A stretch of DNA of 27,415 nt, taken from contig CAZUCM010000002.1 of NCBI GenBank assembly GCA_964619235.1, forward strand, positions 1-27,415. The letters run 5' to 3'. The notes under the pieces are model-generated. The model was not told where the DNA came from. It was given only the letters and a program-made list of their open reading frames with translations, and searched no databases. Origin of the DNA: an uncultured Terriglobales bacterium. GTDB lineage: Bacteria > Acidobacteriota > Terriglobia > Terriglobales > Acidobacteriaceae. Shown piece after piece: positions 1 through 27,415 of the stretch; positions within the stretch are counted from its first letter, which is position 1; each line of letters opens with the position of its first letter. The translations under genes were made by a program, and so were the position numbers.

Positions 1-26
1 AGTTCAGACGTGTGCTCTTCCGATCT
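1..26 (+). other. Illumina TruSeq-type adapter/read-primer sequence (assembly artefact)
   Basis: AGTTCAGACGTGTGCTCTTCCGATCT is identical to the 3' part of the TruSeq adapter GTGACTGGAGTTCAGACGTGTGCTCTTCCGATCT. On the minus strand it translates to the known artefact peptide RSEEHTSEL. Confidence 0.98.
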
Positions 27-470
27 TGCAGACATCGCCGCCCCCGCGCCTTTTTCCCACTCTTCATTGACATAGGTAACGGTCACGGCAAAAACGGCGG
101 GAGTGAACAACCCCTGCCAGAAGCGCCAGAACATCAAGTGGCCGAAACTGGTGGAAGTAGCGGCCAGCAAGGTTGGCAAAGTTAGCAGCAGCGCCGCCGG
201 CACAATGATCCGCTTGCGCCCCCAGCGGTCTGAAATCGAACCTACAAAAGGCGCGGCCAGCGCCACGCCCAACGTCGAGATGGTCATCAGGAAACTGACA
301 TGTCCTGGCGACTGATGGAAGGCCCGGGCCAGTTGCGGCAGCAGCGGTTGCGGCGCATAGAGATCGACAAAGGCGCAAAAGCCCGCTAGAACAACCGCCG
401 TGGTTCGCCGCCAATTGCTGACAGGGGATATGCCGCCGGAGCCGGGGCCCGCCTGCTTACGAAGCCGCAT
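27..470 (-). CDS. MFS transporter (YnfM-like), 5' portion only, truncated by the adapter
   Basis: Translated by hand; not in the ORF track because it has no stop codon. MRLRKQAG...VVLAGFCAFVDLYAPQPLLPQLARAF...APFVGSISDRWGRKRII...WRFWQGLFTPAVFAVTVTYVNEEW. Contains MFS motif A (GSISDRWGRK) and a YnfM-like LYAPQPLLP segment. The frame runs straight into the adapter. Confidence 0.9.
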
Positions 471-596
471 GGTTTTCAGTGTAATACCAACCCGCATTCG
501 CCGAACGTTGAATGCGTCGATCCATGGAGGCGCCGGCATGCGCACGACTTCGCAAGTGCCGGACTGGGCGGAACGCCCTTCAAAATGCTTCCAAAA

Positions 597-620
597 GTGA
601 CAATCCTGTCACCAGTGTCA
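597..620. promoter_or_regulatory. Candidate operator: inverted repeat GTGACA-N4-TGTCAC followed by a further TGTCA copy
   Basis: Perfect 6-bp inverted repeat at 597-612 and a direct TGTCA repeat at 616-620, in the divergent intergenic region between the MFS and cupredoxin genes. Confidence 0.3.
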
Positions 621-753
621 ACAGCACGTTAAGCTTCGGGCATATCTGGGCGGAAGTCGAAGCGCATCGCCGGCAAAGCGCACCCAACAGGTATACGCGG
701 CAACGTTCACCGTATGCCGTGAGACGGCAAAATCCATTCAGGAGATTTCGCAT

Positions 754-1347
754 ATGCAGCGTAATTTGATCACTGCGGTGGTGACGGTAATTGCATGCTC
801 GATTATGACCCATGCCGGGTCGGTAAGCGGAGTTGTCAGGGCGGGTTCTCCGGGGTCGTCGATTGTATATCTTGAGTCGGCGAACGCATCCCCGCAGCCC
901 GTGGCGGTTACCTCAAAGCCGTACATCATGTCGCAACAGAGAATGAAATTCACGCCGCGAATCCTCGCGGTACCGGTGGGCGCAACCGTGGTCTTTAAGA
1001 ATGAAGATTCGCCGGCCCACAATGTTTTTTGGCCGTCGGTGGGAGGCGATAAAAAGCTGGCGCATAATCTGGGAACCTTCCTCAGCGGTCAACAGCGAAG
1101 TTACCAGTTCGACCATCCCGGAATCGCTCCACTTCTGTGCAATGTGCATCCGGAAATGGAAGGTTTCATCATTGTGAGCTCTACGCCCTACTATGCGGAG
1201 TCCGACGAGGTGTTAGGCCTCTACAAGATGGGAAATGTGCCGGACGGGCAATACAAGGCGATCGCCTGGCACGCCGGCAAAAAAATCGCCAGCAAGATCA
1301 TATCGGTGCATGGCGACGCAACCGTGGATTTTGACTTAACGCACTAA
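754..1347 (+). CDS. Secreted cupredoxin-domain protein with a C-terminal carboxypeptidase-regulatory-like beta domain
   Basis: AGGAG RBS at 740-744 and a signal peptide (..IMTHA). Type-1 copper ligand pattern HNV...CNVHPEM (His, Cys, His, Met). C-terminal NVPDGQYKAIAWH. Confidence 0.85.
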   Translation: MQRNLITAVVTVIACSIMTHAGSVSGVVRAGSPGSSIVYLESANASPQPVAVTSKPYIMSQQRMKFTPRILAVPVGATVVFKNEDSPAHNVFWPSVGGDKKLAHNLGTFLSGQQRSYQFDHPGIAPLLCNVHPEMEGFIIVSSTPYYAESDEVLGLYKMGNVPDGQYKAIAWHAGKKIASKIISVHGDATVDFDLTH

Positions 1348-1373
1348 TCGTGTGCGGGTAAATGTTGAAAACT

Positions 1374-1401
1374 TCAGGGCGCGGCCGCGGCCGCGCCCTG
1401 A
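1374..1401. terminator. Perfect 28-bp GC-rich palindrome, candidate terminator hairpin
   Basis: TCAGGGCGCGGCCGCGGCCGCGCCCTGA is its own reverse complement and lies 26 nt after the cupredoxin stop. A short T-run follows it only on the minus strand. Confidence 0.45.
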
Positions 1402-1488
1402 CAAAGCGAATCGATGGTTGGCATAGCTGCCCGGCTGTGCGACTCAGCACGCCAGCTGCCTCGAAGGGGGCTCAACAAACGAGGTACC

Positions 1489-1806
1489 ATGATCATGAAT
1501 CGCCTTTGGATAAATATTCGTAAGCCTCTAAGTCCACTGGATCGCATTTGGCTGTTCACCATTGCGGCGTCTATTTCACTGGGTGGGATGCTGGCGGGAA
1601 CAATCCTGCTGGTTGCGCCTCCGGGACATTTCGCTTACCTGTGGCTGGCGGCAATGGCCGCGATTTTCGTATTGGGTGCGGTTTTCTTGTGGGCAATTTT
1701 GCTGATGACGGGTGACTCGCCGGCGCCGCCTTCGCGGACGGAATCCGATGCTTCCTCCATAAGCGGAGCGGCGCCCAGCAACTGGAGGGCGCAGGAAGAT
1801 CTTTGA
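1489..1806 (+). CDS. Small hypothetical membrane protein (two TM helices)
   Basis: GAGG precedes the ATG at 1489. Two hydrophobic stretches (WLFTIAASISLGGMLAGTILLV; FAYLWLAAMAAIFVLGAVFLWAILLM) and a polar tail. Confidence 0.55.
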   Translation: MIMNRLWINIRKPLSPLDRIWLFTIAASISLGGMLAGTILLVAPPGHFAYLWLAAMAAIFVLGAVFLWAILLMTGDSPAPPSRTESDASSISGAAPSNWRAQEDL

Positions 1807-2166
1807 GTCCGGCCGCCACAGCAGTATCGGAGCCATCCTTATCTCGCTTCCATGCGCGCTGGGAGCGCAGAAGAGATGTTGTTTTGTTGGAAAGGATTGA
1901 TCCTGCAACACAATCGCCCTGCGGCCAGATATAGCGTTCGCAGAGTATGAAGAGGGCGCGGCAATTTGACCAGCCGTATGCCGCCATGCTCTAATCTGAT
2001 CGCTGAGGCCGAAGAAGTGGCCTTGCCGAAGCGCCCGGATCCATAAGGATTCGTTGACTGCACAGTTGATTGAACCTTCGTTGCCAGGCCCCTTTCATGG
2101 GAGTCTGGACATTTCCAGCCGACGGAACGTCGCCGAACTACTCGCATGCAAAAGGAGCATATCTCA

Positions 2167-2787
2167 ATGAAACGAGCTACCAGTATCAGCGCAGCGATTT
2201 TGTTTTTGCTGTTCGGAGTCTTCACCCTTGCCTACGCTCAACATGATCAGGGAAACAACGATCATGACAGAGCGAAACCGGCAGAGCAGCCCCGGCAACA
2301 GGCTCCCAGACCCCAGCAAAAGCAGGTGGCCAGACCGCAGCAGAGCTATGGCGGCGCCTATCACGGCGGAGTGCAGAGCAACGGCCCCACCATTGGGGGT
2401 GTCCATCATAGCGGCGTTCCCCAGCACCAGAGGCAGGAGCGCAGCGGCGTTGAGCAGTCGAGCGCCGGGTCCTGGAAGACGGAGCATCAGAGCTGGAGCC
2501 AGCGCGGCGGTTATAACGGATACCGGATTCCGGACAGGCGTTTTCACCAATACTTTGGGCGGGAGCATTTCTTCCGTATCTCCGCCCTGCCGCTGGTATT
2601 TGTAGGCGGCCAGCCGCGCTTCCAGTACGACGGCTTCTGGTTTACCTTTGTCGATCCGTGGCCGGAAACGTGGGCTCCCAACTGGTTCGAGACCGATGAT
2701 GTGTATATCGACTACACCAACGATGGGTATTACGTATACGACCGCCTGCACCCTGACTTCCCGATTGCCGTCACCGTCACTTTCTAG
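2167..2787 (+). CDS. Secreted hypothetical protein with a disordered Q/G/H-rich N-terminus and an aromatic-rich C-terminal domain
   Basis: AAGGAG RBS and a signal peptide MKRATSISAAILFLLFGVFTLAYA. A low-complexity region precedes a folded-looking C-terminus (RFQYDGFWF...DDVYIDY..DGYY). Confidence 0.8.
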   Translation: MKRATSISAAILFLLFGVFTLAYAQHDQGNNDHDRAKPAEQPRQQAPRPQQKQVARPQQSYGGAYHGGVQSNGPTIGGVHHSGVPQHQRQERSGVEQSSAGSWKTEHQSWSQRGGYNGYRIPDRRFHQYFGREHFFRISALPLVFVGGQPRFQYDGFWFTFVDPWPETWAPNWFETDDVYIDYTNDGYYVYDRLHPDFPIAVTVTF

Positions 2788-2815
2788 ACGGGATTGATCG
2801 GGCGGGTTGAATCGT

Positions 2816-2843
2816 TTGAGGGGAACGCTTTCGTTCCCCTCAA
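2816..2843. terminator. Hairpin between convergent genes, probable bidirectional terminator
   Basis: 12-bp perfect stem TTGAGGGGAACG / CGTTCCCCTCAA with a CTTT loop, overlapping the CLC stop codon. U-tracts are weak. Confidence 0.6.
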
Positions 2844-4762
2844 TTAGCTTGGCGGCCAATCGGGCTTGGCGAAGGCTTCGTACGTTTTGGCGAGGCCAGA
2901 GGAAAGATCAGCCGCAGGCGCAGGACGCGCTCGCGGCGGTTTTCCGCTTCCAGACTTAGCGAACGCGCCTTAAGCATATCGCCGAGAGAGATTACGCCCA
3001 GAAGCTTGCTGGCGTCGCTTCGATCCACAACGGGGAAGCGGGTCAGTCCGGTTTTCGCCATTCGTGAGACCACCACCCGCAGCGGTTCATCCGGATAGGC
3101 GAGTACGGGATTGTGCAGAATCAATTCCGAAAAACTGCGTCCGTCTCCGTCCCGCAATAAGCTCTGGATCTGGTGATGCGTAGCGACGCCGATCAGGTGT
3201 TGATCACGATCGACCACGGGATACAGCCGCTGCCGATGATGATTCTGGTTGGTGTGCAGGTGCCCGGCCATTTCGGCCGGCGTGGTATCCAGCGGCAAAG
3301 CGGCGATGTTGGTTCGCATGACCTCCCGGGTGAACAGGATTTCCAGCGGATCCACCGCGTATTCGCGGCTCAGATGGTATCCGCGGCGGGCGATCTTTTC
3401 CGTCAGGATCGAGCGCTTCAGGGTGAGCACGGTGAACCCGTAGGCAAGCATGGCGGCAAGCAGCAGCGGCAGCGCCATGTTCAAGTCGTGGGTGAGTTCC
3501 AAGGCGAAGACCACGCCCGTAAACGGAGAGCTCATCGTGCCTCCCAGCATGGCTCCCATGCTGACCAGGGGCCAGAATCCCATGCCTTCCTTGGGCAACA
3601 CCGGGGAAAGTAGTGCGCCAAGCGCGCCGCCCATCATCAGCAACGGGGCAAGCACACCGCCGGAGGTTCCCGAGCCTAGCGATACGGCCCATATGATGGA
3701 CTTGACCAGCAGTATGCCGAGGATGATCTTTGTCGCCACCTCCCCCTGGAGCAGCGTGCCAATCGTGTCATAGCCGACGCCCAGTGCTTGCGGGAAGATC
3801 AACCCGCCAATGCCGACCACGAGTCCGCCAAGGGCGGGCCACCACATCCAATGAATCGGCAGCTTGCGAAATCCGTCCTCGGCGGCATATACAGCCAAGG
3901 TCAGCAGTGCCGCCAGCGCTCCGGCCAGAAGGCCCAGAAGGGCGCACCCCAGCAATCCGCCCGGGCCGAGGAAGGCCTGATGCGGCGGGACGGGAAACAG
4001 CGGTCCCGGTCCGAGTGTGTAGCGGCGCATGGCCGCGGCTGCAACACTGGAAAGGGCGACTGGAATCACACTCCTGGGCTTCCACTCGAACAGCAATAGC
4101 TCGACGGCGAGCAGAACCGCCGCCAAAGGCGTTGCGAACGTAGCCGACATGCCGCCGGCGGCGCCGGCGACCAGCAGTGTCCTGCGCTCGGCGCTGGTCA
4201 GGCTGAAGAATTGGGCGATCAGGGAGCCAATCGCCCCCCCGGTGACAATGATGGGTCCCTCGGCGCCAAAAGGACCGCCGGATCCGATCGAGACGGCGGC
4301 CGAAACCGGCTTCCAGAAAGCTACTCTCGGTTCCACCTCCCCACCCTTCAGCAGGATGGCCTCAATTGCTTCCGGAATGCCGTGGCCGCGTATGCGCTCC
4401 GAACCATAGCGCGCCATGAAACCGACGATCAGTCCGCCGGTCACCGGCACAGCCAATTCCAGCCAGCCCAAGTGGTTGCCGGCCGGTGAAACGAAAGAAC
4501 TGCCCCTACGCTGGTAAAAGAAGAGGTTCGTGAACAGTCCGATCAGCCTGAGCAATCCCAGCGCGACGAAGGCGCAAACAGCGCCAATGACAGTTGCCAG
4601 CGCGCTGATCGGCAGCACACGCCAGGTGGTGGTGAAGTCGCCTAAGGTCTGCGCTCGCTCAACAGTTTCCCGGGCTCCGCGCGCCGGAAGGGCGGCCGCG
4701 ACATCATCCTTAAGGCTTTGGGCAGTTGGTTGGCCGGACTGCGCTGAAGCGGGGTGGGGCAA
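2840..4762 (-). CDS. CLC-family anion channel/transporter with C-terminal CBS pair
   Basis: CLC signature segments GHGIPE, GGPFGAEGP and GTSGGVLAP, many TM helices, and two CBS repeats (EVMRT...; RLYPVVD; RFPVVD...GVISLGD). The TTG start is uncertain. Confidence 0.93.
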   Translation of the reverse strand: MPHPASAQSGQPTAQSLKDDVAAALPARGARETVERAQTLGDFTTTWRVLPISALATVIGAVCAFVALGLLRLIGLFTNLFFYQRRGSSFVSPAGNHLGWLELAVPVTGGLIVGFMARYGSERIRGHGIPEAIEAILLKGGEVEPRVAFWKPVSAAVSIGSGGPFGAEGPIIVTGGAIGSLIAQFFSLTSAERRTLLVAGAAGGMSATFATPLAAVLLAVELLLFEWKPRSVIPVALSSVAAAAMRRYTLGPGPLFPVPPHQAFLGPGGLLGCALLGLLAGALAALLTLAVYAAEDGFRKLPIHWMWWPALGGLVVGIGGLIFPQALGVGYDTIGTLLQGEVATKIILGILLVKSIIWAVSLGSGTSGGVLAPLLMMGGALGALLSPVLPKEGMGFWPLVSMGAMLGGTMSSPFTGVVFALELTHDLNMALPLLLAAMLAYGFTVLTLKRSILTEKIARRGYHLSREYAVDPLEILFTREVMRTNIAALPLDTTPAEMAGHLHTNQNHHRQRLYPVVDRDQHLIGVATHHQIQSLLRDGDGRSFSELILHNPVLAYPDEPLRVVVSRMAKTGLTRFPVVDRSDASKLLGVISLGDMLKARSLSLEAENRRERVLRLRLIFPLASPKRTKPSPSPIGRQAN

Positions 4763-4932
4763 TGAATCAATAACCTCGCAATAAGATATACCTCCAGATT
4801 GGATTCATTCGGGGCATTCGGGGCTGCTTTTATTTGGCGCCATCCCGCCCAGGCCCGGGCGGGACGGGAATGTGCGAGTTCGCCCGGCTGGGACAGTATC
4901 CTGGCCGGAAAAATGTTGTATCCTTATGGGCC

Positions 4933-5664
4933 ATGTTGCGAAGAATGATTCTTTTCGCCGCTCTCGCCGTTAGTGCGACACTTGCCCAGCAAGTGCCGCA
5001 AATCTTCAAGGTCCAGCCGCTGCACTCCGTCGCCGAACTGCGTGGAGAAGCCCTGAAGGCCCAGCCCCCGGCGGAATCCGGCGACTTTCTTAAGCCGGAT
5101 CTGGTGGAGCTGACTGCTATCGATCCCACGCTCAAGTTGGACATCCATTACGCCTCCGCAAACAACTTCCTGAACACCCCGGTGTACAGCGAAGCGCGGG
5201 CCTTCATGGAGCGTCCGGCGGCGGAGGCGGTGGCACGCGCCAACCACAAGCTGCATCAGCAGGGATATGGGCTCCTGATTTTTGATGGCTACCGTCCCTG
5301 GTACATCACCAAGATCTTCTGGGACGCCACCCGGCCGGAGGATCATCCGTACCTGGCCGACCCGGCCAGCGGCTCCCGCCACAACCGCGGATGCGCCGTG
5401 GATCTGACGATCTATGACATGAAGACCAACCAGCCCATGTCCATGCCCAGCACCTACGACGAGTTTTCCGAGAACGCGCATCCCGATTATGCCGGCGGCA
5501 CCGCCGAACAGCGCGCTCACCGCGAGCTCTTACGAAAGACCATGGAAGACGAGGGCTTCACCGTATATCCCACCGAGTGGTGGCACTTCGATTACAAGGA
5601 GTGGCGGAAATATCCGATACTTAACATTCCGTTCTCAGAGATCAAGGGTGCGGCAAAGCATTGA
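4933..5664 (+). CDS. ddpX: D-alanyl-D-alanine dipeptidase (peptidase M15D, VanX/DdpX family) with a signal peptide
   Basis: FDGYRP, SRHNRGCAVDLT (SxHxxGxAxD Zn motif) and EWWHF motifs. N-terminus MLRRMILFAALAVSATLA resembles a Sec signal. Confidence 0.9.
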   Translation: MLRRMILFAALAVSATLAQQVPQIFKVQPLHSVAELRGEALKAQPPAESGDFLKPDLVELTAIDPTLKLDIHYASANNFLNTPVYSEARAFMERPAAEAVARANHKLHQQGYGLLIFDGYRPWYITKIFWDATRPEDHPYLADPASGSRHNRGCAVDLTIYDMKTNQPMSMPSTYDEFSENAHPDYAGGTAEQRAHRELLRKTMEDEGFTVYPTEWWHFDYKEWRKYPILNIPFSEIKGAAKH

Positions 5665-5717
5665 TGCGTTGACCAGTGACAATCCAGCCGTCCCGGCAGT
5701 GCTACGAATTCAGCCGT

Positions 5718-6314
5718 CTACAGGCGCCTTTCCGCAGGCATCGGCACCATGACGGAAGCCATTCCCGCGGCCGTTGCGGCCTGAATTCCCATTTCCGTGT
5801 CTTCGAAGACCAGGCATTGTGCTGGTGGAACCCCCAGCCGGGCGGCGGCGAGCAAAAACGGCTCCGGATGTGGCTTGCTTTTTTCGTAGTCGCCGGCGCA
5901 TACGATAACTGCGAACTTGTCGAGCAATCCCAGCGTGGTGAGCGAGGCGATTACCGAGTCCCGCCGGCTGCCGGAGACGACGGCAAAAGGGATGCTGCCT
6001 TCCTGGGCTGCAATGTGTTCCAGCACCTCCGGAACCGCTTTCAGCTGCGGGAGCAGTTCGTAGTACAGCCTTTCTTTCCGCTCGGCCACGGCATTGACCG
6101 GCATCGCCAGACCCTGGCTCTCATTCAGTTCGGAGATAATCTCGACAGCGGGCTTTCCTCCCCAGGCATAGAAAAGTTCTTCCTCAAATGCACACTTCCA
6201 TTCTCCCAGTGCCGCGGTCCAGGCGGCATAATGTAACGGCATGGAATCGGCAATGGTGCCGTCGCAGTCAAATAGATACGCTCGAAAGGAGCCCGGGGGC
6301 AGTTTCAGTTTCAT
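5718..6314 (-). CDS. HAD-superfamily phosphatase (YqaB/beta-phosphoglucomutase-like)
   Basis: HAD motifs I FDCDGT, II VVSGS, III KSKPHP and IV FEDTEMG. Start reassigned to the ATG at 6314; the longer ORF overlaps the JAB gene antisense. Confidence 0.92.
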   Translation of the reverse strand: MKLKLPPGSFRAYLFDCDGTIADSMPLHYAAWTAALGEWKCAFEEELFYAWGGKPAVEIISELNESQGLAMPVNAVAERKERLYYELLPQLKAVPEVLEHIAAQEGSIPFAVVSGSRRDSVIASLTTLGLLDKFAVIVCAGDYEKSKPHPEPFLLAAARLGVPPAQCLVFEDTEMGIQAATAAGMASVMVPMPAERRL

Positions 6315-6452
6315 TCGTAAAGTCCTGATCTTGATTTTACGATTTCGCAGGCATTCCGCGAACGCCGTTACAGGAAAACCCGCGGCTCCGGACTTTGCCG
6401 GCCTGAAGTGTGGACCTGACTTGCGGCATGCAAGAATGACCAAGTCGCCTTG

Positions 6453-6899
6453 ATGATGCTGAAGATTACGGAAACCGAGTTGGATAATCTGCGCCGCCAC
6501 GCCGAGGAGAGCTATCCGCAAGAGTGTTGCGGCGTGCTGGTGGGCGCAATCGGCGAGGGGACGAAAGCCGTGCACGCGGTGATCCGCTGCCGGAACACGC
6601 GCACCGACTCGCCGCGCAACCGCTACAACATCGATCCGCGGGAGCTGATTCGCATACGGCGGGAGGCGGCGGCGTGTGGCCGGGAGATTGTTGGGTTCTA
6701 CCATTCGCATCCCGACGAGGCTGCGCGCTGGTCGACCACCGACCTCGCCGAAGCTTATTGGACCGGATTCTCCTATGTCATCACCGCCGTAGAGCGAGGA
6801 AAGGCGGTCGAGACCCGCTCATTCGAACTGCAGGGCGAGGAATCGAACAAACATTTCGAAGATGAAACCATAGAAGTTGCCGGGACATCAAACCCTTGA
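6453..6899 (+). CDS. JAB/Mov34 (M67) metallopeptidase, Mec-like
   Basis: JAMM motif E(CCG)...YHSHPD...WSTTD. Confidence 0.92.
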   Translation: MMLKITETELDNLRRHAEESYPQECCGVLVGAIGEGTKAVHAVIRCRNTRTDSPRNRYNIDPRELIRIRREAAACGREIVGFYHSHPDEAARWSTTDLAEAYWTGFSYVITAVERGKAVETRSFELQGEESNKHFEDETIEVAGTSNP

Positions 6900-7003
6900 C
6901 GGCGCAGGAAAGCTGATGGCGGAAAATGTTGCCTGAGGACCGCCGCATGAGAAGAGCTCAAATTGAAATTCCTGATGCCTACTCTTTTTCAGGAGACCTA
7001 TCA

Positions 7004-7378
7004 ATGATCGACCGCCAAGGCATGGGAGGCAGTCGTGGAGAAGCCGGCTCGCCGGCCATTACGATTCCCGAGATCCAACCCGAGGAACTTAAGAGCCAGC
7101 TCGACGCCGGCACGGATCTGTTTGTGCTTGATGTCCGCGAGCCTCAGGAATACAAGATCTGCAACCTCGGCGGTTACCTGATTCCCTTAGGCGAACTGCC
7201 CCGGCGCATTCATGAACTCGATGCCGGCAGGGAAACGGTGGTGCACTGCCATAGCGGAGCACGTAGCGCCATGGCCGTCGAGTTTCTGCTGCAAGCCGGT
7301 TTCCGCAAGGTCAGGAACTTGAAAGGCGGAATCCTCGCGTGGTCGGAAAAAGTCGACCCCAGCCTGCCCAGGTACTAG
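7004..7378 (+). CDS. Single-domain rhodanese (sulfurtransferase) resembling the C-terminal domain of MoeZ/MoeB-rhodanese fusions
   Basis: AGGAG RBS at 6991-6995. LDVREPQEY, active-site loop HCHSGARS, and NLKGGILAWSEKVDPSLPRY. Confidence 0.9.
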   Translation: MIDRQGMGGSRGEAGSPAITIPEIQPEELKSQLDAGTDLFVLDVREPQEYKICNLGGYLIPLGELPRRIHELDAGRETVVHCHSGARSAMAVEFLLQAGFRKVRNLKGGILAWSEKVDPSLPRY

Positions 7379-7614
7379 CCGCCCGTATCACACAACTCGC
7401 TCATCTCCGGGCCAATCCGAATGCTGCCGGAACGAAGAAGAGAGAATGAATTTTGTGAAGAGCATCGCCCGGCGGCTCCCGCACTTGCCATTGCGGCTCA
7501 CAAACGGCTGTTTGTCGAGTGCAGCCACTCCTGCGAGCTGATCTCCAACTGCGTCGGCACATACGGAACATTGGGGAAAACTCGCCATTTGTTAGCGTCA
7601 TCGTATCTGAAACC

Positions 7615-8880
7615 ATGTCACCAGAGACGAATCCGCATTCCCCCGCCGACAAGACCGTGGAGTTTCCATCCCCTGCCAGGCCCGAGCGCGAGCGCCAGGC
7701 GCCGCTGCGTTTGCGCCGAAGATGGAAGTCGTGGCAGGCGGGATTGATCGCCGGCGTCCTGCTGCTGGTGCTTGTTAGTGGGGGATTGCTTTGGCGTTAT
7801 TTCGCGAGCTACGAATCCACCGACGATGCCCAGGTGGATGTCCACCTCTATCCGGTCAGCGCGCGGGTCTCAGGTTATGTGATCTCTGTGAACGTGAACG
7901 ATAACCAGCCGGTGGAAAAAGGCGCGGTACTGGTAGAGGTTGATCCGCGGGACTATCAGGTGGCGGTCGATAAGGCGAGAGCCGATCTCGCCAATGCGGA
8001 AGCGACGGCGCAATCGCTCGACATTGCCGTTCCCATCGCCTCGGTGGACACTTCCAGCCAGTTGAAGTTTTCGGCGTCTGACGTGGAAAATGCGCACGCC
8101 GGGATCGCCGTTGCCGAAAGACAGCTGGCTGCCGCACATGCGCAATGGGAGCAGGCCGCGGCCAACGACGTTAAGACGCAAGACGATCTGAAGCGGTACA
8201 AATTGCTGTTGGACAGGGACGAGGTATCGGCCCAGATCTACGATCAGGCTCTCGCGGCTGCCAAGGCCAGCACCGCCGGCGTGACTGCCGCGCGAGCCAA
8301 TGAGGACGCGGCCCAGCAGTCGGTGAAGCAAGCCAAGAGCCGCTTGTCCGAGGCGGAAGCGAACCACCGGGTGGCGGAGACGGCGCCTGAGCAGGTTGCC
8401 TCAACCCGTGCTCGCGCGCTTTCCGCCGCTGCCGATGTGCAGGAAAAGCGCGCCGCCCTGAATCAGGCGGAGTTGAACCTGCAATACACCAGGATTGTGG
8501 CGCCGGTTGGCGGCGAGGTGAATAAAAACGTCGTCGCCGGCATGAATGTCCAGCCTGGGCAGGGATTGCTGAATATCATTCCGCTCGACGACGTGTGGAT
8601 TACCGCCAACTTCAAGGAGGCCCAGCTCAAGCAGCTGCGGCCCGGTGAGCGGGTGGAAATCAGCGTAGACTCCAACGGGCGCAGCTATAAAGGGCACATC
8701 GACAGCATCGGAGGCGCTACGGGTCCGGTGTTCAGCTTGCTTCCACCGGAGAATGCCACCGGCAACTACGTCAAAATCGTCCAGAGAATTCCAGTGAAGA
8801 TCGTTCTCGATCCGGGCGAAAATCGCGACCATCAGCTGCGGCCTGGCATGAACGTTGAACCGAAGGTATATCTGCGATGA
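7615..8880 (+). CDS. emrA: HlyD/EmrA-family membrane fusion protein
   Basis: N-terminal TM anchor, STDDAQV, lipoyl half-motifs (VNDNQPVEKG; IVAPVGGEV), coiled coil, and FSLLPPENATGNYVKIVQRIPVKI. Confidence 0.95.
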   Translation: MSPETNPHSPADKTVEFPSPARPERERQAPLRLRRRWKSWQAGLIAGVLLLVLVSGGLLWRYFASYESTDDAQVDVHLYPVSARVSGYVISVNVNDNQPVEKGAVLVEVDPRDYQVAVDKARADLANAEATAQSLDIAVPIASVDTSSQLKFSASDVENAHAGIAVAERQLAAAHAQWEQAAANDVKTQDDLKRYKLLLDRDEVSAQIYDQALAAAKASTAGVTAARANEDAAQQSVKQAKSRLSEAEANHRVAETAPEQVASTRARALSAAADVQEKRAALNQAELNLQYTRIVAPVGGEVNKNVVAGMNVQPGQGLLNIIPLDDVWITANFKEAQLKQLRPGERVEISVDSNGRSYKGHIDSIGGATGPVFSLLPPENATGNYVKIVQRIPVKIVLDPGENRDHQLRPGMNVEPKVYLR

Positions 8881-10478
8881 GCGGCGGCGACCACACCCTT
8901 GCCGCCGTGGACGCCCACTGGCAGCCGAAATTCAATCCCTGGCTGATTGCCGTCGTGGTGGCGATGGCGGCATTCATGGAGGTTCTCGACACCAGCATCG
9001 CCAACGTGGCGTTGCCGTATATGGCCGGCGACCTGGGCGCCAGCAATGACCAAAGCACCTGGGTGCTTACCTCCTATCTGGTTTCCAATGCCATTGTTCT
9101 TCCTGTCAGCGGCTGGCTCGCTGCTACCTTTGGGCGAAAGCGGTTCTTCATGGTATGTCTGGCGATCTTCACCCTGAGCTCTCTTCTGTGTGGGACTGCG
9201 CCAAGCCTGGGACTGCTGCTGGTATTTCGCGTGATGCAAGGCGCCGGCGGGGGCGGGTTGCAGCCCATGGCGCAAGCGATTCTGGCGGACAGCTTTCCGC
9301 CGCAGAAGCGGGGGCTGGCATTCGCACTGTATGGCATCACGGCGATTTTGGCGCCTACAATCGGACCGACCCTGGGAGGATGGATCACCTTTAGTTACTC
9401 CTGGCGCTGGATCTTCTTTATCAATCTTCCGGTTGGGGTGCTGACGCTGCTTCTGGTCTTGCGGCTGGTTGAAGATCCGCCGTATTTGACCCGCCTCCGG
9501 TCCGCCGGAGTCAAACTGGATTATGTCGGAATCGGATTGCTGGTGCTGGGCATTGGCGCCCTGCAGATTCTGCTGGATAAGGGGCAGGAGGACGACTGGT
9601 TCGGCTCCCGCTTTATTCTGACCCTGGCGATTGTAGCCGGCGTGTGCCTGTGTTCGCTGGTGGTCTGGGAGTGGTTTCGTAAACAGCCGATCATCGATGT
9701 CCGGCTGTTTCAGAAATTCAACTACGCCAGCACGAATCTGATGATGTTCATTCTGGGGATCTTGCTGTTCAGCAGTCTGGTGATCATGCCCCAGTTTCTC
9801 CAGACCCTGCTGGGATATACCGCCGAGCTGGCTGGGTTGGTCCTCTCCGGAGGCGCAGTGGTGCTGCTGATTGCCTTGCCCATTGTGGGCCAGCTTACAA
9901 CCAAAGTTCCAGTGCGCTACATCATCGCCTTTGGCTGGATATGTCTGGCCATCGCCATGTTTTACTCCACCGAGCGTATCGACTTGTTGATCAGTTTCAG
10001 TTCGGCCACCTGGCTGCGCGTCGCCCAGGTTGCCGGCCTGGGCTTTCTCTTCGTGCCGATTACGCTTGCGGCCTACATCGGAGTGCCCGCGGAAAAGAGC
10101 AATTCGGTTGCCGGTATGATCAATTTCATGCGCAATATGGGAAGCAGCGTGGGCACCTCGATGGTCACCACGGTGATTGCCCGCCGCTCGCAGTTCCATC
10201 AGTCAACCCTGGCCGGGCATACGACGGCAGAGACGCAAAGCGTTCAGCAACTGATCAACGGTCTGGCACAGCGCCTGATTCAGTCGGGAATCAGCCCTCC
10301 CGACGCGCAAGTGCGGGCCTATGCCCGGGTCTATCAGGCGGTGCAGGCGCAAGCGGCAACCCTGGCCTACATCGATACCTTCTGGATTCTTGCCATTGGC
10401 GCGGCGATTATGTTTCTGCTGTCTTTTCTGCTTAAGAAGAACGATCCGGGCTCGGGCGGCGAGGCAGCGGTGGGCTGA
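8877..10478 (+). CDS. emrB: DHA2 (EmrB/QacA) 14-TM MFS efflux transporter
   Basis: MEVLDTSIANVALP, WVLTSYLVSNAIVLP, FGRKRFF and APTIGPTLGGWI. ATGA overlap with emrA. Confidence 0.95.
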   Translation: MSGGDHTLAAVDAHWQPKFNPWLIAVVVAMAAFMEVLDTSIANVALPYMAGDLGASNDQSTWVLTSYLVSNAIVLPVSGWLAATFGRKRFFMVCLAIFTLSSLLCGTAPSLGLLLVFRVMQGAGGGGLQPMAQAILADSFPPQKRGLAFALYGITAILAPTIGPTLGGWITFSYSWRWIFFINLPVGVLTLLLVLRLVEDPPYLTRLRSAGVKLDYVGIGLLVLGIGALQILLDKGQEDDWFGSRFILTLAIVAGVCLCSLVVWEWFRKQPIIDVRLFQKFNYASTNLMMFILGILLFSSLVIMPQFLQTLLGYTAELAGLVLSGGAVVLLIALPIVGQLTTKVPVRYIIAFGWICLAIAMFYSTERIDLLISFSSATWLRVAQVAGLGFLFVPITLAAYIGVPAEKSNSVAGMINFMRNMGSSVGTSMVTTVIARRSQFHQSTLAGHTTAETQSVQQLINGLAQRLIQSGISPPDAQVRAYARVYQAVQAQAATLAYIDTFWILAIGAAIMFLLSFLLKKNDPGSGGEAAVG

Positions 10479-10583
10479 GCGAAGGGAAGGCAAGGCGGTT
10501 TCGGGAGTCGCGGAACGGATGGTCGACGTCACTCATTGAGTGACATGGGCACGGATGGCGGCATCGAGTTCGGAGAAAACGGC

Positions 10584-11210
10584 GTGATCAGAATCATCAC
10601 GATTGAACGGGAATATGGCTGCGGTGGCGGCGAGATCGCGCATCAGATTGCCGATCGCCTGGGCTGGAAGCTATGGGATCAGCTGCTGACACAAGAGATC
10701 GCACGGCTGAGCAATTGCGAACATGCGGATGTCGCCTGCCGCGAGGAACGCGTGGATCCGCTCTATTACCGCCTTTTCAAATCAATCCTGCGCGGTAGCT
10801 TTGAAGGCAGCCTGAACCTCCATCGCCTGAAGCTGCTGGATGCCGACAGCGTCTTGCGGATTACCCGGCAAGTCGTCGAGCAAGCCGCCTCCGAAGGCGA
10901 GTGTGTGATCGTCGGCAGAGGATCGCAGCATTTCCTGCGCGAGCGGCCCGATACCTTGCGCGTCTTCCTTTACGCTCCGCGGCAGGCGAAGCTGGAGCGA
11001 CTGATTGCGGAAGGAATCGCAGATAAGGAAGCCGAAGAGTATGTGGACAGCGTCGACGACGAGCGCGCCGCTTTCATTGCGAAGTATTTCGGCATGCAAT
11101 GGCCGAACCGGGATATTTACCACACGATGCTGAATACCGATATGGGAGATGAGCTCGTCATTCAGGCGATTTTGCGCCTCAAGGAAAATCTGGACCGGCA
11201 AGCCGCATGA
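10584..11210 (+). CDS. Cytidylate kinase-like family protein (P-loop NMP-kinase fold)
   Basis: GGAG RBS before the GTG at 10584. IITIEREYGCGGGEIA P-loop variant, CVIVGRGSQHFL, VFLYAP and YHTMLNT. Confidence 0.88.
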   Translation: MIRIITIEREYGCGGGEIAHQIADRLGWKLWDQLLTQEIARLSNCEHADVACREERVDPLYYRLFKSILRGSFEGSLNLHRLKLLDADSVLRITRQVVEQAASEGECVIVGRGSQHFLRERPDTLRVFLYAPRQAKLERLIAEGIADKEAEEYVDSVDDERAAFIAKYFGMQWPNRDIYHTMLNTDMGDELVIQAILRLKENLDRQAA

Positions 11211-11259
11211 GCCCGGGTGAAGGACATGCATGGGCGCTCTGCGGCCTTTTTGCTCAGGT

Positions 11260-13185
11260 TCACCGCCAATCGACCAGTGGCCGGAGCACTGGCGGAGTCA
11301 GCCGCGGCCATTTCTCGCCAATGGGAGTCAGCAGTACCGCCAGCCGCGTCATGCCCGCGCCGGCGGCTGGAATTACGTCAATGGCAAGCATGACGGTGCC
11401 CTCGTTCTGATTCTCGGCGGCTGTCGGCGGCCGGGTTGATCCGATGCTTAGCCGCGCGTCAACGGGTTCCATAAGCTCCACCCGCAGCGTGCGGCCATGA
11501 CTAGTTAGCATGGCCGAGCGGCCGTATGCGGCAATTTCGATATGGGCCGCGGTCACCATCGTCCAGCGCAAGGGCGTGCCCGGTTTTGCCGGCTGGTATT
11601 CATCCTGCACCAGGACGCGTGAGCGGTCGAGCAAGGTTATCCCTCGGCGCAGGCTGGTAGCCTCGTCCGGATAGGCGGGTGTAAGGTCGGCTACGGCAAA
11701 GGCGCGTTCCGGCGTGCTGCCAAAGGCAACGATCGGAGCCACGATCAGACGGCGCTGCAAGGCATCACCGGGCGTCACCGTATTGTGGCTACGATTATTG
11801 GCCCGGAAATAGGACCATCGTCGCGACGCATTGTCGAAGTATTTGGGAAGGGTATAATCCTCCGGGCCGAGATCCATGGCCCAGCGTTGCCCATCAGCGT
11901 CGAGGACGAACGAGCCAAGATCGAGATGGTTATGGTGGTAGTCGTTTTTGCCGGCCTTGAAGCCCACAAATAGCGCGCGCGGATCGTTCCAGGCGCTGCG
12001 AAACAGTGCGATGTCGGCGATGCCCCGGAAATGCATGTCCAGGGGAGGAGCGGAGTCAAGGCCGCTCGCCGCGGGCTCTTGCGGAAACCAGACTGTATGC
12101 AGCGCAAAGAACCGGTTGACGACCTGGATTTGTATGGTGGGATCGAACTTCGTGACCGTCTCCTGGCCGAGGAAATTCGCCAGCAAGGCGCGCGCGCTAT
12201 GCAACGCAACCGGCAGATGATAGCGTTCCGCCAGCCAGGCAAACGCCGGAGAATTCTGCAGGTCCGCGGTGGAGTCGGCATAATTGAAGGCCAAGCCGAA
12301 GGGGCCATTCACCGCCAAATGATACATCGCCGTACGGTCGAAACCCGGCACCGCCGCCAGACCGAGATCCGTGCCGAGAGCGCTCTCCAGCTCCGCCAGC
12401 GCAATGACCGTATAGGTTGTCCCATACGTCCAGTAGCCCGGCCCTTCCGGATATGCGCCATCCGGCTGGTAGGAGGCCAGCCCGACAGGCATGGACGCGC
12501 GCGCGCCGTCAATGACCTTGCGTGCCAGAACCGGTTCTTCGTCGGCCAGCGCCAGGGCAGCGGTGAGCAGTCCGGTGTTGCATACCGGGTTCCAGTTGCC
12601 CGCCTTGGTGACCCATCCCAGGCGCCGGTCGCTCGATTCGCCGGGAACGTAGGCCGCTTCCGCAAAGGTTAGTGATTTTTCCATGAGCGCCCGCTTTAGC
12701 GTGGAGCGCTCGGCCGGCTGCAGCTGCGCATACAGCCAGTCATAGCCGATAGCAACGGCGAAACTCAGCTCGCCGACATCGAGAAAATGCTCCGGCCCCC
12801 AATCCGGAAAGGCGGCAACATTGAAGAGCTCGTTCTTAGCGCGTGCTGCGAAGCGAAGATCGCCGGTGAGACGGTACGCCATGGAGCAGGTGAGAATGTA
12901 ATAGACGGCATACCGCGCCTGATCGAGCGAAGCCTCTCCGGCCGGCAGATGCCGGCTCGGAGGCGCAGAGAGAATTGTTTCGGCCGTAGCGATGATGTGC
13001 TTGTGCAGGGCGGCACGCACGGGGTCGGACTTTGCCGAGGCCACTGCCGCAGCCAGTCCGTTGTCGGTTAGCAGAAGTCGTGGATGGCCGCTGCGGAGAT
13101 GGGCGAGCGGATCTTGCGCCGTGCCGGCCCAAAGGCGTGGCGCGGAGAAAATTAACGCCAACAGCAGCACGGCGAAACAGCGCAT
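11260..13185 (-). CDS. Secreted heparinase II/III-like polysaccharide lyase
   Basis: Signal peptide MRCFAVLLLALIFSAPRLWA. Contains HPRLLL, GAYPEGPGYW.YG, FNYAD, HNHLDLGSFVLDADGQRWAMDLG and SHNTVT, consistent with an alpha-toroid plus Hepar_II_III beta-sandwich. Confidence 0.88.
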   Translation of the reverse strand: MRCFAVLLLALIFSAPRLWAGTAQDPLAHLRSGHPRLLLTDNGLAAAVASAKSDPVRAALHKHIIATAETILSAPPSRHLPAGEASLDQARYAVYYILTCSMAYRLTGDLRFAARAKNELFNVAAFPDWGPEHFLDVGELSFAVAIGYDWLYAQLQPAERSTLKRALMEKSLTFAEAAYVPGESSDRRLGWVTKAGNWNPVCNTGLLTAALALADEEPVLARKVIDGARASMPVGLASYQPDGAYPEGPGYWTYGTTYTVIALAELESALGTDLGLAAVPGFDRTAMYHLAVNGPFGLAFNYADSTADLQNSPAFAWLAERYHLPVALHSARALLANFLGQETVTKFDPTIQIQVVNRFFALHTVWFPQEPAASGLDSAPPLDMHFRGIADIALFRSAWNDPRALFVGFKAGKNDYHHNHLDLGSFVLDADGQRWAMDLGPEDYTLPKYFDNASRRWSYFRANNRSHNTVTPGDALQRRLIVAPIVAFGSTPERAFAVADLTPAYPDEATSLRRGITLLDRSRVLVQDEYQPAKPGTPLRWTMVTAAHIEIAAYGRSAMLTSHGRTLRVELMEPVDARLSIGSTRPPTAAENQNEGTVMLAIDVIPAAGAGMTRLAVLLTPIGEKWPRLTPPVLRPLVDWR

Positions 13186-13484
13186 GGGAACGGCATTGAG
13201 AGCGCAGTCCCGCCTGGGCGGCAGCGATTCATCAGGTCGCAGCTGTCTCATTTGCTATCCTCAAGCACTTTCCGTGCGGTGCCTCCGCGAACCAGCAACC
13301 TTATCTTACAACTCCGCCTGCCCCTCTATCTCCATCCCGATCAGGCAGGCGACCGAACAGAAGGAATGTATTCTCCTGCCGGGTATCCAGTTTCCGGGGG
13401 CAAAATCGCTGGGGGCACCGATGCAGGCAACGCGAGTAAAGGGATTCTTCTCTTGATAGTGCTCAGCTGAGCGGAGAGACTTCG

Positions 13485-14576
13485 CTAGTCTCCCGGCATC
13501 GGGTGTTTGGCCTCATCGGCGTGAGGCACCAGTTCCATGTACAGCGCCCGCGGCACGGGAGTGTTCCAATGTGCCGCGGCCTTCGCATAGCCGACGATAC
13601 CCAGGAACAGTACCGCTATGGCCGCGGCGATGGCCCAGGCAGGAATCCTCACGGCACACATTCGCGGCACTCGCGGCAGCGACATTTGCAAGGCGTCCTT
13701 TGCCGGACAGACCGCGACACATTCCATGCAGCCGGTGCATTCGGCGGATTGCACGGTCACCAACTGTTGAACCGGCAGCAGCGAAGGGCAAGCCTTCGAG
13801 CAAATCCCGCAATCGATGCAAGCCGAGGCGTTGCGGCGGATGCTTGCCGGGCTGAACAACGCAGCCAGTCCCAGCAACGCGCCATATGGACAGGCATACC
13901 TGCACCAGAAATTCTGCAGGAACAGGGATGCGCCGGCCAGCAGGCTTAACACGATGAACCCGATTGTGCCCATGTGGCGGAAGAAATTGAGCATCTTTAC
14001 GTCCGCAATGGTCCCATACGGGCTACTCAGAAAGGCCGCAATGGAGGCCGGGGACATCGTTGCCACTGCCCAGATAAAGAAACCGAGCAACAAATACTTC
14101 AGTCCGCGCAGAGGCAGGTCAACTAAACGGGGCAGTTGAAACGTGCGGCGGAACAGCTTGCGGCCCGTGCGCCAAAAATATTCCGAAATTGTGCCGATCG
14201 GGCATAACCAGCTGCAAAACGTCTTGCGCAACAAAAACGCCATGGCCAGAAATGCCAGCAGCAGGAACATTCCGGCGGGGTGTACGGCCGGAACCTGACC
14301 GGTCATCAGCCAGTACTTAAGATTCATCATGGCCGCGATCGGCAGCCAGCCCTCAACGCCCGCCGGCCGCGCCACGGAACTGGGGCGGCCCGTCTCGAAT
14401 TGCCGCACCCACAGGTAGAAGACTTCGCCTAGGTAAAGGTTGAGCAGCAGGAACCCCAGTTGAAAGCCGTGGCGTAGTGCCTGGGAGTAGTCGTGCCGGG
14501 TTTGCCGCACGAACCTTCGTTTCCGCTCGCCCTCCGCGATTGAGCCGGGCACCCGGCTGGCAGGTATGCTCTTCAC
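13485..14576 (-). CDS. yccM: YccM-like membrane 4Fe-4S protein (NapH/polyferredoxin superfamily)
   Basis: GVEGWLPIAAMMNLKY, FCSWLCPIGT and WCRYACPYG (CxxxCP motifs), plus two CxxCxxCxxxCP clusters. Closely matches E. coli YccM as recalled. The GTG start is uncertain. Confidence 0.88.
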   Translation of the reverse strand: MKSIPASRVPGSIAEGERKRRFVRQTRHDYSQALRHGFQLGFLLLNLYLGEVFYLWVRQFETGRPSSVARPAGVEGWLPIAAMMNLKYWLMTGQVPAVHPAGMFLLLAFLAMAFLLRKTFCSWLCPIGTISEYFWRTGRKLFRRTFQLPRLVDLPLRGLKYLLLGFFIWAVATMSPASIAAFLSSPYGTIADVKMLNFFRHMGTIGFIVLSLLAGASLFLQNFWCRYACPYGALLGLAALFSPASIRRNASACIDCGICSKACPSLLPVQQLVTVQSAECTGCMECVAVCPAKDALQMSLPRVPRMCAVRIPAWAIAAAIAVLFLGIVGYAKAAAHWNTPVPRALYMELVPHADEAKHPMPGD

Positions 14577-14688
14577 ATTTTTTAAGATACCGGGGGCCGG
14601 AATCCGGCACCATGACTTAGGTCACGCCTGACGAGATCCGGCAACCGGAGCGCCATTTCGGAGTGCAGCGCCAGGGGCATGCCGGATC

Positions 14689-14958
14689 TTAGCTGGACGG
14701 CGGGTCATCACCCTCAAGCACGAACAGCGAAGCCACCCTGACCAGCACCCGCAGCAGGCGCCGCAGAAGTTCCTGGCGCTCTGCCGCGCGCAGGCGCTGT
14801 TCCAGCTCGTACGGCAGGTCGGCGAAAGCCGGAAACCGCTCCTGCTTTTGCCCAAGCGTCCGCATTGCTTTTGCTACGGAGATCCATGGCGGGCCGGAAT
14901 ACCGGCGGATCGCCGGTGCCGCCGGAGAACGTTGATGATCCCGCAATGACAAATGCAT
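14689..14958 (-). CDS. Small hypothetical protein (89 aa)
   Basis: Strong AAGGAGG RBS 6 nt before the ATG at 14958. The C-terminal half looks helical (ELEQRLRAAERQELLRRLLRVLVRVASLFVL). No family recognised. Confidence 0.5.
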   Translation of the reverse strand: MHLSLRDHQRSPAAPAIRRYSGPPWISVAKAMRTLGQKQERFPAFADLPYELEQRLRAAERQELLRRLLRVLVRVASLFVLEGDDPPSS

Positions 14959-15227
14959 GGCCTGCCTCCTTGGCGATCCATATAGATCGTTATCCGATAT
15001 AGTAAGATGATCGGGAAGTGCGTAAGGCTGCAACCGCGGGGGTGGCGCTTCAGCCGTGCGCCGCTCATGGTTGCTCCCCGGCGGCAACGCCTGCCGGAGC
15101 GCCGGTCCTTCGATGAAGGGATCGGTAATGGCGCGAGGCAACCGTAATACGGGGGCAACAGCGTGACCAGCGGGACCGTCCCATAATGCATGAGTGCCGC
15201 TGACCGTGGCGCAAGGAAGGGGACATT

Positions 15228-15866
15228 ATGGCCGAAACCAGAGAGTTGCTCTATTTGATGCCGCCGAAGTTCGCCAATCCAGCCCCGCTGGGGCTTGCGG
15301 GCTTTGCCCTGACCACCTTTCTTCTCAATCTCCACAATGCCGGCCTGATCTCCATCGGCGCCGCATTGCCGGTGGGTCTTTTCTACGGAGGGTTGGCCCA
15401 ACTGGTTGCCGGGTTCCTGGAGTTTCGTACCGGCAACACCTTCGGCATGACCGCCTTTGGTTCCTACGGTGCGTTCTGGATATCGCTTGCCAGCATGGTG
15501 CTGATGCAGGTCAATAAGTGGCTTCCTCCGGAAGCCGTACAGGGATGGTTGCTGGCGACGCTGGTAGCCTGGACGATTTTTACGGCGGTGCTCCTGGTCG
15601 CGACCTTCCGGCACAGCAAAGCGCTGGTGTGGGTGTTCGCCACGCTGACCATCCTGTTCATACTGCTCGATGTGCAGGCGTGGACCGGGAATCAGCTGGT
15701 CGGCAGGATTGCCGGCTGGGAAGGCATTTTCTGTGCCCTGACCGCCTGGTACCTGATGGCGGCGATTCTGCTGAACGATAGCTTCGGCAGAGTAGTGTTG
15801 CCCGTCGGCCCGCTCGAGAAGACGGCAGCGCCGGTGATCGAGGCGGTTTCCCGCAAGAGCGCCTGA
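15228..15866 (+). CDS. satP: SatP/YaaH (GPR1/FUN34) acetate/succinate uptake transporter
   Basis: Family motif FANPAPLGL, plus FYGGLAQ and [16 protein letters not shown]. Six TM helices. Confidence 0.93.
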
Positions 15867-16349
15867 TCGGAGTTTGGCGCCGCAGTGCACCTGATTTTTG
15901 AGGACGGTGTTTCCCACTGAACGTTCAGAAGGCGCACCAGGCCGGGTAAATGCCATGTCGTGCGCGGATAACGTGAAGAATGGAGGTCAGATTGAGAGCC
16001 TGTCGGAGAGAAGGAGTTTTGAACGAAGATACAATACTGCGGCAAAACGTGTGTGCCCGATGGCCTCCCAAAAATACCACTTGAACCGCATTCGAACTAA
16101 GGCTTGCCTCGTTGCCTGCGCCCAGGATCGACGAGGGCGTGGCCGTCAGCGTAATCGATCATCGAGGATTTCATTGCGCCGCCGGCGCGTGACAAAAGTC
16201 ATTGGTTCCTGCGACTGCGACGGATAACGTTTAGCTGGTTACCGTGCTGATACACAATACGTAAGTGGTGAAATCGCTTTGATTCGTTGGCAGCGCGAAG
16301 CGCACCTGCCCGCCTTCTGATACGAACTTGGAGCAACGAGGAAATCGGC

Positions 16350-17048
16350 TTGCGACCGTGGATTGTGCTGCAACACGTTTCATGGGAAGGCCCCGGGGCA
16401 ATCGCCGGTGAAGCGCGCGCCCGGCGCATTCCCCTGGAAATCCACCGGATGGATTTGGATGCCCGTATTCCGGAGCCGGATGACCTCAGTGGGCTGATCG
16501 TAATGGGCGGGCCGATGGGCGTATACGAAACCGATCGTTATTCCTTTATCGAAGGGGAATGCGGGCTGATTGCAGAGGTCGTGCGCCGCGGTCTGCCCGT
16601 GCTCGGCGTATGCCTGGGCGCGCAGTTGTTGGCAAGCGCCCTCGGCGGACGCGTATACCGGGGGCCGGCGGCGGAAATTGGATTTGGAAACGTAGAGCTG
16701 ACAGAGGATGCACGGCAGGATCCGGTCTTCAAAGCGCTTCCGGCCACCTTGCCTGCATTTCACTGGCACGGGGATACGTTTGACCTGCCGGAGGGAGCGG
16801 TCCTGCTGGCGAAGAATGCAACTTACGCACACCAGGCATTCCGCTTCGGCAGAAACGCTTACGGATTGCAATTTCATAATGAGGTAGACCGGGAAACATG
16901 GCTGGGCTGGACGCCGCTTCTGCCCGGGTCGGCCGTTGCCGGCGCCGAACCGCAACGTGCCGAAGTCGAATGCGCAGGGAATGGCCTGTTCGCGCGGTTT
17001 TTCGAGATTGCTCAAGAGGTTGATTACATCAAGGCTGATTCGAGGTAG
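16350..17048 (+). CDS. Class I glutamine amidotransferase-like protein (stand-alone)
   Basis: GAGG RBS before the TTG at 16350. Contains LQHVSWEGPG, GLIVMGGPMGVY, nucleophile GVCLGAQ, FHWHGDTF and GLQFHNE (H-x-E). Confidence 0.92.
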   Translation: MRPWIVLQHVSWEGPGAIAGEARARRIPLEIHRMDLDARIPEPDDLSGLIVMGGPMGVYETDRYSFIEGECGLIAEVVRRGLPVLGVCLGAQLLASALGGRVYRGPAAEIGFGNVELTEDARQDPVFKALPATLPAFHWHGDTFDLPEGAVLLAKNATYAHQAFRFGRNAYGLQFHNEVDRETWLGWTPLLPGSAVAGAEPQRAEVECAGNGLFARFFEIAQEVDYIKADSR

Positions 17049-17056
17049 AGCGAACC

Positions 17057-17320
17057 ATGTACAAATGGATGCCCATCATTGACGAAAGCAGCTGCACAGG
17101 CTGTGGTTTATGTATCGCAGCCTGCGGTCCGAGGTCGCTGGCGCTGGCTGACGGGATTGCAGAACTCACTCTGCCCGATACCTGCGGAAGCGAGGAACAC
17201 TGCATATCGGTTTGTGCATCTGGCGCTATTCAAATGGCGTGGTTGCCTTTTACCGGAAACAGAAAAGTCGGGAAATGGAGGAACGGAACGCAAGGCGCGG
17301 CCGTCTGTTATCCGGGCTAA
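17057..17320 (+). CDS. Small dicluster ferredoxin with one atypical cluster motif
   Basis: CTGCGLCIAAC (canonical) and CGSEEHCISVC (second Cys replaced by Glu). Starts 8 nt after the GATase stop. Confidence 0.88.
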   Translation: MYKWMPIIDESSCTGCGLCIAACGPRSLALADGIAELTLPDTCGSEEHCISVCASGAIQMAWLPFTGNRKVGKWRNGTQGAAVCYPG

Positions 17321-17455
17321 AGAAGGCATTTCGCCCTGCACGATCCATGTGGCTTTTCCATGTGTTCAAGTGGCCGCTCAAACAGCTGATTGCATCGAAT
17401 CTGGTTACATGCGTTTTCATTATTCAAGGTCCGGGTGTAATAAACCGTTCTAAGG

Positions 17456-19693
17456 ATGGCCATGGAAGCTATTGATAGAAGTTCTTCCAACCGGCACTTG
17501 GCTTTGGGCACGGTTTCCTTTACCGTCTGCTTTGCCGCCTGGGGTATGATTAGCGCTTTCGCCCCTCGTTTCAGGCAGCAATTACACCTCTCAGCCACGC
17601 AAACTGCCTTGCTGATTGCAGTTCCCGTATTGCTTGGCGCCTTGGCTCGCATTCCGATGGGTATGCTGACGGACCGGTTCGGCGGGCGGCTGGTTTTTTC
17701 CGCGCTAATGTTCTTTACCGCGCTGCCTTTGGTCTGTGTGCCCTTCGCGGTATCGTATCGGAGCTTATTGTTCGCCGCTTTCTTCCTGGGCCTGGCTGGC
17801 TCTTCCTTTGCCATCGGCATTGGATATGTTTCGCGCTGGTTTCCCATGGAGCGCCAAGGAAGCGCACTCGGCGTGTATGGACTGGGTAACATTGGGCAGT
17901 CCGCGGCGGTGTTCCTGGGCCCGGTGCTGGCGGCGGGCTTCGGCTTCCGGCGCGTTTATTGGGGATTAGCCGCGATCCTCGTCGCATGGGGAATCGCTTT
18001 TGCGATCTCTGCCCGCAACGTTTCCGGCGGTGTGCGCCCGAAAAGCGTCGGCGAAATGCTCTCTGTGCTGGCCCACGAGCGATTGTCCTGGGCATTGTCG
18101 GCCTTCTATTTCCTGACCTTCGGTGGATTTGTCGCTTTCTCCATCTACCTGCCGAGTCTGCTCAAGGACCAGTTCGGCTTGCGCCCCGCGGACGCCGGCT
18201 TCCGAACCGCCGGATTTGTGGTGCTGGCGACACTTTGCCGGCCGCTGGGCGGTTGGCTGTCCGATCACATTGGCGGGTCGCGGGTGCTGTCCTGGACCTT
18301 TCTGGGAATTGCGGGTTTTGCTTTGCTGCTGGCTTCGCCCACCATGCTCTCCTTTACCGTCGGAGCCCTGGGCTGCGCCGCTCTGCTGGGGATCGGCAAT
18401 GGAGCGGTATTTCAACTCGTTCCACGGTATTTCCCTGACCAGCGGGCGACGGTGACCGGCTTGGTCGGTGCCATGGGAGGTATGGGTGGATTCTTTCCAC
18501 CTCTATTGTTGGGCGCCTTTCGTGATCGTCTGGGCGTGGTATGGCCAGGGTTTCTTTTGCTCTCCGCCACTGCTGGCTTTCTGTGGTGGCTGAATCTGCG
18601 CGTCTTCCTGCCCCGGGAAGAAAAGCTGGAGAGATTGCTTCCTCCCAGCTTCCGGCGCACTGGCGACCGTCTCCGCGCCGGAGCGATTGCCACCTTGTGG
18701 ACCGGCGTTCTGATCGCGGCCATATTCGTGGGCTCGCGCAATCTGCAAAACTTTGATCCGGCGCTGGTGATCTATACCTTTGCGGTAGTCTTCGCCACCT
18801 GGGGCGTTATTTATCACTACGCTGTCTGGATTCAGAAGCCTCCCACGCGTATCTATTGGGAACGCGGATGGCAGCTCTTCCGGCAACAAGGAGTCTTCCA
18901 CAGCCTATGGCGCGTGATCGCGCTGGCGGGGACCCACTTGTTCGGGCAAACCTTTATTGCCAGGCGCTCGCTCACACGCTGGGCGATGCATCAATTGCTG
19001 TTCTGGGGCTGCCTGCTGGCGGCAGCCATCACTTTTCCTCTGGTTTTTGGATGGATTCACTTCACCAGCGCGCCTGACGATCAGATGATTTACATTGTGC
19101 ATCTGTTCGGATTTCCGGCCGGCCGCTTCCATCTCCACACGATTACCGCCGCCCTGCTCTTTCATGGACTCGATATTTCCGCCTTCCTCGTGCTAGGCGG
19201 AATTGCGCTCTCCCTGTGGCGCCGCATGCGGGACGAAGGCGCCATAGCGGTGCAGAGCCTGGCAATGGACTTCTTTCCGCTGATTTTGCTATTTGCGATC
19301 TCCGTGACCGGGTTGGCGCTAACCGTGTCACAGGAATGGCTGCGGGGAAGCTTCTATTCTTTCTTGGCGATTCTGCACGCCATCACGGTAATCACAGCTC
19401 TGCTGTATTTGCCGTTCGGCAAGTTCTTCCATATTTTTCAGCGCCCGGCACAACTTGGCGTAAAACTCTATCAGGAGACCGGCGAACGCGGCACAGGCGC
19501 GGTTTGCCGGCGCTGCGGGGAACGCTTTGCCTCGCGCATGCATATCGACGATTTGGAACAGGTCCTGCCCCAGGTTGGTTTTGATTACCGCATGCCCGGC
19601 CCGGCGGAACATTGGCAGGAATTATGCCCGGCCTGCAAGCGCAAGTCCCTCTCGCTGGCGCAACTCAAATTGAAAGAGGACGCGAATGGCTAA
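17456..19693 (+). CDS. Fusion of a NarK-type nitrate/nitrite MFS transporter (aa ~1-385) and a NarI-like cytochrome b membrane domain with a C-terminal CxxC/CxxC motif (aa ~400-745)
   Basis: NarK features: R65 (LARIPMG), R262 (CRPLGGWLSD), nitrate-signature-like GLAGSSF and GIGNGAVF, and FGGFVAF. Second domain: RWAMH512 and LH641...LPFGKFFH659 (18-residue His spacing as in NarI H187/H205), C684xxC687 and C724xxC727. Confidence 0.9.
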   Translation: MAMEAIDRSSSNRHLALGTVSFTVCFAAWGMISAFAPRFRQQLHLSATQTALLIAVPVLLGALARIPMGMLTDRFGGRLVFSALMFFTALPLVCVPFAVSYRSLLFAAFFLGLAGSSFAIGIGYVSRWFPMERQGSALGVYGLGNIGQSAAVFLGPVLAAGFGFRRVYWGLAAILVAWGIAFAISARNVSGGVRPKSVGEMLSVLAHERLSWALSAFYFLTFGGFVAFSIYLPSLLKDQFGLRPADAGFRTAGFVVLATLCRPLGGWLSDHIGGSRVLSWTFLGIAGFALLLASPTMLSFTVGALGCAALLGIGNGAVFQLVPRYFPDQRATVTGLVGAMGGMGGFFPPLLLGAFRDRLGVVWPGFLLLSATAGFLWWLNLRVFLPREEKLERLLPPSFRRTGDRLRAGAIATLWTGVLIAAIFVGSRNLQNFDPALVIYTFAVVFATWGVIYHYAVWIQKPPTRIYWERGWQLFRQQGVFHSLWRVIALAGTHLFGQTFIARRSLTRWAMHQLLFWGCLLAAAITFPLVFGWIHFTSAPDDQMIYIVHLFGFPAGRFHLHTITAALLFHGLDISAFLVLGGIALSLWRRMRDEGAIAVQSLAMDFFPLILLFAISVTGLALTVSQEWLRGSFYSFLAILHAITVITALLYLPFGKFFHIFQRPAQLGVKLYQETGERGTGAVCRRCGERFASRMHIDDLEQVLPQVGFDYRMPGPAEHWQELCPACKRKSLSLAQLKLKEDANG

Positions 19694-21923
19694 GCCTCCA
19701 GCTTCCTTAGAAGCCCTGAAGACGCAGTTCGGGCCTACGTTGAATTACCTTCCGCCCGGCGGCTGGAAAGACGAAGCGGTTCACGCGCCCGACAAACTCG
19801 TAAAAACTCACTGCTGCTTTTGTGGCCAGCAATGCGGCATTCAGCTGAAGGTGCGGGGAAACAAAATCATTGGCTTTGAACCCTGGGAAGATTTTCCGTT
19901 CAATCACGGCATGCTTTGTCCCAAGGGGGTTAAGCGCTACTTGCAGAGCGATCACCCGGACCGGCTGCTTCATCCGCTCATGCGCACGGATCATGGATTT
20001 CGGCAGGCCAACTGGGAAGAAGCATTGGAATTCACCGCACGCCGCATGCGTGAGATCCAGGCAAAGCATGGCAAAGACGCGGTTGCCGTTTTCGGAGGCG
20101 CATCGCTATCTACCGAAAAGTCCTACCTGATGGGAAAGTTCGCGCGTCTGGCAGTGGGCACCCGGCATATCGATTACAACGGACGCTTGTGCATGGTCTC
20201 GGCCGGTACCGCGTACAAATTGGCGTTCGGGATCGATCGCAGCACCATACCGTGGAGTGACATTCTCAAGGCGGAAGTCTTGTTCGTCATCGGCGCCAAC
20301 ATCGGCGATTGCGCTCCCATCACTACCGACTACGTCTGGCGCGCCCGCGATCAGGGCGCGCGCCTTGTGGTGGCCGATCCCCGCATGACCCCCATTACAC
20401 GCAATGCGGACCTGTATTTGCCTCTGCGGCCCGGCACCGATCTGGTGCTCCTGATGAGCATCCTGCACGTAATTCTGCTCGAAGGCCTGGAGGATCGCGA
20501 CTTCATCGATCGCTACACCACCGGCTTTGCCGCGGTGGCGGAGTCGGTCAATGCCTACGATCCGGTCACTGCCGCCCAGCAGACCGGCGTTCCCCCGGAG
20601 TCCATCGAGAAGGCGGCGCGCTGGATCGGCAAGTCCCGGCGGGTGGTATTCCTGCATGCGCGCGGCCTGGAACACCAGTCGAAGGGCGTGGAAAATTGCC
20701 TTGCGGTCATAAACATTGCACTGGCAACGGGAAATCTCGGGCACGAGGGCTCCGGGCCGACGATGATTACCGGCCAGGGAAATGGACAGGGCGGCCGCGA
20801 GCATGGACAAAAGTGCGATCAGCTTCCGGGGCAGCGATCGCTTACCGACCCGGCGGCGCGCGAGCACGTTGCGCGCGTCTGGGGAATCAATCCGGACGAC
20901 CTTCCGCAACCCGGCTACACTGCGCCCGAGATCATGGAGGCGATTCATCGCGGCGAGATCAAGGCGCTGCTTTCCACTTGCTTCAATCCGTTGGTTTCGC
21001 TTCCTGACGCGAACTTCACCCGCGAGGCGTTGTCGCGGCTGGAGTTCCTGGGTGTGATCGATTTCTTTATGTCGGAAACCGCGCACCATGCCGACGTCGT
21101 GCTCGCGGGCAGTTTGCACGAAGAGGAAGATGGCTTAGGCTGTAGCACCGAAGGACGGGTGATCCATTGGAAAAAATCCGTCGATCCACCCGGCGAGGCC
21201 CGCCGCGATTCGGACATCCTGGTGGATTTGGCCCGCCGTTTGGGGAAAGGTCAGTATTTTCCCTTCGAGAAGCCGGCGGAAATTCTGGAAGAACTGCGCG
21301 AAGCTTCGCGCGGCGGGGTGGCTGACTATTACGGCATCACCTACGAGAAGGTGGACAAAATGAAGGGCGTCTTCTGGCCATGTCCGGCGCTGGAGCATCC
21401 GGGGACGCCACGCCTGTTCGAAGGGATGAAATTTCCTACCAGTGACGGGAAGGCGCACTTCCAACTTACAGAATGGCGGCCATCGGGCGATCCCGTGGAT
21501 GCACACTATCCCATCTACCTGACCACCGGACGCGTGGTGAGCCAGTATTTGTCGGGTACCCAAACTCGACGGATTGGTGCTCTCGTAGAGCAATATCCCG
21601 AGCCGCGGGCGGAGGTGCATCCCCGTTTGGCGGAGCAGTTTGGCATCAAGGATGGGGACTGGGTGACGGTTGAGAGCCGTCGCGACAAGCTCACGCTGCA
21701 AGCGATGGTGGTGAAAACCATTCGCCCGGACACCGTCTTCATTCCATATCACTGGCCGGGCATTCGCAGCGCCAATCGTTTGACGCATCGCACGCTCGAT
21801 CCACGCAGTAAGATCCCGGAATTCAAGGTCTCAGCATGCCGCATCGCCAAGGCAACCGGATTGGAGGCCGCCGCTGACGATCGTGCCCCGGAACACAGCG
21901 GCGCCGGGCAAGGAGCGAAGTAG
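19686..21923 (+). CDS. Cytoplasmic bis-MGD molybdoenzyme of the NasA/NapA nitrate reductase clade
   Basis: N-terminal [4Fe-4S] ligands C43/C46/C50/C78 with LCPKG. Mo ligand in NGRLC169M170 (Cys-Met as in Nap/Nas, not Cys-His as in FDH). [11 protein letters not shown] and [17 protein letters not shown]. No Tat leader. Confidence 0.9.
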
Positions 21924-22519
21924 TGTTCGGATACGAATTCTACGTTGATCCCTCCCGCTGTATCGGTTGCCGCTCATGCCTGCAGGCCTGCGAGGAGTGC
22001 GAAACGCATCGCGGCAAGTCGATGATCAACTTTGACTTTATCGAGCGCAGCGACAACATCTACTCCTCAGCTTACGTCTGCTGGCACTGCGACGAACCCA
22101 CCTGCGCGCAGGTCTGCCCGGCGGATGCCATCAAGAAAGGCGAGGATGGGATCGTTCATTCCTCACTGAAGCCCCGCTGCATCGCCTGTAACAACTGCGT
22201 GCTGGCCTGTCCCTTCGGGATTCCCAAAATGATGATTCCCGAGCAGCAGATGATGAAATGCGATATGTGCTACGATCGCACCTCCGTGGGCAAGCGTCCC
22301 ATGTGCGCTACTGTCTGCCCCAGCCAGGCTCTGGCCTATGTGAGGCCCGAGGAGATCAGGCCCCGCCGTGAAAAGCCGGTCAATATCTTTTATTTCGGAA
22401 GTCAGAAGATTACCACCAAGGTGTACATGATGGCCCCCGCCGAGCGCGATGCGATCGCGCTCGACGTGGTCGATTATATGTGGGAGGACAACCGTGAACT
22501 GGCTACGGCGCGCGAGTAG
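21923..22519 (+). CDS. Four-cluster 4Fe-4S electron transfer subunit (DmsB/NrfC/HycB-like)
   Basis: [37 protein letters not shown] and CDMC...CATVCP give 16 ligand Cys. The GTG start overlaps the upstream TAG. Confidence 0.93.
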
Positions 22520-23003
22520 CGAACCCTTATGGAAAGACGAATTCTCCGTCCACACCGCCGATGAGCGCTATGTGTCTCGCCGGCAGATGACGAAATTCCT
22601 CGTGCTCACCAGCTTCGGCATGTTCGTGGGGAATGTCTTGATTCTGGTTCGCTCCTTCTTTCACCACCCACGGCAATATCCTGAGTTGGACCTGGGGCAC
22701 ATTGGGGAGATTCCGGTGGGTGGGGTGAAATTGTTCGGATATCCCAGCGAGAGGGATCGCTGTATCCTGGTGCGCACCGCCGAGGCTTCCTATGCGGCCT
22801 ATAGCCAGAAATGCACACATCTGTCGTGCGCAGTGTACTACTCCAAATCCAGCAATCGGCTGGAATGCCCTTGCCATAATGGCGCCTTCTCGATCACCGA
22901 CGGATCGCCGCTGCAAGGCCCACCCCGGCGTCCCTTGCCCAGGGTGGTGCTGGACGAACGAGGTGGGGAACTGGTTGCTGTCGGCTTGAGAGGAGAACCA
23001 TGA
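22494..23003 (+). CDS. Membrane-anchored Rieske [2Fe-2S] protein with a twin-arginine motif
   Basis: GGAGG RBS before the GTG at 22494. SRRQMTKF followed by a TM helix. Box I CTHLSC and box [10 protein letters not shown], then GPPRRPL. Confidence 0.92.
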
Positions 23004-23248
23004 GTGAACTTTCCAAGCTGCCGCCACAAACCCGTGGGCTGATTGCTATCACAGGCGCCATGTCACTGATCGCTGTGCTTCTCATACTGCAAATTTATCT
23101 GTTGAGTGCCGCATTGGAGGCCTTTCTTGCTGGCGACATGCGCGCCGCTCTGCCGGCAGCAGTCTTTTCCGGCATTATATTTCTGGCTTCTCTCGGCTTA
23201 TCGTTGTTCGTGGACAGGGTCGACGCTGAAGCGCATCGCGACATCTAA
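23000..23248 (+). CDS. Small two-TM membrane protein, last gene of the operon (possibly DUF6755-like; from memory, unverified)
   Basis: ATGA overlap with the Rieske gene and a GGAG RBS. Two hydrophobic helices flank LEAFLAGD. Confidence 0.8.
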   Translation: MSELSKLPPQTRGLIAITGAMSLIAVLLILQIYLLSAALEAFLAGDMRAALPAAVFSGIIFLASLGLSLFVDRVDAEAHRDI

Positions 23249-23321
23249 CCGGCCACGGCTTTCCCTGCGCTTCATCCGAAACACACGGCCTTCCGCCCCT
23301 GGCCAGGAATCTCGCCACCGC

Positions 23322-23525
23322 TTAGGTTGTGCGCTTACGCCGCTCCGTGACCGACTCGCCAGCGATACCCCAGTTGTCGGTATCCACCTCGTCGATCACC
23401 ACAAAAGTGGTCTGCGGATCTTTTCCGAGCTCGTCTTGCAACAGCTTTGTCACCCCGGCAATCAGCCGCTTCTTTTGCTCTTTGGTAACGCCCTCGCGGG
23501 TGATCCTAATATTCACGTATGGCAT
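23322..23525 (-). CDS. 4-oxalocrotonate tautomerase family protein
   Basis: AGGAG RBS. M-P-YVNIRI gives a catalytic Pro-1 after Met removal. EQKKRLI, VVIDEV..DNWGIAG. 67 aa. Confidence 0.93.
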   Translation of the reverse strand: MPYVNIRITREGVTKEQKKRLIAGVTKLLQDELGKDPQTTFVVIDEVDTDNWGIAGESVTERRKRTT

Positions 23526-23573
23526 GGGCACTCCTCACTCGCAGGGCCGTGGAACCTTATACCGCAAGCGACT

Positions 23574-25580
23574 CTACGAGTTGGACACGGGAAACTGCGC
23601 CCGCAGTATGTTGGTCATTGCCGGGCTCAGCTGCTTAAACAGTTCCGCGTTATACGATGCGCAATACGGAACTCCGGAAACCGCCCCGTACTCGATACTT
23701 GGATCCGCGGTGCCGTCCTGCGGCCGCGTGGGATCCATCGTATCGACCGGGAAGACGCCATATGCCTTCGGAACATTGAGATTATTCTGCGTTAAATTGT
23801 TTTGTACGATCTGTTGCGTCGCGATTGAATAAGAACGGGAGGTCGCCGCCGGCGTACCTTCCGCAACCGCCGGATCCACGTTGGTGGCTACGATGGAAAT
23901 CGTGTAATCGCTGTTCAGGTAGATCTCGAAGGTGCGGAATTGCTGCGGAAAATCCCTGAGTGACGAGGTTTCGACCTGCCAGAAGCCGCTTTGCGGCCCC
24001 CCACTTGCCGTTGGCGGAAACGCTTTCACCGTGTTGAGATGACGGTGTCCGGCAATCCACATCAGCAGATTGGGAGTGTTTTGCAGCGTGGCAACCAGAT
24101 TCGTCAGGGAGACGGCATTCTGTTCGGTTGCGTTGGGGTCCTTGGCGGACTCCCACCATTCCATTTCGCATCCGATATTGCCGACGGCGATCGGCACATG
24201 GGCGGCGATGATCATGAGCTGATTGGCGGCCTGGCCGGCAGCCAGTTCCGCCTGCAGCCATCCCCACCGCGTCGCATCGAGGAATCCATGCCCGTGAATA
24301 TCGTGGGAGCCGTCGGTTTCCGACTGCGTGTCGTCAAGCACGATGACCTTGAGCGGAATATCCGACTTGGGAACGAAACTATAACAGGCAAAGCCGCTTC
24401 CCATCGATGGGTCGACCAGGTTCAGACCATGACCAACCGGAGAGGTGGTGGTGGTGAAGAATTCCTGGATCCAATCGGTTCTCAGGAGGGGACGGCGATT
24501 CGGATCGGCGGCCACCGTTGGAGGCGTGCTGAAGTTCGCCACCGGCCCAGCGTCTTTGATACTGCCGTCAGGAGTCGAACCGTCGATTACGCCCATGTAA
24601 TAAGACTGTTCTTGCAGGCTGGCGGAGGTATCAAACAGGCAGGGAAACGTCTTCATGGAATTTGGGTTTACCAGATCCCCTGCCGCCCAAACCGTGTCGG
24701 CGGTGAATGCCGGTTGAAGATTGAGCGCCGGTCCGGCATTGACGGGAACGCTGCCCAGCCAGAAATGATCGTGGTTGCCCATCACCTGATACCAGGGGAT
24801 CAACCGGTTGAGGCCGGCGGCCTGAAAGGGCTTTTGATAGTCGATCGAGGTCGCTCCCAGATGGGCGCCCGAGCTGGGAGTGATCATTTTGCCGTCGATG
24901 ACGTCAATATACCAGCGTAGCTCGTTATATTGAGTGTTGTTGCAGGTATCGCCCAGAGAGATCCCGAAATCGAACGGCGTTTGCTTGTGCAGGGCATTGA
25001 CCGTCTGAATGGCGGCGTCAAGAACATGGGTCGTATACGGCATAATCGGCGAGTATAAGGACGTCATGGGCGCCCCATATACCGGATCCAGCTGTTGCGC
25101 ATAGATCAGCTGATTCGGAGCTTCCTTGTCGGTGATGTGGGTGTCGGTGAACGCGAAGAAGTTCACCAGCCGTTGCAGCCGGACGGGCGCCGGGTTGCTA
25201 TAACCGGAGGGCATGAGGTCGAAGCGCTGAACCAGTGCCAGGGGTCCACCGTAGGAGTAGTTGCCGTAACCATATTTTCCGTATTGGGAAACCAGCGGAA
25301 GCTCGGTCGGGAATAGCCCCGTGCCCGAGTTGGGAGCGGAAGGTTTCACCGGCATGGGAAACGACAGCACCCGCTGCGCGGTGGTCGCGACCGTGGAATC
25401 AATCGGGTAGGCGGCGGCCGAAGCGTTTCCGCCGCATCCGGTAGTCAAAGCGTTTAGGTAAAGACAGGCAGCCGTCCCCGCCGAATACTTGAAGAACTCG
25501 CGGCGCGTCACGCCGTGTACCATTTTCAAATCGTCGCTGCTCAAGATGGACGTGCGCTGTTTTGAATCGCTATCACCCAT
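23574..25580 (-). CDS. Tat-exported calcineurin-like metallophosphoesterase lipoprotein (resembles the TIGR03768 family)
   Basis: Tat motif TRREFFK and lipobox-like TTGC. Metallophosphoesterase motifs DTH, GDTCNN, GNHDH, AAHVP and GHRH. Confidence 0.88.
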   Translation of the reverse strand: MGDSDSKQRTSILSSDDLKMVHGVTRREFFKYSAGTAACLYLNALTTGCGGNASAAAYPIDSTVATTAQRVLSFPMPVKPSAPNSGTGLFPTELPLVSQYGKYGYGNYSYGGPLALVQRFDLMPSGYSNPAPVRLQRLVNFFAFTDTHITDKEAPNQLIYAQQLDPVYGAPMTSLYSPIMPYTTHVLDAAIQTVNALHKQTPFDFGISLGDTCNNTQYNELRWYIDVIDGKMITPSSGAHLGATSIDYQKPFQAAGLNRLIPWYQVMGNHDHFWLGSVPVNAGPALNLQPAFTADTVWAAGDLVNPNSMKTFPCLFDTSASLQEQSYYMGVIDGSTPDGSIKDAGPVANFSTPPTVAADPNRRPLLRTDWIQEFFTTTTSPVGHGLNLVDPSMGSGFACYSFVPKSDIPLKVIVLDDTQSETDGSHDIHGHGFLDATRWGWLQAELAAGQAANQLMIIAAHVPIAVGNIGCEMEWWESAKDPNATEQNAVSLTNLVATLQNTPNLLMWIAGHRHLNTVKAFPPTASGGPQSGFWQVETSSLRDFPQQFRTFEIYLNSDYTISIVATNVDPAVAEGTPAATSRSYSIATQQIVQNNLTQNNLNVPKAYGVFPVDTMDPTRPQDGTADPSIEYGAVSGVPYCASYNAELFKQLSPAMTNILRAQFPVSNS

Positions 25581-25807
25581 GTCGTTTCTCCGGAAATTTT
25601 TATTTGGCTGCTTCGGTATTGGAAAACGGCCGGGCTCTCCAGCAGCTTTTTTGGCTTACGTCTTATCTATTGATCGGCGTTTGTTCACGTCGGCATTAGC
25701 CGGGATTCGCAGAAGCGACGCGAGTTCATCCTGGAGGAAAAAACTGCCGATAAGGTTTGTTGAACGTGCGCAGATCGCTTAGAGAATTCTTAGGTTACAA
25801 AGCAAAC

Positions 25808-27268
25808 ATGAATATGATTTCCAAACTCTGGTCGTCGATCGTTTTGATGTTGGTTTTCACGCTGCTTGCCGGATGCGGCGGTTCTCCGCAGCCCGATCCC
25901 TTGAGCGCCAAAAACCTCAACCTGATTTTTGTCGTCAGCGAGGACTTGAATTACAACGCTCCCGGGGACATCAATCCCACCACGGCAAACCTCACGACCA
26001 AAGGTCTGCGGCGCTCACTCTCTATGGGGACATTTCTGAAGCGGCAGGTCCTGGGCGGAAATAATGTAACCGGCATATACGCGATCGAGCCGATGACCCA
26101 TTTGCAGACCGCGAACGATTATCCCGACATGGTGGGGCTGGAAGCGATTCAACAGTTCGCCCTGCTGAATGAGGTCAGCGCGTTTGCCGGGAATAATCCC
26201 CCTTATACCGCCGATAGTTATCCGATCTTCACCTCGTACGCGGCAAATTCCGTACCGGCCGGAGTTGCTCCGCCGCTGCTGCCCTGCCCGGCCTGCCAGG
26301 GTATTGATTTCAAGGACGAGAACGGCGACAACGAAACTCTGGTCGGCGGTATCGTCAACGCCAATGTCCCGGGATTCTATGTCTTCTCGGCGCCCTGGGA
26401 GACGGTCAGCGCCATCATGGCCAACCTTAACCAGCGGGAGGGTTACAACCTGTCGCTGCCCGCGTCCTATGCCGGTCCGAACGATTCATATGCGATCTCG
26501 ATCGCACCCTCGGAAAGGAGCGCCAGCCTGGCCACCTATGACAGCCATGCGACTCCGTCGGCCATGTATCCGGTGTTTCCCTCCACGGCGGTCGCCGGCA
26601 CTCCATGTTCGATGCAGACGCCCTTCAAAATTCAGGTGACCGCCGGCAGCGGCGGTGCTGTCGCTCCAGCGGCAATCAATACCAGCGAGACGCTTTACTT
26701 CATTCGTCACGTCGAGGCGCATCCGGTAAGCTATTTCGAAGACGGCAACTATGTTGCGGCGGGACAGTGGCGCGCCCTGGATCTTCCCAATGCGCTACGC
26801 GGCAAAATCCAGCCCACCCAGGTCTACTCCATCGATCCCGCTTTCGGCGTTCCCAGCGGCACGGTGACGAGTATCCCCGCCTCCTATGTCCGGGCCGCTC
26901 TGACTGCGGCGCCGTACGCCATCGCCAACAATTTGCCCTTCAACTTGGCCGCCGGCATCCCCGTTTTCGCGCAGAATCCGCCTCAGTTGTCCACCTTGGC
27001 CGCCAAGTTTTTTTTTACCGGCGGACAGTTCTCCAACCAGGCCACATTGGCGGCTTGGGAACATCTGCACATCCCGACCACGGTCAACGCGCTCATCGCC
27101 AGCTATTTTCCAAATGGCGGCGGTCCCCAGGCCCCCAATTGGCCGGACAACGACTACGACACAGTCTGGACGGTGACGCTCGACGCCCAAGGCAACCTGA
27201 CCGTAGATAACCGGACGTGCGAAGGCATCAACTCGGCTGACCTGCCAACCACGCCTCCTCAATTCTGA
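25808..27268 (+). CDS. Lipoprotein with histidine-phosphatase-like domain(s)
   Basis: Signal peptide with lipobox LAGC. The C-terminal domain has LYFIRHVEAHP (RHG-like), WEHLHIP and WPDNDYDTVW. The N-terminal half looks like a degenerate copy. Confidence 0.7.
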   Translation: MNMISKLWSSIVLMLVFTLLAGCGGSPQPDPLSAKNLNLIFVVSEDLNYNAPGDINPTTANLTTKGLRRSLSMGTFLKRQVLGGNNVTGIYAIEPMTHLQTANDYPDMVGLEAIQQFALLNEVSAFAGNNPPYTADSYPIFTSYAANSVPAGVAPPLLPCPACQGIDFKDENGDNETLVGGIVNANVPGFYVFSAPWETVSAIMANLNQREGYNLSLPASYAGPNDSYAISIAPSERSASLATYDSHATPSAMYPVFPSTAVAGTPCSMQTPFKIQVTAGSGGAVAPAAINTSETLYFIRHVEAHPVSYFEDGNYVAAGQWRALDLPNALRGKIQPTQVYSIDPAFGVPSGTVTSIPASYVRAALTAAPYAIANNLPFNLAAGIPVFAQNPPQLSTLAAKFFFTGGQFSNQATLAAWEHLHIPTTVNALIASYFPNGGGPQAPNWPDNDYDTVWTVTLDAQGNLTVDNRTCEGINSADLPTTPPQF

Positions 27269-27415
27269 CGCCCGATTGACGCAATGCCGTCATCGCCCAG
27301 TTGCCTTGCACGGCGACGCGAAGGCTGCTTCCGCTTTGGGTGGCGTCATTGGTGAGGCTAGCTGGGGATTCTTCCGAAGGCGATCAGTGTTTTTCCGTGA
27401 AGCCGATCACCAGTT

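Follow-up and report, generated by a model that had tools for sequence, protein, structure and literature searches.

The five-gene cassette at positions 17456–23248 (+ strand) of the analyzed window, a stretch of 27,415 nt, probably encodes a membrane-bound quinol:nitrate oxidoreductase that combines Nar-like wiring with different parts and has its active site in the cytoplasm. We lean modestly toward this reading, for which the evidence is in silico: the sequence provides the domain identities, the cofactor ligands, the lack of export signals on the second and third products, the Tat signal-anchor of the fourth, the conserved make-up of the cassette, and the lack of linkage to nirBD. The architecture appears to be uncharacterized so far. 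The initial annotation knew of no biochemical characterization, and none was found in the literature; the only earlier mention found is a passing remark on a nasC-FeS-Rieske linkage in Bacillus bataviensis, which was described as an "alternative, yet functional assimilatory" system (Heylen and Keltjens, 2012). Databases file the architecture under ordinary nitrate assimilation. It may represent an unrecognized class of membrane-bound nitrate reductases.

All five genes are co-directional and overlapping, and the ORF check of this region re-found the four stop/start junctions described initially. The first two genes (g1, 17456–19693; g2, 19686–21923) overlap by 8 nt (ATGGCTAA), and base 21923 is common to the stop codon of g2 and the start codon of g3 (TAGTG; g3, 21923–22519). 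The fourth gene (g4, 22494–23003) starts with GTG at 22494, behind a GGGAGGA Shine-Dalgarno sequence, and overlaps g3 by 26 nt; this start position is occupied by Met in the homolog alignment. The junction between g4 and g5 (23000–23248) is ATGA at 23000–23003. The arrangement is far beyond chance, as all 83 related loci repeat this gene order to the extent that their contigs cover it. Genes for nitrite reductase, NarJ/TorD, or diaphorase were reported as missing from the operon, and none was found in the entire window.

g2 encodes a Mo-bisPGD catalytic subunit with Molybdop_Fe4S4, Molybdopterin, and Molydop_binding domains, and the model scores, tree, and motifs all indicate that it is NasC-type. 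The NasC model has the best score (765.7 bits; model cutoff 1100), followed by those of Fdh-alpha (589), NapA (241), and NarG (49). The FS0 [4Fe-4S] motif is C44-x-C46-x3-C50...C78, and the Mo ligand is Cys169 (codon 20190–20192), followed by Met170 in the signature R-L-C169-M. A 40-residue N-terminal extension with invariant G16, P17, Y21, G25, G26, and W27 is kept among the homologs. No twin-arginine motif is present in the N-termini of the Mo or FeS subunits of any homolog, and no signal peptide was found, consistent with the initial description of a Tat-less, Cys-ligated enzyme of the Nas/Nap type. In the phylogeny, the Mo subunits of the cassette are monophyletic (98% bootstrap) and sister to NirBD-linked NasC (100%). 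The statement that the operon matches none of Nar, Nap, or Nas thus applies to the architecture and not to the Mo subunit, which belongs squarely to the NasC family. Annotation pipelines and databases label this subunit, and the architecture, as ordinary assimilatory nitrate reduction.

The closest g2 sequences in the PDB are FdhF-type formate dehydrogenases, and sequence cannot give substrate specificity with certainty. The enzyme may not be a nitrate reductase in vivo, and may instead catalyze the reverse nitrite oxidation or act on another oxyanion (chlorate, selenate), with electrons leaving through the Rieske protein toward a high-potential periplasmic chain; alternatively, its substrate may be another compound, for example formate. 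Such a role would agree with the Rieske partners of Mo enzymes being typical of oxidases (Aio). However, it is highly improbable given that Met and Thr stand in place of the formate dehydrogenase His after Cys/Sec and Arg before GQ, respectively, whereas the nitrate-reductase Arg of GGREHG is present. Moreover, the association with NarK is universal, the low-potential Gly/Phe signature of the Rieske protein fits menaquinol chemistry rather than nitrite oxidation, and the neighboring genes indicate nitrite/NO stress.

g3 encodes an electron-transfer subunit of the DmsB/FdnH/PsrB/NarH class (Fer4_11, PF13247, 1.8e-18; DmsB, 1.3e-28), with PDB matches to FdnH, PsrB, HycB, and NarH. Its 16 Cys residues form four [4Fe-4S] motifs and are all kept in 87 sequences, which bears out the proposed four-cluster protein. 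Neither a signal peptide nor a membrane helix is present.

g1 is a fusion, as was initially noted. Its N-terminal domain (17456–18640; residues 1 to ~395) is a NarK/NNP-family MFS nitrate/nitrite transporter with ~12 predicted hydrophobic helices (TIGR00886, 1.7e-70, residues 13–345; PF07690, 2.6e-45). This domain is fused in 80 of the 83 loci, and the other three end at a contig edge. In Blastocatellia, Planctomycetota, cultured Deinococcus, and Brevibacillus, the cassette is unfused; in the Blastocatellia and Deinococcus versions, narK is a separate gene inside the operon. Every version of the cassette includes a NarK transporter, either as a fusion or as a neighboring gene, and the stand-alone homologs of the membrane domain are in every case followed by the Mo gene.

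The C-terminal domain of g1 (18656–19693) has six helices and is cytochrome b-like, with weak matches to the NarI/HdrE/QmoC superfamily. Its top NCBIfam models are QmoC, DsrM, and TcuB, and its score against PF02665 (NarI) is 19.3 bits, below the cutoff of 22.9. The sole significant PDB match of the family profile is NarI (E = 7e-5), and a Foldseek search with the AF2 model (pLDDT 79) found no structural match. Three His residues (H512, H641, and H659) are invariant among 28 diverse homologs and are the only ones invariant family-wide; H641 and H659, 18 residues apart, align with the NarI heme ligands H187 and H205. Of the candidate heme ligands, His512 and His659 would lie on the cytoplasmic side and His641 with His570 on the outer side. 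Position 570 is His or Asn across homologs, and therefore the second heme is uncertain. The 12 + 6 helices would place the conserved Cys-rich tail (CxxC...CxxC; Cys684, 687, 724, and 727) on the cytoplasmic side, in addition to a conserved cytoplasmic loop. These weak but specific matches suggest that the "cytochrome b" of the original description is NarI-type rather than bc1-type. The weakness of this superfamily assignment counts against our preferred reading.

g4 encodes a membrane-anchored Rieske [2Fe-2S] protein (PF00355, 2.4e-10). Its top NCBIfam models are QcrA, PetC, and AioB, with no NirD-type match in this search; the AioB small-subunit model (TIGR02694, 7e-9) covers nearly the whole domain, and the PDB matches are exclusively Rieske proteins of bc1, b6f, and AioB. 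A conserved cytoplasmic N-peptide (PLWKDEFSV) is followed by a twin-arginine signal-anchor, RR[QD][FLMY]xKF[LM], which is invariant in ~85 homologs, including those of Deinococcus and Brevibacillus, so that the designation as a Tat Rieske protein stands. The head contains CTHLSC...CPCHNGAF with the disulfide Cys pair, and Gly and Phe occupy the potential-tuning positions, a combination associated with low potential (PMC3509893). The head is predicted to face outward and to be of low potential. The fifth gene, as described, encodes a small membrane protein, which belongs to DUF6755 (PF20540, 1.1e-9) and has two predicted helices and no cofactor motif. A DUF6755 gene follows the Rieske gene in 78 of the 83 loci, as well as in Deinococcus and Blastocatellia, and is absent in Brevibacillus; no literature on this family was found.

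A Tat-anchored Rieske head outside the membrane and a proposed active site on the inside present a paradox, which argues against the preferred reading. The cassette encodes no partner for an outward-facing Rieske protein, and our model gives no account of it. The paradox would vanish if the Mo, FeS, and Rieske subunits were folded in the cytoplasm and exported together on the Rieske signal, producing an outward-facing anchored nitrate reductase in which NarK imports nitrite or has another role. The arsenite oxidase subunit AioA, which is exported by hitch-hiking on AioB, likewise has no signal of its own, and both the invariant signal-anchor and the AioB matches of g4 are consistent with such export. 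Furthermore, a haloarchaeal Nar coupled to a Rieske/cytochrome b module (pNar) faces outward (PMC3509893). Even so, this scenario is quite unlikely. An outward-facing enzyme needs no NarK, export would leave the module extracellular in the Gram-positive Brevibacillus, and the neighboring RIC/YtfE genes point to nitrosative damage in the cytoplasm. The conserved loop and Cys-rich tail of g1 also lie on the cytoplasmic side. To our knowledge, all characterized NarI/HdrE/DsrM/QmoC-type proteins pass electrons to acceptors on that side, and we know of no precedent for the Tat hitch-hiking of a three-subunit, ~125-kDa module on a membrane anchor.

For the quinol:nitrate oxidoreductase with a cytoplasmic active site, we infer the electron path, quinol donor, orientation, and physiological role as follows. 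Menaquinol would be oxidized where the NarI-type di-heme domain of g1 faces outward, and two hemes would carry the electrons across the membrane to the cytoplasmic g3, the [4Fe-4S] center of g2, and finally its Cys-ligated Mo-bisPGD. The QmoC, DsrM, and TcuB families matched by g1 all feed FeS partners on the cytoplasmic side, in agreement with this path. Nitrate brought in by the fused NarK domain would be reduced to nitrite at g2, and nitrite may leave via the same transporter. Like that of Nar, this redox loop would be energy-conserving. The g4 head and g5 would lie on the outer face beside the quinol site, where our best guess is that they contribute to a Qo-like quinol-oxidizing site or provide a side branch toward partners in the periplasm. 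The quinol-driven cytoplasmic nitrate reductase of the initial annotation is thus supported by the architecture (NasC-type g2, no export signals, NarI His residues, NarK, and unlinked nirBD), although that proposal had not addressed the Rieske paradox.

The cassette is found in more than 581 species-representative genomes and is common in soil Acidobacteria, and also occurs in culturable Deinococcus and Brevibacillus. Within 10 kb, nirBD is present in one of 90 cassette loci (~7 kb away), and nirBD or nirA is unlinked in the other 89, whereas nirBD lies alongside in four of four of the closest non-cassette NasC relatives. Recurrent neighbors among the 83 loci include RIC/YtfE (33), a Crp/Fnr-class regulator (29; divergent from the operon in Brevibacillus), NnrS (20), hemerythrin (12), DUF438-hemerythrin-PAS (7), and YwiC (6). 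PII, NtrC/NasT-type, glnA, and amtB genes are not recurrent near these loci, and the upstream regions yielded no FNR/Dnr box, sigma-54 promoter, or shared motif of any other kind, which counts against our preferred reading. Deinococcus wulumuqiensis has the cassette together with a complete canonical nasA-MFS-cobA / nirBD-hemD cluster. Based on the nirBD separation, the NO/nitrosative neighbors, and this separate Nas cluster, the role is probably dissimilatory, i.e., nitrate respiration or low-oxygen redox dumping with nitrite and NO as by-products. Several Acidobacteria turn nitrate into nitrite although they have only "nasA"-type genes (PMC5900883; PMC4885859); no named acidobacterial isolate with both the cassette and a nitrate-reducing phenotype was found.

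Alternatively, the same enzyme in the same orientation may be assimilatory, reducing nitrate with quinol rather than NADH or ferredoxin and leaving nitrite to be converted to ammonium by NirBD/NirA encoded elsewhere. The Mo subunit has genuine NirBD-coupled NasC as its sister group and carries the assimilatory label from pipelines, many carriers are aerobic soil heterotrophs, and one locus does have nirBD nearby. The B. bataviensis version, linked to the sole nasC of a genome with nirBD elsewhere, has been interpreted in this way (Heylen and Keltjens, 2012). According to one report on Bradyrhizobium, a truly assimilatory NasC is also clustered with NO-detoxification genes (PMC4724949), and such neighbors are therefore compatible with assimilation. 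Nonetheless, we regard this alternative as somewhat unlikely in view of the 89 unlinked loci, the lack of recurrent nitrogen-regulation genes, the full Nas cluster already owned by D. wulumuqiensis, and the unusual investment that a redox loop in the membrane, with its four additional redox subunits, would be for assimilation. The "respiration or redox balancing" suggested initially agrees with the gene context, which is its sole basis, while assimilation has been proposed for the Bacillus version.

Compared with known systems, the cassette shares with NarGHI + NarK (E. coli, Paracoccus) a NarI-superfamily heme b anchor that keeps two TM5-type His ligands, a four-cluster FeS subunit, a signal-less cytoplasmic Mo-bisPGD enzyme, and genetic coupling to NarK. 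However, NarG is ~1240 aa and Asp-ligated, whereas g2 has 745 aa, is Cys-ligated and NasC-type, and scores 49 bits against TIGR01580 (cutoff 1084). NarH has 512 aa, compared with 198 aa in the DmsB/FdnH-like g3 with its four complete Cys motifs. The anchor differs from NarI in its six helices, an extra periplasmic beta-hairpin, the Cys-rich tail, and the NarK fusion. Unlike NarGHI, the cassette lacks NarJ and adds the Tat Rieske and DUF6755 subunits. With NasC/NasA/NarB (NasC-NirBD of Firmicutes and Actinobacteria; Paracoccus NasC-NasB-NasG), it shares the catalytic family (sister clade, 38–46% identity), DYNGR[LF]CM, the lack of an export signal, and NarK linkage, and some Nas systems also use a Rieske protein (NasG/NirD). 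In contrast to Nas, the operon encodes neither a partner linked to NADH or ferredoxin nor a nitrite reductase, the predicted electron source is the membrane quinone pool, and the Rieske protein is Tat-anchored and bc1/AioB-type rather than small and soluble. The Mo subunit also carries the conserved 40-residue N-terminal extension and a motif that is specific to the cassette clade.

The haloarchaeal pNar cluster is the sole described case in which genes for a Rieske protein and a b-type cytochrome accompany those of a nitrate reductase, and its Rieske protein is likewise predicted to be low-potential with Gly/Phe (PMC3509893). However, pNar has a bc1-type cytochrome b and an outward-facing NarG-type enzyme with its own Tat signal, and needs no NarK (PMC3509893), whereas the cassette has a NarI-type cytochrome b and a signal-less NasC-type Mo subunit. 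AioAB also pairs a signal-less Mo-bisPGD subunit with a Tat-signal Rieske protein of the same subclass, but AioA is a periplasmic oxidase with a [3Fe-4S] center and no protein ligand to Mo, and AioAB lacks the four-cluster subunit, cytochrome b anchor, and transporter that the cassette has. Finally, HdrDE, DsrMK, QmoABC, and TcuB similarly use a NarI-like membrane cytochrome b to feed an FeS partner in the cytoplasm with electrons from quinol. In these systems, however, the partner role falls to CCG-domain or HdrC-like proteins rather than a CISM-type FeS + Mo pair, and there is no Rieske protein.

The five genes of the cassette (window 17456–23248, plus strand) are real, and rechecking of the open reading frames and coordinates reproduced their junctions exactly as in the initial annotation. 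The gene for the NarK-cytochrome b fusion (g1, 17456–19693) overlaps that for the molybdenum (Mo) subunit (g2, 19686–21923) by 8 nt (ATGGCTAA), and base 21923 is common to g2 and the gene for the four-cluster iron-sulfur (FeS) protein (g3, 21923–22519) within TAGTG. A 26-nt overlap joins g3 to the gene for the Tat Rieske protein (g4, 22494–23003), which is followed through an ATGA overlap by the last gene, encoding a two-helix DUF6755 protein (g5, 23000–23248), with no further junction. All five starts are preceded by a Shine-Dalgarno-like purine run. For g4, GTG at 22494 is the best-placed start, because GGGAGGA lies ahead of it as a Shine-Dalgarno sequence and homologs have Met at this position. 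Neither the operon nor the rest of the 27-kb window contains a nitrite reductase, NarJ/TorD or diaphorase gene, as had been noted for the operon, and NarJ is also absent among the recurrent neighbors of the 83 homologous loci fetched.

Searches for regulatory signals gave little above expectation. FNR/Dnr boxes (TTGAT-N4-ATCAA, at most one mismatch) were found within 300 nt upstream of the cassette in one of 75 loci; within 4 kb, there were four in 67 loci compared with 3.2 expected. Sigma-54 promoters were found upstream in 8 of 75 loci, compared with 7.8 expected. No 8-mer common to the upstream regions, no sigma-70-like promoter or enriched terminator, and no Rfam family in the window was found in these searches. 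A small 2x[4Fe-4S] ferredoxin gene (17057–17320, plus strand) is located 135 nt upstream of g1. This gene is near the cassette in just two of the 83 loci and therefore is probably not part of the system. An upstream GATase gene, present in one of the 83 loci, was also rejected as a cassette member. Elsewhere in the window, a gene convergent with the operon (23574–25580, minus strand) encodes a protein of 668 aa that has a Tat-like signal (RREFFK) and matches metallophosphoesterases weakly. Adjacent JAB/MPN-domain and rhodanese-domain genes (6450–6899 and 6926–7378, plus strand) form a pairing that is typical of sulfur-carrier protein systems. Finally, at a distance of 16 kb from the cassette, a small cupredoxin gene of the plastocyanin/azurin family (754–1347, plus strand) encodes a conceivable periplasmic redox partner, although this gene is not conserved in the neighborhood of cassettes.

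The catalytic subunit encoded by g2 is a Mo-bisPGD enzyme that scores highest with NasC (766 bits), followed by the cytoplasmic Fdh alpha subunit (589), NapA (241), and NarG (49). The NasC match (NF047855; E = 4e-230, 765.7 bits) is below the equivalog cutoff of 1100. The protein is not of the NarG type (~1200 aa, Asp ligand; TIGR01580, 48.7 bits against a cutoff of 1084), and it falls short of the NapA models (241 bits against cutoffs of 904–930) and of AioA (TIGR02693, 147.7 bits against a cutoff of 359). It has four FS0 Cys and Cys169, whereas in AioA the cluster is [3Fe-4S], bound by three Cys, and Mo has no ligand from the protein. The sequence at the Mo ligand is R-L-C169-M, which matches Nas and Nap; FdhF has C/U-H there. 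GGREHG contains an Arg that aligns with that of REVG in NasA and NapA, and the Arg ahead of GQ in formate dehydrogenases is replaced by Thr. A formate dehydrogenase identity, despite the FdhF-type top PDB sequence matches, was thus rejected because the protein has other residues in place of the His and Arg of these enzymes and carries the signatures of nitrate reductases, with NarK linked in every case.

A neighbor-joining tree (200 bootstraps) groups every Mo subunit linked to a cassette in a single clade (98%), which has its own 10-residue motif and a conserved N-terminal extension of ~40 residues. This clade is sister to the NasC of Paenibacillus, Skermanella, Mycobacterium, Streptantibioticus, and Deinococcus grandis (100% for the union), with proteobacterial NasA, FdhF, and NapA outside. 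None of the cassette Mo subunits has an RR motif in residues 1–40, in contrast to MTLTRRDLIK in the NapA of Rhodobacter used as a control. The Cys169 ligand, the missing RR motif, and the NasC sister clade bear out the initial description of a Tat-less, Cys-ligated Nas/Nap-type subunit. Two plasmid-encoded "nitrate reductases", from Rhodococcus pNit (L103) and a Gloeothece plasmid (L098), were discarded as NarB/Nas references since they have Cys-Thr, not Cys-Met, at the ligand position. They form a clade apart from Nas, Nap, and Fdh, and these two features suggest that their annotation may be wrong.

The genomic context differs from that of ordinary nitrate assimilation. Among the nearest non-cassette Mo relatives (38–46% identity; four with flanking sequences), nirB adjoins in all four, the small soluble nirD adjoins in three, and narK is nearby in all four. 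For the cassette, nirBD was found within 10 kb in only one of 90 loci (1.68 Mb searched), and in this locus (L013) it lies ~7 kb away on the opposite strand, outside the operon. D. wulumuqiensis NEB 479 has a complete nasA-MFS-cobA / nirB-nirD-hemD cluster 215 kb from the cassette on the same replicon; the Mo gene of the cassette is DVJ83_RS17030 and the canonical nasA is DVJ83_RS18275. The cassette also lacks the diaphorase gene of soluble Nas systems, which are fed by an NAD(P)H diaphorase or by ferredoxin/flavodoxin; what it encodes instead is a cytochrome b-like domain in the membrane, an FeS protein with four clusters, and a Rieske protein with a membrane anchor. NapB/NapC, NapGH partners, and NapD are likewise absent from it. 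An ordinary Nas operon was therefore rejected, given the absence of nirBD and diaphorase genes and the presence of membrane subunits. The initial placement of the operon outside Nar, Nap, and Nas holds for the architecture, but the catalytic subunit belongs to the NasC family, as a sister clade. The recurrent neighbors in the 83 loci encode an RIC/YtfE di-iron repair protein (33 loci), a Crp/Fnr-class regulator that lacks the FNR Cys cluster (29), NnrS (20), hemerythrin (12), a NapH-like protein (10), DUF438-hemerythrin-PAS (7), and YwiC (6). In the window, a gene for a NapH/MauN/NosR-like membrane ferredoxin-type protein (Fer4_5; 13485–14576, minus strand) lies 3 kb upstream of the cassette, and the recurrence of this family makes a loose functional link possible.

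Relatives of the Mo subunit number in the thousands (74–89% identity), mostly from soil metagenomes and Acidobacteriota metagenome-assembled genomes (MAGs), and are mostly labeled "assimilatory nitrate reductase" in databases. When one genome per GTDB species was scanned, the clade-specific Mo motifs turned up in at least 581 species. Among the matches listed, the carriers are mainly Terriglobia, Bryobacterales, Vicinamibacteria, and Thermoanaerobaculia, together with the isolate Paludibaculum fermentans and sporadic MAGs from other phyla. The neighborhood survey proposed in the initial annotation found the order MFS-cytochrome b fusion, Mo, FeS, Rieske, and DUF6755 in all 83 fetched loci where the contig permits, with flanks that vary between loci. 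One acidobacterial MAG, MFD04570.bin.1.1, has two cassette copies on separate contigs (L008 and L013). The fused cassette is also present, with 69–79% identity, in MAGs labeled Dormibacterota, Verrucomicrobiota, Limnocylindrales, Polyangia, and Obscuribacterales (non-acidobacterial-labeled loci L024, L032, L036, L055, L059, L063, L075, L076, L081, and L082). The three of these loci placed in the tree (L059, L075, and L081) nest within the acidobacterial clade, pointing to horizontal transfer of the complete cassette or else to errors in binning.

The membrane domain also occurs unfused, as an abundant protein of 350–390 aa (1175 clusters at 50% identity and >7700 at 90%) that has no Pfam domain, is often mislabeled as "MFS transporter", and is always followed by the Mo gene in the loci examined. 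Examples with this label and no MFS domain are D. wulumuqiensis WP_114673479.1 (L089 7889–9001), its counterpart in L090, and Blastocatellia P0273, P0275, and P0292; the name probably spread from the fused acidobacterial form to the stand-alone subunit. In Blastocatellia, the operon encodes the membrane protein, Mo, FeS, Rieske, DUF6755, and MFS proteins. Four cultured Deinococcus strains have the same arrangement on a megaplasmid, with a NarK/NasA transporter gene last and 60% identity of the Mo subunit. In the Deinococcus loci L089 and L090, a conserved hypothetical 65-aa ORF (7699–7896 in both), which has no family match, overlaps the start of the membrane-subunit gene. The Brevibacillus laterosporus version lacks DUF6755 and has a divergent Crp/Fnr gene and an adjoining MFS gene. 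In a Phycisphaerales MAG (L087 10001–13410), just the membrane and Mo genes are present, and genes for an SLFN-like helicase and a Y1 transposase come next; this operon may have been shortened by a mobile element.

The N-terminal part of the g1 product is a NarK/NNP-family MFS transporter (TIGR00886, 1.7e-70). The C-terminal part has 345 residues and six helices, with weak matches to NarI, QmoC, DsrM, and TcuB; the NarI match (PF02665) scores 19.3 bits, under the cutoff of 22.9. A profile of 28 diverse members of the membrane domain matched only E. coli NarI among PDB sequences (E = 7e-5). In this alignment, the invariant H641 and H659, 18 residues apart, correspond to NarI His187 and His205, which in the NarGHI structure ligate hemes bD and bP from TM5. 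H512, where the third helix begins on the cytoplasmic side, is a further invariant residue, the H570 position is His or Asn across the family, and the equivalent of NarI H66 is Ala. Counting 12 MFS helices plus six more would put the C-terminal CxxC...CxxC tail (Cys684, 687, 724, and 727) in the cytoplasm. A Foldseek search with the AF2 model of the membrane domain (pLDDT 79) returned no structural match, so confirmation of a NarI-type domain at the fold level failed. Neither g1 nor the rest of the window gave a Pfam match to a bc-type cytochrome b (PF00033/PF00032 or PF13631), and the domain appears related to NarI and QmoC rather than to that type. The g3 product is DmsB/FdnH-like, with four complete Cys motifs and all 16 Cys conserved in 87 homologs; DmsB and FdnH are its closest models, and it is not a NarH (~500 aa; TIGR01660, 30.4 bits against a cutoff of 524).

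The Rieske protein is related to QcrA, PetC, AioB, and bc1-type structures, not to NirD, and scores below the AioB equivalog model (TIGR02694, 35.6 bits against a cutoff of 95.65). Its cluster boxes (CTHLSC...CPCHNGAF), of which CTHLSC...CPCH is conserved, fit the CxHxxC...CxCH pattern of Tat-anchored Rieske proteins and hold the disulfide Cys pair of the bc1, b6f, and AioB proteins. Every g4 homolog, including those of Blastocatellia and Deinococcus, has RR[QD][FLMY]xKF[LM] followed by a hydrophobic helix, and the Brevibacillus protein has DRRGFMK followed by a hydrophobic stretch. In the window protein, a conserved cytoplasmic peptide, PLWKDEFSV, precedes the 11-residue twin-arginine segment. 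Judging from the RR signal-anchor, the hydrophobic helix, and the bc1/AioB-type boxes, the Rieske head should lie outside the cytoplasmic membrane. This Rieske type was found only together with the cassette in the plasmid collection searched. Gly and Phe occupy its two potential-predicting positions, a combination used to predict a low-potential center (PMC3509893). Literature searches found no papers on DUF6755.

The most economical reading of these sequences would be a Nar-like redox loop. Menaquinol would be oxidized at the outer face of the NarI-type domain, electrons would cross the membrane through heme b to the cytoplasmic FeS subunit and then to the NasC-type Mo center, and nitrate and nitrite would be exchanged through the fused NarK domain. 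This reading draws on homology, the lack of export signals in the Mo and FeS subunits, the cytoplasmic location of the conserved g1 elements, and the universal association with a transporter. In addition, to our knowledge, all characterized NarI/HdrE/DsrM/QmoC relatives hand electrons to cytoplasmic partners. The physiological role is inferred from gene context. The quinol-driven nitrate reductase proposed in the initial annotation is plausible and now better supported, but that proposal left the Rieske topology unaddressed, and the redox loop leaves the outward-facing Rieske and DUF6755 proteins unexplained. One possibility is that they form a Qo-like site beside heme bD, with the Rieske protein perhaps docking on a conserved periplasmic beta-hairpin of g1 (residues ~533–560) that is absent from NarI. 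Alternatively, they may provide a branch to periplasmic acceptors, for which Thermus NarC offers an analogy. It is also possible, by analogy with AioAB, that the whole Mo-FeS-Rieske module is exported by Tat hitch-hiking.

Nitrate reductases are classified in textbooks as Nar, Nap, and Nas (plus eukaryotic NR), and environmental studies infer nitrogen-cycle fluxes from counts of these marker genes. Acidobacteria are among the most abundant soil phyla, and the cassette is present in at least hundreds of acidobacterial species, annotated throughout as assimilatory nasA. Should it be respiratory or redox-balancing, counts from soils and peatlands overstate assimilatory capacity and understate dissimilatory nitrate reduction, a source of nitrite, NO, and N2O precursors. 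A broader proposal, which we hold tentatively and at somewhat less than even chances, would rank the cassette as a widespread fourth class of nitrate reductase in prokaryotes, namely an energy-conserving menaquinol:nitrate oxidoreductase with a NasC-type subunit on a NarI-like cytochrome b, in which the outward Rieske would make a Qo-like, possibly bifurcating or branching site of quinol oxidation. Under the same proposal, it would be the missing nitrate-to-nitrite enzyme of Acidobacteria, Deinococcus, and some Firmicutes, and a large share of the "nasA / assimilatory nitrate reductase" counts in soil metagenomes would actually be dissimilatory. The cassette is widespread, systematically mis-annotated, uncharacterized, and testable in culturable hosts; its role can be tested directly because Deinococcus wulumuqiensis, Brevibacillus laterosporus, and Paludibaculum fermentans are culturable carriers.

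Targeted literature searches found no biochemical characterization of this architecture, consistent with the initial annotation, and no description of it beyond a 2012 remark on Bacillus. For the linkage in Bacillus bataviensis of nasC with genes for an FeS protein and for "another Rieske-type" protein, an alternative assimilatory system was suggested, with no mention of a membrane subunit or topology (Heylen and Keltjens, PMC3475470). Nitrate-to-nitrite reduction is reported for Granulicella mallensis and strain KBS 96, which have no Nar or Nap, only nasA-type genes (Eichorst et al., PMC5900883), and further nitrate-reducing subdivision-1 strains have been listed (Kielak et al., PMC4885859). 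A respiratory or redox-balancing role of the cassette, if true, would explain such phenotypes of Acidobacteria without Nar and Nap. A cluster look-up of close cassette homologs returned MAGs only, with G. mallensis, KBS 96, and the strains of Kielak et al. not tied to the cassette. The combination of a putative NarI-type cytochrome b with a Tat Rieske protein is a new pairing of two of the best-studied quinol-oxidizing modules. Among nitrate reductases coupled to a Rieske protein, the closest precedent is the haloarchaeal Rieske/cytochrome b-NarGH cluster, in which the cytochrome b is of the bc type and NarG is exported by Tat and faces outward (PMC3509893).

Follow-up and report, generated by a model that had tools for sequence, protein, structure and literature searches.

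A NarK-type transporter fused in frame to a NarI-superfamily cytochrome b heads a conserved molybdoenzyme operon

What genes accompany the transporter-cytochrome open reading frame? The window, a 27,415-nucleotide stretch of DNA from an uncultured Terriglobales bacterium, contains a translationally coupled operon headed by a gene in which a NarK-type transporter continues into a cytochrome b; genes for a NasC-like molybdenum (Mo) subunit, an iron-sulfur (FeS) subunit, a Rieske protein and a DUF6755 protein follow (Table 1). Overlaps of start and stop codons connect all five; for example, the ATG of the Mo subunit gene overlaps the stop codon of the fused gene by 8 nt. Inspection of the sequence shows AAGGA ahead of the probable ATG of the fused gene, at a spacing of 5 nt, and an identical database protein, P0001, has the 743 residues that this start predicts. 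Similarly, GGGAGGA lies ahead of the probable GTG of the Rieske gene. The genes for the Tat-anchored Rieske protein and DUF6755 are operon members that the initial annotation of this DNA did not include.

Table 1. Position of the fused gene, its domains and the other operon genes in the window.
Feature	Positions	Strand	Remarks
Fused narK-cytochrome b gene	17456..19693	+	745-aa ORF; probable start ATG 17462, giving 743 aa
NarK-type MFS domain, aa 1-385	17456..18610	+	12 helices; R65 and R262; Gly-rich nitrate-signature motifs
Charged cytoplasmic linker PREEKLERLLPPSFRRTGDR, aa 386-405	18611..18670	+	Roughly 20 residues; open frame
NarI-superfamily cytochrome b domain, aa 406-678	18671..19489	+	6 helices; H512, H641, H659; motif LPFGKFFHIFQRP
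Cytoplasmic tail	19490..19690	+	Near-invariant C684, C687, C724, C727 (conservation in alignment A1)
Mo-bisPGD catalytic subunit, NasC-like	19686..21923	+	N-terminal 4Fe-4S domain; no Tat signal
Four-cluster [4Fe-4S] electron-transfer subunit, DmsB/FdnH/NarH class	21923..22519	+	No signal peptide
Membrane-anchored Rieske [2Fe-2S] protein	22494..23003	+	ORF opens at 22449; probable start GTG 22494
DUF6755, 82-aa two-helix membrane protein	23000..23248	+	Last operon gene; PF20540, E 1.1e-9

The NarK-cytochrome b chimera is one real, in-frame, conserved gene. The single ORF with a NarK domain and a second membrane domain reported in the initial annotation is upheld by the domain searches, and the stop codon that might have been expected at the junction of an artefactual fusion is absent: the DNA encoding the linker reads open, without a stop and without a homopolymer run. 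The linker was described as short and charged, and so it is, with an open frame, 7 Lys and Arg among the 22 residues separating the last NarK helix from the first cytochrome b helix, and a length that is constant across 44 aligned genomes. An AF2 model of the full-length protein (pLDDT 89.1, pTM 0.75) places 12 helices ahead of it. The same fused ORF is unbroken in 59 of the 63 assessable species genomes with a close homologue, which answers the call for its occurrence in independent genomes; the carriers are mostly Acidobacteriota and include the cultured Paludibaculum fermentans. More than 120 protein clusters match the protein over its full length at 74-83% identity, and the gene order is maintained in about 80 loci from many species, as found in a locus scan run with a 9-sequence alignment (the 34-sequence alignment A1 being too diverse for this use). 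To the question of whether homologues are fused or split, the close relatives give a clear answer: they are fused, and apparent splits among them are frameshifted assemblies, mostly long-read, in which the break falls at the domain junction (L001, L003) or within the NarK part (L005, L008, L011). Two such homologues, P0187 and P0147, were rejected as stand-alone cytochromes because their NarK part lies in another frame on error-prone long-read contigs. A lost stop codon or a misassembly as the source of the fusion is refuted. Divergent NarK-cytochrome b fusions of 820-830 residues also exist. In relatives with 51-56% identity the cytochrome b is a gene of its own, sometimes with narK directly upstream, and we therefore conclude that the fusion joined two neighbouring genes; these unfused relatives retain the cytochrome b-Mo-FeS-Rieske series, with narK adjacent or elsewhere in the cluster.

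The identity of the N-terminal domain is supported by several lines of evidence. Pfam MFS_1 matches aa 21-321 with an E-value of 2.6e-45, in keeping with a 12-helix MFS fold, and NarK is by far the best-scoring family for this domain, its NCBIfam model TIGR00886 giving 238 bits over aa 13-345, below the curated cut-off of 311.7 bits. The best PDB matches are the solved NarK and NarU structures, and alignment to NarU (4iu8) and NarK (4jr9), with an E-value of about 1.5e-18, sets R65 against the Arg in ALLRVP and R262 against that in IARSVGG. Both substrate arginines of E. coli NarK (R89 and R305) are thus represented. R262 and a GGFFPP motif are invariant in alignment A3, and R65 is nearly so. 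HMM search, alignment and AF2 model all agree with the earlier description of a 12-TM NarK domain bearing both substrate arginines. The same kind of domain scan, which the initial annotation had proposed for both halves, was strong for MFS_1 and below the cut-off for both NarK and Nitrate_red_gam.

The C-terminal domain is a more distant relative of known proteins. Nitrate_red_gam (PF02665) covers only aa 570-629, with an E-value of 9.5e-4 and 19.3 bits against a gathering threshold of 22.9, a threshold that the stand-alone relative P0365 exceeds at 23.5 bits; weak matches to other families include QmoC (E 8.5e-6), TcuB and DsrM. A single-sequence search of the PDB with this domain returned nothing useful and a profile of the family was required, for which the best PDB sequence is E. 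coli NarI (E 4e-4). The profile alignment pairs H641 and H659, which are 18 residues apart in a PFxKxxH motif, with NarI H187 and H205. The AF2 model of the domain (pLDDT 93) has a NarI-like fold, matching EtfD and NarI with Foldseek probabilities of 0.97-1.0: EtfD is the top match (1.00), and the NarI chains 1siw_C, 1y5i_C and 1q16_C reach 0.97-0.99 with target-normalised TM-scores of 0.45-0.50 and weak E-values (0.016-0.25). Six helices are predicted, and their positive-inside pattern assigns the linker, H512, H659 and the Cys tail to the cytoplasm. H512, H641 and H659 are the only invariant His residues in alignment A1, and a His occupies position 570 in roughly half of the family. Of the four NarI ligands (H56, H66, H187 and H205), H66 has no equivalent here and H56 is assigned to H512 by position alone; because just three of the four are kept, a wire of two hemes cannot be taken for granted. 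The NarI-type His ligands first ascribed to this domain therefore stand for the three invariant residues and fall for the counterpart of H66, and what had been called a NarI-like cytochrome b is a distant six-helix member of the superfamily rather than a NarI orthologue. The tail that follows contains 13 Lys and Arg and gives weak matches to zinc-finger and FeS-subunit profiles; its four-Cys arrangement resembles a knuckle of the zinc-ribbon or rubredoxin type.

Which enzyme does the fused protein serve? For the Mo subunit NasC (NF047855) is the best-scoring family at 765.7 bits, short of the equivalog cut-off of 1100, and Fdh-alpha comes behind it at 588.8 bits. The subunit contains the Pfam domains Molybdop_Fe4S4, Molybdopterin and Molydop_binding, and its active-site motif, GRLCMVSAG, has Cys-Met at the Mo ligand and not Sec/Cys-His, which we take to mark a Nap/Nas enzyme rather than an Fdh. 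Its PDB neighbours are FdhF, the nearest solved structure, and D. desulfuricans NapA. We rejected a formate dehydrogenase identity on the NasC score, the Cys-Met ligand and the linked narK. The FeS subunit matches Fer4_11 (E 1.8e-18) and DmsB TIGR02951 (E 1.3e-28), and its translation has four Cys groups. The operon accordingly has the make-up of a complex iron-sulfur molybdoenzyme, with adjacent genes for an FS0-bearing Mo subunit, a four-cluster protein and a membrane anchor. The link to a reductase's membrane anchor that had been suspected is sound insofar as NasC-like Mo and FeS genes adjoin the fused gene, but the enzyme is Nas/Nap-like and not NarGH. The Rieske protein has a twin-arginine motif (SRRQMTKFL), one helix and CTHLSC...CPCH boxes; it matches Pfam Rieske with an E-value of 2.4e-10, its best NCBIfam matches are QcrA, PetC and AioB, and its twin-arginine motif is kept in 59 loci. 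Because of that motif it should face the periplasm. It is bc1/b6f/Aio-like, but the cytochrome b is NarI-type, and the two do not make up a bc-type Rieske/cytochrome b complex. Most related loci have DUF6755 in this position too.

Genes near the related loci encode YtfE/ScdA-like proteins (33 of 86), Crp/Fnr regulators (21 of 86) and NnrS-like proteins (18 of 86). These NO-stress neighbours are absent from the window itself, and they hint that the physiological role is probably dissimilatory or low-oxygen-linked. No siroheme nitrite reductase was found in seven Pfam-annotated contexts. A search for the FNR/Crp box TTGAT-N4-ATCAA, allowing at most 2 mismatches, returned 10 matches where 8.6 would be expected; none precedes the operon, and we rejected the box as evidence. 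Immediately upstream, the window has a small ferredoxin gene, an arrangement common to only one other locus.

How might these parts work together? From the domain identities, topology pattern, fusion conservation and operon structure established above we infer heme binding, quinol as the donor and a direction of electron flow. On balance we think it probable that the operon encodes a nitrate reductase that is linked to quinol, has its active site in the cytoplasm and bears a nitrate/nitrite porter of its own on the membrane anchor. First, the fused protein would be the membrane subunit of this multi-subunit enzyme, and its NarK domain would bring nitrate into the cytoplasm and probably take nitrite out. 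Second, the cytochrome b domain, in the manner of NarI, would pass electrons from the quinol pool to heme b; H512 and H659 may hold a heme on the cytoplasmic side, and there could be a second one near H641. The electrons would then pass to the four-cluster FeS subunit and on to the Nas/Nap-type Mo subunit, where nitrate would be reduced. The fusion would fix the substrate gate beside the enzyme at 1:1 stoichiometry. Substrate channelling is suggested by the fusion and the gene order, and the idea of such a metabolon fits the context, for the NasC-like Mo and four-cluster FeS subunits are the partners that a NarI-type anchor needs. A simple NarGHI-like scheme does not account for the periplasmic Rieske protein.

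Could the operon instead be purely assimilatory, a Nas system making nitrite for biosynthesis, with the cytochrome b mainly a tether and ferredoxin or NAD(P)H perhaps the donor? The Mo subunit scores best as NasC (765.7 bits) and JGI names its homologues likewise, and NarK-type transporters and Rieske-type proteins go with Nas systems such as Paracoccus NasABGHC (PMC3475470). A ferredoxin gene stands immediately upstream in the window, but it does so at just one other locus; no nitrite reductase gene occurs in seven annotated contexts, the operon is without an NAD(P)H- or flavin-binding subunit, and the neighbours are NO-stress and Crp/Fnr genes. The invariant heme-ligand His residues and the four-cluster subunit also point to electron transfer in the membrane, and we consider an assimilatory role unlikely, while giving it some weight. 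A bolder proposal, which we hold to be a speculative and rather improbable one, is that the operon represents an unrecognised class of energy-conserving nitrate reductase composed of cytoplasmic Nas-type and four-cluster subunits, a NarK-fused NarI-like cytochrome b and a periplasmic bc1-type Rieske protein, in which a Qo-like site, built on the outer face by the cytochrome b together with the Rieske protein, would send some quinol electrons to cytoplasmic nitrate and the others to an acceptor in the periplasm.

The overlap of the Rieske and FeS genes also invites a periplasm-facing enzyme, with the Mo and FeS subunits exported via the Rieske Tat signal in the style of AioA/AioB and fed with quinol electrons through the cytochrome b and Rieske protein in the style of haloarchaeal pNar NarB/NarC, a known precedent for a Rieske/cytochrome b pair with Nar (see also PMC3509893). 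We find this arrangement improbable: neither large subunit has a signal peptide, NarI-type anchors pass electrons to partners in the cytoplasm, the conserved Cys tail and the PFGKFFH end both face the cytoplasm, and a NarK fusion, like the narK beside unfused clusters, makes little sense if nitrate is reduced outside. Operation in reverse is very improbable. It is not obvious what a high-potential periplasmic Rieske protein would do in a reductase, and this protein could be the electron exit to periplasmic carriers if nitrite were oxidised, with NarK, whose type of antiport is reversible in principle, importing nitrite and exporting nitrate; however, known nitrite oxidoreductases are Nar-type and not Nas/Nap-type, the operon has no linked cytochrome c or oxidase gene, and the carriers are heterotrophic soil bacteria for which we know of no such phenotype. 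Finally, that the fusion is an artefact or the C-terminal domain a heme-free, structural appendage is scarcely credible, since the separate database entries for the two halves are frameshifts and the sub-threshold Pfam NarI match is set against a single ORF kept in 59 independent genomes and conserved His ligands, fold and partner genes.

The quinol-linked reductase with its own porter, which we favour, bears on how such genes are read. The literature searched, including PMC3475470 and PMC5317091, yielded no description of the NarK-cytochrome b fusion or of the cytochrome b-NasC-FeS-Rieske operon, so that dozens of soil-bacterial genomes apparently carry an undescribed membrane-bound nitrate reductase operon. 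Current annotation scatters it among 'MFS transporter', 'assimilatory nitrate reductase' or 'molybdopterin oxidoreductase', 'ferredoxin', 'Rieske' and 'DUF6755', and the fusion is a marker for the whole operon type. The carriers are abundant in soil and peat (Acidobacteriota), and a wrong assimilatory or respiratory call would bias nitrogen-cycle inferences from metagenomes; if the energy-conserving proposal were true, 'assimilatory nasA' genes in soil surveys would be respiratory and the class widespread in Acidobacteriota and other soil phyla. A porter covalently tied to the electron-input subunit of an enzyme would be a clear natural transport-catalysis metabolon, and the fusion offers a 1:1 complex for purification and structural study. 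The pairing of a NarI-type cytochrome with a Tat-anchored Rieske protein is bioenergetically unexplained.

How does the operon compare with known systems? NarI of E. coli NarGHI (PDB 1Q16 chain C) is the best profile match in the PDB and shares the Foldseek fold, the last-helix pair of His residues 18 residues apart in a PFxKxxH context, and partner genes for four-cluster FeS and Mo subunits. However, NarI has 5 helices rather than 6, its H66 is without a counterpart here, and the Cys4 tail is extra; the Mo partner is NarG there and Nas/Nap-like here, where a transporter fusion and a Rieske protein are added. Among Nas enzymes (NasC/NasA/NarB and Paracoccus NasABGHC), NasC is the closest catalytic subunit, and the common ground extends to a cytoplasmic location and to linkage with a transporter of the NarK type and a Rieske-type protein. 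Nas enzymes are soluble and fed by NAD(P)H, ferredoxin or flavodoxin, whereas this operon brings a four-cluster subunit together with a cytochrome b in the membrane, its Rieske protein is Tat-anchored and bc1-type where NasG is soluble and NirD-like, and it has no linked nitrite reductase gene. The haloarchaeal pNar cluster also combines a Rieske protein (NarB) with a membrane cytochrome b (NarC), but that cytochrome is bc1-type, the enzyme is NarGH-type and Tat-exported to the outside, and no transporter is fused; in Caldithrix, a Nap cluster comes with a canonical Rieske/cytochrome b complex.

Similarly, the NarK domain shares the substrate Arg pair and Gly-rich signature motifs with NarK and NarU, and at about 385 residues it is compact and below the TIGR00886 cut-off. 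The NarK1-NarK2 tandem (e.g., Paracoccus NarK) is likewise a coupling of nitrate-handling modules by gene fusion, with the difference that its second module is a transporter and ours a predicted heme-binding redox domain. Finally, DsrM, QmoC, HdrE, TcuB and mycobacterial EtfD (PDB 9ojn) are related NarI-superfamily cytochromes b, and in QmoC, TcuB and EtfD, too, this membrane module is joined to a further domain. Those fusions serve sulfur, tricarballylate or ETF metabolism and their partner is an FeS or HdrD-like redox domain, whereas in the protein described here the partner is a solute transporter.

How is the NarK~cytochrome b protein organised? The initial annotation described an in-frame chimera of NarK and a NarI-like cytochrome, and this is correct: both domains are recognised in one uninterrupted ORF of 745 residues, whose numbering, already used in that annotation, is retained here. 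An identical database protein of 743 residues starts at the second ATG (17462), which AAGGA precedes by 5 nt. An MFS domain of 12 helices occupies residues 1-385. The scan that the initial annotation had proposed, with MFS_1/NarK and Nitrate_red_gam models, gave MFS_1 at E 2.6e-45 and, as the top NCBIfam family of the N-terminal domain, NarK TIGR00886 at 238 bits, below its cut-off of 311.7; in the same single-sequence scan, Nitrate_red_gam reached E 9.5e-4 and 19.3 bits, below its cut-off of 22.9. The best PDB matches of the N-terminal domain are the solved structures of NarU (4iu8) and NarK (4jr9, 4u4t), with E ~1.5e-18. In alignment to these proteins both substrate-binding arginines are matched, R65 in ALLRVP and R262 in IARSVGG. 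The linker, PREEKLERLLPPSFRRTGDR, is an open frame in the window with neither a stop codon nor a homopolymer run, and its length and charge are kept across 44 aligned genomes.

The second domain (residues 406-678) comprises six hydrophobic helices. Lys and Arg number 7 in the 22 residues spanning the linker, 1, 8, 1, 3 and 0, in order, in the loops that follow, and 13 in the C-terminal tail; this alternation accords with the positive-inside rule and thus places the linker and the tail in the cytoplasm. Single-sequence family searches of the domain also matched QmoC (E 8.5e-6), TcuB and DsrM, and these weak matches, together with that to Nitrate_red_gam, all point to one superfamily. The top PDB sequence for a profile of 34 family members is E. 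coli NarI (E 4e-4), and alignment of the consensus LLHavtVivlLlylPFgKlfHifqRp with the NarI segment makes H641 and H659 the counterparts of H187 and H205, which bind heme in NarI, at an identical spacing of 18 residues. An AlphaFold2 model of the domain (pLDDT 93.2, pTM 0.86) has only two specific fold matches in the PDB, mycobacterial EtfD (probability 1.00) and NarI (probability 0.97-0.99, target-normalised TM 0.45-0.50); the other matches are unrelated GPCRs at lower probabilities. The domain therefore belongs to the NarI superfamily and matches the NarI fold, but it lies further from NarI proper than the initial annotation suggested. The NarI-type ligands claimed for it hold for H641 and H659, but the family alignment contains three invariant histidines (H512, H641 and H659) and no equivalent of NarI H66; position 570 is His in about half of the family and Asn in the remainder. 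A cytoplasm-side heme with predicted ligands H512 and H659 is thus well supported, and only one ligand is assured for a putative second, outer heme. Four cysteines of the cytoplasmic tail (C684, C687, C724 and C727) are near-invariant and resemble a zinc-ribbon or rubredoxin-type knuckle, a candidate metal site.

More than 120 protein clusters of 740-766 residues, from Terriglobales, Candidatus Sulfotelmatobacter and many soil metagenomes, span the whole fused protein at 74-83% identity, under the database name MFS transporter and nothing more. When one genome per species was scanned, at least 580 genomes encoded a relative of the cytochrome domain; fused and separate forms were compared in the best 80 loci. 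The initial annotation had asked whether homologues are fused or split elsewhere: at 62-80% C-domain identity the two parts are uninterrupted in 59 of 65 loci (4 are frameshifted inside the NarK part and 2 are cut by a contig end), and at 51-56% identity all 15 loci encode a stand-alone cytochrome b of ~350-400 residues. Apparent natural split genes in contigs L001 and L003 were rejected, being frameshifts in long-read assemblies. Single-base frameshifts of this kind occur in the long-read "MFD" MAG contigs L001, L003, L005, L008 and L066; they make the fused gene appear as separate proteins in public databases, a pitfall for fused-versus-split surveys. A separate narK lies immediately upstream in two unfused loci (L072, L082) and after the Rieske gene in three others (L069, L076, L078), so the fusion joined neighbouring genes of one cluster. 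Two divergent NarK~cytochrome b fusions from the database with longer C-terminal extensions, P0300 (829 residues) and P0313 (821 residues), lie at 35-40% identity and may be older or independent events. Most genomes of the fused clade are Acidobacteriota (Terriglobia, Bryobacterales, Thermoanaerobaculia, Vicinamibacterales, Holophagales), and one member of the clade, Paludibaculum fermentans (L064), is in culture. The labels Verrucomicrobiota, Planctomycetota, Dormibacterota, Obscuribacterales and Acidimicrobiia occur on single bins, and mis-binning or gene transfer may explain some of them.

Features of the operon and of the surrounding window
Feature	Position	Strand	Remarks
Cupredoxin	754-1347	+	plastocyanin/azurin family
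CLC channel/antiporter	2840-4762	-	with CBS domains
Polyferredoxin	13485-14576	-	NapH/MauN-like membrane protein (Fer4_5)
Palindrome	17020-17032		3' end of GATase gene
Ferredoxin	17057-17320	+	small, 2x[4Fe-4S]
Fused NarK~cytochrome b	17456-19693	+	single uninterrupted frame, 745 aa
Mo subunit	19686-21923	+	Molybdop_Fe4S4, Molybdopterin, Molydop_binding domains
Four-cluster FeS subunit	21923-22519	+	DmsB/FdnH/NarH class, four Cys groups
Rieske protein	22494-23003	+	probable GTG start 22494 after GGGAGGA
DUF6755	23000-23248	+	82-aa two-helix membrane protein, last in operon
Metallophosphoesterase	23574-25580	-	TIGR03768 family, 917 bits
Predicted lipoprotein	25757-27268	+	503 aa, without family match

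The fused gene heads five translationally coupled genes, the ATG of the Mo subunit overlapping its stop codon (ATGGCTAA), and the order cytochrome b-Mo-FeS-Rieske(-DUF6755) is kept in essentially every related locus. The top-scoring family of the Mo subunit is NasC, at 765.7 bits against a cut-off of 1100, ahead of formate dehydrogenase (588.8 bits); no twin-arginine signal was found in its translation, and it has GRLCMVSAG at the site where formate dehydrogenases carry Sec/Cys-His. DUF6755, at the equivalent place in most related loci, is a possible small subunit of the complex. The three redox genes have the classic layout of a complex iron-sulfur molybdoenzyme: a catalytic subunit, a four-cluster protein and, as membrane anchor, a NarI-superfamily cytochrome b, which in this operon is fused to a nitrate/nitrite porter. 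We propose, with moderate confidence, quinol-linked nitrate reduction in the cytoplasm. The cytochrome domain would oxidise quinol and pass electrons to the cytoplasmic face via the H512/H659 heme; the four-cluster subunit would receive them, and nitrate, supplied by the fused NarK domain, would be reduced at the Mo site, the same porter removing nitrite. The fusion fixes the stoichiometry and proximity of porter and enzyme, and substrate channelling is a reasonable inference. The metabolon suggested earlier is thus plausible and strengthened by gene context, although the reductase type needs correcting, from NarGH to a Nas/Nap-like enzyme.

Among 86 loci, genes within 7 kb of the operon encode a YtfE/ScdA-like di-iron protein (33 loci), a Crp/Fnr-type regulator (21), an NnrS-like protein (18) and hemerythrin (15), a set characteristic of a regulon for nitric-oxide or nitrite stress; all four are absent from the window itself. 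No siroheme nitrite reductase was found in seven Pfam-annotated contexts. The Crp/Fnr and NO-stress genes nearby and the lack of a linked nitrite reductase are circumstantial evidence that the enzyme has a dissimilatory or low-oxygen role rather than a purely assimilatory one.

The Rieske protein does not fit this simple model. Its nearest families are QcrA, PetC and AioB (bc1/b6f/Aio-type), with boxes CTHLSC...CPCH, and its N-terminal pattern PLW(R/K)EEFSV...YVxRRQFTKFLxLTS, conserved in 59 loci of the fused and unfused clades, is a cytoplasmic segment (PLW(R/K)EEFSV) and a Tat-type twin-arginine motif, then one membrane helix. Such a Tat-anchored, bc1-type protein should face the periplasm, but the remaining redox subunits, and the rationale of a NarK fusion, indicate an enzyme on the cytoplasmic side, and the operon encodes no partner for a periplasmic Rieske protein. 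This predicted location and the missing fourth histidine leave room for three readings: quinol may be oxidised at a Qo-like site that splits its electrons; the Mo and FeS subunits may be exported with the Rieske protein by hitch-hiking on its signal, which would parallel arsenite oxidase; or electrons may enter from periplasmic donors. The cupredoxin encoded ~16 kb away could conceivably be a periplasmic partner of the Rieske protein.

Other genes of the window also recur. The NapH/MauN-like polyferredoxin, possibly an alternative module for electron input or for maturation, is found near the operon in L001 (12565-13566, same strand and directly downstream of DUF6755), L008, L009, L012 and L014. 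The ferredoxin gene just upstream of the fused gene is common only to L024; just before its start lies the perfect palindrome TTGATTACATCAA, with Crp/Fnr-like half-sites and a spacer of 3 nt rather than 4 nt. Locus L088 encodes a CLC protein (15397-17220) ~3 kb from the operon; since CLC proteins can carry nitrate, this link may not be accidental. The metallophosphoesterase and the adjoining predicted lipoprotein appear unrelated to the nitrate operon.

Finally, public annotation names the operon parts MFS transporter, and assimilatory nitrate reductase catalytic subunit or molybdopterin oxidoreductase family protein. We found no published account of the fusion or the operon in the full-text literature, whose coverage was partial, and an earlier description is possible. 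The closest known systems are NarGHI with NarI; the NarI-like cytochromes of DsrMK, Qmo, HdrDE, TcuB and EtfD, some of which also occur as fusions with redox domains; NarK1-NarK2 tandem fusions; the soluble NasC systems, which have the NasG Rieske protein; and haloarchaeal pNar, which has NarB/NarC. None of these unites a NarK porter and a NarI-like cytochrome in one polypeptide, and in none do a Nas-type catalytic subunit and a four-cluster protein occur together with both a NarI-like anchor and a Tat-anchored Rieske protein.

Follow-up and report, generated by a model that had tools for sequence, protein, structure and literature searches.

The window, the 27,415-nucleotide stretch of DNA analyzed here, contains a 745-residue fusion open reading frame (positions 17456-19693; this and the further features of the module lie on the + strand), in which translation and family profiles showed a NarK-type MFS transporter, a cytochrome b domain and a Cys4 tail. 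The transporter domain (approximately residues 1-381, 17456-18600) matched the NarK family of nitrate/nitrite transporters (PF07690, E 2.6e-45; TIGR00886, E 1.7e-70), with a TIGR00886 score of 238 bits that lies under the curated cut-off. The cytochrome b domain (residues 401-663, 18656-19444; AF2, VIA and hhalign) consists of six helices, an extra helix TM0 and the NarI-like helices I-V, and its AF2 model had a pLDDT of 94.5. The tail (residues 664-745, 19445-19690) is placed on the cytoplasmic side because the MFS C-terminus is cytoplasmic in the topology and is followed by six membrane helices. The MFS-cytochrome b fusion was also present in related genomes (L034, L042, and L048).

Three further genes of the module follow. 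The first (19686-21923) encodes a Nas/NarB-type Mo-bisPGD catalytic subunit without a signal peptide, which carries the active-site motif GRLCM and matched NF047855 (E 4e-230, below the cut-off) and TIGR01591 (E 1e-176). The second (21923-22519) encodes a four-cluster ferredoxin subunit of the DmsB/HycB type, also without a signal peptide (PF13247, E 1.8e-18; BLASTP against E. coli HycB, E 2e-15). The third (22494-23003) encodes a membrane-anchored Rieske subunit, as shown by PF00355, the alignment and a complex model. The order cytochrome b, Mo subunit, FeS subunit, Rieske subunit was found in all 20 genomes examined. An 82-residue two-helix membrane protein (23000-23248) is a candidate fifth subunit; of 20 related loci searched by tblastn, 9 had it downstream of the Rieske gene. 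The ferredoxin open reading frame upstream (17057-17320) was rejected as a member, as none of 20 loci had it next to the module, and a 229-residue open reading frame (23106-23795) was rejected as a gene; it had no family match, is Arg-rich and overlaps a gene on the opposite strand. Literature searches found no description of the fusion, the complex or the surrounding operon. In the source genome, which is 68.55% complete, there was no NIR_SIR match and there were only weak NrfA-like matches when nitrite reductase was sought, a result of little weight at that completeness. The family is abundant in soil Acidobacteriota, and fold-level relatives fell into clusters with Actinomycetota and Verrucomicrobiota as the commonest phyla.

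The sequence-only reading had assigned heme ligands and a four-cysteine site to positions 18986-19636, which run from codon 511 to codon 727. Translation confirmed H512, A522, H641, H659, C684, C687, C724, and C727 where they had been placed. We then analyzed the conservation of the seven His and Cys residues among 41 diverse homologues (25-73% identity). Each was kept in 37 to 41 of the sequences (H512 in 39, H641 in 41, H659 in 39, C684 in 40, C687 in 38, C724 in 37, and C727 in 39), and, judging from this alignment, the pattern is not due to chance. H512 (18989-18991) lies on the cytoplasmic side of helix II, and H659 (19430-19432) on the cytoplasmic side of helix V; they are the two proposed ligands of the proximal heme bP, and R504, R508, R590, K656, and R663 were near-invariant around them. 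The cytoplasm-proximal site had been called canonical, and it is predicted to be so. H641 (19376-19378), on the periplasmic side of helix V, is the sole family-wide conserved His of the outer (distal) site. The absence of an equivalent of NarI H66, noted in the window's protein, extended to the whole family: residue 522 was Ala, Ser or Gly in 39 of the 41 homologues and was never His. No fourth His was universal in these 41 sequences, so that the canonical NarI set of four, with a second His in helix II, was absent. T526 (19031-19033), 14 residues after H512, adjoins the outer heme site and was Thr in 35 of the 41.

The relationship to NarI was examined by sequence and by fold. With the protein alone, PF02665 (Nitrate_red_gam) scored 19.3 bits, against a cut-off of 22.9; in the genome-frame search it scored 22.5 bits, and 29 with the neighbouring stretches. 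When the PDB was searched directly with the domain sequence, nothing useful came up, and a family profile was needed. This profile matched NarI in the PDB (E 2.7e-4) and, by hhalign, E. coli NarI (prob 94.7, E 6e-8), which bore out at residue level the proposed equivalence of H641 and H659 with NarI H187 and H205, the HX17H heme-ligand pair of helix V in the NarI superfamily. The proposed equivalence of H512 with NarI H56 held by topology, by fold and through alignment with an EMO-type protein, but not by direct sequence alignment with NarI; helices I-II of the two proteins are not alignable by sequence. The five-helix cytochrome b fold was recovered by Foldseek with a probability of 0.99 to 1y5i_C. 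With the whole domain, GPCR-like helical bundles dominated the Foldseek matches, and the probability was high for EtfD and NarI only. The best solved folds by VIA were EtfD (9ojn_A, Z 11.7) and NarI (1q16_C, Z 10.5, rmsd 4.8 Å over 179 residues), Z values that are modest for helical bundles.

The sequence-only reading had described the heme set as an incomplete version of that of NarI. This description could not be upheld, as three His with a small or hydroxyl residue at +14 are the normal set of HdrE, EMO and EtfD (bioRxiv 10.64898/2026.08.18.745454), and the window's protein has one His in helix II, two in helix V and a residue other than His at +14. An hhalign comparison with an acidobacterial EMO-type membrane domain aligned 152 columns over helices II-V (prob 95.9, E 5.9e-9) and paired H512, T526, H641, and H659 with H89, T103, H221, and H239. 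This comparator (L084:2207-3106:+) was chosen by its likeness to L081:265-2370:-, and the Pfam content NarI + Fer4 + 2xCCG was read on that relative rather than on the comparator. It is thus the acidobacterial EMO-type protein, and not the sequences of SaEMO, MsEtfD and HdrE themselves, that forms the bridge to these proteins. In the S. aciditrophicus enzyme SaEMO, bP is held by H87 and H251, a distal twin heme sits on the single H233, and A101, which is Ser in HdrE, lies opposite; EMO-like domains share these three His as a conserved feature (bioRxiv 10.64898/2026.08.18.745454). We infer from the residue numbering of that paper, not from an alignment with SaEMO, that T526 occupies the position of A101. 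MsEtfD also keeps the three His, yet only bP was seen and the distal site was empty (PMC13083937).

By sequence and fold the domain is therefore assigned to the HdrE/EMO(EtfD) type of NarI-family cytochromes b and is not regarded as a defective NarI. It shares with S. aciditrophicus EMO, M. smegmatis EtfD (PDB 9OJN) and Methanosarcina HdrE the single His of helix II, the two His of helix V 18 residues apart, the small or hydroxyl residue at +14 and cytoplasmic electron-transfer partners, and this branch gave both the best fold match and the longest profile alignment. However, no Fer4 or CCG domain was matched by Pfam in the fusion protein; the place of the fused ferredoxin/CCG (HdrD-like) domains is taken by a four-cluster ferredoxin on a subunit of its own and by the HycF-like Cys4 tail. 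The present domain also adds the N-terminal helix TM0 and a beta-sheet between helices II and III, is fused to NarK in some lineages, and is paired with a Rieske protein and a Mo nitrate reductase. With NarI of NarGHI (PDB 1Q16) it shares the five-helix core and the aligned helix V pair, and the proposed system resembles NarGHI in that quinol would be oxidized outside and nitrate reduced inside via an FeS subunit. In contrast, the H66 ligand is missing here, the catalytic partner is of the Nas/NarB type and not NarG, and NarI lacks the Cys4 tail, the Rieske partner and TM0.

Compared with the EMO-type domain, the present one has a three-stranded periplasmic beta-sheet (residues 534-560, 19055-19135; AF2 strands) inserted between helices II and III, and F536 and Y546 in this region were each present in 40 of the 41 homologues. 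The sheet is the predicted docking surface of the Rieske subunit. That the distal site might meet the Rieske cluster had been one of the earlier suggestions, and the complex model supported it: Rieske loops 109-113 and 126-130 were modelled in contact with cytochrome residues 535-546. The ipSAE was 0.65, against 0.00 for the best of three controls, a mark that 58 of 80 solved complexes attained, as did 2 of 110 mismatched pairs, the calibration being only rough (own alignments were used, and three hemes were included in the job). The runs shared at least 94% of the contacts, and the partner pLDDT was at least 76. The FeS subunit, which has no signal peptide, was modelled across the membrane from the Rieske domain. 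The twin-arginine motif and the disulfide Cys pair of the Rieske subunit were invariant in 20 sequences. On the basis of these models, we predict that the family-specific sheet over the outer site docks the cluster tip of a Tat-type Rieske protein. As in bc1/b6f complexes, the Rieske subunit is Tat-anchored with disulfide-stabilized loops, and its cluster tip is predicted to meet a heme b protein from the periplasmic side, close to a putative site for quinol. The subunit is itself of the bc1/b6f type, and it is the sole component of that type; in contrast to those complexes, the cytochrome here is NarI-type, with no match in the fusion protein to PF00033 or PF00032, the Pfam families of bc-type cytochrome b, and the electrons are expected to end on cytoplasmic nitrate. 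A linked c-type cytochrome that could accept electrons from the Rieske subunit was absent from most related loci, and no c1 or f gene was consistently linked. To our knowledge, no Rieske protein has been known to pair with a NarI-type cytochrome b.

The four cysteines of the tail (first nucleotides of the codons: C684, 19505; C687, 19514; C724, 19625; C727, 19634) had been taken for a Zn-ribbon or rubredoxin-like site absent from NarI. [quoted passage not shown] In an hmmsearch of the family profile against the PDB, HycF (7z0s_F) was the best match after NarI. This match covers only about 50 residues, and over the whole PDB it had a modest E-value of 5.7e-3; hhalign of the tail against HycF gave E-values of 4.2e-6 and 1.7e-5, and BLASTP gave 38% identity over 47 amino acids (E 3e-5). 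With the tail-only model, the top Foldseek matches were 7z0s_F and 7z0t_F (probability 1.00 and 0.99; next match at most 0.25), and by VIA HycF (Z 6.2, rmsd 1.8 Å over 52 residues) was the sole chain with Z of at least 5 among 48,161. In the modelled tail the second CxxC lies at a helix start. Sequence and modelled fold thus identify the tail as a HycF-type, putative single-metal module. It has in common with the HycF/HyfH extension (PDB 7Z0S/7Z0T) the arrangement CxxC-(34-36)-CxxC, the FA, D and CPxC(K/R)R motifs, the small fold, and operon partners homologous to HycB and FdhF; unlike in HycF, it is carried by a membrane cytochrome b and not by a NuoI-like ferredoxin, and some homologues have lost the cysteines.

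In the structure of formate hydrogenlyase (FHL), HycF Cys117/120/155/158 hold one metal, tentatively Fe, and the extension touches HycB and faces FdhF (PMC9474812). In a rival reading, the Cys4 site holds a rubredoxin-like, redox-active iron that serves as an obligatory relay from bP to the first cluster of the FeS subunit, in place of the ferredoxin domain that follows helix V in EMO and EtfD. The tail begins 25 residues past H659, where EtfD enters a domain with cluster D4 at about 7 Å from the heme (PMC13083937); the VIA alignment with EtfD extends into the tail (model residues 35-314), and the tentative iron of HycF would suit such a role. However, in FHL a distance of 17 Å separates the metal from the nearest cluster, and the metal was considered not to lie on the electron path (PMC9474812); the tail matched no rubredoxin family. 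Homologue L043 and about 3 of 41 others were without the tail cysteines and kept the His ligands; in L043, three of the four cysteines were lost and the four-gene operon was intact. We consider an obligatory relay rather unlikely. Because L043 has lost its cysteines, the site is more likely, by analogy with FHL, to be a docking or structural element.

We propose, with moderate confidence, that residues 401-745 serve as redox anchor for a nitrate reductase that is bound to the membrane and faces the cytoplasm, combining a three-His cytochrome b of the HdrE/EMO branch, an outer face that docks a Rieske protein, and a HycF-type tail. H512 and H659 would bis-ligate the cytoplasm-proximal heme bP, and H641 would serve the outer, periplasmic site as its single conserved His, with T526 instead of a His opposite it on helix II. 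The sheet of residues 534-560 would cap this site and offer the Tat-exported Rieske subunit a surface on which its [2Fe-2S] tip can dock. Menaquinol would be oxidized at the outer site, and electrons would cross the membrane by way of the outer heme or hemes and bP, then pass to the HycB-like four-cluster ferredoxin and finally to the Nas-type Mo site, which the fused NarK would supply with nitrate. On the cytoplasmic face, the tail is expected to bind one metal ion (Fe or Zn) and would most probably aid docking of the HycB-like and FdhF/Nas-like subunits. We are fairly confident that the outer site holds heme; if it does, a stacked twin heme as in SaEMO is possible but on balance doubtful.

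The cytochrome could also be an EtfD-like protein in which bP is the one heme, nothing occupies the outer site, H641 plays a structural role or is vestigial, menaquinol reacts beside bP on the cytoplasmic side, and the Rieske subunit is not wired to the nitrate reductase chain. The top structural match, M. smegmatis EtfD, keeps the distal His and shows one heme, with menaquinone 4-5 Å away (PMC13083937; bioRxiv 10.64898/2026.08.18.745454), and the homologue alignment had no conserved basic residue on the periplasmic side for heme propionates. However, the invariance of H641 and the near-invariance of T526, D434, Y440, and Y546 on the outer side speak against an empty site. The Rieske subunit, with intact cluster ligands, was always co-encoded, its tip was modelled over the outer site, and it would be left without a path for electrons if no heme were bound there. 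Moreover, the authors of the EtfD study reported particles with lost heme density (PMC13083937). We regard a one-heme protein as unlikely here.

A further possibility concerns the chemistry of the outer site, which could be a Qo-like site of quinol oxidation built on a NarI-type scaffold. The electrons of menaquinol would then be divided between the Rieske cluster and a low-potential heme, possibly twin, that is held by one His: the low-potential electron would traverse the membrane and reach the Nas-type nitrate reductase, and the Rieske electron would go to an acceptor in the periplasm or back through the hemes. Such a Qo-like site seems distinctly unlikely to us; if it is real, Rieske/cytochrome b chemistry was invented twice, independently.

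An ordinary two-heme NarI arrangement would need a fourth axial ligand, for which H570 (in LFHG) or H535 (in WIHF) had been put forward. Both are present in the window's protein, and H570 comes about seven residues in from where helix III begins on the periplasmic side, which puts it roughly as deep as H641. As general ligands, however, they failed the comparison with the homologues: H535 was present in 23 of 41 and H570 in 18, with Asn in 19, an alternation that suits a hydrogen-bonding residue better than an axial ligand, and at least nine homologues kept H641 and had neither. The position of H535, moreover, is extramembranous: it belongs to the first beta-strand and to the modelled interface with the Rieske subunit. 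In the homologue alignment, no Met or Lys was conserved in the membrane on the outer side. The ordinary NarI arrangement is thus very unlikely. That the domain binds no heme and is a mere membrane scaffold for the reductase and the transporter, as the PF02665 score under the gathering cut-off might suggest, is extremely improbable, given the near-invariant bP ligand pair with its surrounding Arg and Lys residues and the alignment of this pair with proven NarI heme ligands and EMO-type histidines.

The system is an unusual new combination of known parts. Only recently was the three-His site of NarI-type proteins shown to hold nothing, in EtfD (PMC13083937), or a stacked twin heme, in EMO (bioRxiv 10.64898/2026.08.18.745454). 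The present family sets this site under a Rieske cluster and before a nitrate reductase, and so offers a second system, of different physiology, for finding out what is bound at a distal site with a single His and what role that site plays. If confirmed, Rieske docking would widen the definition of Rieske/cytochrome b chemistry. The HycF-like tail points to a docking module that can be reused with molybdoenzymes of the FdhF/Nas type. The stand-alone cytochromes of the family carry the database name 'MFS transporter', and this nitrate-reducing capacity is therefore overlooked in soil metagenome surveys.

Translation of the 745-residue ORF at 17456-19693 (+), whose C-terminal third contains the span 18986-19636, placed H512, A522, H641, H659, C684, C687, C724 and C727 where the sequence-only reading had put them. 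Residues 13-345 form a NarK-family MFS transporter (TIGR00886, E 1.7e-70; PF07690, E 2.6e-45), and residues 400-745 gave only weak family matches, to PF02665 (E 9.5e-4), to QmoC (its C-terminal membrane part) and to TcuB. The AlphaFold2 model of residues 400-745 was confident (pLDDT 94.5, pTM 0.87); it contained six membrane helices, of which II and III were separated by a three-stranded sheet, and a small tail domain. The sole meaningful matches among solved structures were M. smegmatis EtfD (Foldseek prob 1.00; VIA Z 11.7, rmsd 5.2 Å over 235 residues) and E. coli NarI (Foldseek prob 0.99; VIA Z 10.5, rmsd 4.8 Å over 179 residues). The family profile also matched NarI in the PDB (E 2.7e-4), pairing H641 and H659 with H187 and H205, and hhalign of the family against E. 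coli NarI covered helices III-V (prob 94.7, E 6e-8). However, the EMO-type comparator, which was the membrane domain of a close relative of an acidobacterial NarI + Fer4 + 2xCCG protein (EMO/EtfD architecture), aligned better and further than E. coli NarI (hhalign prob 95.9, E 5.9e-9, 152 columns, helix II to helix V). It paired H512 with H89, T526 with T103 (both at +14), H641 with H221 and H659 with H239, and the sheet (534-560) was an insertion relative to it.

When residues 400-745 were searched against 1.84 billion representative proteins (E up to 0.001), 1176 relatives were found, many of them stand-alone proteins of 340-390 aa spanning the entire domain and tail. In 41 full-length homologues (25-73% identity), the His and Cys residues were conserved (H512 in 39, H641 in all 41, H659 in 39, the four Cys in 37-40), and the absence of an equivalent of NarI H66 was borne out, since position 522 was Ala, Ser or Gly in 39 of the 41 and His in none. 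The proposed substitutes did not hold as general extra ligands: His occupied the WIHF position (H535) in just 23/41 and the LFHG position (H570) in 18/41, with Asn in 19/41, and at least nine homologues had His at neither. Near-invariant residues on the outer side were D434, Y440, T526, F536, Y546 and H641, and the near-invariant basic residues R504, R508, R590, K656 and R663 all lay on the cytoplasmic side.

According to a 2026 preprint on S. aciditrophicus EMO (SaEMO), exactly three His are conserved in EMO/HdrE-type domains; in SaEMO, H87 and H251 bind the cytoplasm-proximal heme bP, H233 alone binds one of the two stacked hemes of a distal twin, and Ala101 (Ser in HdrE) lies opposite the second (bioRxiv 10.64898/2026.08.18.745454). 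M. smegmatis EtfD keeps the three His, yet its structure shows bP only, with menaquinone adjoining bP (PMC13083937). Therefore, lack of the fourth His is normal in this branch and not a defect, and the description of the heme set as an incomplete NarI set gives way to the three-His norm, in agreement with the comparator alignment. The three-His pattern would fit no outer heme at all, a single one or two. Some parallels with SaEMO, drawn from the paper's residue numbering and not from an alignment, are suggestive: the +14 residue, an acidic residue where helix I begins (E22 in SaEMO, D434 here) and a His at +22/+23 (H109 in SaEMO, H535 here). The outer site probably does hold a heme, mainly because the ever-present, redox-competent Rieske protein there would otherwise have no electron route.

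The gene order cytochrome, Nas-type Mo subunit, four-cluster ferredoxin and Rieske was found in 20/20 same-phylum genomes examined; NarK was fused in three of these, as in the window, and nearby in five. Among 401 sampled genomes of the phylum, about 55 had the cytochrome. The Mo subunit is of the FdhF/Nas type (TIGR01591, E 1e-176; NasC model, E 4e-230) with the nitrate-reductase-like active-site motif GRLCM, and the ferredoxin subunit is a HycB homologue (E 2e-15). An 82-aa two-helix ORF (window 23000-23248, +), overlapping the Rieske stop codon, is likely a fifth subunit, because it recurred downstream of the Rieske gene in 9/20 related loci (tblastn). For the small ferredoxin-like ORF at 17057-17320 (+), which directly precedes the fusion gene, no counterpart was found beside the module in 20 related loci, and this ORF probably lies outside the conserved module. 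One homologue, P0148 (830 aa), reads as a single protein of MFS, cytochrome domain and Mo-subunit Fe4S4 domain; this would be an additional fusion or else the product of read-through or a frameshift where stop and start overlap. Upstream of the operon, the window also encodes a NapH/NosR-like membrane ferredoxin (13485-14576, -) at a distance of 3 kb and a cupredoxin-like protein (754-1347, +) at 16 kb.

Alignment of the Rieske proteins showed an invariant RR inside an SRR(D/E)F-x-KF motif and invariant CTHLxC...CPCH boxes, disulfide pair included, as expected for an exported bc1/b6f-type Rieske protein. The Rieske protein was then scored as partner in a complex prediction with the cytochrome domain, ferredoxin and three hemes. 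Its ipSAE was 0.65, against 0.00 for the best control; the ipSAE mark was attained by 58/80 solved complexes and 2/110 mismatched pairs, a calibration made rough by the use of own alignments and riding hemes. The runs shared at least 94% of contacts, with partner pLDDT of at least 76. To our knowledge, no complex of a Rieske protein with a NarI-type cytochrome has been solved, so it seems unlikely that the score came from model memory. In the model, residues 10-25 at the Rieske N-terminus contact the ferredoxin as well as cytoplasmic loop 454-462, the Rieske helix packs against TM0, TM I and TM V, and the Rieske cluster loops (109-113, 126-130) rest on cytochrome residues 535-546. Thus, the Rieske domain and the ferredoxin would lie on opposite membrane sides, with the cluster tip above the single-His site. 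The model supports Rieske binding without demonstrating it, and it favors the suggestion that the outer site meets the Rieske cluster. The proposed mechanism has menaquinol oxidized at the outer site, close to the Rieske tip as well as to H641 and the sheet; electrons would cross the membrane from the outer heme(s) to bP (H512/H659) and pass through the ferredoxin to the Mo site, which would reduce nitrate imported by NarK.

The Cys4 tail had been regarded as a Zn-ribbon or rubredoxin-like site, but HycF of E. coli formate hydrogenlyase (FHL) was its best PDB match by sequence and ranked first in two fold searches. The family profile hit HycF residues 115-164 (E 5.7e-3), the sole PDB match besides NarI below E 0.01; hhalign against E. 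coli HycF gave E 4.2e-6 (1.7e-5 with a tail-only alignment) and BLASTP gave 38% identity over 47 residues. With a tail-only model (pLDDT 83.7), HycF ranked top in Foldseek (prob 1.00 and 0.99, TM 0.53; next match at most 0.25) and in an independent all-against-all alignment (Z 6.2, rmsd 1.8 Å over 52 residues), where it was the lone chain of 48,161 with Z of at least 5. In FHL, Cys117/120/155/158 of this extension hold one metal ion, tentatively iron, 17 Å from the nearest cluster, and the extension contacts HycB and faces an acidic patch of FdhF (PMC9474812). FHL-like partners are present here too, as the HycB homologue and the FdhF/Nas-type Mo subunit of the operon. In homologue L043 (8431-9441, -), three of the four Cys are replaced, CPHT and SPQG standing in the places of the two CxxC pairs, although the tail sequence is kept and all four genes are intact; about 3/41 other homologues lack one or more Cys. 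These losses therefore favor a docking or structural element rather than an obligatory relay. Some stand-alone homologues (L032, L033, L036, L038 and L039) carry a further C-terminal extension of 30-40 residues ending in a conserved ...GEGPLGxEDxxNFHP.

NrfA pentaheme nitrite reductase (PF02335, E 1e-126 and 3e-135) adjoined the module in 2/20 loci, at L041:13146-14606 (+) and at L049:9555-11063 (-), the latter with a NapC/NrfH-type tetraheme protein (11154-11636, -), which suggests that the module feeds nitrate-to-ammonium respiration at these loci. In three genomes, all from a single family (G115:C2:1276267-1276914; G091:C2:242494-243138; G150:C2:475378-476022), the module had a canonical narI (PF02665, about E 1e-58) at a distance of about 10-12 kb, with a weak NarG-like match between narI and the module in G115. 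Therefore, both nitrate reductase types share a neighborhood there, with no replacement of one by the other. Together, the nrfA and narI neighbors suggest that the module takes part in dissimilatory nitrate reduction, in some lineages at least.

Precedents exist for every single feature, namely the EMO/HdrE heme set, the HycF tail and the bc1-type Rieske protein; no description of their combination was found in the literature searched. This analysis adds a new assignment for the heme set, an identity for the tail and, in the sheet, a predicted docking site for the Rieske protein. In ESM Atlas clusters, stand-alone cytochrome homologues that lack an MFS domain (about 324-363 aa) bear the public annotation 'MFS transporter', a name apparently inherited from fused proteins; Acidobacteriota, Actinomycetota and Verrucomicrobiota were the commonest phyla there.
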